DNA from: Gammaproteobacteria bacterium
GTDB taxonomy: Bacteria; Pseudomonadota; Gammaproteobacteria; Ga0077554; Ga007554
Reading direction: 5' to 3'
Length of the DNA stretch: 64,000 bases
Assembly: GCA_033717875.1 (NCBI GenBank)
Contig: JADDKJ010000002.1
Location: 67,280 to 131,279 of the forward strand
The position numbers and the translations under genes were made by a program. How positions within the stretch are numbered: the first letter of the stretch is position 1; every line of letters starts with the position of its first letter. The notes beneath the pieces were generated by a model. The model was not told the DNA's origin and made no database searches. It saw only the letters and a program-made list of their open reading frames with translations. Positions 1 to 64,000 of this stretch are shown here, in pieces.

Positions 1-804
1 GCCGGTATGGGCTTTCGCGTTGCCGGGGAGACCAATGCACTGATGCGCCGCATGGTCGAGTCGGGCGAGGTCGATGCCCTGGTGCCGGAACGGGTATGGA
101 CGGAGTTGGAACGGGCGCTGGGCGAATCGCGTCCGGCGCGCTTCTTCGAAGTGTTGCGCGACTGCGGCGCCCTGGCGCGGCTGTTCCCCGAAATCGACCG
201 CTTGTTTGGCGTGCCCCAGCCCATCGAACATCACCCCGAAATCGACACCGGCGTGCATGTGATGATGGTGCTGGACCAAGCGGTGCGCCTGTCCAGCGAC
301 CCGTGCGTGCGCTTTGCCGCGCTGATGCACGACCTCGGCAAGGGAACCACACCGGCGGAGGAATGGCCACGCCACCTCGGCCACGAAGAACGTGGCGTGA
401 CGCTGGTGCTGAACCTGTGCCGGCGGCTGCGCGCACCGGCCGACTACCGCGATCTCGCCGTGCTGGCGGCGCGCTATCACACCCATTGCCACCGCGCCGA
501 CGAGTTGCGGCCCTCCACCTTGCTCGACACCCTGCAAGCGCTGGACGCCTTCCGCCGCCCGCAACGCTTCGAAGGCTTTCTGCTGGCGTGCGAGGCCGAC
601 TCGCGCGGCAGACCGGGCTACGAAGAGCGCCCTTATCCCCAGGCCGATCTGTTCCGCGCCGCCCTGCGAGCGGCGCAGGCGGTGGAGGTCAAACCCTTGG
701 TGGAAAAGGGCTACACCGGTGACAAGCTGGCCGAGCAATTACGCTATCAACGCATCGCCGCGGTGGCGCGGATCACGAAAACCAAAGACGAGGAACCTGA
801 GTGA
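1..804 (+). CDS. cca: tRNA nucleotidyltransferase (CCA-adding enzyme), C-terminal part with HD domain; 5' end lies outside the window
   Basis: The ORF runs in frame from the window edge. The HD-domain motif 'HHPEIDTGVHVMMVLD' and the overall C-terminal similarity match bacterial Cca. Confidence 0.8.
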   Translation, partial: AGMGFRVAGETNALMRRMVESGEVDALVPERVWTELERALGESRPARFFEVLRDCGALARLFPEIDRLFGVPQPIEHHPEIDTGVHVMMVLDQAVRLSSDPCVRFAALMHDLGKGTTPAEEWPRHLGHEERGVTLVLNLCRRLRAPADYRDLAVLAARYHTHCHRADELRPSTLLDTLQALDAFRRPQRFEGFLLACEADSRGRPGYEERPYPQADLFRAALRAAQAVEVKPLVEKGYTGDKLAEQLRYQRIAAVARITKTKDEEPE

Positions 805-1568
805 GCGTATTGCTGACGCGCGCCGCCGAGTTGCTGGTGCTGCCGCCTGCCGCGAATCTGCTCCTCGCCGCCCTCGGCCTCGCTCTGCTGCACAAGAAAA
901 AACGGCTGGGCATGGCCCTGCTGGCGCTCTCCCTGACGACCTTATACCTGTTCAGCATCCCCGCCACGGCGCTGTGGCTGATGAATTCATTGCAAAAGGA
1001 TTATCCCGCCCTCACCGCCGCCGATCTTCAACATCCCAAAGCGCAAGCGATCGTCGTGCTGGGCGCGGGGCGCAACTATGACACACCGGAATATGGCGGA
1101 GACACCGCATCCAAATTCGGCCTGGAACGGCTGCGCTATGGCGCCCATCTGCACCGGCTGACCGGCTTGCCGATCCTGGTCACCGGCGGCGCCCCGCACG
1201 GTGAAACCCCGCCCGAAGCAAAGATCATGAAAGACGTGCTGGTCAACGACTTCCGCGTGCCCGTGAAATGGCTCGAAGACAAAAGCCTCACCACCTTCGA
1301 AAACGCCCGCCACAGTCGCCCCCTTCTTGAACAAGCCCACATCCGGCGCGTTTACCTCGTCACCCACGCCTGGCACATGCCACGCTCCGTGCTCGCTTTC
1401 GAACAAGCAGGCCTCACAGTCATCCCCGCCCCCACCGGCTTCGTCACCCCCTGGCCAATAGAACGTGGCGCATTCGCCTGGCTGCCTTCCGCGCACGCGC
1501 TGCAAACGTCTTACTATGCGCTGCATGAGATGGGGGGACGGGTGTGGTATGAGCTGCGGGGGTTATAG
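801..1568 (+). CDS. DUF218 (YdcF/ElyC/SanA-like) membrane-anchored protein
   Basis: N-terminal TM segment, then the conserved blocks 'AIVVLGAG', 'LPILVTGG' and 'TTFENARHS' typical of DUF218. The ORF overlaps the cca stop by 4 nt. Confidence 0.65.
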   Translation: MSVLLTRAAELLVLPPAANLLLAALGLALLHKKKRLGMALLALSLTTLYLFSIPATALWLMNSLQKDYPALTAADLQHPKAQAIVVLGAGRNYDTPEYGGDTASKFGLERLRYGAHLHRLTGLPILVTGGAPHGETPPEAKIMKDVLVNDFRVPVKWLEDKSLTTFENARHSRPLLEQAHIRRVYLVTHAWHMPRSVLAFEQAGLTVIPAPTGFVTPWPIERGAFAWLPSAHALQTSYYALHEMGGRVWYELRGL

Positions 1569-1571
1569 CGT

Positions 1572-1607
1572 GTTCCGGCCAGCGCGCATATCCCGATGTT
1601 AGGCAAT
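1572..1607 (+). CRISPR. Degenerate or truncated terminal CRISPR repeat (first 27 nt match the array repeat, 3' part diverged)
   Basis: 'gttccggccagcgcgcatatcccgatg' is identical to the array repeat, but the 3' 'ATGTATACT' promoter-like end is replaced. Confidence 0.75.
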
Positions 1608-1666
1608 CTGAAAGGAGTGGTTACTTTTCAATGCGGGGGTAATACATCAGGTGCTAAAATAAAAAT

Positions 1667-1906
1667 ATGGCACCGACGATCTTTCGTGAAGGCAGCTTTC
1701 GCTTCTTTTTCTTCTCCCGCGAAGAAACGCGAATGTACGTACACGTCTCGCACCCGGACGGCGAGGAAAAGTTCTGGCTAACCCCAGAGTTGGCTTTGGC
1801 AACGAGTATAGGTCTTTCATCGAAGCAGCTTAAGAAAGCCGAAAATCTTGTTGCGACTCATTTGGAGGAAATAATTCATGCCTGGAATACCCATTTCCCA
1901 AGCTGA
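1667..1906 (+). CDS. DUF4160 family protein (putative TA component)
   Basis: 79 aa with 'FRFFFFSREE...HVHV...KFWL' resembling the DUF4160 consensus. It overlaps the downstream DUF2442 gene, and the local GC is much lower than the surroundings. Confidence 0.65.
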   Translation: MAPTIFREGSFRFFFFSREETRMYVHVSHPDGEEKFWLTPELALATSIGLSSKQLKKAENLVATHLEEIIHAWNTHFPS

Positions 1907-2135
1907 AGTTACCCATGTTTCAAAGCATGGCCTCTGGCTGCTGTTGGACGACGAGGAGTTGTTTCTTTCGTTCACCGATTTTCCTTGGTTCAAAGCCGCA
2001 ACTATTGATCAACTTTGCGAGATTGAGCGCCCGACAGAAGACCATCTTTATTGGCCATCGCTAGACGTTGATCTAGCTGTTGCGTCCATTCGTAATCCAT
2101 CGGCATTTCCATTGGTTTCTGTGGCGCGCGCCTAA
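1878..2135 (+). CDS. DUF2442 family protein (partner of DUF4160)
   Basis: 85 aa. The pattern 'LWLLLDDEELFLSF...' and the 29-nt overlap with the upstream DUF4160 gene are typical of this two-gene module. Confidence 0.6.
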   Translation: MPGIPISQAEVTHVSKHGLWLLLDDEELFLSFTDFPWFKAATIDQLCEIERPTEDHLYWPSLDVDLAVASIRNPSAFPLVSVARA

Positions 2136-2278
2136 TTCTTACGATGCGCACTCCCCGGCCAATACTACCATTGAAGCATTCGGCTCCGGCCAGCATGGCG
2201 CGTGGGCACAAAAGGCGTTTCCACCCTACTTGGCTGCACGCACTCGATTCTTGAAAACCTGGGCGAAATCTTGGCGAT

Positions 2279-2325
2279 TTGATAAAAACCAAATAAAGTG
2301 CTCTAATGGGTACATTATTGAGTAC
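2279..2325 (+). promoter_or_regulatory. Sigma70-type promoter (TTGATA-17-TCTAAT) plus palindrome 'gtacattattgagtac' upstream of phd/relE
   Basis: The -35 sits at 2279-2284 and the -10 at 2302-2307. The palindrome lies between the -10 and the SD 'aggag' before the ATG at 2337, and is a likely autoregulatory operator. Confidence 0.5.
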
Positions 2326-2336
2326 AGGAGTTAAGC

Positions 2337-2606
2337 ATGAACATCATCCCCGCCCAGGAAATCAAGCGCCGCGGCATCGCTGCCGTGGACGAGGCACTGG
2401 CCCAAGGCCCCGTGCACATCATTAAGAATAACCGCCCGCAATACGTGGTGCTGACCGAAGAACGTTACAACGAACTGCTTGAAACGCAGGAAGAAGCCGT
2501 CCTCGCCCGCATCAAGGCCTCGCTGGAAGACGCCAAGGCTGGTCGCACCCTTCGGCACAGCAGTGTTGATGCCCTCCTAAAGCACCTGGACAAAACCGCC
2601 GAATGA
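2337..2606 (+). CDS. Phd/YefM-family antitoxin
   Basis: 89 aa with 'VHIIKNNRPQYVVLTEERYNELLE', typical of Phd/YefM. It overlaps the downstream toxin gene by 4 nt. Confidence 0.8.
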   Translation: MNIIPAQEIKRRGIAAVDEALAQGPVHIIKNNRPQYVVLTEERYNELLETQEEAVLARIKASLEDAKAGRTLRHSSVDALLKHLDKTAE

Positions 2607-2881
2607 GCTGGGCGCTCGTCACAACCGCCAGCTTCGACCGTCGCGCCCGCAAGTTCCTGACCAGGCACCCCGACCTGCGTCCCCGTCTCGCCGAGACCCT
2701 GGAAAAACTGCACACCGACCCCTTCGAACCCAGCCTGCGACTGCATCCCCTGACCGGCAAGCTCCAAGGCATACAGGCCGTCAGCCTCACCTACGGCTAT
2801 CGTATCACCCTCACCCTGCGAATCACCGAGCATGAAATCCTCCTGCTCGACATCGGCAGCCATGATGAGGTGTACAGATGA
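2603..2881 (+). CDS. RelE/ParE-family toxin (type II TA mRNA interferase)
   Basis: 92 aa. The motif 'LRLHPLTGKLQG...YRITLTLRITEHEILLLDIGSHDE' matches the RelE/ParE fold consensus. The gene is coupled to the upstream antitoxin. Confidence 0.75.
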   Translation: MSWALVTTASFDRRARKFLTRHPDLRPRLAETLEKLHTDPFEPSLRLHPLTGKLQGIQAVSLTYGYRITLTLRITEHEILLLDIGSHDEVYR

Positions 2882-2910
2882 GTAGACATAGGGGGGGCGT
2901 GATAGGTGAT

Positions 2911-3809
2911 GTTCCGGCCAGCGCGCATATCCCGATGATGTATACTCGTACAATCATAAACAAGTCGCGCTGCGCCGTTCCGGCCAGCGCGCATATCCCG
3001 ATGATGTATACTGACGGAATTGCAGGCCATCAATGCGTTCTAGTTCCGGCCAGCGCGCATATCCCGATGATGTATACTCGGCGTTACGAGTGGCCGGGGT
3101 TTATCGTGTTCCGGCCAGCGCGCATATCCCGATGATGTATACTCGAGGCGGGAACAATATCTATCAAGTCTCGGGTTCCGGCCAGCGCGCATATCCCGAT
3201 GATGTATACTGCTGATGCGATCCACCCGCTGAAACCCGCGCGTTCCGGCCAGCGCGCATATCCCGATGATGTATACTCCTCAATGGCCCACGATACCACG
3301 CGCACGAGTGTTCCGGCCAGCGCGCATATCCCGATGATGTATACTGCAAGAAAATCATCCCCAGCGGATTCGCCGGGGTTCCGGCCAGCGCGCATATCCC
3401 GATGATGTATACTTGGTCAACCCGGTAGCAACACTCAATGCAGGTTCCGGCCAGCGCGCATATCCCGATGATGTATACTAGACCGCGAATTGCCGTCCGA
3501 TCTGGATGGGTTCCGGCCAGCGCGCATATCCCGATGATGTATACTTACTACGCGAGGTTCTTGCAGGTCATTACGGTTCCGGCCAGCGCGCATATCCCGA
3601 TGATGTATACTCCGTGCGATATTCGATGCGCTCCGTAGAGGGTTCCGGCCAGCGCGCATATCCCGATGATGTATACTACACCCATTTTTCTCGATGACAA
3701 TAAGAAGGTTCCGGCCAGCGCGCATATCCCGATGATGTATACTACGATTCGAGCGCGAAGTCGCCAAGGATCCGTTCCGGCCAGCGCGCATATCCCGATG
3801 ATGTATACT
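2911..3809 (+). CRISPR. CRISPR array with 14 direct repeats of 36 bp (GTTCCGGCCAGCGCGCATATCCCGATGATGTATACT) and 13 spacers of 29-32 bp
   Basis: Repeats start at 2911, 2977, 3043, 3108, 3175, 3242, 3310, 3378, 3444, 3510, 3576, 3642, 3708 and 3774. The repeats are identical, the spacers are unique, and the array lies next to cas2-cas1-cas9. Confidence 0.97.
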
Positions 3810-3820
3810 CCGTATAGCAT

Positions 3821-3853
3821 AACCCACTGATTCACCGGTGGGTTTTTGCTTTT
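3821..3853 (+). terminator. Rho-independent terminator downstream of the last repeat (plus strand)
   Basis: Hairpin 'cccac-tgattcaccg-gtggg' followed by 'tttttgctttt'. The U-run is present only on the plus strand. Confidence 0.5.
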
Positions 3854-3879
3854 CTTGCGCCAGGAAACGGCTGCGCGCA

Positions 3880-4206
3880 TCAAAACAATTCAAATTGATC
3901 CGGTGATTTTTTCGCGGGTTGCTTGGCTTTTCCATAGTAGGAAATGATTCGTTCATACTGTTTGTCGGTGAAGGTCAGGATATTGACTTTACCTCCTTCC
4001 GGCAAGGCTTGCTCCACTCGTTTACAGTAGGTATCGATCTGCGCCTGACTGGTGCAGAAGCGCATGTATACTGAGAACTGCGCCATCTCGAATCCCATAT
4101 CCAGGAGTTTGTTGCGAAAGTCCGCCGCGGCTTTGCGCTCTTTCTTTTCCACGACGGGCAGATCGAACATGACGGCCATCCACATTAGGCGATATCCGCT
4201 GAGCAT
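3880..4206 (-). CDS. cas2: CRISPR-associated endoribonuclease Cas2
   Basis: 108 aa with 'MLSGYRLMWMAVMFDLPV', typical of type II Cas2. It sits between the array and cas1. Confidence 0.9.
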   Translation of the reverse strand: MLSGYRLMWMAVMFDLPVVEKKERKAAADFRNKLLDMGFEMAQFSVYMRFCTSQAQIDTYCKRVEQALPEGGKVNILTFTDKQYERIISYYGKAKQPAKKSPDQFELF

Positions 4207-4212
4207 GATGTA

Positions 4213-5142
4213 TCAATCATCAGCCAGATCCGCCGCCATGGACAGCGGGAGCCCCGGCAGTGGGAGATCAACCTTTTCGCGCTCCTTGAGGTACACCTGC
4301 GCCAGCGACACCGCCAGCCGCTGCATACACACCATAACGGGTGTGGCTCCCGAGGTGGTTTGCATGTCGTCGTACAGGCTGCGAACCAGCGTGCGCTTGC
4401 TGTCCGGCGTGATGCTGCTTTCCCCCGATCGTTGCAGCTTCCATACATGCAAATCGACCACGGGGCGAAAAGGTTCCATCAGATCATCAACCAGGCGCAT
4501 GGGGTTGCCTTCATTGGCATGATGCAGCCCCAAAGTGGGGTGGAGGCCGGCGGCGATCACGGCGCGCGCCATGGCGGCACGTAGGACGGTATAACCGTAA
4601 TTGAGCAAGGCATTGACGCCGCCACCGTTCTGGTCACGGCGGAAGTCATCGCCAAACAACAGGTTCCAATAGCGGCGAGCGCCTTGCGCCTCGATATTAT
4701 CAGGGTCGCCGGATCGCACCTTGGCCACAAGCGCCGCAAGCGGCACGAAAGGCGCGCCCGCCGCTTCAAGAGCGGCCGCCTGCTGATGTAGTTTGCTGCG
4801 TACCACCTCCGCCCATAGCCGCTTGTGGGTGGGGCGGGTGGCGGCGAGCTGCGCGTCGAAGCGCTTGGCCTGCTGGAAGTTGCCATCTATGGGCCACAAC
4901 ATACCAATAGCGTTATGGTTGGCAGCGCACAGCACAAAAGGTACGCCGCGCTCGGCCAACGCCACCAACAGGTTGTTGGTATAGCTCAGGCCGTGCGCGT
5001 TGGCGATGACGGCGGCAATGTCATCCAGCGGCACCTGTCCAAGCTCCTTGCGCTCACCTCCTGTGTCTTGCACCACCATGAAGCCACGCGAAGCGAACAA
5101 GTGCCGCCGATCGTCCGCGACCTCGACTATGCGGCCAATCAT
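4213..5142 (-). CDS. cas1: CRISPR-associated integrase Cas1 (type II)
   Basis: 309 aa with Cas1-like sequence throughout. It is adjacent to cas9 and cas2 with 6-nt gaps. Confidence 0.9.
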   Translation of the reverse strand: MIGRIVEVADDRRHLFASRGFMVVQDTGGERKELGQVPLDDIAAVIANAHGLSYTNNLLVALAERGVPFVLCAANHNAIGMLWPIDGNFQQAKRFDAQLAATRPTHKRLWAEVVRSKLHQQAAALEAAGAPFVPLAALVAKVRSGDPDNIEAQGARRYWNLLFGDDFRRDQNGGGVNALLNYGYTVLRAAMARAVIAAGLHPTLGLHHANEGNPMRLVDDLMEPFRPVVDLHVWKLQRSGESSITPDSKRTLVRSLYDDMQTTSGATPVMVCMQRLAVSLAQVYLKEREKVDLPLPGLPLSMAADLADD

Positions 5143-5147
5143 GGTGT

Positions 5148-8100
5148 TTAGCCTTTGAAGCCTGGATCGCGCAGGTCACCAATTTCGGAGACGGTGGTTC
5201 GCCGTCCCCGGGCCTTCTGGAGAGAGCCCGGGTACTTCGATACATACGTGAACGAATCTTCCTTGTCCCGATTTCGGGCGTCCACATTGGCCTCATTGTG
5301 ATCACACATGAATATCTGGCCATTGCCTCCGATCTTGACCACGCGCATGGTCACCGCTTTGCCATCAATGTCGAGTTTAATCATGTCATCGATCATCAAT
5401 CGCATGACCAGCGGTTTGTCCGACTGACTGTACGCCGGATTTCTTAGCCTCTTGAACCCCTCCACCTCTCCGTGCTTGCGAATCAATTGATAGGCTTCAA
5501 ACGTCGAAATCACATCCCCATCCCACTTGCCCTTCTCATTTCGCCAGATTTCGATGCAATAATTGCTGCCACCCACATAGCCTTTGTACGCACGCGGCTG
5601 CCCATCCTCAGCCAGCCCGTGGCGCTGCGGATCATGTGTGCTACTGATGGCGACGAGACTCCTGTTCTTGAACTCGCGCTGACGCGGCCCACCATCTTCC
5701 GGCCTTACTCGCCGAGTTACCACACCATCGCCACGCAAGCCCCAGGCCGTTTTCTCGTGCATGGCACCCTGGTAGCCATGATCCGGCTTATGACTCACGA
5801 TGATATGATTCAATGCCCGCGCAACATGCTCCCGGTAGCTGGGCCATGGCAATGGCATTTCCTCCACCAGCCGGTTGAGCTGATTCTCACGAGCGCTGGC
5901 GCTGGCGTTGGCGAACCGTTGCAGCAAACCCTGATCGGTAATTCCGATGACGGCGGCATCCAGCGCGTGGTGTCGATGGTCGTTACGATTCTTCGCCTCC
6001 GAGCCGGAAAGCAGTTGGTTCAGCCCAAATTTCCCCCGCAGCAGCGCCGTCATGCGGCCAGGAATGGCCCGCACTTTGTTGGGCGGGCAGATCAGTGAAA
6101 GGTATTCCTTGGCAATGCGCGAGAAATAGGCCGTGTCGTTCAGCGCCCTGGCAATAAAGTCTTTGTCTTCCTTGAGCCACCGCTGGTAACCATCCGGCGC
6201 AAAACGTTTGGCCTTTTCTTTGGGCATGAGCGCCGCGCGCTGGAGAATGGCCTCATAGTCGTACTCAGGCGCCAGGCGTTCGCCAAATGCCTCATGAGGT
6301 GTGCGATTGCCCTTGTCGCGATTGGCGCGTCGCAACGATACGGTTTTGTTGTTCAGACTGTCATCCAGCGTCTTTGAATAGGGCAGAATATGCTCTATTT
6401 CCACCTCGCTGGACAGCAGGCGCTCAATACTGATCTGTTCGCCGGTGTAAGGGCATCGGCGATCGGCCACATTCTTTGGATTCAGCTCCACCCAAAGCTG
6501 CATTTTATGGGAAAGTTCGCGGCGCTTGGCGCGGTCAAGATTGGCGGAAACCAATCCGAGTACAGCACAGGCTTCGGTGACCTGCTTGTCATTGAGATCC
6601 TGCCGCTCCTTTTGCTCACGCTGGATATCCAACTTTCTTTCACGGCTCAATTTCAGGTCGCGCGCCACCTCCACAATCACCTCGCTCGGATGGCCGTAGC
6701 GTTTGATCAGCGCGTTCACCACCTTTCGCAATTCATTCAGGCCGATGTGCACCGTGGGATTGGCGATTTTTCCATAGCGCTCTTCATCATTACGCGGATT
6801 ATCCTTGGCAAAGGCGACATGGCGACGTAAGGGAATGCCGTAATAGGGCAGGGAGTCCATGATTTCGCCGGTCTGCTGCGCGTGTGAGAGCTCGCTATGG
6901 CTATCAAACCCGGCACGAGTAACGGCCTCGGAGTAAACAACAACGTCCTTGGCAAGCTCGGGCAGTACCCGTGCCAGGGCGACGCGACTGATGCTGCCAT
7001 ACCCTTCGGGAAGGCCACTGTTGGCTATCCGCTCAGCCGCGGCTTCATCCACTCCGGTGTTCTCTTGTAGCCATTTCACGAGTGCTGACTCGCTGGCTTC
7101 GTTTAACAGCCGATCCACTACGTTATCTTGCAGTATGAGATCAAAGGTGTGCCATTGCTCGCCAAATGCGGTTTCCCTGGAAAGGGCGGCTGACGTGGCG
7201 TTGCCCTTGAGCCGGTCACGCTTGATGTCTTCAAGATTGAATTTGGTTGTGCCTGGCAGGTTCAGCACCTTGAGAATTTTTGTGAACCGGACATCGCCTT
7301 GCCGTTCGAGCAGGTCAACAACCCGATTTCGCTGTTCCAGCGTCAGCTTTTGCTCGCGCAAGTCACGGCTAAGCAATCGCAAGTGATTGACCTCTTGGTA
7401 GATACGAAAACGCTGCGTGCTTGGCAATGCCAGCGGCGCGCGCTCCTCGTCCGGCAGCAGGGTACAACGGCCAGGGCGGACAGGCTTGAGGGGGCGCTGG
7501 TGTAGCAGCACGTCTTTAATCTCGTCGCGCGCCGCATCGTTGAAAAGCACCGGATTCAGGCTGCTCTGTTTGGCCCAAAGTGTGTCGAACTCATGTTCGA
7601 TCATGGCCCGGTCGGCATAGAAGTCGTAGGCCTTGTCCTTCTGTGTTTTGCCGCGCAATCGAGCGCGCACGCTTAATCGCGCCTCATGACGTTTTGCAAG
7701 CCACTCGCCGAGCGTCTGACAGCTTTCCCGAGCCAGCTTCTCGCGCAAATCCCTGATGGCTTTCTTGAGAACGCCGCTGTCGCTGTCTTTTTTATCCGTT
7801 TTGCGGTTGCTTAAGAACCCACGCCGCTGGTTGATGTGAAACAGAGCACGGGCGAATTCAGGACCACTCAGCGCTTCGTACAAACCCTTCTTGCGCAGGG
7901 CATAGGGGTCGAGATTAACCAACGCACGACGCTGGTTTTCGTCTTGAGGAAAAAAGCCCAATTTGGTGAGGGCGGATTGCATTCGCTCTTTGCGCTTGAG
8001 CAACCGGTCTCGGCGACGACGCATCTGGCGTGCATTGCGGCGGGTAACCGCCAATGAGCTGCCGTCCTCCGGATTTCGCCCATCAGAAAAAATGCGTACC

Positions 8101-8213
8101 CCCATGCGAATAATGGCTACGGGTTCATTATTGGCATTCAGACGAATCATGCACCAGCCGACGGATGTTGAACCCATATCCAGAGCCAGCCGGTAATGCA
8201 TTTTGGGTAACAT
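5148..8213 (-). CDS. cas9: Type II-C Cas9 endonuclease (about 1021 aa; the ORF extends to an ATG at 8240, but the SD 'aagga' favours the ATG at 8213)
   Basis: RuvC-I 'YRLALDMGSTSVGW', RuvC-II 'VIVEVARD', HNH 'EIEHILPYS...NNKTV' and RuvC-III 'HHALDAAV' are all present. Its size and the absence of csn2/cas4 indicate subtype II-C. Confidence 0.95.
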   Translation of the reverse strand: MLPKMHYRLALDMGSTSVGWCMIRLNANNEPVAIIRMGVRIFSDGRNPEDGSSLAVTRRNARQMRRRRDRLLKRKERMQSALTKLGFFPQDENQRRALVNLDPYALRKKGLYEALSGPEFARALFHINQRRGFLSNRKTDKKDSDSGVLKKAIRDLREKLARESCQTLGEWLAKRHEARLSVRARLRGKTQKDKAYDFYADRAMIEHEFDTLWAKQSSLNPVLFNDAARDEIKDVLLHQRPLKPVRPGRCTLLPDEERAPLALPSTQRFRIYQEVNHLRLLSRDLREQKLTLEQRNRVVDLLERQGDVRFTKILKVLNLPGTTKFNLEDIKRDRLKGNATSAALSRETAFGEQWHTFDLILQDNVVDRLLNEASESALVKWLQENTGVDEAAAERIANSGLPEGYGSISRVALARVLPELAKDVVVYSEAVTRAGFDSHSELSHAQQTGEIMDSLPYYGIPLRRHVAFAKDNPRNDEERYGKIANPTVHIGLNELRKVVNALIKRYGHPSEVIVEVARDLKLSRERKLDIQREQKERQDLNDKQVTEACAVLGLVSANLDRAKRRELSHKMQLWVELNPKNVADRRCPYTGEQISIERLLSSEVEIEHILPYSKTLDDSLNNKTVSLRRANRDKGNRTPHEAFGERLAPEYDYEAILQRAALMPKEKAKRFAPDGYQRWLKEDKDFIARALNDTAYFSRIAKEYLSLICPPNKVRAIPGRMTALLRGKFGLNQLLSGSEAKNRNDHRHHALDAAVIGITDQGLLQRFANASASARENQLNRLVEEMPLPWPSYREHVARALNHIIVSHKPDHGYQGAMHEKTAWGLRGDGVVTRRVRPEDGGPRQREFKNRSLVAISSTHDPQRHGLAEDGQPRAYKGYVGGSNYCIEIWRNEKGKWDGDVISTFEAYQLIRKHGEVEGFKRLRNPAYSQSDKPLVMRLMIDDMIKLDIDGKAVTMRVVKIGGNGQIFMCDHNEANVDARNRDKEDSFTYVSKYPGSLQKARGRRTTVSEIGDLRDPGFKG

Positions 8214-8261
8214 ATTTTTTTCCTTGAGTTGATTTCCCATTCAATAAAAGTATAGAATAAA

Positions 8262-8351
8262 ATTTGTATACTGCATCGGGATATGCGCTCTGTCCGCTAA
8301 CAAGCTGAAAGATGCACCAAATGAGAGGCCGCTATAAGCGGCCTTTTTCTT
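8262..8351 (+). ncRNA. Candidate tracrRNA (anti-repeat, nexus, terminator hairpin), divergent from cas9
   Basis: 8266-8300 is complementary to the CRISPR repeat, with a 2-nt internal mismatch (bulge) and scattered mismatches. A TTGATT-18-TAGAAT promoter lies upstream at 8229-8258. Hairpin 'ggccgc-tataa-gcggcc' plus TTTTT occupies 8327-8349. Confidence 0.75.
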
Positions 8352-8453
8352 TGGCCCGAATTTATGAAACATTCGGGTTAGGGTACCCCACGTAAATCCC
8401 AGCCATTAAAAAAGCCCCGGAGTTTAACGCTCCGAGGCTTTATTTACGGGTAA

Positions 8454-8591
8454 CTACAATCCCGCGTAGGATGTCACAAATCTGGCGAACAATACGCCGC
8501 AAATAATCACCGTGATAATACCGATAATCGCCGGCGCGATGTCCTTCACCCGGTAAAGCTCATCGACATCCTTCTGCTTGCTTGAATGCAT
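8454..8591 (-). CDS. Small membrane protein (about 45 aa, one C-terminal TM helix), hypothetical
   Basis: SD 'aagggga' precedes the ATG at 8591. A hydrophobic helix 'IAPAIIGIITVIICGVLFA' is present. The longer ORF translates a REP element upstream. Confidence 0.35.
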   Translation of the reverse strand: MHSSKQKDVDELYRVKDIAPAIIGIITVIICGVLFARFVTSYAGL

Positions 8592-8620
8592 AACCATCCC
8601 CTTACAATGAACACTACGGA

Positions 8621-8697
8621 ATCGCAGGGCGCGTCTCACGCACCGCGAGACACCGGGGTACGGACAACGCCATTGCGGTGCGCACGGCGCACCCTAC
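8621..8697. repeat. REP-1 palindromic element (cgcagg-gtgcgtctca ... ggtgcgcacggcgcaccctac)
   Basis: Related copies lie at 23523-23584, 24264-24287, 26163-26204, 42617-42638, 43119-43146 and 61305-61333. All are intergenic or at gene ends. Confidence 0.7.
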
Positions 8698-8831
8698 AAC
8701 TGCCCATGTATCGGAACTTACCACTCAACATGCACGGACCACAAAGCTCCGGTACAGCACTTCCAGTCTAGCAAAAATTCCTGAGATTCCAAGTAGGATT
8801 TTCCTGCCAGAAAGGTTATCGGACGCTTTGT

Positions 8832-11800
8832 TTAATCTTCTTGAAGCTGATCCGGATTTTCGGATGCCAGTAGCGCGGCATTCCCACCCACGGCGGCGGT
8901 GTTGGTGCTGACCACCCGCTCCACGGCAAAGCGCGGCAGCGTATGCGGGCCGCCTGCTTTGGGGCCGGTGCCGGACAGTCCTTCGCCGCCGAAGGGCTGG
9001 ACGCCGACGACGGCGCCGATCATGTTGCGATTGACATAGATATTGCCGACGCGCGCACGGTGTTGGATATGGCGGATGGTTTCTTCGATGCGGCTGTGAA
9101 TGCCGAGCGTCAATCCGTAGCCTGTGTTGTTGATCGCTTCGATCGCCTGATCCAGCTTGTTCGATGAATAGCGGACGATGTGCAGGCAGGGACCGAATAT
9201 CTCGCGCTCGAGACACGTGATGCTGTCGATTTCGAACACGCGCGGGGCGAAGAACGTGCCGTGTTCCGTGCCTGGGGGGAGGACGAGTTCGCGGATGATT
9301 TTTTCCTGGGCTGACATGTGCTGCGCGTGCGTCTCCAGGTTCGCCTTGGCGGCGGCGTCGATCACGGGGCCTATGTCCGTAGACAGTCGCGCGGGGTCAC
9401 CGATGCGCAGCTCGTCCATCGCGCAAGCCAGTGCGCCGATGGCGCGCGATGCTATCTCCTCCTGCACGAACAGCACACGCAACGCCGAACAGCGCTGTCC
9501 GGCGCTGTTGAAGGCGGAGCGGATGGCGTCGCTCACCACCTGCTCGATCAAGGCGGAGCTGTCGGCGATCATCGCATTCTGGCCGCCGGTTTCGGCGATG
9601 AAGGGAACGATGGGACCGGAGCGGGCGGCGAGCGCCTGGTTGATCGCCCGCGCCGTTTCGGTGGAGCCGGTGAAGGCCACGCCGGCGACGCGCGGATCGG
9701 TGACCAGCCTGGCGCCCACCACGTTGCCCCGGCCCGGCAGCAGATGCAGCGCGTCGCCCGGCACACCGGCCTCGTGCAGCAGGCGCACCGCGTGAACGGC
9801 GATCAAGGGTGTCTGGGCGGCGGGCTTGGCGATCACGGCATTGCCTGCGGCGAGGGCGGCGGTGATCTGGCCGATGAAGATGGCGAGAGGAAAATTCCAC
9901 GGGCTGATGCAGGCGAAAACGCCGCGGCCATGCAGGCTGAGCCGGTTGGATTCGCCGGTGGGGCCAGGCAAGGTGCTGGCCGCACCAAAATCGCGCCGCG
10001 CGAGCATGGCATAGTAGCGGCAGTAATCCACCGCCTCGCGCACCTCGGCCAGCGCATCGGGCACGGTCTTGCCACCCTCGCGCACGCACAAGGCGATGAA
10101 CTCCACATGGCGCTGCTCGAACAGATCGGCGGCGCGCCCCAGGATCTGCGCGCGCATTGCGGCGGGCGTGCGGTCCCAGTCGGGCGCAGCGGCGGACGCG
10201 AGCCGGAGCGCCTGTTCCGCCATCGCGGTATCGGCCAATGCCACCGCACCGATCTCACGGCGGCCATCGCTGGGATCATGCACACGTTGGAGCGACCCGG
10301 AAAATTCTTTGCCGCCGACGATGGGGGCAGCTGACCAGCGGCGCGTCAAAGGCTCATGCAGGGCCTGATAGAGATTCTCCACCTCGACGGGATCGGCGAG
10401 ATTGACGCCACGCGCATTGCGGCGCTCCGCGCCGTACAGATCGACGGGCAGCGGCAGGCGCGGATTGGGCTTGTCCGCAAGGGCGTTCAGCTCGTCCACC
10501 GGATCCGCGATCACCTGCTCGACGGGCAACCGCTCATCGACAATGCGATTGACGAAAGAGGTGTTGGCGCCATTCTCCAGCAGCCGCCTCACTAGATAGG
10601 GCAGCAGATCGGTTTCGCCGCCCACCGGCGCATAGACCCGGCAAGCCACGCCGGACCCATCGCTGCCCAGCAACTCGCCATACAGCGCCTCACCCATGCC
10701 GTGCAGGCGCTGGAATTCGAAATTGCGACCCTGCCCGGCAAGTTCCAGGATATAGGCCACGGTATGCGCGTTATGCGTGGCGAACTGCGGATAAAAAGCA
10801 TCCTGCGCCGCGAACAGCCGCCGCGCGCAGGCGAGATACGAAACATCCGTCGCGGCCTTGCGCGTGTATACCGGGTAACCGGCCAGCCCCTGCACCTGGG
10901 CGCGCTTGATCTCGCTGTCCCAGTAAGCGCCTTTCACCAGGCGCAGCGGGATGCGCCGCCCTTCACGGCGGGCCACGGCGGCCAGCCAGTCCAACACAGC
11001 GGGCGCGCGCTTTTGGTAAGCCTGTATGGCAAGACCGAATCCTTCCCAATCCTTGAGGAACGAATCACGGAACACGGCTTCGAAAATATCCAGCGACAGC
11101 TCCAGACGCTCCGCTTCTTCGGCATCCAGGGTGAGAGCGATACCCGCCGCCCTGGCCTGCCGCGCCAGTGCCAGCACCCTGGGCACGAGTTCGTCCAGGA
11201 CGCGCTCGCGCTGGGCAGCTTCGTAACGCGGATGCAATGCGGAAAGTTTCACCGAGATGCTCGGTGCGCTGAACACATCACCCCCTCGATCAGGGTCGGC
11301 CAGGGTATCGATGGCCTGGGAATACGCAGCGAAATAACGCCCGGCATCGCCGGCGCACAGCGCCGCCTCGCCGAGCATGTCGAAGGAATAACGATAACCT
11401 CGGCCACCTTCGGACTGGGTGCGCTGGAGTGCCTGCGTTATGGTTGAGCCCATCACGAACTGCTGCGCCAGAATATGCATCGCCTGCTTTAGCGCCAGAC
11501 GAATCAATGGCACACCGCTTCTCACCGCCAAGCGCTCCAATACGACGGATATGCGCTGTGGCGTGACCGTTTCGAACTTGACGACGCGCCCGGTCAGCAT
11601 CAGACCCCACGTCGCGGCATTGACCAGCAGGGAATGGCCGTGGCCCAGATGCGCATCCCATTGCCCTTGGGAGAACTTGTCGCGGATCAGCCGGTCGGCG
11701 GTCTCGGCATCGGGAATGCGCAGCAGCGCCTCGGCCAGGCACATCAGGATCACGCCTTCTTCGGAAGAAAGATCGTACTCGCGCAGAAAGGCATCGAGCC

Positions 11801-11981
11801 CCTGCTCCCTGCCCTTCGCACGCACAGCGGCGACCAGTCGAGCCGCTCGCGCCTGCACGCGCCGCGCGGCCTCGTCGTCCAGCCGTGCCTCGTTCAGCAG
11901 GGATTCGATACAGGTAGCTTCATCCGCGCCATAGACGGCGCGGATGGCGACGCGGAGTGAGTCGAATGAATGAAGCATCAT
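8832..11981 (-). CDS. putA: Bifunctional proline dehydrogenase / pyrroline-5-carboxylate dehydrogenase PutA
   Basis: 1049 aa with full-length similarity to PutA. It has an N-terminal DNA-binding/proline dehydrogenase part and a C-terminal aldehyde dehydrogenase part. Confidence 0.92.
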   Translation of the reverse strand: MMLHSFDSLRVAIRAVYGADEATCIESLLNEARLDDEAARRVQARAARLVAAVRAKGREQGLDAFLREYDLSSEEGVILMCLAEALLRIPDAETADRLIRDKFSQGQWDAHLGHGHSLLVNAATWGLMLTGRVVKFETVTPQRISVVLERLAVRSGVPLIRLALKQAMHILAQQFVMGSTITQALQRTQSEGGRGYRYSFDMLGEAALCAGDAGRYFAAYSQAIDTLADPDRGGDVFSAPSISVKLSALHPRYEAAQRERVLDELVPRVLALARQARAAGIALTLDAEEAERLELSLDIFEAVFRDSFLKDWEGFGLAIQAYQKRAPAVLDWLAAVARREGRRIPLRLVKGAYWDSEIKRAQVQGLAGYPVYTRKAATDVSYLACARRLFAAQDAFYPQFATHNAHTVAYILELAGQGRNFEFQRLHGMGEALYGELLGSDGSGVACRVYAPVGGETDLLPYLVRRLLENGANTSFVNRIVDERLPVEQVIADPVDELNALADKPNPRLPLPVDLYGAERRNARGVNLADPVEVENLYQALHEPLTRRWSAAPIVGGKEFSGSLQRVHDPSDGRREIGAVALADTAMAEQALRLASAAAPDWDRTPAAMRAQILGRAADLFEQRHVEFIALCVREGGKTVPDALAEVREAVDYCRYYAMLARRDFGAASTLPGPTGESNRLSLHGRGVFACISPWNFPLAIFIGQITAALAAGNAVIAKPAAQTPLIAVHAVRLLHEAGVPGDALHLLPGRGNVVGARLVTDPRVAGVAFTGSTETARAINQALAARSGPIVPFIAETGGQNAMIADSSALIEQVVSDAIRSAFNSAGQRCSALRVLFVQEEIASRAIGALACAMDELRIGDPARLSTDIGPVIDAAAKANLETHAQHMSAQEKIIRELVLPPGTEHGTFFAPRVFEIDSITCLEREIFGPCLHIVRYSSNKLDQAIEAINNTGYGLTLGIHSRIEETIRHIQHRARVGNIYVNRNMIGAVVGVQPFGGEGLSGTGPKAGGPHTLPRFAVERVVSTNTAAVGGNAALLASENPDQLQED

Positions 11982-12026
11982 GGCATGGCCTCCTCCTGAG
12001 CGGCGCGGTACTTCGATAGAGGCGCC

Positions 12027-13392
12027 TTATACTGTTATCGGCCGTGGATACGGATCATTCCACTCCACCACAATCCCCTCCTCGCCTCCTTCCGCCTGAA
12101 ACGGCTCGCAGATCCACAGGCCCACCACCGCCGCTAATTGATCTCCGACAAAGATCAACGGAATGCGCTCGCGCTGCCAGGGCGGAATGCCGCGTTCCTG
12201 GAAGAGTTTCTTCAACTCATGGGTATGGCCGCGCCCGGCGGGGCGGCATCGTTCCCCGCCTTGGCGGAAGCGTACGGTGACGGGTTGAGCATGACAGAGC
12301 GATGTCTTGAGACCGCCGCCGATAACGGTACGCGCGGTCAGTAGGCTGCCGTCCGGCAGGGTCAACGGCTGCGCCATGTCCCATTGCAACACAGCGCCTG
12401 GGTCGTGCGGCGGCAAGGGGCGCATGGCGTAAAGTATATCGCGATAGCGGCGCACCTCTGCGCCGGGCCAGCGCACGCACGGCATGCTGTCCTCGGCGGC
12501 GCGCAGCACGTCGGTCTGGATGCGATCGAGATGGGATGTCCACGGCGCGGGAAGATCGAGTTTTTTGAACCAGCGGCGCAGCGCGTTGCGAGCGCGCGCC
12601 GCGCTCAGTTGCAGCAACGGGGTAACGGCAAGCGTATCGGGGCGGGAACTGCGCATGGTTTGCAAATCGCCGTCAGCCAGCGCGTCCAGCAAGACGGCCG
12701 CTTCGGCGGCATGGCCTGCGGCACGCGACAGCGTGGCGGCACAGGCTGGCCAACGTTCTGTGAGGCGCGGCATGACCGCATGACGCAGGTGATTGCGATT
12801 AAAGCCGGTATCGGAATTGCTCGGATCTTCGATCCAGGACAGACTATGTTGCGCGGCATAAGCGGCCAGTTCATCGCGCGCAAACCCGAGCAGTGGGCGG
12901 GCGATGAAACCTTTGGAAAAAGGCACGTGCGCGGGCATAGCAGCCAGACCGTGCGGCCCTGCGCCGCGCAGCAGTTGAAGCAGCAGCGTTTCGGCCTGAT
13001 CATCCTGGTGGTGCGCGGTAAGCAGGCCATCAGCCGGTTCGATGAGCGCGGCAATGGCCCGGTAACGCGCCTGCCGCGCGGCCGCCTCGGGGCTTTCACC
13101 GGGCTGGGGTTTGGCATTGACGCGCAATGTTTGACAGGGAATGCCCAGCACCGCGCACGCCGCCTCGCAGTGGCGCGCCCATTCTCCCGAGTGGCGGCTC
13201 AGGCCATGATCGACATGCACCGCGCGCAGTTCCAAATCGGCAGGGAGTAAGGGGCGAAGACCAGCGAGCGTATGCAGCAGCACAGTGGAATCACGGCCGC
13301 CGCTGTAGGCGACCCACCAGCGTCGCGTGGGCGGCAGGTGGTTCAGTGCGCCAAGAAGGCGCTCAAGAAAGGCATCAGCAGGTGGCGGTTGC

Positions 13393-13421
<29 letters not shown>
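12027..13421 (-). CDS. tilS: tRNA(Ile)-lysidine synthetase
   Basis: PP-loop '[11 protein letters not shown]'. Its size and its position downstream of accA are typical. Confidence 0.88.
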
Positions 13422-14358
<937 letters not shown>

Positions 14359-14444
14359 AAGAAACAGAGAAAAGAGAAAAGTTAAAGACCAGGAAAATTA
14401 TACCCCACACAGCCTTCACTTTTCTCTTTATCTCTTTTCAGCCT

Positions 14445-17400
14445 TTAATAAACGACTCTCACCTGTGCTGCCCCCGCGAAATCCTTCAAACGATGCAGCA
14501 GCTCGTCGGTGGGATGCACGCACCACTCCTGGCCCAAGGCGAGCTGAGCGCGGGCGCTGGGCGTGCGGTAGTCGATCCAGATGGGACAGACACCTTCGCG
14601 GAAGGGGCCGAGCAACTGCGCCAGCTCGCCGGTAAAACCATTCCCGGCGCGGCGTTCATCGACATCGATCACCAGCCGTTTGGCATAGGTCTCGCGCGCC
14701 TGGTCGATATCGTGGATCTTGTTCGCGCTCATTTTGAAGCCGCCGGAGTATTCGTCCACGCTTACCACGCCCTCCACCACCAGCAACTTGTCCTTGATGA
14801 GGAGGTGACGCGACTTCTGGAAAATTTCGGAGAACACCGCCAGCTCGATGCGGCCGCTGCGATCGTCAAGGGTGATGAAGGCCATGCGATCGCCCTTGCG
14901 GCTGATCATGGTGCGCATCGCCACCACCAGCCCCGCCACCACCACCGTCTGATCGCGGCCGGGTTTGAGATCGACGATGCGCGCGGTGATGAAACGCGCC
15001 AGTTCCGGCTCGTAACGGGCGATGGGATGACCGGTGAGATACAACCCCAGTGTTTCCTTTTCGCCGAGCAGACGCTGGTCGTCGCTCCATTCGGGCGTCT
15101 CGACATAGGCCGCCGTCTGACCTTTATGCACGGCGCCGTCCTCGCCGGACAGACCGCCGAACAAGTCGTCCTGTCCCACGGCGTCGTTATGCGAATGCTG
15201 TTCCGCCAACTGGATGGCGGCTGTCAACGAGGCCATCAAGGTGGCGCGGTTCTTTCCCAGCTTATCCATCGCCCCGGCGCGGATCAACGCCTCCAGCACA
15301 CGCCGGTTGGCCTTGCGCAGGTCGATGCGGCGGCAGAAATCGAACAGATCGCCGAACGGCCCCTGCCGGCGAGCGGCGATCATGCCCTCGATGGCCGCCG
15401 CCCCCACGCCCTTGATCGCCCCCAGCCCATACAGAATGCTGCTTTCGCCGTTCACCGCGAAGGCGCATTCGCAGGTATTGATATCCGGCGGCAGCACCTC
15501 GATCTTCATGTCGCGGCACTCGTCGATCAGCGTCACCACCTTGTCGGTGTTGTCCATGTCGGCGGACAGCACCGCCGCCATGAAAGCAGCCGGATAATGG
15601 GCCTTGAGCCACGCGGTCTGGTATGACAACAAAGCATACGCCGCAGAGTGCGACTTGTTGAAGCCATAGCCGGCGAACTTTTCCATCAGGTCGAAGATAT
15701 AGGTGGCGACTCTTTCCTCGACGCCGTTGTTCTTCGCCCCATCGACGAAAATGGCGCGCTGCTTGGCCATCTCCTCGGGCTTTTTCTTACCCATGGCGCG
15801 GCGCAGCATGTCCGCCGATCCCAGTGTGTAACCAGCCAACACCTGGGCGATCTGCATGACCTGCTCTTGATACAGGATCACGCCGTAGGTGGGCTTGAGG
15901 ATCGGCTCCAGTGCGGGGTGCGGGTATTCCACCCGGGTGCGGCCGTGCTTGCGGTTGATGAAGTCATCCACCATGCCGGATTGCAGCGGACCGGGGCGGA
16001 ACAGCGCTACCAGCGCGACGATGTCTTCGAAGCAATCGGGTTGCAGACGCTTGATGAGGTCCTTCATGCCGCGCGATTCGAGCTGGAACACCGCCGTTGT
16101 CGCGCAGCGTTTGAGCAGGGTGTAGGCCCGCGCGTCATCGAGCGGGATGCGCGCGATGTCCAGCGCTTCTTCACCCTGTGCGGCGCGGCTGCGGTTGATG
16201 TTCTTCAGCGCCCAATCGATGATGGTAAGCGTGCGCAGGCCGAGGAAGTCGAACTTCACCAGGCCGATCGCCTCGACATCATCCTTGTCGAACTGCGTCA
16301 CCGTCCCCGCCGCGCCCTGTTCGCAGTAGAGCGGCGTGAAATCGGTGAGCGCCGAGGGCGCGATCACCACGCCACCGGCATGCTTGCCGGCGTTGCGTGT
16401 CAGCCCCTCCAGCGAGCGCGCCAGGTCGATGAGGGCGCGCACGTCTTCTTCCTGCTCGTAGCGCGTGCGCAATACCTCTTCCTTCTCCAGCGCGTCGTCG
16501 AGCGTGATGCCAAGCTCGAAGGGAATCAGCTTGGCGATCTGATCGACGAAGCCGTAAGGATGGCCCAGCACGCGCCCGACATCGCGCACCACCGCCTTGG
16601 CCGCCATGCTACCGTAGGTGATGATCTGCGACACGCGGTCGCGACCGTAGTGCTCCGTCACATATTCGATGACGCGATCGCGCCCGTCCATGCAAAAATC
16701 GACATCGAAGTCGGGCAACGAGACACGCTCGGGATTGAGGAAGCGCTCGAACAGCAGGTCGTAGCGGAGCGGATCGAGATCGGTGATTTCCAGCGCATAG
16801 GCCACCAGCGAGCCCGCGCCCGAGCCGCGCCCCGGCCCTACCGGCACGCCGTTTTCCCTGGCCCAGCGGATAAAGTCGGCGACGATCAAAAAGTAACCGG
16901 CGAAGCCCATGTTGATGATCACATCGAGCTCGAGCGCCAGGCGCTCGTCGTAAGCCTTGCGCCGCTGCTCGAATTCCGGCGCCTGGACATCGAACAGGAA
17001 GGCCAGGCGCTTCTCCAGTCCGTCACGCGCGCAGGCACGGAAGTAGGCGTCCATGGTCATGCCTTCCGGCACCGGGAAATCGGGCAAAAAGTTCTTGCCC
17101 AGCGTCAGCTCCAGATTGCAGCGGCGCGCGATCTCGACGGTGTTTTCCAGCGCCTCGGGCAGATCGGCGAACAGCTCCGCCATCTCCTGCGGCGTTTTGA
17201 GATATTGCTGCTCGGAATAGCGGCGCGGGCGGCGCGGGTCGTCCAGCACCCGTCCCTCGTGAATGCACACCCGGGCCTCGTGCGCCTCGAAATCCCCAGG
17301 CTTGATGAAGCGCACATCGTTGGTCGCCACCACCGGCACATCCCGCGCCTGGGCCAGATCGACCGCGTCGTGCAGATAGTCCTCCTCGTGCTCCCGCCCG

Positions 17401-17915
17401 GTGCGCTGCAACTCCATATAGTAGCGGTCGGGGAACAGCGCCTTCCAGCCATCGAGCAGCGCCTCGGCGACCGCGCGGTTGCCCGCCAGCAAGGCCTGCC
17501 CGACATCGCCGGCGCGCCCGCCGGACAGCGCGATCAGCCCGCCGCTCGCGCCACTCAGCCAGTCCTTGCGGAGCGTGGGAATGCCGCGCTGTTGCCCCTC
17601 GATATAGCTGCGCGACAGCAGGCGGGTGAGGTTGAGATAGCCCTCGCGGTTCTGGCACAACAACACCAGCCGCGACGGCTGGCCATTCTCCACCTCGTTG
17701 TGCAGCCATACGTCCACCCCGATGATCGGCTTCACCCCCGCCGCCATGGCCGCACGGTAAAATTTCACCATCGCAAACAGGTTGGACTGATCGGTCACCG
17801 CGCACGCCGCCATCCCCGCCTGCGCACACGCCTTCGCCAGCGGCTTGACGCGCACGATGCCGTCGACCAGGGAGTATTCGGTATGGACGTGGAGATGGAC
17901 AAAACCGGGAGTCAT
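14445..17915 (-). CDS. dnaE: DNA polymerase III subunit alpha
   Basis: The PHP-domain start '[15 protein letters not shown]' is present and similarity continues through the C-terminal OB region. The start is set at the 'MTPGFVHL' ATG because the 26 upstream codons are a translated REP element. Confidence 0.92.
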
Positions 17916-17960
17916 GGCATCAGTATCGCGTTTCAAATGCTTAAGGAACCTCTGATTATT

Positions 17961-18090
17961 CAGAGGTTCCACGGTACAAGGATGTGCCGGCATTTTTCAA
18001 TCACTCCAAGTGATTGAAAAATGGAGAAAAGCAAAAATCACATTTTTGCTTTTCGTGCGCTGAGAATTCCAGGATGGAATTATTCAGAGC
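17961..18090 (+). repeat. REP-2 composite palindromic element, copy A (part1 17961-17990, 70-bp palindromic insert, part2 18060-18090)
   Basis: It matches copy B at 19324-19386 in inverted orientation and copy C at 31402-31457. Internal hairpins include 'ggaacctctg-attatt-cagaggttcc'. Confidence 0.7.
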
Positions 18091-18183
18091 CTCCTTAACA
18101 GACAAACATTATAAACGCTAATCCGCGGCTTGCGCGGAACGCTGATATCACCTTGAAAAATAAAAAGATTACATGAGGGCCGC

Positions 18184-18540
18184 TTATTTGATATACCGCA
18201 TCCGCGTTCCATGCAACAACGACAGGGTAATCTCTTCCGCAGTCAGCTCAGCCGGAAAATAGGCGCCGGCGATCTTGGTGGCATGGATGCTGGCCCCTTC
18301 CAGACGAGCCTTACTGAGATCGACGCCACGCAGATCGGCCTGGCGGAAATAACAGCCGCTCAGATCCAGCCCGTGGACGTCCAGACCGCGCAGATCCAGG
18401 CCGCGAAAATCGCAATTGACCAGATCGACCTTGGCCCCTTGCGCCTTCTTTTGATTGAACTCGGCGATTTGTCCATCGCGCAGCAGGCGATACATCACAT
18501 CGTCGTTCTTGACCCGAGGAGCATTGTTGCTGGCCATCAT
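18184..18540 (-). CDS. Pentapeptide-repeat protein
   Basis: Tandem A(D/N)LxG-type pentapeptides 'DLRGLDLRGLDVHGLDLSGCYFRQADLRGVDLSKARLEGA'. Confidence 0.8.
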   Translation of the reverse strand: MMASNNAPRVKNDDVMYRLLRDGQIAEFNQKKAQGAKVDLVNCDFRGLDLRGLDVHGLDLSGCYFRQADLRGVDLSKARLEGASIHATKIAGAYFPAELTAEEITLSLLHGTRMRYIK

Positions 18541-18607
18541 GGGAGATCTCCTTCTATCAAAGCCTCGTATTCAGTATATCGGTTGCGCGCCCTCTTTTCC
18601 GTAGGAT

Positions 18608-19315
18608 ATGCTCAGCGCCATCGAATACCGGGACACCCGCATGGCTCAAGAACTCCTCCCATCCGTCGAAATCGACCCCGAAACTCCTCCCGCCGCCAGC
18701 GTCATCTGGTTGCATGGACTGGGCGCCGACGGCCATGATTTCATCGACATCATCCCGCAACTCCACTTACCCAGGGAGACCGGCGTGCGCTTCGTCTTTC
18801 CTCACGCTCCTCATCGACCGGTAACCATCAACGGTGGCTATGTGATGCGCGCCTGGTACGACATTTTCAGCGGCGACATACCGCAACGGGAGGACGAGCA
18901 GGGCATCCGCGCCTCGGAACGGATGGTCCAGGCATTGATACAACGCGAGATCGAGCGCGGCATTCCCGCTCATCATATCGTACTCGCGGGTTTCTCCCAG
19001 GGCGGCGCCATCGCCCTCCACACCGGATTGCGCCAGCCACAGCGGCTGGCGGGCATCCTGGCGCTGTCCACGTACCTGCCGTTGCACACCCGTCTGCACG
19101 CGGAAGCGCACCCCGCCAATGCGGACATACCCATCATGATGATGCACGGCACGGAAGACAACATCATACCCCCGGTCTATGGCGAAATGTCATGCAAGAC
19201 GCTTCGTGAAGCGGGGTATCCGGTCGAGTGGCACAGCTATCCCATGCCGCATACGTTGTGCCCCCGGCAAATTCAGGATATCAGCGATTGGCTGCGGAAG
19301 GTACTGGGCGTTTGA
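18608..19315 (+). CDS. Phospholipase/carboxylesterase-family alpha/beta hydrolase
   Basis: Nucleophile elbow 'GFSQGGA', oxyanion-hole 'WLHGLGADG', and C-terminal 'MHGTEDNIIP' (Asp/His region). Confidence 0.8.
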   Translation: MLSAIEYRDTRMAQELLPSVEIDPETPPAASVIWLHGLGADGHDFIDIIPQLHLPRETGVRFVFPHAPHRPVTINGGYVMRAWYDIFSGDIPQREDEQGIRASERMVQALIQREIERGIPAHHIVLAGFSQGGAIALHTGLRQPQRLAGILALSTYLPLHTRLHAEAHPANADIPIMMMHGTEDNIIPPVYGEMSCKTLREAGYPVEWHSYPMPHTLCPRQIQDISDWLRKVLGV

Positions 19316-19323
19316 TATCGGAA

Positions 19324-19386
19324 GCTCTGAATAATTCCATCCTGGAATTCTCAGAGCCGGCACATCCTTGTGCCGTGGAACCTCTG
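19324..19386 (-). repeat. REP-2 composite element, copy B (inverted relative to copy A)
   Basis: It is the reverse complement of A part2 plus part1, contiguous here. Together with copy A it brackets the pentapeptide and esterase gene pair. Confidence 0.7.
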
Positions 19387-19391
19387 GCACA

Positions 19392-22238
19392 TCAGAGATT
19401 CCTATCCTCTATCTCCGCCAGCGCCTCGTTCAGCTTCCCTTCGATATATTTCTTGTGGCTGAGAAAGTGAATCGTCGGCAGCCTTTCCGGCTCGCTACCG
19501 GAACCGGAGTGCGGTAAGTCGATGTCGGTAATATAAATCGGATAGCGCTCTCCGCTCCGGCGCAGCTTGAGCACTTGGCTGGCCACTTCACGAAACAGGT
19601 TATTGCCGTGCGCCAACGAACTGAACTCATGATCGCCACAGTAGATGGTGAATGCCAGCTTATCGCCACTTAGCCTGTTGGCGACAACCTGAATGCTCAG
19701 ATAGCCCTTCAACTGCTTTTGCCGCAACGCTTCCTGCTTCACCAGGAGCGTTTTTCCCAGATCGTCTTTCCTTATCTGATAAATCTCGATCACGTCGAAC
19801 GGCTTCGCGGCTGAAAAATCCAGCAGACGCCGGCGGCGAATCACCGCATCGAAAAACAAGGTGAATTGATTGATCAGCGCGGCGCTTTCACAGGACTCGA
19901 TGGTCTGGCAATACAGCGAACCATATTCATCCAGCACATAGACATCAGTATGCGATGCGCCGGCCTGATAAAACATCTGGATGACCTGTGGCTTGTTGAC
20001 AGAAAATATCTGCGGCAACGGCGTATCACGCAAAGCATGATTGTCGATTCCGACATGAGCATACGTCGATTTTTCCTCGCCAAGAAAAGTCAGCAGCTCC
20101 GGGTAAGACTCGATTCGCCGGTACCGCAAGCTGTCTCTTTCCGTCCATAGAACGTAATGACAAAGATGCTCCACGGACAACACATAATGCCTTTCCTGGC
20201 CAGGAAAACCACCATAAAAGAAACGCTTGATGCTATCGAACAATTCCTCGGTTCTTTTTTCAATGGTGACACCATGACTCACCGAAAAACAATGTATCGA
20301 GAACGGCGCACACGGATAGCCTTGCGCCGGCGGATTCCAGCGCATATATTCGGCGATGCAACTCATCAGGCCATCCATGCCGAGATACCTGAAGGTCAAC
20401 ACCTCCTTCCAGCTCGTCATCACCACCAGATCGAAGGTAAGCGCAAGGTTCTCGCCCATCCCGCCATAACTGAACGCATCCGTCTTGTTGCTCATGTAAT
20501 GCCGTCCCTGGCGTGTATGCACCGCCATCGGATCGACACCCACATTGACGAACAATGCCGCCGTCACCATGGTTGATGAACGGGACAGCTCCTCCATGCC
20601 CGTCTCGTTTTCATCAGTATTCGGAAAAAGCTGCTGAAAACGATTGAGCAATGCGCGCAGCTCTTTTGGCGCAAGATCGCTCTTTTGCGTATGCAACCCC
20701 AATATCGTTGCACCATCCATCATTTCATTGAAATGGCACCAGGCAATAAGCTCGATCACACTGTGAGACCGCCGAATGGGTTGCGTGCCGCCGCTTTCAA
20801 CCGAACTTAAGGGGGCGATATAAAGCGCCCAATTCTCCTGCCCAGGATCGAAGCCCGTCTCCCAAAAAGTCAAATGACTTTCCTGAAGATTCTGCGATAT
20901 TCCGCGATTGACGATTTCGACCTTGCCCGCCTTGCGCTCGAATGCGGCATACAGTTTGCGCCCCAGAATATTCATATCCTTTTGATTGATCATCGCCAGC
21001 CGCGCATGTTCGTGGGCGAAATCGGACAGGAAACGGTAGCTTTGCGTCAGCTCATTGGTGAGTATCCTGCGCTCCCTGAGCACGCGATGGATTTTCCACA
21101 AAGGCCGCGCATCGAGCATCTCGAGATAGGCATCGTCCCACTCCCAGGAGCGGGCAAGATCTTTCATCAGATCGCGACGCCAGCCGTCCCTCCCCGTTGT
21201 GCGCGCCACGCTCAGTTTTTCATTCACCTTGAAATAAAAACTGCGCCTGAACAATTCGAGCCGTTCTTTTTCTCCTGCCTTTGTCAGATGCTCCTCAATC
21301 CTGGCGTAGAGCATGATATAAGGATCAAGCCTGTCCAGGGATGTCTCGCCCTCGTAAATCGCCTTCTTGAAACGCTGGCAAAGCAAGTCACTGGCGGGAT
21401 ATTCATGGGCATAGACTTCCATCAACAGCAGCTTTAGCACTGATTTATAAGGTGAATCAATACCCTTGAAGAGCTGCCACAAGGCCGCACCAAAAAACTC
21501 TTCCGCGGGTATCTGTGGTATCCCGCCGAAATCGATGTATTCCGTTTCACGCACCGCATAGGAATTTTTCAGGGCAGCGAGATGGTCATCATAGCCATCC
21601 TCCTCACCGGGAGGCACCAGCCACCATGCCGGATAACGGCCCGCGAGCAGTAGGCCCGTGCGATAGAACTCTTCCAGTAACAAGGAGTGTTGAGCGCTGC
21701 CACTGCCCTCTTTGGACAATTCGCCTCGTCCGCCCGCCTTGAAACGGGCCGCATTCATGAGAAAAAAATGGACTTCGAGATCGAGCTGCGCCGCCCATCG
21801 CTCTATCGCGCCGGCCTTTCTTCGCAACTCATCGAGCGATTCGTCGGCAATATCCGGTTGATGACAGATCCAAATGTCGAAATCGCTCTTTCCTGAATGG
21901 GCGATGGTGCCGCTGCTGCCCATCAGAAAAATCGAGAGGATATCGTAGCGCCGCAGGGCCTTGCGCTTATATGTGAAATTGCGAGTGATTTTCTTCGCCG
22001 CTTCGAGCGCTCGGCTGTCGGGCGAATAATCGGAAACACCCACCGGCGTCCGGGTCGAGATGAAGCCCGGCAACAGCATGTGATTGGTATGAAACAGCAA
22101 AGGCAACAAATCGAGAAAATCGCGCTGCCGCTCGCGCAGTGAATCCTGTGCGCGCCGCAACCGCTCGCGATTGATCGCCAGAAAACGCCGCTTGACCGCG
22201 TTTACATCCGCCAGTTTCACCCCGGATACCTTACTCAA
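19392..22238 (-). CDS. cyaA: Class I adenylate cyclase
   Basis: 948 aa. Block-by-block similarity to enterobacterial CyaA, including 'DFDIWICHQ', 'HSLLLEEFYRTGLLLAGR' and 'IDSPYKSVLK'. Confidence 0.93.
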   Translation of the reverse strand: MSKVSGVKLADVNAVKRRFLAINRERLRRAQDSLRERQRDFLDLLPLLFHTNHMLLPGFISTRTPVGVSDYSPDSRALEAAKKITRNFTYKRKALRRYDILSIFLMGSSGTIAHSGKSDFDIWICHQPDIADESLDELRRKAGAIERWAAQLDLEVHFFLMNAARFKAGGRGELSKEGSGSAQHSLLLEEFYRTGLLLAGRYPAWWLVPPGEEDGYDDHLAALKNSYAVRETEYIDFGGIPQIPAEEFFGAALWQLFKGIDSPYKSVLKLLLMEVYAHEYPASDLLCQRFKKAIYEGETSLDRLDPYIMLYARIEEHLTKAGEKERLELFRRSFYFKVNEKLSVARTTGRDGWRRDLMKDLARSWEWDDAYLEMLDARPLWKIHRVLRERRILTNELTQSYRFLSDFAHEHARLAMINQKDMNILGRKLYAAFERKAGKVEIVNRGISQNLQESHLTFWETGFDPGQENWALYIAPLSSVESGGTQPIRRSHSVIELIAWCHFNEMMDGATILGLHTQKSDLAPKELRALLNRFQQLFPNTDENETGMEELSRSSTMVTAALFVNVGVDPMAVHTRQGRHYMSNKTDAFSYGGMGENLALTFDLVVMTSWKEVLTFRYLGMDGLMSCIAEYMRWNPPAQGYPCAPFSIHCFSVSHGVTIEKRTEELFDSIKRFFYGGFPGQERHYVLSVEHLCHYVLWTERDSLRYRRIESYPELLTFLGEEKSTYAHVGIDNHALRDTPLPQIFSVNKPQVIQMFYQAGASHTDVYVLDEYGSLYCQTIESCESAALINQFTLFFDAVIRRRRLLDFSAAKPFDVIEIYQIRKDDLGKTLLVKQEALRQKQLKGYLSIQVVANRLSGDKLAFTIYCGDHEFSSLAHGNNLFREVASQVLKLRRSGERYPIYITDIDLPHSGSGSEPERLPTIHFLSHKKYIEGKLNEALAEIEDRNL

Positions 22239-22292
22239 ACCACAGTTGCCCCAGGGTGTTATCGGCCACTAGTGGATTATTTTGATGATCCG

Positions 22293-22547
22293 CTATGGAT
22301 TATCCGGGTAACACGACCCCTCCCTCACCCAGGCGCCGCTCTGGCAGCGGAGCAATTCGTTACCGCTGCATATGCGCTGCCCCTCCCGGTATGCTATATC
22401 GTTGAAATAACACACCCCTGTTTCCGGCGCCTCCTGTTCCAACACCTCGAAGTCTTCATCAGATTCCTCGATAACCAAGGAAGTGCGCAATTCGGGATCG
22501 GGCGCTCCTACAACGGGGGCATGAATATGTTCCGGCCTTTTTGACAT
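22293..22547 (-). CDS. Small conserved hypothetical protein with four Cys
   Basis: 84 aa, 'CYFNDIAYREGQRICSGNELLRCQSGAWVREGSCY'. No family could be assigned by eye. Confidence 0.4.
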   Translation of the reverse strand: MSKRPEHIHAPVVGAPDPELRTSLVIEESDEDFEVLEQEAPETGVCYFNDIAYREGQRICSGNELLRCQSGAWVREGSCYPDNP

Positions 22548-22695
22548 GGTGTTGTTTCCTCATGGGATGTTGCAATCGTGACTTCAGCGAATTTTTAGAA
22601 GTGCCCTAAAGTTTTTCCACTTGTGACCGATGATACTATTTTCAGGTAGTCTATACCTTGATCTGGATCAAACAACAGAGGGAGGGCGTTGCGCC

Positions 22696-23508
22696 ATGAC
22701 AGAGCCACTCAATTCAACCCTTGCCGCAACCATTTTGCAGAGCGCGCCTTTTGGCGTCGCCCTGCTGGATGCGCAGAACCGGCTGGTGATGGTCAACCGG
22801 GCGCTCGAGACTTTCCTCGGCATGCCCGCGGCGAAACTCACCACAGAAGACGCGGATCTTGCCCAGGATATCAGGAAATGCCTGTACGACCCGCAAGAAC
22901 TCATTCATCTGCCGCAGAGCGGAGCGCGCCCGGCACGCTGGCTGAAATGCTGGCGCCAAACGCTGGAGGGAGGGCAGGGAAACGTGCGCTTCTACGCCGA
23001 CGTCACCACACAGCAGCAACTCCAGCAAGAAAATGAACGCCTGAGGGAACAGCACGATCTTCAGGATCCCCTCACCTCGCTGCCCAACCGCCGCGCCATC
23101 GTGCAGGCACTGGAACCACAGGTCTCGCGCAGCCGGCGCTATGAAAACCCGCTGTCCGTCATCGTGCTGAAAATCGCCAACTATTCTCGCCTGGGCGCCG
23201 ATGGCGATAGCAGCGCGGACCGGGCGGTGGTGGCCATCGGCCAATTTCTCAAAGACCAGGTGCGCTGGGTCGACATGACGGGGCGCATGGACAACGACGA
23301 ATTTTTATTGATACTGCCGGAAACCCCCGAGGCCGCCGCGCGGGAACTGGCCACCAAACTTCACAACCGCATTTCCGATCTGGCTATCGCCACCGCCGAT
23401 GGCCGGTCTGTCAATGTTGATGTGCGTTGCGGCGTGGCTGGCTGGATCAAAGGCGACGACACCAACAAACTGTTACAGCGCGCCCACCAGACGTTATCAG
23501 GCGGCTGA
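22696..23508 (+). CDS. PAS-like sensor fused to a degenerate GGDEF domain ('NDEF' at the active site)
   Basis: The GGDEF fold is recognisable ('LTSLPNRRAIV...RYENPLSVIVLKI...'), but GG(D/E)EF is replaced by 'MDNDEF'. The start follows SD 'agggagggcg'. Confidence 0.7.
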   Translation: MTEPLNSTLAATILQSAPFGVALLDAQNRLVMVNRALETFLGMPAAKLTTEDADLAQDIRKCLYDPQELIHLPQSGARPARWLKCWRQTLEGGQGNVRFYADVTTQQQLQQENERLREQHDLQDPLTSLPNRRAIVQALEPQVSRSRRYENPLSVIVLKIANYSRLGADGDSSADRAVVAIGQFLKDQVRWVDMTGRMDNDEFLLILPETPEAAARELATKLHNRISDLAIATADGRSVNVDVRCGVAGWIKGDDTNKLLQRAHQTLSGG

Positions 23509-23580
23509 AAAAGATCGGATTTCGCAGGGTGCGTCTCATACACTACGCGCCATAATCATAGATGGCGCGCACGGCGCACC

Positions 23581-23958
23581 CTACGTCTCAACGATAAACT
23601 CAAAGGTATTTCCATCCGGGTCCCGAGTGAACAGCGCGGGACGCCCGGACCCGGATCGTGTAAACGGCACACCCGCTCGCTCCAGCGCCGCCACAAGATC
23701 CTCAAGATCCCCCACCGCCAGCGCCACATGACGGTCTCTCCCACCATGCACAGGCCGTCCTGTCACAGGATCAGGATTGGGCAGTTGCATGAGATGGATC
23801 TGCTGCCCTGACCCCAGGTTATACCAGACCCCCGCATAGCCCAGATCGGGCCGCGATTCATCCGGCCGCAGGCCGAGCACGCCCTCATAGAAACGCCGCG
23901 ACCGGTCGAGATCGGCCACTATCCATGTAACGTGCATGATGCCGAGAATATCAACCAT
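23581..23958 (-). CDS. Glyoxalase/VOC-family protein
   Basis: 'HVTWIVADLDRSRRFYEGVLGL' and the C-terminal beta-alpha-beta-beta-beta second module. Confidence 0.7.
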   Translation of the reverse strand: MVDILGIMHVTWIVADLDRSRRFYEGVLGLRPDESRPDLGYAGVWYNLGSGQQIHLMQLPNPDPVTGRPVHGGRDRHVALAVGDLEDLVAALERAGVPFTRSGSGRPALFTRDPDGNTFEFIVET

Positions 23959-23989
23959 TCCGATCCGCCCCCGTGAAAAACATCACAAT

Positions 23990-24266
23990 ATTATAAATGG
24001 TCTTCGTGAAATGACCTTCACGGCAGGTTCGACAACAACCACCAACGGCACGGCAACATTGAACGGCGCTTCGAGACAACTGCTGTCACTGCGCTCCGGC
24101 GCGGCCGGGCACGCGCTGGAACTTCGTGGTCAACTCCGGCGTCACCAAAGCCATTTCCTATGTCAGCGTCGCGGATTCGGATGCCTCGAGTACGGTCACG
24201 GTATCCGGTATCGCCCTGACGGCGGGTCAATCGGCGACGGTGAAATTCCGGGTAACCGTGCAATAG
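23990..24266 (+). pseudogene. Possible frameshifted remnant of a Thr/Ser-rich secreted protein gene
   Basis: Two adjacent frames read 'TFTAGSTTTTNGTATLNGAS' and 'NFVVNSGVTKAISYVSVADSDASSTVTVSGIALTAGQSATVKFRVTVQ*'. Neither frame has a credible start or a length typical of an intact gene. Confidence 0.2.
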
Positions 24267-24283
24267 GGTGCACCGTGCGCACC

Positions 24284-24526
24284 CTACGAAGAATGTTTAC
24301 CCTTGCTCTCTTCAAGATGCTGCCGGGAACAATAATAATGTTCACCGTCGCGCATGGCCTCGATTTTGGGGATATGCAGACCACACTGCTCGCAGCGCAC
24401 CATGTCGCCCGGCTGCTTCGATGAAATGCGGGATGAGTCTTTGGAAGGACGATTGAGGAAACGCTTGACCAGGCGAAATACCAGCCAAACCACGACTACC
24501 AGGAGGATGAAGCGGAGAAGGTTCAT
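24284..24526 (-). CDS. Small membrane-anchored zinc-ribbon protein (PP0621-like)
   Basis: N-terminal TM helix, then 'CEQCGLHIPKIEAMRDGEHYYCSRQH', a Cys-x2-Cys ... Cys zinc ribbon. Confidence 0.5.
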   Translation of the reverse strand: MNLLRFILLVVVVWLVFRLVKRFLNRPSKDSSRISSKQPGDMVRCEQCGLHIPKIEAMRDGEHYYCSRQHLEESKGKHSS

Positions 24527-24542
24527 ACTGTTCCGACGTTAT

Positions 24543-24619
24543 TGGTCGGGGTGAGAGGATTCGAACCTCCGGCCCCTAGCTCCCGAAGCTAGTGCTCTAC
24601 CAGGCTGAGCTACACCCCG
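24543..24619 (-). tRNA. tRNA-Pro (anticodon CGG)
   Basis: The reverse complement folds as a cloverleaf: acceptor CGGGGTG/CACCCCG, anticodon stem CTAGC/GCTAG, loop TTCGGGA, and an encoded CCA end. Confidence 0.9.
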
Positions 24620-24630
24620 TGGTCAACGGC

Positions 24631-25602
24631 TCAATAAGTGCGGGTTACGGAAAATTCGGCCAGTGCATACAGGGCATCCCGATACGGCGTATCGGGGATA
24701 ACCGCAAGTGCCTCGGCGGCCTTGCGGGCTTCCGCCTGAGCCGAGCGCGCAGTGTACGCGATCGCTCCGGTAGATTCAATGGCTTTTGTGACCTGGGCGA
24801 TATTTTCCCGCCCGCCGTGCTCGATGGCCTGCCGGATGACGGCCGCCTGTTCCGGAGTGCCGGCGCGCATGGCGTGGATCAGTGGCAGGGTAGGCTTGCC
24901 CTCGGCCAGGTCGTCGCCGACATTTTTCCCCATCTCCTGCGGCGAGGCGCTGTAATCGAGCACATCGTCGATGAGCTGGAACGCCGTACCCAGGTGCATG
25001 CCATAGGCGGCCATTGCCCGTTCTTCCTCCTCCGAACGCCCGCTGATCACCGCCCCCAGTTGCGCCGCGGCCTCGAACAGCTTGGCCGTCTTGCAGTGAA
25101 TGACATTGAGATAGCGCTCCTCGGTGGTGTCGGCGTCATGACAATTGAGCAACTGCATGACCTCGCCCTCGGCGATGGTGTTGGTGGCGTGAGACAGGAT
25201 CTCCATCACCCGCATGCTGCGCACATCCACCATCATCTCGAAAGAGCGGGAATAGAGGAAATCGCCCACCAGCACACTGGCCTCGTTGCCCCAGATGGCA
25301 TTGGCGGTTTCCCGGCCACGGCGCAGCTCCGAGCCGTCCACCACGTCGTCATGGAGCAGCGTCGCGGTATGGATGAATTCGATGATGGCGGCAAGATCGA
25401 TGTGATGCCGGCCCCGGTAGCCGAACGCCTGGGCGCTGAGCAGCACCAGTTGCGGGCGCAGGCGCTTGCCGCCACTATTGATGATGTAATGCCCGAGCTG
25501 GTTGATCAGCACGACTTCCGAATGCAGCCTGCCGCGAATCACGCCGTCCACGGCGCGCATGTCGTCCGCGATCAGGGCGTGCACGTTTTCAATGTTCATC
25601 AT
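24631..25602 (-). CDS. ispB: Octaprenyl-diphosphate synthase (polyprenyl synthetase family)
   Basis: First Asp-rich motif 'LLHDDVVD', second 'GTAFQLIDDVLD', and full-length similarity to IspB. The start is placed at the internal 'MMNIENV' ATG (the ORF extends to 25638). Confidence 0.88.
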   Translation of the reverse strand: MMNIENVHALIADDMRAVDGVIRGRLHSEVVLINQLGHYIINSGGKRLRPQLVLLSAQAFGYRGRHHIDLAAIIEFIHTATLLHDDVVDGSELRRGRETANAIWGNEASVLVGDFLYSRSFEMMVDVRSMRVMEILSHATNTIAEGEVMQLLNCHDADTTEERYLNVIHCKTAKLFEAAAQLGAVISGRSEEEERAMAAYGMHLGTAFQLIDDVLDYSASPQEMGKNVGDDLAEGKPTLPLIHAMRAGTPEQAAVIRQAIEHGGRENIAQVTKAIESTGAIAYTARSAQAEARKAAEALAVIPDTPYRDALYALAEFSVTRTY

Positions 25603-25718
25603 TGGCTTGTTATAGTAGTAATTGGCTGTGTTTTGCATCTCGCCATTGTAGAAGCTTGAATCAGCGCCTTACAAGCGTAAATTTTGAAAGGGGATGGCTC
25701 TTTAGTTCGTTTTCGTGT

Positions 25719-25747
25719 TTGACCTTTGCCCATCGGATCGCTAAAAT
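25719..25747 (+). promoter_or_regulatory. Strong sigma70 promoter for rplU-rpmA (TTGACC-17-TAAAAT)
   Basis: Near-consensus hexamers with 17-bp spacing lie about 70 bp upstream of rplU. Confidence 0.55.
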
Positions 25748-25818
25748 GGGCGTTTATTTAAAGCGCGCAGGATCATTTGCGCTTGCTTTGAGTGGCAAGA
25801 ATTCTGGAGAAAACAATC

Positions 25819-26130
25819 ATGTATGCGGTAATCGTGACGGGCGGCAAGCAATACCGGGTCGCCGAGGGTGATGTGGTGAAGGTCGAAAAACTGCCGGTCG
25901 AGGCAGGCACTTCTATCGACCTCGACAACGTGCTGATGGTCGCCAACGGCGATGATATCAAGGTCGGCGCGCCTTATGTCGCGGGCGGCAAAGTCACCGC
26001 CACCGTCAAGTCGCACGGCCGCGGCGACAAGGTGAAGATCGTCAAGATGCGCCGCCGCAAGCACTACCGCAAGCAGGCGGGACACCGCCAGCATTACACG
26101 GAACTGCAAATCACCGGCATCAGCGGCTAG
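25819..26130 (+). CDS. rplU: 50S ribosomal protein L21
   Basis: '[25 protein letters not shown]' follows SD 'ggaga'. Confidence 0.95.
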
Positions 26131-26223
26131 GTTAAGACTCTAAATTACGGCAACACCTGTTTCGCAGGAGTGCGTCTCAACGCAGGTGCGCACGGCGCAC
26201 CCTACTACTGAGGTAACACAGCA

Positions 26224-26481
26224 ATGGCACATAAAAAAGCAGGCGGCTCCACACGCAACGGCCGCGATTCGGAATCAAAACGACTGGGCGTGAAGCGTTT
26301 CGGCGGTCAGCGTGTGCTGGCCGGCAACATTCTGATCCGGCAGCGTGGCACACACTTCCACCCCGGCGTGAATGTCGGCTGCGGCCGCGATCATACCCTG
26401 TTCGCCACAGCGCCCGGCACGGTTGTTTTCGGCACCAAGGGTCCCGAGAACCGCAAGACGGTGAGCGTGATCGCGGATTGA
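26224..26481 (+). CDS. rpmA: 50S ribosomal protein L27
   Basis: '[28 protein letters not shown]'. Confidence 0.95.
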
Positions 26482-26506
26482 TATCGCGATTCGGCAAGGC
26501 ATCCGC

Positions 26507-26540
26507 AAAAAGCCCCGTCACTGCACGGGGCTTTTTGTTT
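26507..26540 (+). terminator. Rho-independent terminator after rpmA
   Basis: Stem 'aaaagccccgt...acggggctttt' followed by a T-run. Confidence 0.6.
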
Positions 26541-26705
26541 AGAATAACCGGCTGAACCACAGAGGGCGCGAAGAGCGCGGAGATGTGACATGGATCGCCT
26601 TGTGCCCATCCGAACCCCCGCAACTCAGGCATGTTGATCCTCTTTGCGTCCTCGGTGTCCTCTGCGGTACAACCGTGTTTTCAGGATTATTTTCATTCAG
26701 TCTGA

Positions 26706-30063
<3,358 letters not shown>

Positions 30064-30068
30064 GTGAT

Positions 30069-31268
30069 TCAGCCCCCGAAAACAAGCACTGAAATCATGA
30101 GATTGCCGTGACGATTTTCACCTCCGATAAAACGACCCTGCTCGCCGAACGTAAACACCCCCAGAAAAGGTTTGCCAGAAAGGGCGCTGCGCAGCCCTCC
30201 TATCACCTCATCCATGCGTTCCTTCACCGTCAGCATGCAACCGGCGCAAAATACCACCAATGCCCCGCTAGCCTCTTCCGCCCGGGCACCATGGTTCTGC
30301 AAGGCGCATGCGGCAACGCGGCCAGCGCGACTGGCAAGGCTTGCGGGCGTCCCCCGCATAAGAATCAGCTCATCACCTACTGTGACGTCGGCAAAGAGGG
30401 TCAAGGCATGCCCCTCGCTAATCTGATCCGGGTGCGCCAGGATAAAATACGGCACCCCTCCCACCGCGCCCACCACCCTACCCAAGGGATGCAGGGCAAC
30501 GCGCCCGAGAATGCTGCCGCCTTCACACAGCGCATCGGAGAGGGTGCCTCCCAGCCATTCGTTATAAACTTCTGCCGCAGGACGGCCATCAATCTCGTAG
30601 AGGGTCCGCCCTTCCGCCCGAGTGACCTTGCCTTTGCAGTCGGTGGGCTCATAACCGCTATGGAAGGCAAAACATACTTCCCTGCCGGGAAACATCGCCA
30701 TGATCACTACCGCATCCCGGTATACCCGACCATTGGCGAACTGTTGCCACTCCCCGGTCACGGTGTTATCACCCGAGCTGCCGCCGGCCATTGGAACGTT
30801 ACCGCCGACCACACCTTCGATTCCCCTGATAATCTGCTCCTCGTGACCGGGCACAGTGAAAATCCAGATCATCGCCGGTACCTCGCCAGGCCGCCCGGCC
30901 TGACTCAGCGCGCATTGCGTGGCCTCTGCCGCTGCGGCATACGGGTCATTGCCCACCTCCACGGCTGCGATGCCATAGCTGCCATCAGGATCGACAATCC
31001 CCAACAACCCCAATCCCACGCCATGCTCGCTGTGGAAACCATCCTCGGTCATGACGCCCAGACATGACGTGCCGCCGTGAACCGGAATGCCGGGCGCCAA
31101 TTCGTTCAGTCGTTTTAATACCCGCGTCCAGTCATACGTGGCCGAGCCATGCAACAGGAGCAAATCAGGAGCGCCGCCGATACGCTCAACAAGATGATTA
31201 TAGGCGCCGGAAATCGCCTGCTCTGGATCGCCGGCGGCGGACCAGGCGGTCGCTATCCTCATGTTCAT
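30069..31268 (-). CDS. FIST-domain sensor protein (FIST N and C)
   Basis: 399 aa with FIST-like organisation. It is translationally coupled to the downstream GGDEF-EAL gene. Confidence 0.6.
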   Translation of the reverse strand: MNMRIATAWSAAGDPEQAISGAYNHLVERIGGAPDLLLLHGSATYDWTRVLKRLNELAPGIPVHGGTSCLGVMTEDGFHSEHGVGLGLLGIVDPDGSYGIAAVEVGNDPYAAAAEATQCALSQAGRPGEVPAMIWIFTVPGHEEQIIRGIEGVVGGNVPMAGGSSGDNTVTGEWQQFANGRVYRDAVVIMAMFPGREVCFAFHSGYEPTDCKGKVTRAEGRTLYEIDGRPAAEVYNEWLGGTLSDALCEGGSILGRVALHPLGRVVGAVGGVPYFILAHPDQISEGHALTLFADVTVGDELILMRGTPASLASRAGRVAACALQNHGARAEEASGALVVFCAGCMLTVKERMDEVIGGLRSALSGKPFLGVFTFGEQGRFIGGENRHGNLMISVLVFGG

Positions 31269-31401
31269 ATACGCATTTCCTTGTTCACGTTTGTTGTTGT
31301 GGAATTACGATCGTCGCGCCAAGGGAAATCACTCACAAAGATGACTTGGCAAAGCGTTTGCGCAGAAAGATAAGGAGGCGCTGATTTATCAGCGCCTCCT
31401 T

Positions 31402-31457
31402 ACGGCACATGGAAGTGCCACTGAGAATTCCAGGATGGAATTATTCAGCGCTTCCAT
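31402..31457 (+). repeat. REP-2 element, copy C
   Basis: 'ctgagaattccaggatggaattattcagcgc' flanked by the 'ggcacatggaagtgcc' hairpin and the 'gcgcttccat' arm. Confidence 0.6.
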
Positions 31458-31654
31458 AAAGTGACGATTTTTCATCACCATGTAATGCGCGCGGTTATTT
31501 TGAGCAATTAATGTGCCACAATGATCGCGAATGGTTTTTGACTCTGGCGCAGATGGCAAGGATACGGAAGTTTTCAGAAAAGTCGCAAGTGACGTATGGT
31601 TATAATCAGAAACAAAATATAGAATCAGCAATATGCAAATGAAATAATACCGCC

Positions 31655-32170
31655 ATGCAACTGACCTTATACACAGATTATTCTTTGCGGGTGTTGCTCT
31701 ATCTCGGCATCCACAAAAACGAGAAGGCGACCATCAACGAAATTGCCGACTACTTCAAGATCTCGCGCAATCATTTGGTGAAGGTGGTGCATAATCTGGC
31801 TGTCTGCGGTTACATCCATACTGTCCGCGGCAAGGGTGGCGGCATGTCTCTGGCGCGGCCGGCAGAGGAAATCAACATTGGCGATGTTGTGCGCCACACA
31901 GAACCAAATTTCCATGTCGTCGAGTGCTTCAATCCGCAGACGACGCATTGCCCCGCCTATAATGTATGCACCCTGATAGACGTGCTGAACAGCGCACTGA
32001 CAAACTTCTTTGCCATACTCGACAGGTATACCCTGGCGGATCTTCTGAAGAAACCAGGCATGATAAGTAAACCGTTGCAGTTTGTACCCATGCAGGCGCG
32101 GCCCGCCCCAGCCGCGGGTAGAAAACACCCTTCGCGGCGCAAAACCACAGCAAGACGGTTGAGCGTCTAA
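31655..32170 (+). CDS. nsrR: Rrf2-family transcriptional regulator, NsrR-like (NO-responsive repressor)
   Basis: Rrf2 HTH '[18 protein letters not shown]...[13 protein letters not shown]', plus three Cys in the C-terminal half for an Fe-S cluster. Confidence 0.75.
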
Positions 32171-33003
32171 AGAAGCTGCGCCCGCAAGGCATCTACCACG
32201 GGCCGGGTCTGTGGGTGCACGCCACGCCACAAAAAAAACGCTTCGGCGGCCTGCTCCACGAGCATACCCAGGCCATCCAGCGCCTGTTGCGCGCCGTGCT
32301 CGATGGCCCATCTCATGAAGGGGGTCGGCTGCGCCCCATACATCATGTCGTAGCAACAGCCTCCGGCAGCCAGCACTGTCGCAGGCAAGGGTGGCATCTC
32401 GCCCTTGAGGCTGGCGGCCGTGCCATTGATGATGAGATCGAAGCGTTCCGCGTCAAGATCTTGATAGCCGCATCCTGCAACCTTCCCCAAATCCGTCAAT
32501 TCTTTGGCTAATTCCACCGCCTTGTCCGCCGTGCGATTGGCGATCACCAGTTGCGCCGGCCGCTCTTCCAGCAACGGCCCGGCCACGCCGCGCACGGCCC
32601 CGCCTGCCCCGAGCAACAAGACACGCCGCCCCTGGATCCTTATGCCGTGATTGTCACGCAGATCGCGCACCAAACCGATGCCATCGGTATTGTCGCCGTA
32701 CCTTCCCCCCTCGGGACGAAACAGAATGGTATTCACCGCGCCCGCCCTTGCGGCGCGCGGACTGCGCTCATCCACCAGCTCCCACGCCTCGCGCTTGAAA
32801 GGCACGGTGATATTCAATCCTTTGCCGCCCGCCGCCGCAAAACCGGCCACTGCTTCGGCGAAATGTCCCAGCTCCACCAGAATCGCGGTATACACCAGAT
32901 CCTGACCGGTCTGACGCGCGAACAGGGTATGAATCTGAGGGGATTTGCTATGGGCGACGGGGTTACCCATAACGGCGTAGTGATCGGGTTTTGCGCTCAT
33001 CAT
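32167..33003 (-). CDS. aroE: Shikimate dehydrogenase
   Basis: '[25 protein letters not shown]...[12 protein letters not shown]'. The start is placed at the 'MMSAKPDHY' ATG (the ORF extends to 33024). Confidence 0.85.
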
Positions 33004-33137
33004 CTCGGCATTCATAGACAACATCGTGTTTCTATCGGATCAACGGTAAAAAATGATAACGCAAACCGCAATATCAGGTATGATTTTTGCGTTATTCAAA
33101 TTACAGGAAGATGTACGCCAATTTGAACATTGATGCA

Positions 33138-33620
33138 ATGGAACGCAATCCAACCGTAAACATCCGGCGAATTCTGGCCAGCCTGTGTTGCATCGCCTGC
33201 CTGTGGATGTCATTCGGACATACCACAGCTGGTGAAACACGGCACATGGTATTGGTTACCGGCGCGACATCCTATGTCCCTGCCCTGACACCCGCCGAGG
33301 TGCGCAAACTGTTTCTTGGCATCGTCGTCGTGAAGGATGGCCTGCGCATTGAACCGCTGATCAATCTCACCGATCCTCGCCTCCACCAGATGTTCTTGCA
33401 AAAAATAGTGTTCATGTCTTCCTACAATTATGAACACCACTTAGTGGCTCACTCACGCCAAGTAGGCGACCCCCTTCCCCAGGAATACACCGACCCCTGG
33501 CAACTGATCAGCGCCCTGCGCAGCCGGCCTGGCTCCGTCAGCTACATGTGGGCCAAGGACGCACAACCCAGAATGGGACTGAAGATAGTCCAGGAATTAT
33601 GGCCAAGCCAACAGGAATAG
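33138..33620 (+). CDS. Hypothetical secreted protein, possible partner of the downstream sensor GGDEF-EAL
   Basis: The signal-peptide-like start 'MERNPTVNIRRILASLCCIACLWMSFGHTTAG' is present. The gene overlaps the start of the next gene. No family was recognised. Confidence 0.4.
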   Translation: MERNPTVNIRRILASLCCIACLWMSFGHTTAGETRHMVLVTGATSYVPALTPAEVRKLFLGIVVVKDGLRIEPLINLTDPRLHQMFLQKIVFMSSYNYEHHLVAHSRQVGDPLPQEYTDPWQLISALRSRPGSVSYMWAKDAQPRMGLKIVQELWPSQQE

Positions 33621-35530
33621 CGGGCCTTTCACGGGGACTGGTCGGCCGCTTGATGGCGGGGGTGGTGATCATACACGTGATATTGATCCCCTTGCTGTTT
33701 GCCGGCGTGCTCTATATCGTCAAGCAAGGCTATCAGTCGCTGTTCATCAATCAAGCACGCGCCGGCTCCCATCTGCTCGCCGTGCTGGCGGGACGGGACC
33801 CACGCCCGGCGCAGCTGCAGACCCTGTTTGAAGAAGTGATGTTGAGCGGCAGTGTGGTTTCCCTCGCCGCACTGGACACGTCAAACAAGGTTATTGCCAG
33901 CGCCGGCCAGCTGGACATAGAAGAAAATTTTCAGGAAGATTTCTTCTTCGGCGAATACGGCGACTCGGTCTATCATGTCTCTGTCCCGATATATGACAAC
34001 GGCGGCACACTGCTCGGCACGCTGCGGCTGGGATACGATGAAACCCCCACCCAGGAGCAGATCGCCAGCACGGAGACGAGGGGAATATATCTTGGCATAG
34101 GCTATATTTCACTGACCCTGTTCCTGGTCATTCTCGGCAGCAAAACTCTCAACCTGATGCGCAAAAAGCTGGTGACTCAGGCCCATGCGCTCGAACACCA
34201 AGCCCTGCACGACACCCTTACTGGCCTGCCCAACCGCGCCTTGCTGCAGGATCGGTTGCAACAGGTGATACTTGGCAGCCAGCGTGAACGCGCCCCTTTT
34301 GCGCTGTTTCTGATGGACCTCGACCGCTTCAAGGAAGTCAACGACACGTTGGGACACCAGGCGGGCGATACCATTCTTGAACAAACCGCTGCGCGTCTGC
34401 GCGAGGTGATCCGTGAGTCCGATACCGTGGCGCGGCTGGGGGGCGACGAATTCGCCGTGGTGTTACCCAAGGTCGATGCCGATGACGCGGTTTTGATCGC
34501 GGAAAAACTGCTCAAGGCCCTGTACGAACCTTTCGTTGTCGATGCACGGCCCCTGCCGCTCGGCGCGAGTATCGGCATCGCCCTGTTCCCGGAGCACGGC
34601 GAAGATGCCAGCACCCTGCTGCGCCGCGCCGATGTGGCGATGTACGCCGCCAAACATGGCGGCGGCGGCCTGACCATCTATGACGCCGATCTGGACAAAC
34701 ACAGCGTGGACCGGCTGACGCTGACCACGGAATTGAAACAGGGTCTCGAACGCGATGAGATCGAGGTGTTTTATCAGCCCAAGGTCGATTTGCACAGCGG
34801 CGAGATTTGCGGCGTCGAAGCCTTGGCGCGCTGGCGCCATCCCGAGCGCGGGCTGATCCTGCCCGCCGATTTCATCCCGCTCGCCGAGCGCGCGGGCATC
34901 ATCAATGCCCTGACGCTGCGCATCATCGAAATCAGCACGCAGCACTGCAAGGATTTGTCGGACAAAAAGGGGTGCATCAATATCGCCATCAATCTTTCGC
35001 CTCTGAGCCTGCTGGATAGCAAATTCGCCGATAAGGTCGAGAATATCCTGCGCCATCGCGCATTCCCCCCCTGCACCCTGATTCTGGAAGTGACCGAAAG
35101 CACGATCATGGCCGACACACCCCAGACACAGGAGACCTTTGCCCGGCTGGCCGCCATGGGCATAAAAATCTCGATCGACGATTTCGGCACAGGATATTCG
35201 TCGCTAATGCGCCTTAAAAAACTGCCGGTATCGGAGGTCAAGATCGATAAGTCGTTCGTCATCGACATGCTGCATGACGACAACGATGCCGCGATCGTGC
35301 GCGCCACCATCGATCTGGCGCACAACCTCGGGCTGAAGGTGGTCGCGGAGGGGGTGGAAACACAAGGGCACCTGGATGCACTCCATGCCTTCGGCTGCGA
35401 CATGGCGCAAGGCTATCACATCGAGCGGCCGCTGCCGCCCCTGGAAATTCAACACCTGCTGGCAACGAAGAAAAGAATCGCCGCTGTGAAGGAAGAAAGC
35501 GATGGGAAACCGCTGTTCAGCGGGTTATAA
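33599..35530 (+). CDS. Membrane sensor GGDEF-EAL protein (2 TM flanking a periplasmic domain)
   Basis: TM1 'LMAGVVIIHVILIPLLFAGVLYIV', a periplasmic region, TM2 'IYLGIGYISLTLFLVILG', then GGDEF 'RLGGDEF' and EAL 'EVTESTIM...DDFGTGYSSLMRL'. Confidence 0.85.
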   Translation: MAKPTGIAGLSRGLVGRLMAGVVIIHVILIPLLFAGVLYIVKQGYQSLFINQARAGSHLLAVLAGRDPRPAQLQTLFEEVMLSGSVVSLAALDTSNKVIASAGQLDIEENFQEDFFFGEYGDSVYHVSVPIYDNGGTLLGTLRLGYDETPTQEQIASTETRGIYLGIGYISLTLFLVILGSKTLNLMRKKLVTQAHALEHQALHDTLTGLPNRALLQDRLQQVILGSQRERAPFALFLMDLDRFKEVNDTLGHQAGDTILEQTAARLREVIRESDTVARLGGDEFAVVLPKVDADDAVLIAEKLLKALYEPFVVDARPLPLGASIGIALFPEHGEDASTLLRRADVAMYAAKHGGGGLTIYDADLDKHSVDRLTLTTELKQGLERDEIEVFYQPKVDLHSGEICGVEALARWRHPERGLILPADFIPLAERAGIINALTLRIIEISTQHCKDLSDKKGCINIAINLSPLSLLDSKFADKVENILRHRAFPPCTLILEVTESTIMADTPQTQETFARLAAMGIKISIDDFGTGYSSLMRLKKLPVSEVKIDKSFVIDMLHDDNDAAIVRATIDLAHNLGLKVVAEGVETQGHLDALHAFGCDMAQGYHIERPLPPLEIQHLLATKKRIAAVKEESDGKPLFSGL

Positions 35531-36650
<1,120 letters not shown>

Positions 36651-36756
36651 TTACCTCGAAATACCAAGCATACTGGCCGCGAGAGAACGCGGGATTAGAA
36701 AGGACGAGAAAAGTTTCCCTGCCTCCACCAGCGGAAGACAGGGAAACCAGCACTAC

Positions 36757-38217
36757 TTACTTCTTCTTGCCGGCCTTCTTGGCGACAACCTTCTTCTTGG
36801 GCGCCACCTTGACCTTGGCGGCAGGCGCGGCTTTCTTCACCGCTGCCTTCTTGAGCGCGGCCTTGGGCATCGCCTTCTTCATCGCCCCTTTCTTGGGTGC
36901 GGCTTTTGCTATTGCTTTTTTCGCAATCGCCTTCTTCGGAGCAACCTTCTTGGCGGGTGCCTTCTTGGCGATCATCTTCTTGACGGGCGCCTTCTTCGCC
37001 GCCGTCTTCTTTGCTACCGCCTTCTTCGCTACCGCTTTTTTCGCCGGGGCTTTCTTGGCCGGAGCCTTCTTCGCCACCGCCTTCTTCAAGGTAGCAGCCA
37101 ATGCCTTGGCGGTCTTGGCCACTTTCTTCTGCGCGAACTTCGCTGTCTTGGCGACGGCCTTGGCCTCTTTCTTGACTGTGGCGGCGGCCTTGGTGGCGGC
37201 CTTGACGACTTTCTTCTCGACCTTCACGGCAGCCTTCTTGACGACAACGGCTTCCTTCTTGGCCACGGCGACAGCCTTGGCAGCGGCTTTGACCACTTTC
37301 TTCTCGGCCTTCACCACAGCCTTCTTAGCGACGACAACCTCTTTCCTGGCGGTGGCAACCGCTTTGGTGGCGGCGGCAGCGGCCTTTTTCTCAACATTCT
37401 GGACAGCTTTCACAGCGGCTTTAACCTCTTTTTTGACAGTGGCAACAACTTCCCTGGCGGCAGGAGCCGCTTTCTTCTCCGGGGCTTTTTGGGGCGCCGC
37501 CGCGGGAGCAACCGCCGGTTTCTTCACGGCAGGCTTGGCGGCAACAGCGGGTTTCGGCACCGGCGCGGGCATCGGCTCGCTGATGATTTTTTGGATCGCG
37601 GCGAAGATGTCCTTGATTTCCCCCACGCCCTGCACGGTGCACAGCTTGCCCTGATTACGGTAGTACGCCACCACCGGGGCGGTCTGGGCCTCATAAACCC
37701 GCAGACGGTTGCTGATGGTCTCCTCGTTGTCATCGGCGCGGTGACGCAGATTGCCGCCGCATTTGTCGCAGCGTTCGTCGAGCTTGGAGGGAGAAGTGTA
37801 GATGTTATAGGTCTGCCCGCAGGATTCGCAGGTGCGGCGCCCCGTGAGGCGCTGCAACAGAATCTCGAAATCGACGTCAATCAGCAGCCCGATCTCCAGC
37901 GGCTGCCGGACCTTTTCCAGCATGGCATCCAATGCCTCGGCCTGCGGAATGTTGCGCGGAAAACCATCGAGGATGAATCCTTTCTTGGCATCGGGCTGTC
38001 CCAGCCGTTCCTCGATCATGCCCAGGACGATCTCATCCGACACCAGTTGTCCGGCATCCATCGCGGCCTTGGCTTGCAACCCCAGCGGCGTTCCCGCCGC
38101 CACCGCGGCGCGCAACAGATCGCCGGTGGAGATTTGCGGAATATGATGTTTTTCGACGAGCAGCTTGGCTTGCGTGCCTTTTCCCGAACCAGGCGCTCCT
38201 AAAAGTACAATTCTCAT
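36757..38217 (-). CDS. adk: Adenylate kinase (with zinc-binding LID) fused to a ~270-aa Lys/Ala-rich histone H1-like C-terminal tail
   Basis: The N-terminal 215 aa are canonical Adk (P-loop 'GAPGSGKGTQ', LID 'CESCGQTY...CDKCGG'). The same frame then continues without a stop through 'PAVAAKPAVKKPAVA...' and tandem KKAVVKAEKKVVKAA and AKKAPAKKA repeats to 'KKAGKKK'. Confidence 0.75.
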   Translation of the reverse strand: MRIVLLGAPGSGKGTQAKLLVEKHHIPQISTGDLLRAAVAAGTPLGLQAKAAMDAGQLVSDEIVLGMIEERLGQPDAKKGFILDGFPRNIPQAEALDAMLEKVRQPLEIGLLIDVDFEILLQRLTGRRTCESCGQTYNIYTSPSKLDERCDKCGGNLRHRADDNEETISNRLRVYEAQTAPVVAYYRNQGKLCTVQGVGEIKDIFAAIQKIISEPMPAPVPKPAVAAKPAVKKPAVAPAAAPQKAPEKKAAPAAREVVATVKKEVKAAVKAVQNVEKKAAAAATKAVATARKEVVVAKKAVVKAEKKVVKAAAKAVAVAKKEAVVVKKAAVKVEKKVVKAATKAAATVKKEAKAVAKTAKFAQKKVAKTAKALAATLKKAVAKKAPAKKAPAKKAVAKKAVAKKTAAKKAPVKKMIAKKAPAKKVAPKKAIAKKAIAKAAPKKGAMKKAMPKAALKKAAVKKAAPAAKVKVAPKKKVVAKKAGKKK

Positions 38218-38543
38218 AGCGGCGTTTGCACTCCCTTTCTCTGGCTTATTGATTGTTGAATCGGTTCTCTACGTCAACAGCGCTTCAGCTTCTTGTTGCG
38301 CACATTTCAGCGTCACGCCTGCTTTGCCTTGTAAATCGAAAACTCAATTTTAAGAAAGAAGTTTTTTCGGCTTTTTTCCAGTTGCCTAAACTACTCTGAG
38401 TGATATGTTTAAGTCAATGAACTTTATGCAAGGAAATCACAATTTTCAACTAACGCTGCGCGTACAAGCGACATTGGTTTACCGTCGGCAGTGCCGGTAT
38501 AATGGCGGCTCCTGAATTTTCAACCACACGAGAGAAATCCGCC

Positions 38544-39071
38544 ATGAGCCTGCACAACATCAGCCCCGGACGCGACGTTCCCAACGACATCAACGTCATC
38601 ATCGAAATCCCCGCGCACAGCGGCCCGGTGAAATACGAAATCGACAAGGACAGCGGCGCGCTGTTCGTCGATCGCTTCATGGGCACCGCCATGTATTACC
38701 CCTGCAATTATGGCTACGTCCCCAACACGCTCTCCGAAGACGGCGATCCGGTGGATGTACTGGTCGTCACTCCGGTGCCGCTGATCAACGGTTCGGTGAT
38801 CCGCTGCCGCCCGGTCGGCATGCTGAAAATGACCGACGAATCCGGCATCGACGCCAAGGTGCTCGCCGTGCCGGTGGACAAGCTTTCGCCGCTCTACTCC
38901 AATGCGCAATCGCCGGAAGACATGCCGCAATCCCTGCTGGCGCAGATCGGCCACTTTTTCGAACACTACAAGGACCTCGAAAAGGGCAAGTGGGCCAAGG
39001 TGGAAGGCTGGGTGGGCCAAGCGGAAGCCAAGGCCGAAATCCTGGCGGCGCTGGCGCGTTTCAATAAATAG
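38544..39071 (+). CDS. ppa: Inorganic pyrophosphatase
   Basis: '[45 protein letters not shown]' is near-identical in pattern to family I Ppa. Confidence 0.95.
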
Positions 39072-39166
39072 CTTGCAGTGCGCATAAGCAAAACGCCTCG
39101 CACCGGATGTTTCGCATCCGGTGCGAGGCGGATCGCGCCCTGCGGGCTCTGCTCACCACTGCCTCC

Positions 39167-40054
39167 ATGAACCACCACACCCATCATCACCATATCCACA
39201 ACAATCTGACGTGGGCGCTGGTGTTCACCCTTGCCTTTGCCGCCGTCGAAGCAATGGCGGGATGGCAGGCGGGATCGCTGGCGCTGCTGGGCGATGCGGG
39301 GCACATGGTGACGGATGCCGCCGCGCTGGGGCTGGCCGCCTTCGCCGCCTGGATCGCCAAACGCCCGCCCTCGGTGCGCCACTCGTATGGCCTGGGCCGA
39401 GCCGAGATCATCGCCGCATTGGTCAATTCCCTCTTCATGCTGGGCATCGTGGCCGGCATCGTGATCGCCGCCATCCAGCGCCTGCAAGCGCCGCAACCGG
39501 TCGCCGGCGGGGTGGTGATGGGCGTGGCGGCGCTGGGCCTGGCGGTGAATGTCATCGTCGCGTGGATGCTGAGCCACGGCGAGGAAACGCTCAACACCCG
39601 TGCCGCCCTGCTGCACGTCCTGGGTGACCTGCTCGGCTCCGTGGCCGCCTTGATTGCCGGCGCGGTGATTTATTTCACCGGCTGGACCGCCATCGACCCG
39701 ATCCTGTCGCTGGTCATCTGCGCACTGATCCTGTTTTCCGGTTTCCGCCTGATGCGCGAAGCCCTGCATGTCCTGATGGAAGGCGTGCCCTCCTTTCTCG
39801 ACCTGCCGGAAATAGGCCGCGCCATGGCGGGGGTGCAAGGCGTCGCCTCGGTGCACGACCTTCATATCTGGGCGCTGTCATCGGGCACGGTGATGCTCTC
39901 GGCCCATGTGACTGTCCCGGATATGTCCCGATGGCAGACCATCCTCGCGGCGCAGCAAGAACTGCTCCACGAGCGCTACGGCATCGAACACATCACCCTG
40001 CAACCGGAACTCGCGGCGCAAGAAAAGGTGGTCCGGCTGATGCCAGACCGGTGA
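39167..40054 (+). CDS. Cation diffusion facilitator family metal efflux protein (CzcD/ZitB-like)
   Basis: His-rich N-terminus 'MNHHTHHHHIHNN', six TM helices, and a C-terminal cytoplasmic domain. Confidence 0.85.
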   Translation: MNHHTHHHHIHNNLTWALVFTLAFAAVEAMAGWQAGSLALLGDAGHMVTDAAALGLAAFAAWIAKRPPSVRHSYGLGRAEIIAALVNSLFMLGIVAGIVIAAIQRLQAPQPVAGGVVMGVAALGLAVNVIVAWMLSHGEETLNTRAALLHVLGDLLGSVAALIAGAVIYFTGWTAIDPILSLVICALILFSGFRLMREALHVLMEGVPSFLDLPEIGRAMAGVQGVASVHDLHIWALSSGTVMLSAHVTVPDMSRWQTILAAQQELLHERYGIEHITLQPELAAQEKVVRLMPDR

Positions 40055-40116
40055 TCTGTACGACCAGCCCATTTCCATGTTAATTTTGCATGTTTGGTTT
40101 CACTTTGCGTCCTGAT

Positions 40117-40947
40117 ATGCTGATCGACTTCACCAAAATGCACGGCCTGGGCAACGACTTCGTTGTCATCGACGCCATTTCCCAGCCCGTCTCGCTGACG
40201 GCGGATCAGATCCGCCGCATTGCGGACCGGCATTTTGGCGTCGGCTGCGACCAGGTGCTGCTGGTGGAAGCCGCGCGCGATGCGAACGCGGATTTCCGCT
40301 ATCGCATCTACAACGCCGACGGCGGCGAAGTGGAACAGTGCGGCAATGGCGCGCGCTGTTTCGCCCGCTTCGTGCTCGACCGCCATCTGACGGACAAGCA
40401 CGAGATCGCCGTGAAAACGGCCGGTGGCATCATCCACCCGCGCATCGAGGCCGACGGCCAGGTCACCGTCGACATGGGCGTGCCGCGCTTTGCCCCGGCG
40501 CAGATTCCCTTCGTGGCGGATGCCGAGACTGACGCCTACACACTGGAGGTGGCGGGACAACAGTTGACCATCGGCGCGGTGTCGATGGGCAATCCCCACG
40601 CCGTGCTGCTGGCCGATGACGTGACGACCGCGCCGGTAGCCGCATTGGGACCGCTGATCGAGAAGCACGCGCGGTTCCCGAACCGCGTCAACGTGGGGTT
40701 CATGCAGATTCTGGATCGCGGCCATATCCGGTTGCGCGTCTACGAGCGGGGCGCCGGGGAAACCCTGGCCTGCGGCACGGGCGCCTGCGCCGCCGTGGCG
40801 GTGGGCCGCAAGCGTGGCCTGCTCGACGAAGTGGTTCGTGTGGATTTGCCGGGCGGGATGCTGCTGATCCGCTGGCCAGGGGGAACCGCGCCGGTGTCGA
40901 TGACCGGCCCGGTCGCTTATGTATTCGAGGGAAACATGGAACTATGA
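40117..40947 (+). CDS. dapF: Diaminopimelate epimerase
   Basis: '[15 protein letters not shown]' and the catalytic 'GNGARC' and 'CGTGA' Cys motifs. Confidence 0.93.
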
Positions 40948-41687
40948 GCACGCAACACAAACACGAGCAGGCGGATGTACCCGCCGCAACAGACGCCAGC
41001 GTCGCCCACTATCTGCGCGCCCACCCCGACTTTTTCTCCGCCCACCCCGAGGTGTTGACCGACATGGTGGTGCCTCATCCCAGCGGAGCGGCAATCTCCC
41101 TCATCGAGCGCCAGGTTGCCGCTTTGCGCGAGCAGAACCGCAAACTCAAGCGTCAGTTGCAAGAGCTGGTGCAGATCGCCCGCGACAACGACCGCCTCGG
41201 CGAGCGTATGCAGCGCCTGACCTTGGCCTTGATGGAGTGCACCAGCCTCGAAGAGGTATTCATCGCTCTGCACGATGGCCTGCGCAACGATTTCCACGCC
41301 GACGCCGTCGTGCTGCGCTTGATGGTCAAACCCGGACAACCGATCGGCCCAGGACAGATCGAAGCCCTGCCCGATGCCTTGTTCACCGATCCGGACGATC
41401 CCGCATGGGGTGCGTTCAGGGGTGTGTTGAAAGGCGCGAAACCCTTGTGCGGCGTGCTGAATGCCGTGCAACTCCATCATCTGTTTGGCGACGAGGCCGC
41501 CACGATAAGCTCGGCAGTGCTGATCCCACTGACGACGCCCGCCACTTCGGCCAGCCTGATGCCGTCGATCGGCCTGCTCGCGATAGGCAGCCATGATGCC
41601 GAACGCTTCCACGCCGGCATGGGAACACACTTCCTGGACCAGATGAGCGAACTGATCAGTTGCGCCATCCGGCCCTACCTGGCATAG
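40944..41687 (+). CDS. DUF484-family protein
   Basis: Conserved position between dapF and xerC. It has a GAF-like C-terminal region and overlaps the dapF stop. Confidence 0.7.
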
Positions 41688-41696
41688 CGACCGGCC

Positions 41697-42620
41697 TTGG
41701 TGGCTCACGCCAACACCGGATGGATCGAAAAATTTCTCGCCCACCTGCGCGATGAACGCCGCTTATCGCCACTGACGGTGAAAAGTTACCGGCGCGACCT
41801 CGGCAAGGTCAGCGCCTGGTGCAGCCAGCAAGGAATCGAAGACTGGCCGTCCCTCACCAGCCACCACATCCGCGCCCTCACCGCCGCCCTGCACCGGGCC
41901 GGCCTGGAAGGGCGCAGCCTGCAACGCCTGTTATCGGCGCTGCGCTCGTTCTGCAACTATCTGATCGGCGAAAATGTCCTCGCACACAACCCCGCTGCCG
42001 CGGTGCGCGCACCGAAGTCGCCGCGCAAACTGCCAAAGACACTGGACGCCGACCAGATGAAACACCTGCTGGAAGCAGGCGAGCCGGGGCAAAATGAAGC
42101 CGTGCTGATGCTGCGTGATCGTGCCATCATGGAATTGATGTACTCCTCGGGCCTGCGCCTCGGCGAGCTGATCGGCCTTGATTACGGCGATATTGATCTT
42201 GATGAAGGCTTGGTGACCGTCACCGGCAAGGGCAACAAGACCCGCCGCGTGCCGGTCGGCCAGTACGCGCGCGCGGCGGTGCGGCGGTGGCTGCAAGCGC
42301 GCGCGATGCTGGCGTCGATGGATGAAACCGCGTTATTCGTCGGACACCGCGGCACCCGCCTCACGCCGCGCGCCGTGCAATCGAGGATGCGCGAATGGGC
42401 GATCAGGCATGGCGGCGAGACGCATCTCCACCCCCACATGCTGCGCCACTCCTTCGCCAGCCACCTGCTGGAATCCAGCGGTGATCTGCGCGCGGTGCAG
42501 GAACTGCTCGGCCACGCCAATCTTTCCACCACCCAGGTCTATACCCACCTCGATTTTCAGCACCTCGCCAGCGTGTACGACCGGGCCCATCCCCGGGCGA
42601 AAAAGCGGGACACTACGTAG
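41697..42620 (+). CDS. xerC: Tyrosine recombinase XerC
   Basis: N-terminal SAM-like domain 'LSPLTVKSYRRDL'. Catalytic residues R...HxxR...Y are present ('HMLRHSFASHLL', 'TQVYTHL'). Confidence 0.9.
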   Translation: MVAHANTGWIEKFLAHLRDERRLSPLTVKSYRRDLGKVSAWCSQQGIEDWPSLTSHHIRALTAALHRAGLEGRSLQRLLSALRSFCNYLIGENVLAHNPAAAVRAPKSPRKLPKTLDADQMKHLLEAGEPGQNEAVLMLRDRAIMELMYSSGLRLGELIGLDYGDIDLDEGLVTVTGKGNKTRRVPVGQYARAAVRRWLQARAMLASMDETALFVGHRGTRLTPRAVQSRMREWAIRHGGETHLHPHMLRHSFASHLLESSGDLRAVQELLGHANLSTTQVYTHLDFQHLASVYDRAHPRAKKRDTT

Positions 42621-42657
42621 GGTGCGCCGTGCGCACCCGACAGGCCCGTTCCCCGGA

Positions 42658-43068
42658 TCACTGCTCATACCCCCCGGCAATGTGATTGACGGTGATCTGG
42701 AGCATTTCGCGCCATTCCTTTTCGAGCTCGGGGTTGAATTGCGGATCCACTTCGGAGACCGCCTTGATGAAACTATCCAGCCAACAGGAATACAGCCCCG
42801 GATCGATATTGATCTTCTTCTTGCTGTGACTCTCACGGATCCTCGAAATCCCCCCCGATCCAACAGGATTGCCCTCGGCAAACATGATCGCCAGATTGAT
42901 ACCGTTTTTGAGCAGCGCCTTTTGCGCCTGCATGTCGGTCTTGACAAAGCGAGGCCGGATCGCCGGGTGACTGTCTAGAAATATCTCGTAAAACCGCTCG
43001 AACAAATCCTTGCCGGAATTGATGCAACGCCCCAAGCTGAGCTTGGTCTTGGTAAAGTCTTTCGCCAT
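42658..43068 (-). CDS. Globin-family protein (bacterial hemoglobin-like)
   Basis: 136 aa, all-helical pattern. 'FERFYEIFLDSHPAIRPRF' resembles the N-terminus of truncated/bacterial globins. Confidence 0.45.
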   Translation of the reverse strand: MAKDFTKTKLSLGRCINSGKDLFERFYEIFLDSHPAIRPRFVKTDMQAQKALLKNGINLAIMFAEGNPVGSGGISRIRESHSKKKINIDPGLYSCWLDSFIKAVSEVDPQFNPELEKEWREMLQITVNHIAGGYEQ

Positions 43069-43413
43069 TTTTCGTCCTCTTTTGCGCCATGCAATGCAAT
43101 AGATACCCGCGCCAACGCCGCAGGGTGTGCCGCGCGCACCTGCCTAATTTAGCGGCGCGATCAAGAAAAACCTGTGGAATTCTTGAGCCTTTTCTTGAAA
43201 CTCCGCACCCATAATTTTTAAATCATTTAAAAACAAAGACATAAAAAATACACCACCGCTCCGCGAAAACAACATAAAAACCCGCTAAAGCTTCACCGCC
43301 CACCCGCCGATAACCTAGACGAAGGTATGAGTCCTTCAGGATTTGTACAAATCTTTCATGAAGCGAGACGGCAGGAGCTATCTCCAGACGCTCAATTACT
43401 AAATGAGGAGATA

Positions 43414-44412
43414 ATGCATATGCGCAAGGCAATCAAAATCATCAGCTCTGCCGGTTCCGCCGCGCTCCTTCTTGCGGGAACGGCGATGGCCGCCCCGCCG
43501 ACGGGAGTAAGCTTCGACAATTGGGAAATCAGTGGCGGTAATGTCGATCTCATCGGCGCTGGCACTGGCAGCCCCTGCCCCGCCGGCTACACCTGCCAGG
43601 AACTCGCCAAGGGCACGGGCTTCCTGCAACAACAGATCACGGAAACCGCATCAGGCAAGAAATACTTCTGGACGGTGATCTCCGAAGGCGCCGACGGCGC
43701 CGCGAACCTGGCGGGCAGACCATTCGCCAGCGAGGATTTCGTTCAACTGGGAACGGGTGGCAGCAGCACACCTGGCCTGTACGCCAATCAGAGGATATCG
43801 GACGGCGCCGTTTCCCCCATCGGCACCGCCCAAGCCGCCGTGACCAATGGATTTTCGACCTCCACCCAGATCTCCACCGGATGGGCCGTCAATAACGTCG
43901 CCAACAGCACCGAAACGGTCATCAATCTTAATGTGTCCGATGCCGGCGTGGCCGCCGCCAACGACGAGTTCCTGTCGGCCTTCAATGTCAGCAGCGCCAC
44001 CCCCGCCGGCGGCGGCGCCAATGTGGTCAGCGCCCTGACCATCGACCAGGTGGCCTGGATCGGCGACACCACCGCCGCCGCGGCGCCCAGTGACAGACAG
44101 TACTTCTACACCAAGCTGGTCGCCTCCACCGCCGCTTCGCCCGTGGGCGGATTCACCTTTACACCGGGCGGCGCGAGCGCCGTAACGGTGCAAGGAACAC
44201 CGATCGATTGGGCTTTGGGCGACAAGATCCAGGTCGTCTGGGTAGGCCAGACCATCGGCGGCCTGGGCAGCTTCGGCGCCGAGAACCTGACCCAGGTAAC
44301 CGGAACGACTTTGGGAACGGTCAGCTCGTCCTCGACCACCGCCACAGGCCCCTGGGATTGGGCCGCCGGCGGAACATTGGCCACGCAATTTGGAACCGCG
44401 CCGACGTTCTGA
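43414..44412 (+). CDS. Secreted Gly/Ala/Thr-rich hypothetical protein
   Basis: Signal peptide 'MRKAIKIISSAGSAALLLAGTAMAAP' with SD 'gaggag' upstream. No family was recognised. Confidence 0.45.
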   Translation: MHMRKAIKIISSAGSAALLLAGTAMAAPPTGVSFDNWEISGGNVDLIGAGTGSPCPAGYTCQELAKGTGFLQQQITETASGKKYFWTVISEGADGAANLAGRPFASEDFVQLGTGGSSTPGLYANQRISDGAVSPIGTAQAAVTNGFSTSTQISTGWAVNNVANSTETVINLNVSDAGVAAANDEFLSAFNVSSATPAGGGANVVSALTIDQVAWIGDTTAAAAPSDRQYFYTKLVASTAASPVGGFTFTPGGASAVTVQGTPIDWALGDKIQVVWVGQTIGGLGSFGAENLTQVTGTTLGTVSSSSTTATGPWDWAAGGTLATQFGTAPTF

Positions 44413-44587
44413 TCGCTTTCCCCCTGCAAGGACCGGAAAAGAGAAGGGCATCCCCCCCTTCTCTTTTCTTTTTGGCAGAGGCAGCACGACCTTTACTTTC
44501 GTTATATGCCACACCATTTCGTGCGTGCGGCGCACACTACGCTCGCTCAACACAAGCGACTTACGAGCAAGGCGCCGTATTCATGGC

Positions 44588-45547
44588 TTACCCGCCATAA
44601 AACGTTTTCTCTCCAGCCGGTCGCGTCTTGAAACGACGATGCACCCATAGATACTGTTCGGGAATACGGCGAATCTGTTCTTCGAAGAGGGCGTTGATGC
44701 GGGCGGCGTCGTGGCCGGCATCTTCGCTGGGGAAATTTTCCAGGGCGGGGGCAAGGGCGATGCGGTAACCCGCATCGCCCGGCAGCCGCTCGGGAAATAC
44801 CGGGATGACCGGCGCGCCGCTCAGCCGCGACAGCTCGGCGGTCGCGGTCATGGTGGCAGCGGGGATGCCGAAAAAGGGGACAAACGTGCTGTGCTTGCCT
44901 GCATAATTCTGATCGGGCGAGTACCACACCGGCTTGTTGTCCTTGAGCACACGCAGCATGGCGCGGATGTTGCCATGGGGTATCACGGGCGCGTGCCGCT
45001 GCCGGGCGCGGCGCATGACTTCGTCGAAAAGCGGATTCTTGTGCGGGCGGTAGGTCGCGCGCAGCGGTATGTGCATGGATAGCAACGTCGTGCCGATCTC
45101 CACGGTGGTGAAGTGGGCCATCAGCAGGATCGCGCCCCGGCCTTTCTTCAGCGCCTCGTCCAGGTGTTCGAGTCCTTCCATTCTTGCCAAGCCGCGCAGC
45201 CGGGCAGGAGGGGTCCACCAGCACAGCATGGTCTCCATGAGACTCATGCCCAGCGACTGGAAATGTCTTTTCAGCAAATAGCGGCGCTGCGGCTCGGTCA
45301 GATCTGGAAAGCACAACGCGAGATTGACCGTGGCGACGCGCCGCCGGTGCCCCGGCAGGATTCCGAGAACATGCCCCAGCACGCGGCCGATACGCATCAG
45401 CCAGGCATAGGGCAAGCGGGCGATGCACCACGAGGCGCCTATTCCGGCCCAGGTTGGCCAATAGCGGGGGGAGATGAAACGGCTGAGGAGCGCTGAAGTA
45501 TCGGTCACAATGGTTGAAGCTTGTCTATAGCCGGCACATTCTACCAC
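44588..45547 (-). CDS. Lipid A biosynthesis lauroyl/myristoyl acyltransferase family protein (LpxL/HtrB-like); start uncertain
   Basis: 'LMAHFTTVEIG' (HX4E acyltransferase motif) and the overall LpxL-like pattern. Confidence 0.65.
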   Translation of the reverse strand: MVECAGYRQASTIVTDTSALLSRFISPRYWPTWAGIGASWCIARLPYAWLMRIGRVLGHVLGILPGHRRRVATVNLALCFPDLTEPQRRYLLKRHFQSLGMSLMETMLCWWTPPARLRGLARMEGLEHLDEALKKGRGAILLMAHFTTVEIGTTLLSMHIPLRATYRPHKNPLFDEVMRRARQRHAPVIPHGNIRAMLRVLKDNKPVWYSPDQNYAGKHSTFVPFFGIPAATMTATAELSRLSGAPVIPVFPERLPGDAGYRIALAPALENFPSEDAGHDAARINALFEEQIRRIPEQYLWVHRRFKTRPAGEKTFYGG

Positions 45548-46185
45548 GCAGGCGGCAGTTTCTCGTTGACCGTGATGGTTTTACCCTCGATATGAATGTA
45601 TCCACCCGTCACCAGATCACGCAGAATGCGCCCCACCATCTCGCGCGAAGCGCCGACGCGGTTGGCGATCTCCTGATGGGTGATCCCGCTTTCAATGACC
45701 ATCTTGCCCTCGCGCGGCTGGGCGAGACTCAGCAACAGCTTGGCCACGCGGCCATAGACATCCATCAGCGCCAGGCTTTTCACGTTGTCGGTGAGCAGAC
45801 GCAGCCGCCGGCACAGGCCCTTGATCAAGACCAGGGCGACATCCGGGTGATCGGCCAGATATTGCCGGAAATCGCTCTTTGAAATCACCTGGAAAGATGA
45901 TTTCTCCAAAGTCATTACCGACGCCGAACGCGGCTGGTCATCGACCAGGGCCAGCTCGCCGAAGTATTCACCCGGCCCATGGAAATTGAGAATGATCTCC
46001 TTGCCCTCCTCATCCTGGAGAAAGACCTTCACCCGTCCCTCCAGAATCACATAAAGCGAATCACTCTGATCGCCTTCGGTGATGACAATGGTATTCTTGG
46101 GAACAACCTTCCTGACGGCGCGCTCCAGCAACGGGCGCAGCGTCTCTTCGCTCAATCCTTTAAACAGAGAGATGTTTGCCAACAT
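45541..46185 (-). CDS. crp: Crp/Vfr-like cAMP receptor transcriptional regulator
   Basis: cNMP-binding 'YFGELALVDDQPRSASV' and DNA-recognition helix 'REMVGRILRDL', close to CRP 'RETVGRILKML'. It lacks the FNR N-terminal Cys cluster. Confidence 0.75.
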   Translation of the reverse strand: MLANISLFKGLSEETLRPLLERAVRKVVPKNTIVITEGDQSDSLYVILEGRVKVFLQDEEGKEIILNFHGPGEYFGELALVDDQPRSASVMTLEKSSFQVISKSDFRQYLADHPDVALVLIKGLCRRLRLLTDNVKSLALMDVYGRVAKLLLSLAQPREGKMVIESGITHQEIANRVGASREMVGRILRDLVTGGYIHIEGKTITVNEKLPPAW

Positions 46186-46282
46186 GGGCGATCACCAGAG
46201 CATGAATCAGAAGACATACATTTTATCCCGGCCGGCTTTTAATTACACTCATGGACATCGCGACGGGATTTCGTAGCACACC

Positions 46283-48529
46283 ATGAAAACGAGGCGACTG
46301 GCCAAAGCCGGAATACTGGGCATGCTGACAGCCACGTTGGGCGTGGCGATCAGCCTGACACCCTTCGGCGCGATGCTGGAAGAGAACATTGGCCTGGACG
46401 CCCTGTTTGCCTGGCGCGGCGCCGCCACACCACCCGCCGAGATGGTAGTAATCACCATCGACAAAGCTTCCTCCGACCAGTTCGGATTGCCCAATAATCC
46501 GGCCAAGTGGCCGCGCGCGCATCACGCCCGCCTCATCGACAACCTAGCCGGGCAGGGCGCGCGCGTCGTCGCCTTCGACATCCTGTTCGCTGAACCGCGC
46601 GAAGCCGCGGGCGACCAGGCCCTCGCCAGAGCCATGGGCGCGGCGCGCAACGTGGTATTGGTCGAAGCGCTCAAAAGCGAGGCGGTCACGACAGGCGGCA
46701 CGTCCATTCGCAACGGCGGCGATGCCGCACTGGAACGGCTCGTTCCTTCGTTGCCGCTGTTCACCGACAACGCGCTGGCCAGCGCGCCTTTCCCCCTGCC
46801 CAAGGTGCCCGTCAGAGTCAGCCGCTTCTGGACCTTCAAGGCAGGCGCGGGAGAAACGCCGACATTACCGGCCGTCGCCTTGCAGCTTTATGCGCTGCCC
46901 GTGTATGACGCATTCCACGCCCTCATCGCGCGCGCCGCCCCCTCCCACGCCGCGCGCCTGCCGTCGGATCAGGCGGAGGCCTTGCGCACCGGCGTCGTAC
47001 CTCTCGCCCAGACGCTGCGCGCCCTATTCACCCGCGACCCATCGCTGGCGGAAGAGATGCGCCAGATACTGGACAGCCAGCGTCATCCCCAAGCAAACCT
47101 GCTGCGCGCACTGATCAACCTTTATTCCGGCGTTGATTATCCTTACCTGAACTTCTATGGCCCGCCCCATACCATCTCCACCCTGTCTTATCACGAGGCA
47201 TTACAACTAGCGGAACAGCCCCGGCCGCATTTCAAGGACAAGGTGGTTTTCGTCGGCTTTTCAGAACACCTGCAACCGGAACAGAAAGACGGTTTTTATA
47301 CCGTATTCTCACAAGAAGACAACGGTCTCGATGTCAGCGGCGTGGAAATCGCCGCCACAGCCTTCGCCAATCTTCTGGAAACCCGGCCGGTGCGGCCTGC
47401 CAGTCCCATGCTATATCTCGCCATTCTGCTGGGTTGGGGCTTGCTACTCGGCGTAGGGTGCCGGCTGCTTCCGATTGCCATCGCCCTTTCCGGCAGCGCG
47501 GTTTCGATCATCGCTTATGCCGCGTTCGCCGCTCATCAATTCGAAACAACGGCGCTGTGGCTGCCGCTGGTCATTCCGCTTTTGATCCAGGCGCCGTTCG
47601 CGCTGGCCGGCGCGACATTATGGCGTTATATCGACACCCATCGGGAACGGCGCGTCATCCACACCGCATTCGGCCATTACCTTCCCTCCACCGTCGTCGA
47701 TGAAATCGCCAAGGGCACAGGCAACATCGCGCCCGAAGGGCGTTTGGTGCATGGCGTATGCCTCTGCACCGATGCGGCGCAATACACCACGCTTGCGGAA
47801 ATGCTCGACCCCGCGCGCCTGCAAACCCTGATGAACGACTATTACAAGACGATTTTCACGCCGGTGCGCGAACATGGCGGCATCATTTCCGACGTTGTCG
47901 GCGATGCCATGCTGGCGCTCTGGACCGATCCCGCCGCCAACATCGAATCGCGGCGGCAAGCTTGCCGGGCGGCGCTGGATCTTGCGCAAGCCACCGACCG
48001 GTTCAACAACGATTTGGGCCATCCGCCACTGCCCACGCGCATCGGTTTGCACAGCGGCGACGTCATGCTGGGCAACATTGGCGCGGTGGATCACTTCGAA
48101 TACCGCGCGGTGGGCGACATCGTGAACACCGCCACACGCATCCAGACGCTCAACAAGCAGATTGGAACAAAAATATTAGTATCGAACGATATTCTTAAAG
48201 ATATCGACGCATTTTTAGTGCGGAAACTGGGAATTTTTCCCCTTGTGGGAAAATCCCAGCCCGTCGCCATTTGTGAACTGCTCTGCCGCATCGAAGACGC
48301 TACGGAATCGCAACGGCAAATTTGCGGCATCTTCGACGCGGGACTCGCCGCCTTCAGGGAGCAGCGCTGGCGCGAGGCAGCGGAGAGCTTCAGCGCTGTG
48401 CTACGCCTCGATGAACAGGATGGTCCCGCGCGCTTCTATCTCGCACTGTGCGACCGCGATCGTCACCGCCGCCGCTCCGATCCCATGCACGGCATTTTTC
48501 CCGCCGATATTTCAGAAAAAAGCGATTGA
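46283..48529 (+). CDS. CHASE2 sensor fused to a class III adenylate/guanylate cyclase (CyaB-like)
   Basis: N-terminal TM, a periplasmic CHASE2 region, three or four TM helices, then the cyclase catalytic domain 'LCTDAAQYTTLAEML...GDAMLALW...IGLHSGDVMLGNIGA'. Confidence 0.85.
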   Translation: MKTRRLAKAGILGMLTATLGVAISLTPFGAMLEENIGLDALFAWRGAATPPAEMVVITIDKASSDQFGLPNNPAKWPRAHHARLIDNLAGQGARVVAFDILFAEPREAAGDQALARAMGAARNVVLVEALKSEAVTTGGTSIRNGGDAALERLVPSLPLFTDNALASAPFPLPKVPVRVSRFWTFKAGAGETPTLPAVALQLYALPVYDAFHALIARAAPSHAARLPSDQAEALRTGVVPLAQTLRALFTRDPSLAEEMRQILDSQRHPQANLLRALINLYSGVDYPYLNFYGPPHTISTLSYHEALQLAEQPRPHFKDKVVFVGFSEHLQPEQKDGFYTVFSQEDNGLDVSGVEIAATAFANLLETRPVRPASPMLYLAILLGWGLLLGVGCRLLPIAIALSGSAVSIIAYAAFAAHQFETTALWLPLVIPLLIQAPFALAGATLWRYIDTHRERRVIHTAFGHYLPSTVVDEIAKGTGNIAPEGRLVHGVCLCTDAAQYTTLAEMLDPARLQTLMNDYYKTIFTPVREHGGIISDVVGDAMLALWTDPAANIESRRQACRAALDLAQATDRFNNDLGHPPLPTRIGLHSGDVMLGNIGAVDHFEYRAVGDIVNTATRIQTLNKQIGTKILVSNDILKDIDAFLVRKLGIFPLVGKSQPVAICELLCRIEDATESQRQICGIFDAGLAAFREQRWREAAESFSAVLRLDEQDGPARFYLALCDRDRHRRRSDPMHGIFPADISEKSD

Positions 48530-48605
48530 CAAAAGTTTATTTTATGTAACACACTCCGCGCTCAAGTAAAAAAACGACAAACAACAGCAGGGATGAAGAA
48601 AACGA

Positions 48606-51600
48606 ATGCAACAAGCTGTCGCGCGGAAAAACAAGCAGCGCCTGATACTGCCCGTGGCATTTCTGGCGATGATCTCGCCCACCCCCGGTCACACCGCACC
48701 GGATGAGTGCGCGGATTGGGTGGCGAGGGCCGTATCAATGGAAGGAAACGTGGAGGGACACAGCGGCATGGATCCCGTCTGGCAGCCCGTCAGACCCAAT
48801 CAAGTTTTCTGCCCCGGCAGCGCCATACGTACCGGGCCGCGCAGCCGCGCCGCCCTGCTACTGCGCAACCAGAGCGTGCTGCGCATCGACCAGCGTTCCG
48901 CCATCACCTTCCCCGCCGCCGAGAGCGAAACACCCTTCTGGCTCAGAATGCTCAACGGCGCGGTGAACGTCATCACCCGCACACCGAAAAAATTCCAGAT
49001 CGACACTCCTTTCGTCAATGCCGCGGTGGACGGCACGGAATTCCTCGTCGCCACCACGGAAAACGAAGCCACCGTCTCGGTATTCGAGGGTCAGGTCAGC
49101 GCCACCAACCCCCAAGGACAACGGGTGCTGAAAAGCGGCGAATCGGCCAGCGCCAGCCCCGGCCAGGCGCCCGTCCCGCACATCCTCGCTCGTCCGCGCG
49201 ACGCCGTGCAGTGGGCGCTCTATTACCCGCCGGTGCTGACATTCCGCCGCGAAGATTTCCGCGAAGGCGATGAAAACGCCTGGCAAGGGCGCGTGCGCCG
49301 ATCCATCGCCGCTTATCGGGAGAGCCGCCTGTCCGATGCGCTGGAGATCATCGCCCAGACGCCGCAAGACAACCCCGGCGCATCCTTCTTCACCTGGCGC
49401 GCCGCATTACTGCTCGAAACCGGGCGCAGCGACGAGGCCGGCACCGATCTTCAGACCGCCCTCGGTCTCGACCCGAACCACGGACCCGCTTATGCCCAGC
49501 AAGCGATCATCGCCGTCACGCAGAACCGGCGCAATGAAGCGCTCGAACAAGCAAGACGCGCCACCACTCTGACACCGCAAAACGCCGCTTCCTGGATCGC
49601 CCTCTCCTACGCCGAACAGGCCAGCTTCAACCTCCAGGCCGCGCTCGACGCTGCACAGCAAGCCATTGAGAAAGAACCCGGCAACGCCCTGGCCTGGGCG
49701 CGGCTCGCCGAACTGCGGTTGTCACTGGCCGACTTGGACGGCGCGCTGGCCGCCGCCGAAAAAGCCGCGGCGCTCGACCCGAACCTGGCCCGCACCCACA
49801 GCGTGCTCGGCTTCGTCCGGCTCGCCCAGATCAATACCCGCGACGCACGCCTATCGTTCGAACACGCCATCGCCCTCGTCCCCTCCGACCCCCTCCCCCG
49901 CCTCGGCCTGGGCCTCGCCAAAATCCGCAACGGCGAACTCGCCGCCGGCCGCGAAGACATCGAAATCGCCACCGCCCTTGACCCCAACAACGCGCTGGTG
50001 CGCAGCTACATGGGCAAGGCCTATTACGAAGAAAAACGCGCCAGCCTGGCGGCAAGCCAATTCGACATCGCCAAGGCGCTCGACCCCAATGATCCTACGC
50101 CGTGGTTCTATGACGCCATTCTCAAGCAGAGCGTCAACCGGCCTGTCGAGGCATTGCAGGATTTGCAAAAATCCATCGAGTTGAATGACAACCGCGCGGT
50201 TTACCGTTCACGCCTACTGCTCGATAGCGACGCAGCCGCACGTAGCGCCAGCCAAGCACGGATATACAGTGACCTTGGTTTTCAACAACTGGCCATGGTC
50301 GAGGGCTGGAAATCTCTCAACACCGACCCCGCCAACCACTCTGCGCACAGGTTCCTCGCCGACTCCTATGCCGGCATACCACGCCACGAAATCGCCCGTG
50401 TCAGCGAGCTGCTGCAAGCGCAACTGCTGCAACCGCTCAACATCAACCCGATTCAGCCCCAGTTGGCGGAGAGCAATCTTGGAATACTGGATGGAGCGGG
50501 GCCATCGCGAGCAGGGTTTAATGAATTTAACCCGCTTTTTGCACGTGACCGGGTTGGGTTCCAGGTAAATGGGATAGGGGGCGGAAATAACACGCTAGGA
50601 AATGATCTCGTCATTTCAGGAACGCAGGGAAAACTATCCTACAGCATAGGGCAGTTCCACTACCAGACAGATGGATTCCGGAAAAACAACGATATCAAGC
50701 AAGACCTCTACACCCTGTTTGTACAGGGCGCCTTGTCCCATAAAACCAGCGTACAGGCCGAATTCAGGTCATCGGACAGAGAGAACGGCGACTTGGCTCT
50801 GCGCTTTTCTCCGGATAACTTTTCAGCAGCGCTACGGGAGAATACCAATACCGAGACATCAAGACTCGGATTCCGTCATGCTTTCTCACCATCGTCGGAT
50901 TTGATCGGGTCAATCATTTTCCAGAATTCCGATTCAGACAATCATGATACAAATCCATTCCTGTCCATCACTTCCGCCAGAAAGGATCAGGGTTATATCG
51001 GTGAAATACAGCACCTGTTCCGTTCGATGCGATTCAATCTTGTCAGCGGCATCGGGCATTACTCCCTGGAAAGAAAAACGGTGATCACAACGGACTTTGG
51101 CATACCTTTCATTCCCAAAGCGACGTCATCCAAGACAGGTGATGTCGAGAGAGGCAATGCTTATTTCTATTCACGGACAAATGTCTTGGAAAATATGACA
51201 TTTGCGCTAGGCATAAGCGCCGACAAATATCAGGGAACATTTATGGATAAAAACCAGATAAATCCCAAACTCGGACTGATCTGGAATATCTCGCCGGCGA
51301 CCACTGTGCGTGCCGCTGCTTTCAGAGTCCTGAAAAGAGACCTGATCACCAACCAAACCCTTGAACCAACACAAGTCGCCGGCTTTAATCAATTTTTTGA
51401 TGATATTAACGGCACGGATTCCAAACGCTACGGCGTAGCCCTCGACCAACAGTTAACACACTCTTCATATAGTGGGATAGAGCTTTCCAGGAGGGATATG
51501 AGCGTCCCTTACAACAACCCCTTTTCAGGAGAAACTCTCACTGCGAAATGGAAAGAGAACATTGGCCGCTTTTATTTATATTGGTCGCCACAGCCCTGGC

Positions 51601-51989
51601 TTTCCAGCAGTATGGAATATAACTTTGAACGGATCGAAAGAGATGCGAATTTTACAACGGGAAATTTATTGGACCTAAAGACACACAAGCTGCCTTTGGC
51701 CATCAATCTGTTTTCCCCATCCGGGCTCACTATGCAATTCAAGGCAACCTACTTCAATCAAGCGGGGGATTTTTTTGATCCCGCATCCTCACTCGTCACA
51801 TACGGGAGCGATCAATTCTGGCTTGCGAACTTCAATGCAAGCTATCGGCTACCCAAGCGTTATGGAATCATTTCGGCAGGAGTCAACAATTTATTCAACA
51901 AACGATTCAGCTTTCAGGATACCGATCCGGCGACCCCACGCGTGAGTCCGCAACGATTGATCTTTCTCAAGTTCACACTCACGTTTTAG
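48606..51989 (+). CDS. Secreted FecR-domain / TPR-repeat protein with a ~450-aa C-terminal beta-barrel-like domain (outer-membrane type)
   Basis: A signal peptide is followed by a FecR block 'LRIDQRSAITFP...VDGTEFLVAT', then at least 8 TPR-like repeats. A C-terminal region rich in alternating aromatic/Gly strands ends 'LIFLKFTLTF' (terminal Phe). Confidence 0.7.
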   Translation: MQQAVARKNKQRLILPVAFLAMISPTPGHTAPDECADWVARAVSMEGNVEGHSGMDPVWQPVRPNQVFCPGSAIRTGPRSRAALLLRNQSVLRIDQRSAITFPAAESETPFWLRMLNGAVNVITRTPKKFQIDTPFVNAAVDGTEFLVATTENEATVSVFEGQVSATNPQGQRVLKSGESASASPGQAPVPHILARPRDAVQWALYYPPVLTFRREDFREGDENAWQGRVRRSIAAYRESRLSDALEIIAQTPQDNPGASFFTWRAALLLETGRSDEAGTDLQTALGLDPNHGPAYAQQAIIAVTQNRRNEALEQARRATTLTPQNAASWIALSYAEQASFNLQAALDAAQQAIEKEPGNALAWARLAELRLSLADLDGALAAAEKAAALDPNLARTHSVLGFVRLAQINTRDARLSFEHAIALVPSDPLPRLGLGLAKIRNGELAAGREDIEIATALDPNNALVRSYMGKAYYEEKRASLAASQFDIAKALDPNDPTPWFYDAILKQSVNRPVEALQDLQKSIELNDNRAVYRSRLLLDSDAAARSASQARIYSDLGFQQLAMVEGWKSLNTDPANHSAHRFLADSYAGIPRHEIARVSELLQAQLLQPLNINPIQPQLAESNLGILDGAGPSRAGFNEFNPLFARDRVGFQVNGIGGGNNTLGNDLVISGTQGKLSYSIGQFHYQTDGFRKNNDIKQDLYTLFVQGALSHKTSVQAEFRSSDRENGDLALRFSPDNFSAALRENTNTETSRLGFRHAFSPSSDLIGSIIFQNSDSDNHDTNPFLSITSARKDQGYIGEIQHLFRSMRFNLVSGIGHYSLERKTVITTDFGIPFIPKATSSKTGDVERGNAYFYSRTNVLENMTFALGISADKYQGTFMDKNQINPKLGLIWNISPATTVRAAAFRVLKRDLITNQTLEPTQVAGFNQFFDDINGTDSKRYGVALDQQLTHSSYSGIELSRRDMSVPYNNPFSGETLTAKWKENIGRFYLYWSPQPWLSSSMEYNFERIERDANFTTGNLLDLKTHKLPLAINLFSPSGLTMQFKATYFNQAGDFFDPASSLVTYGSDQFWLANFNASYRLPKRYGIISAGVNNLFNKRFSFQDTDPATPRVSPQRLIFLKFTLTF

Positions 51990-52037
51990 GTTTTCAGACA
52001 GCCCCCGAGTCAACCAGCCGCAAATGGAGACACCACA

Positions 52038-52385
52038 ATGATGAAGAACGCCAAAAACACCGCCTTTTCACTTGCCCTGAGCCTGGCGATTCTACCGCTG
52101 GGCGCATGCGCGGTCATGAAAGACAAAAAAGACGGGGACGACACGGGCAAAGAACCATCAACGTCGTCCCTGCTACCTTTCAGTATTGTTTTCGACACCA
52201 AAGGTAATCCGTTTGTTCAGGACGAAAAAGGAAGGCTGATTTCCCCTGAACAAGTCAAATTCCCAATAAAAGACGTAAAAGAAATCGAAAATCTTCATGC
52301 CATTTCTGTCATGGGTGTTATTGGCTCACACTATTACATCGTAATAATCGGCGGTAATGCTTATAAGATAATGTTGCCGCACTGA
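52038..52385 (+). CDS. Small lipoprotein, hypothetical
   Basis: Lipobox 'ILPLGAC' after an n-region 'MMKNAKNTAFSLALSLA'. Total length 115 aa. Confidence 0.6.
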   Translation: MMKNAKNTAFSLALSLAILPLGACAVMKDKKDGDDTGKEPSTSSLLPFSIVFDTKGNPFVQDEKGRLISPEQVKFPIKDVKEIENLHAISVMGVIGSHYYIVIIGGNAYKIMLPH

Positions 52386-52446
52386 ACCGGAAATCTGCGA
52401 GACAGCTGCACAGAAATAAAGGGCGGGTTAGCATTTTATGCGAACC

Positions 52447-52547
52447 CGCCAAGCGTGCGAAGCACACAACTCGTTTCAAAGGAGTGCCGTTGGCACGGCT
52501 GGCGGGTGACGGTGCTGGAAAGATCGCCTAACCCACCCTCCATATTT
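52447..52547 (+). repeat. REP-3 / MITE-like element, copy 2
   Basis: It aligns over about 100 bp with 35531-35634. Confidence 0.6.
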
Positions 52548-54717
52548 TCTCCACCCCCCTCCCAGTCGCAGGTGACGGCTCAACACCCAATAACGCCGAA
52601 AACATCGTGCGGCAGCGCTGATACACTCCCAGCGCTTCGACGCGGCGGCCCTGCTGCTGGTAGCAGGCGATGAGGCGCTGATATAGCAGTTCCGCCAGCG
52701 GATCGGTCTCCAGCCCCTTGCGGTAGCAAGTGATGGCCTGTTCCCAGGCTCCGGCATGCTCGAACTGTCTGCCGAGCTGCTCGACATGACGCAGAAATTT
52801 GCTGCGCAGGCGTTCGCGCAACGGCAGAATCCATGGCTCCCCGGACTCCTTGGCGAGAAAATGTCCCTGATAGAGATCCAGGAACTTTTCGGCGTGGGAG
52901 GTTGAATCCATGTCTTGTGCTTTGCCGGCCAGCCGCTCGAACGCCCAGACATCCACCCAGCAGCGGGACGCATCCAGCGTGATGCAGCCATCGCGCACGA
53001 TGACGGCCTTTTCATCGCCGAGGAACTGGCGCAGACGGTGGAGGGTGGTGCGGAATGCCTGGTGTGCGGCATCACCTTCGGCATCGGGCCAGAGGGCGTC
53101 CATCAACTGGACTTCGTTCACATCGCGCCCGCCGAAAGCAATCAGCGCTTTCAACAGAGAGAGCGGCTTGCCTTGAGCGGCGCCGCGGGCGTGTAGCGTC
53201 TTGCCTTCCCTGAGCACCGAGAACCGCCCCAAGGTGTAAATCTTCACCGGCCAGGGCCAGTGGTCGCACTCCAGCGGTGGGCAGGGCGGGCGCAAACCAT
53301 ACTGGCGAATGATGTCGCGGATATATTCGACTTCGATGCCGTTATCCAGCGCCTTCTTGCACAGCACGGCCATCATGCAGGGACGCCAGCCGGGAATGAT
53401 CATATAGCCTTGCGCCCGGCTCAACGCGAAGGTCTTGCGCAGCAGGACGACGCTGCGCCCGTCGCGCTGCTGAATACAGCAGAACATCGCCTCCAGGATC
53501 AGCGCCATATATTCGAGCCAGCCGCTCTTCATGCCGCGAGCAAGATCGCGCAACTCCTTGACGTGAACGGAAGCCTCACGCCGCCCGCCATACTCGAGCA
53601 GGGCCTGGGCAAGCACGCCATGGCACAACGCCTGCTGAAAGGGTGCATCGACTTCAACCGCGGATGCCAGCGCGGCCTGTGCCTGCTCGACGGCCAGGCG
53701 GAAGTCGCCACGGCAGAGCGACTGCCAGGCTGACAGAAAGCTATGGACGGACACGTCCAGGCGGCGATCACTATCCAGCATTGCGCTCATGTTGCCAAGA
53801 AAACCGCTCGCGGCCTCGAGATTACCCGTGCTCAATGCGCCGCACACGCCTTGGGCATACAAATCGAAATCCATGCCCTGTATACCGGCGACCCGCATCG
53901 TCTCCAACCCTTGGGTCACCGCCTGCGAGCAAGCTTCAGGATCGTTGGCAAACCAGCCAAGCGCCGCCTCGCTTGCGCACCACTCGGCCTGAATCGCCAC
54001 AGAGGCTTTTTCAACGTCGGGCTTCATCGCTTCCATGATGTTACCTGCCTTCGCGAATTCACCTTTCCACACATAGTAGCGCGCCAGGCGACTTCCCAAT
54101 ACAAGCTGATGATCAAAGCCCAGGCCGCACGACAGCAACCACAACGCGCTCATCTCCCATTTCCTGGTATCTCGATGATGTGGCTGGTGGAGCGTCAGAA
54201 CACGCAGCATGGCCGCAGTGACACTGGCCTCGACTTCGTGAGAGGGAAAAGCGGGGTGAATACGCACCAGATCATCCAGAACGGCAACCCATGTCGCCAG
54301 CGGCGCATAATCCTTGCGTGCAGCCACGCAGGCATCCACGATACCGGCCCAGGACAGGAATATTCCCGAGACATCCTGCTTCCATTTGAACAGGGCGAAA
54401 GCCTCTTCCAGATCGGCGCGGCTCCGCGCAGGATCGCTGGACAGATGACACATGCCCCGCCAGTAGAGCAGCCACGGCGTTTCTGCCAAAATCGCCCGAG
54501 GAACGCGGCTCAAGCGACCCTCCAGCGTCTGGTGCCGCCCTTGGGAAATCAGCAACGGAGCCTGTTTGATGATGACCTGTGTTACCGTATCCCAGTCATT
54601 GATCGGCGAAGGCAGGGATTTGGTCTTCTCCGTAACATTGATTCTTGCAACGACAGGCGCATGCTCGACGCCCTCAAGCATGGGGCGACGGGAAATTTTG
54701 AGCAGAGGAGCATCCAT
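52528..54717 (-). CDS. Large transcriptional regulator: about 490-aa N-terminal helical region (MalT-like start, no P-loop) plus C-terminal SARP-type winged-helix and BTAD domain
   Basis: The C-terminal 'YTLGRFSVLREGKTL...GKPLSLLKALIAFGGRDVNEVQLMDALWPD...FRTTLHRLRQFLG' matches the SARP/OmpR-type wHTH. 'LYQRLIACYQQQGRRVEALGVYQRCRTMF' matches the BTAD. The N-terminus 'PLLKISRRPML' resembles the MalT N-terminus. Confidence 0.65.
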   Translation of the reverse strand: MDAPLLKISRRPMLEGVEHAPVVARINVTEKTKSLPSPINDWDTVTQVIIKQAPLLISQGRHQTLEGRLSRVPRAILAETPWLLYWRGMCHLSSDPARSRADLEEAFALFKWKQDVSGIFLSWAGIVDACVAARKDYAPLATWVAVLDDLVRIHPAFPSHEVEASVTAAMLRVLTLHQPHHRDTRKWEMSALWLLSCGLGFDHQLVLGSRLARYYVWKGEFAKAGNIMEAMKPDVEKASVAIQAEWCASEAALGWFANDPEACSQAVTQGLETMRVAGIQGMDFDLYAQGVCGALSTGNLEAASGFLGNMSAMLDSDRRLDVSVHSFLSAWQSLCRGDFRLAVEQAQAALASAVEVDAPFQQALCHGVLAQALLEYGGRREASVHVKELRDLARGMKSGWLEYMALILEAMFCCIQQRDGRSVVLLRKTFALSRAQGYMIIPGWRPCMMAVLCKKALDNGIEVEYIRDIIRQYGLRPPCPPLECDHWPWPVKIYTLGRFSVLREGKTLHARGAAQGKPLSLLKALIAFGGRDVNEVQLMDALWPDAEGDAAHQAFRTTLHRLRQFLGDEKAVIVRDGCITLDASRCWVDVWAFERLAGKAQDMDSTSHAEKFLDLYQGHFLAKESGEPWILPLRERLRSKFLRHVEQLGRQFEHAGAWEQAITCYRKGLETDPLAELLYQRLIACYQQQGRRVEALGVYQRCRTMFSALLGVEPSPATGRGVEKIWRVG

Positions 54718-54753
54718 TTTTCTGATTCCTTTGTGATCGATTCAACCTAAAAA

Positions 54754-54865
54754 CCTCAGTTGGAGCCATAGCGAGAATGACTAAGGCGCTGAAGATGGGC
54801 GATTTTCTCGCCCAGATTCGGTACATTAGGCATTCGCGGTAGGCTCCAACTGAGGTTTTTAGGTT
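54754..54865. repeat. Perfect 24-bp inverted repeat (aacctaaaaacctcagttggagcc / ggctccaactgaggtttttaggtt) flanking a 64-bp spacer
   Basis: It is visible directly in the sequence and lies 37 bp upstream of the SARP-like regulator start codon. Confidence 0.8.
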
Positions 54866-55189
54866 CAACCTTGTTCGGGACAGAGACCACTCACCCGATT
54901 CTCTCGAACCAGGCGGACTTCATTGGCCACCGATCTTGAATAACGACATTGTCCCGCCCTTCAACAGAATCATAAAATAAGAAATTCAAGAGGGGAAAAG
55001 AAGGTAATATTGCACTTGGCGGAAGTGACTTATTGCCGGGCGGTATGGCTATGCATCACGATATCAATGGTAGCGTGCTCTGTGCGCACGCTACCATTGA
55101 CGCCTGTAGCCGAAGGTTTTTTTGAGGGGTTTTGGAAAAACGATCAGCTTGGCGAGTTACCAACCCGCCCTACATTTGATCCAAGAAAG

Positions 55190-57667
55190 TCAGCGGCGAA
55201 AGTTTGCGTCTGTTGCCCACGGCGACTCCAGAAGCCAGCGCTCGAATTCCTCGATGGGCATGGGACGACTGATGAAATAACCCTGGGCCACATCACAGTT
55301 CAGCCCCTCCAGCAAATCATAGGCGCTTTTGTCTTCAACGCCTTCCGCAACGACCCTGAGGCCGATATTGTGCGCCAGATCGATCGTGGAGCGAACGATC
55401 ACCGCGTCGCTCTCATCCACGGCCATGCCCATGACGAATGACTTGTCGATTTTCAGCTCATGGACAGGCAATTGCTTGAGATAGGCCAGCGAGGAATAAC
55501 CCGTACCGAAATCGTCGATGGACAACCCCACGCCCATCTCGCGCAAACCGCCAAGCACTGTCAGGGCGCGGGCCGGATCCGCCATCATGGCGGTTTCGGT
55601 GATTTCGAAACAGAGCCGGGACGACTGTGTGCGCATGTCCTGCAAAAGCGATGCAAGGACTTTGGGGAATTGGCTGTCCAGTAGATTGCGCGCCGACAGA
55701 TTAACGGCGATGGTCAGCGTCAAACCTGCATCGTGCCACTTCCGGCATTGTTCGACGGCTGCCCTCACCACCCACTCCGTGAGAGGATTGATCAAACCGA
55801 CTTGCTCCGCCAGGGGGATGAATCCATCGGGGAACATCAAGCCATAACGGGGATGACGCCATCTGACCAGCGCCTCGGCGCCGATCACCCGGCCGGTCGA
55901 CAGGGAAATCTTGGGCTGATAATAAAGAATGAGGTCATTGTGCTCGATAGCGGCGCGCAATTCTCCCATGAGAGAGAGATTGCGCAGGCTGTGCTGGTCC
56001 TTGGTCGGGTCGTAAATCGCATACCCCAGATTGCCGCGCTTGGCGACATACATCGCCACATCGGCGTGCCGCATCAGAGCGCCTTCGTCGCGGCCGTGAT
56101 CGGGGAACATCGCGATGCCAAAACTCGCCCCGACATGCAACGAATGCTCCTCGATAACAAACGGCTCCTCCAGAACGGCCGCGAGTTTCTGCGCAATGGC
56201 GATCGCCTGATCGAGCTCCACCGCCGGCAATACCATGGCGAACTCGTCCCCCCCCAGCCGTGCGATGGTATCCGACTCGCGCAGTGCGCCGCTCAGCCTC
56301 TGCGCCACCTGCTGCAAAATGAGATCGCCGTTCTGATGGCCGAGGGTATCGTTGATTTCCTTGAAGCGGTCAAGATCGGTCAGCACCAGGGCCAGTTGCG
56401 CTCCGTCGCGGCTGGCGCGCAGTATGGCCTGGCTGACCCGGTCCGAGAACAATGTGCGATTCGGCAAAGCAGTCAGCGCGTCGTGCAACGCTTGATACTC
56501 CAGCGCCGCCATCTGCTCTTTGCGTTCGGTGATATCACTGACAATGCCGATGAAGCGGCGCTGCCCGCCCAGCCGCATCTCGCTCACCGCGATGTCGATG
56601 GGGAACGTCGAACCATTCTTGCGTATGCCGATGACTTCACGCCGGGCGCCGATGATGCGCGCCTTGCCGGTATGCACGTAATTCTCGAGATATTCGTCGT
56701 GCATGCTCCGGTAAGGTTCGGGCATGAGCTTCTTGACGTTCTGGCCGACCAACTCGCTGGAAGCGTAACCGAACATCTTCTCGGCGGCCGGGTTAAGCGA
56801 TTCGATAACGCCATGCTCATCAATGGTGATGATGGTATCCACCACATTATCCATCACCGCCCGGATGCGGGTCTCGTAAGCCTGCAAATCATCCTGCATG
56901 CGGTTGAAAACATCCGCCACATCACCCAGCTCATCCTTGCGCAGCGCGAGCAGCCGGGCATTGCGGTCTCCCTGACCGGCCCGGACGATGGCGCTACGCA
57001 AGCTGCCGATCGGGCGCAGCACACTCATGCGCAGCGAGCTCCACAGCGCCACGCCAAGAAACATCACCAGCAGACTTCCGGCCCCCCAGAGGTAATAGCG
57101 CATTTCCCGGATGCGCGCCTCGCCGCTCTCGGTGGAAACCATCAGCTTCAAAACGCCGCGCAGGGGCTCATTTTCGTATCCATGACACGCCAGGCACTCG
57201 GTTTTCGCGGCTATCGGCGCCAGCACCGTCATTGCCTCGGCATCGCGAGCGATCACAAACTGACCCTGCAATGCTTTCTGAAAAATGTCTGGAGGGGGTG
57301 GGATGGGATCGCGGGGCAGCGTGGCCGCACGCTGGAAGCGCGGCACGTTCAGATAACGATTGACCTGCTCCACCGTGGCGAGATCGGTAAACGCCTCCCG
57401 GCCGTCGCGGCGCAATACCTCGATGTCAATGATACCGGCCGTCCCGTGCATGCGATCCAGCCACTCGCGGGCGAGGGTACCCTGGCCGTTCAGCATCAAT
57501 GTTTGCAGGCTGGCGAGCAAGGTCTTGGCGTGGGTTTGCGCCTGTTCTTTTTCCTCCTCGTAAATCGCCGCGGTCAATTGCCGTTGCAACCAGAGACCGG
57601 CGACGACCATCAGGCAAAGCAGCACGCCGGAAATAACCACCGCAAGACGAGTGCCGAGACTCCTCAT
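55190..57667 (-). CDS. Membrane sensor HAMP-PAS-GGDEF-EAL protein whose periplasmic domain carries a CXXCH heme-c motif
   Basis: TM1, then a periplasmic ~160 aa ending '...AKTECLACHGYE', TM2, HAMP, PAS 'IDEHGVIESLNPAAEKMFGY', GGDEF 'RLGGDEF', and EAL 'FEITETAMM...DDFGTGYSSLAYL'. Confidence 0.85.
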   Translation of the reverse strand: MRSLGTRLAVVISGVLLCLMVVAGLWLQRQLTAAIYEEEKEQAQTHAKTLLASLQTLMLNGQGTLAREWLDRMHGTAGIIDIEVLRRDGREAFTDLATVEQVNRYLNVPRFQRAATLPRDPIPPPPDIFQKALQGQFVIARDAEAMTVLAPIAAKTECLACHGYENEPLRGVLKLMVSTESGEARIREMRYYLWGAGSLLVMFLGVALWSSLRMSVLRPIGSLRSAIVRAGQGDRNARLLALRKDELGDVADVFNRMQDDLQAYETRIRAVMDNVVDTIITIDEHGVIESLNPAAEKMFGYASSELVGQNVKKLMPEPYRSMHDEYLENYVHTGKARIIGARREVIGIRKNGSTFPIDIAVSEMRLGGQRRFIGIVSDITERKEQMAALEYQALHDALTALPNRTLFSDRVSQAILRASRDGAQLALVLTDLDRFKEINDTLGHQNGDLILQQVAQRLSGALRESDTIARLGGDEFAMVLPAVELDQAIAIAQKLAAVLEEPFVIEEHSLHVGASFGIAMFPDHGRDEGALMRHADVAMYVAKRGNLGYAIYDPTKDQHSLRNLSLMGELRAAIEHNDLILYYQPKISLSTGRVIGAEALVRWRHPRYGLMFPDGFIPLAEQVGLINPLTEWVVRAAVEQCRKWHDAGLTLTIAVNLSARNLLDSQFPKVLASLLQDMRTQSSRLCFEITETAMMADPARALTVLGGLREMGVGLSIDDFGTGYSSLAYLKQLPVHELKIDKSFVMGMAVDESDAVIVRSTIDLAHNIGLRVVAEGVEDKSAYDLLEGLNCDVAQGYFISRPMPIEEFERWLLESPWATDANFRR

Positions 57668-57704
57668 GCCTGTATCCCGGCGCTCAGGTTATCCATGGCG
57701 GCTC

Positions 57705-58925
57705 TTACTTCATTTGTGCGGCGATATGGGCTACCCCGCCGAAGCTGCCTATCCACATGCTGCCATCGGCCGCATGCGCCATGGAAAATACGTTGTCCGC
57801 ATACAGGCCGTCGGCGGTGGTCATCACGGTGAAACTCTTGCCATCGTCATTGAGCCGCGCCAGGCCATGGTTGGTGCCCGCCCATAATTTGCCCTGCGGA
57901 TCCAGATACAGCATGAAGATGTGATTGGCCGGTAAACCATCCGCCGTGGTGAAATTACGCCATGTCTTGCCGTCGAAACGCGCCAGCCCCGCGCCCCAGG
58001 TGCCGCACCACACCACGCCCTGCCGATCGACCTTGAGCGAGATGATGTAGTTCGGATTGTAAGCCACGTTCACGTCCTGCAATCCTTGCTCGGCCTTCTG
58101 CTGTGCGTGATGCGAGGAAGATTTGGCGGGGTCGTTGGTGGACTGTATCGCGTCGCGTACCGCCTCGAAGGGTGCGCCCAGCCCTTCCTCGTGCTGCCAG
58201 TTCTGCCACTGACCGTCCTTGTAACGCGCCAAGCCATCCTCGGTGGCGAACCACATCTCGCCGTTCTTGCCTTCCTCGACACCATACACCCACGGGTTGG
58301 GCAGGCCGCCCTTGGTGTTTTCGACGGTAAAGGTTTCCCATTTCGTCGGGTCTGTCAGCAATCCACCCTTGACGCGGTTCGCGCCGGACCAGGTAGCGAT
58401 CCACGCATCGCCGTTGGATGCCTTGGTTACATCATAGACGAACTGATCGGCCAGACCGTCGGGAATATTGAGATTTCTCCATTTGTCGGCCTTGGGATCG
58501 TAGATCGACAACCCGCCGCCGTAGGTCCCGGCGAGAACCTGGTCACCCAGCTTGCTGACATGAAAAACGCCGTTGGAAAGCAGACCTTTGACCTTGTTAT
58601 CGAAGATGCGGAAATTGTCGGTGCTCGAATCGTAACGGATGACGCCGCCGGACGTGGCGATCCAGATGATGTTGCCATCGGCGTACATGCTTTTCACGTT
58701 GCGGTTGCCGACGCGAAAGTGGGTGAATTTGCCATTCCCGGCGATGGCGGGATGATTCGCCGGCGTCTGCGCCGCGACGGCGGTACTGACTCCGCCGGAA
58801 CCCGTCGCGGTTTCCGCCTTGCCGCCGGTCTGTTTCTGACCCAAGGCAAAGGCGCCCGCCACCAGGCCGCCACCCACCAGCGTCAGCACCGCCCATCCTT
58901 TGTAATCGAGTTTCACGTTAACCAC
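57705..58925 (-). CDS. Secreted beta-propeller protein with two-component-regulator-propeller (Reg_prop) repeats
   Basis: The signal peptide is followed by repeats such as 'WIATSGGVIRYD', 'AGTYGGGLSIYD', 'WIATWSGANRV', 'MWFATEDGLARY', 'VWCGTWGAGLARFD' and 'LWAGTNHGLARL'. Confidence 0.75.
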   Translation of the reverse strand: MVNVKLDYKGWAVLTLVGGGLVAGAFALGQKQTGGKAETATGSGGVSTAVAAQTPANHPAIAGNGKFTHFRVGNRNVKSMYADGNIIWIATSGGVIRYDSSTDNFRIFDNKVKGLLSNGVFHVSKLGDQVLAGTYGGGLSIYDPKADKWRNLNIPDGLADQFVYDVTKASNGDAWIATWSGANRVKGGLLTDPTKWETFTVENTKGGLPNPWVYGVEEGKNGEMWFATEDGLARYKDGQWQNWQHEEGLGAPFEAVRDAIQSTNDPAKSSSHHAQQKAEQGLQDVNVAYNPNYIISLKVDRQGVVWCGTWGAGLARFDGKTWRNFTTADGLPANHIFMLYLDPQGKLWAGTNHGLARLNDDGKSFTVMTTADGLYADNVFSMAHAADGSMWIGSFGGVAHIAAQMK

Positions 58926-60081
58926 CCGCCTTCGTTTGTTCCTTAGGGTATCCTATCCGCACCACCCCGCCTCTTGAGCCCGCCCATACTTCGCCATCCG
59001 GCGTCGCCGCCAGCGCATAGACGTTGTCATTTATCAGACCGTCCTTGCGGGTGTAAGTGCGCCAACTCTTGCCGTCATAGCGTGTCAAACCACGGTCGGT
59101 GCCAAACCAGAACACACCCTCCTTGTCCTGGGCGATGCTGAACACCACATTGCTCGCCAGGCCATCGCTTGTGGTGTAGCTGCTCCAGCGCGTACCGTCG
59201 AAGCGGCTCACGCCACCGCCCCAAGTGCCCGCCCATACCGTATTGTCACGGGCAATATGGATGCAAAAAACGTAATTCGGATTGTACGTCGGCTTGCCAT
59301 CCACCATCACCGTCAAGTCATGACGTGAACGCGTTCCCAGCCCGGTGTTGGGGCTCGCCGGCAAACCTTCGCTGTTCGGCGCACCCAAGCCGTCGTTATG
59401 CGTCCAGGTTGCCCACTTCTGGCCGTCGAACATCGCCACACCGCCCTCGGTACCGAACCATATCCGGTCCTGGGCATCGACACCGATGCCGTACACCCAC
59501 TCGTTGGGCAATTCCTTGACATAGGTCGTGAATTCGCCGCTGCGGGTATCGACGCGGTTGACACCATACCAGGTGCCTATCCACAACGTGCCGTCCTTCT
59601 GTTCGCCAAACGAGTACACCCAATAGTCCGCCAAGCCGTGCATGGGGAAAAACGTCTTCCATTTGCCGTCCTTGTAGCGCGATGCCCCGCCGCCGTTGGT
59701 GCCGAACCATTTGTGGCCCTTGCCGTCGACGAAGATGTCGAAGACATACTCGTTGGCCAGTCCTTCCTTGCGGGTAAAGGTATCGCGCACGTCGCGGCTG
59801 ACCAGATCAACCTCATGCACGCCGATCGATGTGCCTACCCAGATGCTGTTTTTCCCCGGCTCGACCGCCAGCGACCGCACATATATATCGTCACCGACAC
59901 CGAAAGTCTCCAGCACGCGCGGTTCGTTGGCGGCCGTTGTTTCTCTCAACAGATCTCTGGCCGCCGGCGACTGGGCGGCATTGGCCTGACCGGCCGACTT
60001 GGCAGACGCGGTTTCCTCCGCGTTCGAACAAGCCGAGACGGCCAGCACCGCGAACAGAACCGCACACAGAGGAAGGCGCAC
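58918..60081 (-). CDS. Second secreted Reg_prop beta-propeller protein (probable lipoprotein; start uncertain, possibly GTG at 60081)
   Basis: The signal/lipobox-like 'LCAVLFAVLAVSAC' is followed by repeats such as 'IWVGTSIGVHEVD', 'KWFGTNGGGASRY', 'LWIGTWYGVNRVD', 'IWFGTEGGVAMFD', 'VWAGTWGGGVSRFD' and 'FWFGTDRGLTRYD'. The upstream ATG at 60270 lies inside a structured inverted repeat. Confidence 0.7.
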   Translation of the reverse strand: MRLPLCAVLFAVLAVSACSNAEETASAKSAGQANAAQSPAARDLLRETTAANEPRVLETFGVGDDIYVRSLAVEPGKNSIWVGTSIGVHEVDLVSRDVRDTFTRKEGLANEYVFDIFVDGKGHKWFGTNGGGASRYKDGKWKTFFPMHGLADYWVYSFGEQKDGTLWIGTWYGVNRVDTRSGEFTTYVKELPNEWVYGIGVDAQDRIWFGTEGGVAMFDGQKWATWTHNDGLGAPNSEGLPASPNTGLGTRSRHDLTVMVDGKPTYNPNYVFCIHIARDNTVWAGTWGGGVSRFDGTRWSSYTTSDGLASNVVFSIAQDKEGVFWFGTDRGLTRYDGKSWRTYTRKDGLINDNVYALAATPDGEVWAGSRGGVVRIGYPKEQTKAGG

Positions 60082-60259
60082 CAAGAACGCCGGAAGTAAA
60101 GTCGCCTGGGCGAGCGAATTTCGCGCCGAGACAAGGAAGGCGGCGCGAAAAAATCCGAGGCGTATCCGCTGCGATACGTTGAGGATTTTTTCGCGTCGTC
60201 TGACGCCGTCGCAGGCCGAAAGGTGCCGTCCAGGCGACTTTACTTCCGGCGTTCTTGGT
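60080..60259. repeat. Perfect 30-bp inverted repeat (accaagaacgccggaagtaaagtcgcctgg, arms at 60080-60109 and 60230-60259) with nested inner palindromes
   Basis: The outer arms are exact reverse complements. Inside lie 'gcgaaaaaatcc / ggattttttcgc' and 'cgtatc / gatacg'. Confidence 0.8.
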
Positions 60260-60269
60260 ATACATCGCA

Positions 60270-60614
60270 TCAGCGGAATGTTCTCAGATAGGCGATGACA
60301 TCAAGGATTTCCTGATCGGTAAGCAACCCTTTGTAAGCAGGCATCACGCTGATGCCGTCACGGATACTGACTAGCAGCGCCGTATCCGGCTTGAACATCC
60401 GCTCGCGGCGCGCGAAATCGGGCGTACCGGGCATGGTGCTCACCCCGTCATCGCCGTGACAACTGGAACAATGCGTCGCATAGATCTTTCCGCCATTGCC
60501 CGGATCGGCAGCATGAACCGTGCCACTTGCCACCAGCAACAAACTGGCGCCAGCGAGGGCGCCGGCCAGTCTCCACATCGATGGAAGCACATTTGAAATA
60601 ACAAGATAGCGCAT
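60270..60614 (-). CDS. Monoheme class I cytochrome c (c551/c552-like)
   Basis: SD 'ggggagga' precedes the ATG. The signal peptide is followed by 'CSSCHG' heme-binding and a distal Met ('ISVMPAY'). Confidence 0.85.
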   Translation of the reverse strand: MRYLVISNVLPSMWRLAGALAGASLLLVASGTVHAADPGNGGKIYATHCSSCHGDDGVSTMPGTPDFARRERMFKPDTALLVSIRDGISVMPAYKGLLTDQEILDVIAYLRTFR

Positions 60615-60740
60615 CGCTAAATCCTCCCCGGTGACTGGTAAATGCGAATGACCTCCAATACTAACAGCCCACCATAGCACATGGAAGGCGGCAACTGGAC
60701 TGGCGGGCATTACATACCGACAAAAACCACGCGCAGGCCG

Positions 60741-61292
60741 TCAACCCGCGTAAACGGGAATGTCCTCCACCCGCACCGGCTTACCGTCAAAGGCGTCGCG
60801 CAACAGATCATGCATGGCCTGGCTCTCCCACTGGCGCGGACCGACCATCTGCCCGATCAGTGTGCCGTCGGGGGCGACAAGGATCGTGGTGGGGTAAACG
60901 CTGACGCCCAGCAGATCGCGGACGATTTTCAGGTCTTTGTCGATAAAGCGGGCGAAGGTGATGCCCTTGTCATTCAGGTATTCGCGCACCACATGCTCGT
61001 CTTCATCGACCGACAGGCCGATGACGGCAAAACGTTGCGGGTCGAGCGAGCGGCCCAGGCGCTCCAGATCGGGCATCTCACGCCGGCACGGCGGACACCA
61101 GGTCGCCCAGATGTTCAGCACGACCAGCTTGCCGCGAAACGATTCGGAAGGGATGGCGCCACCCTCCAGCGCCATGAAGGATACCGAGGGGAAGGGTTTG
61201 GCGGAATGCGTGGCGCCGGCGGCGTCAGGTTTTTTTTCACACCCCGCCGCGCCCAGCAACGACACCAGCAATAGGACAATCCATCTGACCAT
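60741..61292 (-). CDS. TlpA/ResA-like periplasmic thiol:disulfide oxidoreductase (lipoprotein)
   Basis: 'LLVSLLGAAGC' lipobox and thioredoxin motif 'WATWCPPCRREMP'. Confidence 0.8.
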   Translation of the reverse strand: MVRWIVLLLVSLLGAAGCEKKPDAAGATHSAKPFPSVSFMALEGGAIPSESFRGKLVVLNIWATWCPPCRREMPDLERLGRSLDPQRFAVIGLSVDEDEHVVREYLNDKGITFARFIDKDLKIVRDLLGVSVYPTTILVAPDGTLIGQMVGPRQWESQAMHDLLRDAFDGKPVRVEDIPVYAG

Positions 61293-61350
61293 GGGTAACC
61301 CGAGCGTAGGGTGCCGGGGACGACGCACCCTACAGTTTTTTAAGTGTACC

Positions 61351-62631
61351 TCAAGGCACCACCGAATCAATCACCACCTTCACCCCGCTGGCGCCGACCT
61401 TGACCGCCTGGCTGTCGCCCTGCAAGTCGCCGGGCTGCGGCATGGCGTTGCCGGACTTCGAGACGCGCGCGCTGACGATAACCTCGCTGGCATTCGACAG
61501 CTTCATGGTCGGCATCGCGGCCATCGAGTCATCCAGCGAAAACTGCAAGGGCAGGTCCTTAGCCTGGGCGCGCATGATCGCCAGCGGCATGCGCGGCCCC
61601 TGCGCGGCGCGGGCGAAGATGAATACCGTATCACCGGGTGCGATCTTGCCGGCCAGCGCCGGGGCCAGATTGACCACCCCGCCCACCGTCGCGCCGGCCA
61701 CCCCGGCGGCGGCTGGCGCGGCTTGGGCCGACGGCGGCCGGCCGGAGGCCAGTCCGCGCGCTTCTTCGATATTGGAGGCCATGGTATTGGCGACCTCGGA
61801 ACCCGGCGGCAGCAATTTCAGCAAACGCTCCCAATAACCGACCGCCGCCGTGAAGTTACCGGCCTCGAACTCCGCCGTACCGGCCAGCCAGAGCGCCTTC
61901 TGGTTGTTCGGATCGGCCTGTATCGCCCGCTTGATCAGTGCGACGGACCGCTCGTCCAGCCGCTCACCGTTGGCCATCGCCATCGAATCGGCGTAATCGG
62001 CCAGAAGCTGCGCGTCATTGGGCGCCAGCGCCGCCGCCCGGGAAAAGGCTTCGGTCGCTTCATCGTGGCGGGCCAGCGCATACAGCGAACGGCCCAACAC
62101 CGTCCAGCCCTCGGCATCCTGCGGATTCTGCTTCAGGCGCTCGATGAGGCGGCCGATCATCATCTCGATCTTGGCCGGATCGTCGGCATGCTGCTCCGCC
62201 GTGGCGGCGGCCTGCACCTTGGCCATCGCCTCGGGCGAGAGCACATCGGGATTGCCCAGTTTGAAATAAAGCAATACGGCGAAGACCGGCACAGCGATAC
62301 CGATCACCGCCGCCGTGATGCGCCCGATGCCGGATGCCCCCTGTTTCGCCGCCGAAGCAGGGGGAGAAGTGGCGGATTGCTCCGTCTCGACATCTTCAAG
62401 CAGGCGCTGTTCCAGCTCGCGGCGGCCCTGGGCGTACAGCTCGGGCTGCACCATGTCATTGCGCAGATCGGTTTCCAGTTCGACAAGCTGATCGCGATAA
62501 ATGGAGGTATTGATCGCCCGGCGCTCCGTCGCCTCTTTCTTTTCCTTGTCGCTGCGCTGCAATAGCGGGGGTAATACGAAAAGCAGGGCGGCGATGATGA
62601 AACACGCCGCCACAATCCAAAAAACTGTCAT
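61351..62631 (-). CDS. ccmI: Cytochrome c-type biogenesis protein CcmI (CycH), TPR-containing
   Basis: N-terminal TM 'VFWIVAACFIIAALLFVL', a second TM, then C-terminal TPR repeats. It lies downstream of ccmH and its start overlaps ccmH by 4 nt. Confidence 0.8.
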   Translation of the reverse strand: MTVFWIVAACFIIAALLFVLPPLLQRSDKEKKEATERRAINTSIYRDQLVELETDLRNDMVQPELYAQGRRELEQRLLEDVETEQSATSPPASAAKQGASGIGRITAAVIGIAVPVFAVLLYFKLGNPDVLSPEAMAKVQAAATAEQHADDPAKIEMMIGRLIERLKQNPQDAEGWTVLGRSLYALARHDEATEAFSRAAALAPNDAQLLADYADSMAMANGERLDERSVALIKRAIQADPNNQKALWLAGTAEFEAGNFTAAVGYWERLLKLLPPGSEVANTMASNIEEARGLASGRPPSAQAAPAAAGVAGATVGGVVNLAPALAGKIAPGDTVFIFARAAQGPRMPLAIMRAQAKDLPLQFSLDDSMAAMPTMKLSNASEVIVSARVSKSGNAMPQPGDLQGDSQAVKVGASGVKVVIDSVVP

Positions 62632-63257
62632 GCCTTGGTCTCTCCCGCCTCTTCATTCACTCCGCCATTCAATAGCGCCGCGGCGCGCTTGCGCTGCTCG
62701 TCCGTCAGCGCCGCATCGGCAATGCGCTTGCGGCGGCGCACCAGACTGACGAACAGTACGACCGCGCCGATCACGGCCAGGATCAGCGGGCCGAACCACA
62801 GCAACGCGGTGGTCGATTTGACGGGCGGACGGTAGCGCACGAAATCGCCATAGCGCGCCACCAGATAATCCACCACCTCGGCGTCGCTCTTGCCTTCCTT
62901 CATCAGATCGCGCACCTCGCGGCGCAGATCGGCGGCCAGCTCGGCATGGGAATCGGCCAGCGACTGGTTCTGGCACACCAGGCAGCGCAGCTCGGCGGAC
63001 AGCGCCATGACACGCTTTTCCAGCGCCGGATCGTCGAACATCGGCTGGGCCTCGTTGGCCGTCACCGCCAAGGATGCGAGGGCCAGCATCACAATGAGGA
63101 AAAAGCGCTTCAGGGCGCTTCTAAAAATTTGATCAAGGCGCGAGGGCAAGGCGGAAATGTGCGAAAAAGCGGAGTGTACACGCAGTACATGAGCATTTTG
63201 AGCACATTTCCAACGCGGCCATCGCGGCTTCAGCAGATTTTTAGAAACGCCCTTCAT
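62628..63257 (-). CDS. ccmH: Cytochrome c-type biogenesis protein CcmH (CycL); start taken at the ATG overlapping the ccmG stop (ATGA), which gives an unusual N-terminal extension
   Basis: 'LRCLVCQNQSLADSHAELAADLRREV...VDYLVARYGDFVRY' with the CXXC motif and a C-terminal TM. An alternative shorter start lies near 63110. Confidence 0.8.
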   Translation of the reverse strand: MKGVSKNLLKPRWPRWKCAQNAHVLRVHSAFSHISALPSRLDQIFRSALKRFFLIVMLALASLAVTANEAQPMFDDPALEKRVMALSAELRCLVCQNQSLADSHAELAADLRREVRDLMKEGKSDAEVVDYLVARYGDFVRYRPPVKSTTALLWFGPLILAVIGAVVLFVSLVRRRKRIADAALTDEQRKRAAALLNGGVNEEAGETKA

Positions 63258-63796
63258 GATTTTTCCAGCTCCTTTACCATAGGCAGAATCTTGTCCTGCA
63301 CCGCCTTCACCGTTACCGGCCCGATGTGCTTGTAGCGGATGACACCCTGACGGTCGATGACGAATGTTTCCGGCACACCGTACACGCCGAAGTCGATGCC
63401 CACCCGGCCGTCGTTGTCGAAGGCGCTCGTTACATAGGGATTGCCGAACTGCGCCAGCCAGTTCACGCCGTCCTCCCGTTTGTCCTTGTAATTGAGACCG
63501 TAGATCGGCACCGCGCCGGCACGCGACAGCTCCATCAGCACCGGATGCTCCTGGCGGCACGACACGCACCAGGACGCCCAGACATTGAGCAGCCACACCT
63601 TGCCGCGCAGATCGGCGGGGCCGATCTGCTGGTTGGGGTCGTGCAACTGGGTCAAGCGGAAATCCGGCGCGGCCTTGTTGATCAAGGGCGAAGGCAACGC
63701 CTCACGCTTGCCTTCCGGCTGATTCAGGGCGACCAGAAAAATCCCCGCCAGAGCGAGAAAACCGGCCAGCGGCAAAAGGAAACGCAAGCGCAACAT
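63254..63796 (-). CDS. ccmG: Thiol:disulfide interchange protein CcmG/DsbE
   Basis: 'WLLNVWASWCVSCRQEHP' thioredoxin motif, plus the 'GVYGVPETFVID' signature. Confidence 0.92.
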   Translation of the reverse strand: MLRLRFLLPLAGFLALAGIFLVALNQPEGKREALPSPLINKAAPDFRLTQLHDPNQQIGPADLRGKVWLLNVWASWCVSCRQEHPVLMELSRAGAVPIYGLNYKDKREDGVNWLAQFGNPYVTSAFDNDGRVGIDFGVYGVPETFVIDRQGVIRYKHIGPVTVKAVQDKILPMVKELEKS

Positions 63797-63798
63797 GT

Positions 63799-64000
63799 CA
63801 GAACTTGCCCTCCATCTCCGCCATTTGCGCGGAGCCCAGCACCGGCGCGGGCTTCAATCCCGCCTTGGCCTTGCTGGCATCGGCTTCGCCTTGTGCTTTC
63901 GCCTTGCGCGACGCCAGCCGGTAGCGGCGATCGGTCATGGCGACAAAGCCACCCAGCGCCATGAAGAACGTCCCACCCCAGATCCAGTCGACGAACGGCT
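63799..64000 (-). CDS. ccmF: Cytochrome c heme lyase subunit CcmF, C-terminal fragment (5' part outside the window)
   Basis: The reverse-strand translation '...PFVDWIWGGTFFMALGGFVAMTDRRYRL...' matches the CcmF C-terminus. Confidence 0.8.

Follow-up and report, generated by a model that had tools for sequence, protein, structure and literature searches.

A probable NsrA-type outer-membrane signalling protein encoded next to a CHASE2 cyclase in a gammaproteobacterial genome

Introduction

According to PMC7529298 and PMC13001267, which cite its primary study (Garnerone et al. 2018, J Bacteriol 200:e00019-18), NsrA (SMb20775) of Sinorhizobium meliloti is the protein on which the CHASE2 cyclases CyaK and CyaD1/D2 depend to perceive their signal, and Clr is the cAMP-dependent regulator in the pathway. 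The pathway is activated by exogenous extracts and by purified uL2 in an nsrA-dependent manner (PMC7529298). The barrel portion of NsrA corresponds to residues 600-1200, its loops are reported to contain 57 acidic residues, and the electrostatic recognition of uL2 was proposed (PMC7529298). As to CHASE2 itself, what it senses is given as unknown in the domain description quoted in PMC5192318, and the LysM-FecR partners of CHASE2 kinases are peptidoglycan-binding (PMC5192318). That CHASE2 sensors may receive their input from a partner in the outer membrane has so far been hinted at experimentally only by NsrA.

Here we describe a gene at positions 48606-51989 of a 64,000-nucleotide stretch of DNA from a Gammaproteobacteria bacterium; the whole stretch that was analysed is referred to as the window. 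Our analysis suggests that this gene probably encodes an outer-membrane signal receptor or co-receptor of the NsrA type, which forms a trans-envelope module with the CHASE2 cyclase encoded upstream of it.

Results

The open reading frame 48606..51989 (+ strand, 1127 aa) was found exactly as a sequence-only reading had given it, and its product was identified as an NsrA-like predicted outer-membrane protein by the combination of ORF analysis, Pfam, AlphaFold2, Foldseek and homology. Pfam and AlphaFold2 also agreed with that reading in placing a FecR domain, a TPR array and a C-terminal outer-membrane barrel in one polypeptide. The N-terminus, MQQAVARKNKQRLILPVAFLAMISPTPGHTA, was judged by eye to be a putative signal peptide (residues 1-33, 48606..48704), with a basic n-region and the hydrophobic stretch LILPVAFLAMI; the conservation of this segment was just 0.35 and its pLDDT was low. 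It is followed by a FecR-type beta-sandwich of predicted periplasmic location (residues 40-190, 48723..49175), which was recognized by Pfam (PF04773, residues 73-164, E=1.1e-19, 71 bits versus a cutoff of 24), in the structure model, and in the alignment with the FecR domain of NsrA. As the FecR part starts around residue 40, right behind the signal-like segment, the protein was rejected as a candidate FecR-type anti-sigma factor, which would have a cytoplasmic anti-sigma domain, one transmembrane helix and a gene for a partner ECF sigma; no sigma-70 r2/r4 gene was found among the neighbours of the receptor gene in the window and in the loci of its relatives.

The TPR-like helical array (residues 215-588, 49248..50369) was matched by many Pfam TPR families at about residues 237-531, and comprises around ten TPR-like helix pairs in the model. 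The matches to the XrtA/PEP-CTERM TPR lipoprotein PrsT (TIGR02917, 83 bits versus a cutoff of 312) and to PilW, MamA and similar NCBIfam families (far under their cutoffs) covered TPRs only, and these assignments were rejected. Between the array and the barrel lies a linker (residues 589-648, 50370..50549; IPRHEIARVSELLQAQLLQP...NEFNPLF). The remaining part (residues 649-1127, 50550..51986) is a 22-stranded barrel of the TonB-dependent transporter (TBDT) type that is devoid of a plug, as judged by DSSP, Foldseek and Pfam. The terminal Phe pointed out previously is indeed present: the protein ends with LIFLKFTLTF, and the family consensus with RFTLAF.

The full-length AlphaFold2 model, based on an 81-sequence alignment (pLDDT 81.3), contained the beta-sandwich (residues 40-190, pLDDT about 80-85), paired helices (215-608), a low-confidence linker (609-648), and an all-beta part with 22 strands (649-1126). 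The C-terminal region modelled alone again had 22 strands in DSSP (pLDDT 86.5, pTM 0.83), and the pLDDT of residues 609-648 was below 50 in both models. The soluble beta-sandwich weighed previously as an alternative to a C-terminal membrane barrel was thus not seen. When the barrel was compared with known structures by Foldseek, each of the best 50 PDB matches was a TonB-dependent transporter, with E values as low as 1.9e-19 and a TMq of 0.6-0.7; the transducers FpvA and FecA were among the best ones, and none of these 50 was BcsC, PgaA or Slam. The searches of PDB by sequence gave no match at E<=10 for the C-terminal 568 aa, and only chance matches (E>1) for the N-terminal 215 aa.

The fold of the barrel, with FpvA and FecA as close structural matches, raises the question of whether the protein is a variant of a TonB-dependent transporter or transducer that imports a nutrient and has FecR fused in cis. 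Many homologs carry precomputed PF00593 matches and are called 'TonB-dependent receptor' in the source databases, as would suit such a protein. However, the window protein itself had no PF00593 match at E<=0.01 in Pfam. Moreover, the Plug domain (PF07715) was found neither by Pfam nor in the two models, in which about 40 unstructured residues precede strand 1, and the lack of a plug means that there is no TonB box context. As genes for ECF sigma factors, TonB/ExbBD and periplasmic-binding/ABC proteins were also absent among the conserved neighbours, we regard a nutrient importer as very improbable.

To compare the protein with NsrA directly, we located NsrA on pSymB of S. meliloti by tblastn and annotation. 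It is a protein of 1190 aa, encoded directly upstream of cyaK (L007:6845-10417), and has a FecR domain at residues 66-160 (Pfam E=3e-15), TPRs at 378-587 and a C-terminal barrel. The BLASTP matches between the two proteins were colinear (E=7e-17 over FecR and TPR, E=1e-5 over the barrel), and in hhalign the 81-sequence profile aligned with NsrA over 989 columns (64-1136 versus 28-1177; prob 99.8%, E=1.4e-27). Judging by this full-length sequence homology, the product of 48606-51989 is a distant, NsrA-type relative of NsrA. Neither is the layout as unusual as the sequence-only reading had it: it is that of NsrA too, and is a known, though little-studied, layout of a large and tightly conserved family. 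Full-length homologs, about 1100-1150 aa long and 50-60% identical, numbered more than 100 among the matches listed; at least 554 loci were found in one-genome-per-species collections, and the module of linker and barrel formed 1227 clusters at 50% identity.

The gene preceding 48606-51989 on the same strand, at a distance of 76 bp, encodes a predicted inner-membrane protein of 748 aa composed of a CHASE2 sensor and a CyaK-like class III nucleotide cyclase (46283..48529, +), as indicated by Pfam (CHASE2 E=5e-35, Guanylate_cyc E=2.6e-12) and by BLASTP against S. meliloti CyaK (E=1e-26). This immediately upstream gene had been missed previously, and we consider it the key to function. A CHASE2-cyclase gene occupied the same position, directly upstream and on the same strand, in all 5 contigs of different phyla, and its ortholog was directly upstream in 43 of the 70 genome loci that were informative. 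A tblastn match to the CHASE2-cyclase, its CHASE2 part or its cyclase part was present within 6 kb in 59 of the 70, and in the other 11 no CHASE2 gene was detected within 6 kb by tblastn. Pfam scans of five non-adjacent partners revealed CHASE2 in each of them, in three cases joined to a cyclase and in two to a SpoIIE phosphatase. The linkage to CHASE2 is thus kept whatever the output domain, which suggests that it is CHASE2, rather than the cyclase domain, that the receptor gene is coupled to.

The cyclase of the window retained the metal-binding Asp, Asn and Arg, but its purine-specifying Lys is replaced by Asp537, and 49 of 57 cyclase orthologs carried Asp, Asn or Glu at this adenine-specifying position. 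The messenger produced by a cyclase lacking the canonical Lys may therefore differ from cAMP. Divergently from the cyclase gene, a transcription factor of the Crp family is encoded (45541..46185, -; Pfam cNMP_binding E=1e-26, HTH_Crp_2 E=3e-13). The same arrangement was found in the close relatives L001 and L003, and a divergent Crp-family gene was also present in several other gammaproteobacterial loci. This regulator, which is analogous to Clr, probably reads the cyclic nucleotide. The scan of the region 45400-52700 for promoters and terminators gave no excess of sites over shuffles, and hence no evidence on operon boundaries.

The most conserved segment of the whole protein is the linker 589-648 (0.86 overall, and 0.97 for residues 591-610), a related version of which is visible in NsrA in the hhalign alignment; this segment may be an element that sits in the lumen or binds a partner. 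The TPR array had a mean column conservation of 0.78, with peaks at 421-575 and values of 0.78-0.92 in its C-terminal half. Conservation that is strongest in the predicted periplasmic TPR half and in the linker matches what would be expected of a conserved protein–protein relay. Of the 11 predicted external loops, 8 are only 3-9 residues long, the longer exceptions being the conserved loops L3, L7 and L11, and the predicted surface loops contain 12 acidic residues in total.

Such short loops, and the periplasmic location of the best-conserved parts, could also mean that the barrel merely anchors a FecR-TPR scaffold, which senses the state of the envelope and, in an RcsF-like manner, reports periplasmic or outer-membrane perturbations (of envelope width, peptidoglycan or LPS) to the CHASE2 cyclase. 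The LPS genes that adjoin the module in the window and in close relatives (lipid A acyltransferase, heptose pathway) fit this possibility, and so does the binding of peptidoglycan by the LysM-FecR partners of CHASE2 kinases (PMC5192318). However, the LPS-gene neighbourhood was not maintained in distant relatives, and the conservation of loops L2, L3, L7 and L11 (0.70-0.88) points to a functional site at the surface or in the lumen. Because, in addition, the S. meliloti pathway responds via nsrA to extracts and purified uL2 supplied from outside (PMC7529298), we consider a pure envelope-state sensor unlikely.

Downstream of the receptor gene, the sequence-only reading had noticed a lipoprotein gene, and the gene is there: it encodes a small predicted outer-membrane lipoprotein of 115 aa (52038..52385, +) with the lipobox LPLGAC (LGAC). 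Its product had no match in Pfam and NCBIfam, and its ortholog in L001 was 65% identical. When about 10,000 ORFs were searched with an iterative HMM, the small-protein family matched only ORFs that adjoin the receptor gene, and its members lie exclusively at the position immediately 3' of NsrA-like genes. The window lipoprotein failed E<=1e-3 in one of the two iteration runs, and it is placed in the family because BLAST connects it to L025, L066 and L076 and because its cluster matches the seed cluster in hhalign (prob 95.6%, E=1.1e-8). The C-terminal Cys-bracketed aromatic hairpin of the family is lost in the window copy. We found no published description of a small-protein family downstream of NsrA-like genes. 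The Cys-rich secreted proteins of about 270-300 aa encoded 3' of the receptor gene elsewhere showed no detectable relationship to this family (hhalign prob <=17%), except for those of L069 and L071, the C-termini of which match it. Within the module, the lipoprotein probably has the place of an accessory third component.

BcsC, PgaA and Slam, to which the protein had been likened before, likewise combine TPRs with a barrel at the C-terminus, and the small lipoprotein gene located 3' in the window, like the small-protein genes 3' in many relatives, could suggest a Slam-like translocon that brings its lipoprotein neighbour to the surface, if not a BcsC/PgaA-like polysaccharide porin. A plug-less 22-stranded barrel, as modelled, would offer a large lumen for either function. 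Yet the barrels of BcsC and PgaA have 16 strands and that of Slam (DUF560) has 14, contrary to the 22-stranded TBDT-type barrel found here, all the best 50 fold matches of which were TBDTs. The NCBIfam PgaA model scored 18 bits versus a cutoff of 367, over the TPRs only, and DUF560 was not detected by Pfam. Synthase, glycosyltransferase and DUF560 genes were absent from the conserved neighbourhood, in which the CHASE2 sensor, rather than any synthase or dedicated substrate lipoprotein, is the conserved partner. In the relatives, a lipobox-like motif near the N-terminus was present in just 10 of 72 downstream ORFs, and several of the 72 had no N-terminal hydrophobic stretch by eye. Finally, the homolog NsrA functions in signal perception (PMC7529298). 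The likeness to export porins and to Slam is therefore not supported, and a pore for export or translocation appears very improbable.

Two further genes were rejected as parts of the module. Only 2 of 80 loci had a homolog of the BTAD/SARP regulator gene (52528-54717, -) in the vicinity of the receptor gene. NsrA-like genes are followed by GGDEF-EAL genes in L044 and L055, but the likeness of the PAS-GGDEF-EAL gene of the window (55190-57667, -) to the latter is confined to the cytoplasmic domains.

Discussion

The relatedness to NsrA and the adjoining CHASE2 cyclase together make an envelope signal relay, and not an export pore, the most likely function of the protein encoded by 48606-51989. 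In such a relay, the plug-less 22-stranded barrel would serve as the outer-membrane anchor of the protein and display a few conserved loops, while FecR, the TPR array and the conserved linker would hang in the periplasm. We infer that signalling would proceed inwards: an event that takes place at the barrel or inside it would be passed to the periplasmic domains and, by physical contact of FecR/TPR with CHASE2, to the periplasmic CHASE2 part of the inner-membrane cyclase. The cyclase would then make a cyclic nucleotide, which the divergently encoded Crp-family regulator would read.

The identity to NsrA of about 22-25% and the reversed gene order speak against a reading of the NsrA type. In addition, with 12 acidic loop residues and short loops, the electrostatic recognition of uL2 in the manner of NsrA need not apply. 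More speculatively, and on balance unlikely in this full form, the module may be a device of three components instead of two, in which the plug-less, TBDT-derived barrel is gated or filled by its own linker or by the small downstream protein, the product of the cyclase is perhaps not cAMP, and the ligand in these free-living, mostly anaerobic lineages is a widely conserved molecule (compare uL2, as reported for NsrA).

An NsrA-type signalling function would move the annotation of the window from a speculative export porin to signalling. Given the size of the family, its coupling to CHASE2 with either a cyclase or a PP2C phosphatase, and the plug-less barrel, a general and testable hypothesis can be put forward, namely that the FecR-TPR-barrel protein is the input device of CHASE2 receptors, beyond a rhizobial curiosity.

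Compared with known systems, the protein shares with BcsC, PgaA and Slam the periplasmic TPR array that precedes a C-terminal outer-membrane barrel, but those families lack FecR, and in their operons one finds genes for synthases or for surface lipoproteins as substrates instead of CHASE2 sensors. As in FecA-FecR-FecI, a 22-stranded TBDT-type barrel and a periplasmic FecR would cooperate in passing a signal on from the outer membrane towards an inner-membrane protein. However, FecR of the window protein is fused to the barrel protein and not to an inner-membrane anti-sigma factor; plug, STN, anti-sigma domain and ECF sigma are lacking, and the output is a CHASE2 cyclase. A secreted FecR protein coupled to a CHASE2 sensor is also known from the operons of LysM-FecR and CHASE2 histidine kinase (Burkholderia 'BiofilmReg', P. 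aeruginosa PA4035-type), in which the FecR protein bears LysM in place of TPR and barrel, with a histidine kinase for output in Burkholderia (PMC5192318). In the CHASE2 cyclase cluster of Campylobacterota, too, the CHASE2 sensor has a secreted protein with a FecR domain as its genetic partner; the TPR and FecR outer-membrane parts of this cluster were described as separate genes (PMC9239204).

The differences from the NsrA system itself concern details of the module. In S. meliloti nsrA precedes the cyclase gene, whereas in the window the cyclase gene comes first; the Crp gene adjoins the module in the window, and a small lipoprotein gene, which has no counterpart beside nsrA-cyaK, lies downstream. 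The loops of the window protein are short and not acid-rich, CyaK has the adenine-specifying Lys that the window cyclase lacks, and the host of NsrA is a plant symbiont, contrary to the uncultured environmental gammaproteobacterium-like organism of the window, for which the closest genome relative was at 76%. Nevertheless, in both cases FecR, TPR and a C-terminal barrel are joined in one secreted protein of about 1100-1200 aa, the adjoining gene encodes a CHASE2 class III cyclase (homologous to CyaK), and the circuit includes a cNMP regulator of the Crp family.

Domain architecture and barrel type of the putative receptor

The 1127-aa receptor ORF (window 48606..51989, + strand) was confirmed to be real. 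In Pfam, residues 73–164 matched FecR (E=1.1e-19), residues about 237–531 matched a dozen TPR families, and the final ~560 residues had no match; in an NCBIfam scan all matches were sub-threshold and TPR-driven (PrsT, 83 bits vs 312; PgaA, 18 bits vs 367). An AlphaFold2 model based on 81 full-length homologs (pLDDT 81.3) comprised a beta-sandwich (residues 40–190), paired helices (215–608), a low-confidence linker (609–648), and an all-beta region (649–1126). Modelled separately, residues 600–1127 formed 22 strands (pLDDT 86.5, pTM 0.83) joined by long and very short connections by turns, as expected of an outer-membrane barrel with a periplasmic N-terminus. The last residue is Phe, and the family consensus C-terminus is RFTLAF. 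Thus, FecR, TPRs, and a C-terminal barrel do occur in one protein, as the sequence-only reading had proposed, and the C-terminal region was modelled as a 22-stranded barrel instead of a soluble sandwich. The G+C content of window 50001–52000, which covers the barrel-coding half and the following lipoprotein gene, is 0.497 vs about 0.59–0.62 on both sides.

In Foldseek searches against the PDB, the top 50 matches of both the full-length and the C-terminal model were all TonB-dependent transporters (for the latter, FhuE, FpvA, PqqU, FptA, BtuB, and FecA among others, with E down to 1.9e-19 and TM-scores of 0.6–0.7 on the query), and none was a BcsC, PgaA, or Slam structure. The barrel is of the wrong type for an export porin or Slam-like translocon, and the conserved gene neighbourhood does not match such a role either, which makes that proposal improbable. 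Many receptor homologs have precomputed matches to PF00593 (TonB_dep_Rec barrel), and some sources name them 'TonB-dependent receptor'. However, we consider it highly improbable that the receptor is a TonB-dependent transporter, as it lacks a conserved TonB/ECF context and a plug: Pfam found no plug domain, and in the models strand 1 follows an unstructured stretch of only about 40 residues. The plug-less barrel may be closed by the conserved linker, by its long conserved loops, or by a partner protein.

The periplasmic parts of the receptor are its most conserved ones, with values of 0.89–0.92 in the best 20-residue windows of the C-terminal TPRs and 0.97 in the linker 591–610, IPRHEIARVSELLQAQLLQP. 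The conserved parts of the barrel are the predicted external loops L2, L3, L7 (28 residues, 0.82), and L11, the remaining external loops having 3–9 residues each. A sensor of the envelope state that acts without an external ligand seems rather unlikely.

Distribution of the FecR–TPR–barrel architecture

A full-length search listed 120 proteins of 1070–1167 aa, all with FecR and TPR families and mostly 50–60% identical to the receptor (the closest three, 68–90%); their source names included Gammaproteobacteria, Tectomicrobia, Brocadiaceae, and others. Across GTDB species, each scanned as one genome, there were at least 554 receptor loci, almost all from MAGs, which among the matches listed represented Gammaproteobacteria, Desulfobacterota, Nitrospirota, Rokubacteria, Brocadia, and Spirochaetes. 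The linker and barrel together were found in 1227 50%-identity clusters (exhaustive HMMER search, E<=1e-30), most of them of 1050–1170 aa with this module at the C-terminus. The architecture, earlier described as unusual, is that of a large and uniform family, of which the window receptor is an ordinary instance.

Conserved linkage of the receptor to CHASE2 sensors

The receptor gene is preceded at 76 bp by a gene encoding a CHASE2 and class III cyclase protein (46283..48529, +; Pfam), from which a Crp-family cNMP-binding regulator gene (45541..46185, −) diverges. A CHASE2-cyclase gene was the immediate same-strand upstream neighbour in 5 contigs from different lineages. Among 70 genome loci with sufficient upstream sequence, it was directly upstream on the same strand in 43 and elsewhere within 6 kb in 5, while 8 had a downstream tblastn match to the cyclase part only. 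Three of these 8 were scanned with Pfam and all encoded CHASE2-cyclases; the one intervening ORF scanned had no Pfam domain. The CHASE2 part was matched without the cyclase in 3/70 loci, and both partners scanned were CHASE2 fused to a SpoIIE/PP2C phosphatase (L038:10304-12499, L063:7821-9965). In the other 11/70, tblastn found no CHASE2 or cyclase match within 6 kb; two such loci that were scanned carry a HAMP-PAS-GGDEF-EAL protein gene downstream (L044:10497-13139, L055:10139-12736). These counts, the CHASE2–SpoIIE cases included, suggest that what is conserved beside the receptor is the CHASE2 sensor domain, irrespective of the output domain. In the window, the CHASE2 cyclase, the receptor, and the small protein make up a conserved module next to the Crp regulator gene. 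Family size, barrel type, and the conserved CHASE2 neighbour leave the domain assignments of the sequence-only reading standing, but neither 'unusual' nor 'export porin'.

Several other genes were noted around the receptor genes. At one locus, a Glutaminase-STAS-cNMP_binding fusion, possibly a cyclic-nucleotide effector other than a Crp regulator, lies directly upstream of the NsrA-like gene (L027:3938-5896). The module is flanked by a lipid A acyltransferase gene (44588-45547, −) in the window and by heptose-pathway genes (SIS, HldE-like, epimerase) in the upstream regions of the close relatives L001 and L003; this LPS-gene neighbourhood is absent from distant relatives. The gene at 52528-54717 (−), convergent with the module, encodes a BTAD/SARP-type regulator of 729 aa that has a MalT-like TPR region; it is probably unrelated to the module, as homologs lie near the receptor gene in 2/80 loci only (L042, L071). 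An 825-aa PAS-GGDEF-EAL protein (55190-57667, −) resembles the GGDEF-EAL proteins beside other NsrA-like genes in its cytoplasmic domains only; a CxxCH motif (ECLACH) in the extracytoplasmic part at its N-terminus hints at a haem-c sensor. The 361-aa Gly/Thr/Ala-rich product of 43327-44412 (+) has a signal-like N-terminus and no Pfam or NCBIfam match.

The small downstream protein and the cyclase active site

The next ORF after the receptor gene (52038..52385, +) encodes a predicted 115-aa lipoprotein with the lipobox LPLGAC, in agreement with the sequence-only reading. Neither Pfam nor NCBIfam gave a match for it, and it shares 65% identity with its ortholog in the closest relative. An iterative HMM seeded with 12 downstream ORFs of other loci was run against the six-frame ORFs of all loci, about 10,000 in number, and recovered 28–30, all beside a receptor gene and nearly all immediately downstream. 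The family occurs in about 28–30/72 related loci; its members have 60–180 aa, some carrying a signal or lipobox and others neither. The window lipoprotein clusters with proteins of four other loci (L010, L025, L066, L076), and this cluster matched the seed cluster (hhalign 95.6%, E=1.1e-8). Most members share the C-terminal motif NPxCxW/YV..G..Y..IC[WY], both Cys of which are missing from the window copy. Only 10/72 downstream ORFs have a lipobox-like motif, which argues against a general Slam-like role in lipoprotein export; several lack an N-terminal hydrophobic stretch by eye. At other loci the same position is occupied by Cys-rich secreted proteins of 270–300 aa that show no detectable relation to this family, apart from the C-termini of those at L069 and L071.

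Both metal-binding Asp residues are kept in 57/57 cyclase orthologs (L008–L087), the transition-state Asn in 55/57, and Arg in 56/57. Class III adenylate cyclases have Lys, and guanylate cyclases Glu, four residues ahead of the second metal Asp. This purine-specifying position is Asp537 in the window cyclase and Asp, Asn, or Glu in 49/57 orthologs, whereas CyaK of S. meliloti keeps Lys. The product nucleotide is thus uncertain, and judging by this residue may be other than cAMP.

Comparison with the NsrA pathway

The literature on CHASE2 and FecR led us to the S. meliloti cAMP pathway. According to two reports (PMC7529298, PMC13001267), both citing Garnerone et al. 2018, CHASE2 cyclases functionally depend on NsrA, the pathway acts through the Crp-like Clr, its candidate signal is ribosomal protein uL2, and the NsrA barrel spans residues 600–1200. 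By tblastn and annotation we located nsrA on pSymB, directly upstream of cyaK, as a 1190-aa 'FecR domain-containing protein' with Pfam matches to FecR (66–160) and TPRs (378–587) and a weak C-terminal barrel match. BLASTP aligned the receptor colinearly with NsrA (E=7e-17 across FecR and TPRs, E=1e-5 across the barrel), and the 81-sequence receptor profile matched it over 989 columns (64–1136 onto 28–1177, probability 99.8%, E=1.4e-27); the window cyclase matched CyaK with E=1e-26.

The architecture, the homology to NsrA, and the conserved CHASE2 linkage are established by these data, which are best explained by a proposed trans-envelope relay of the NsrA type. The barrel would sit in the outer membrane and pass a signal to the periplasmic TPR/FecR parts, which would act, presumably by physical contact, on the CHASE2 domain that the inner-membrane cyclase has in the periplasm; the cyclic nucleotide made in response to a putative ligand would then act on the adjoining Crp-type regulator. 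Two further reports tie FecR-domain proteins to CHASE2 sensors; in one, LysM-FecR adjoins a CHASE2 histidine kinase in Burkholderia and P. aeruginosa (PMC5192318). The receptor family, large and barely studied, is relevant to where CHASE2 sensors get their input. Judged by sequence, the window gene adds a distant member to the known NsrA kind: like NsrA, it encodes FecR, TPRs, and a C-terminal barrel and adjoins a homologous CHASE2 cyclase gene. In contrast, there are altogether 12 acidic residues in its predicted external loops but a reported 57 in NsrA (PMC7529298), suggesting that its ligand may differ from that of NsrA.
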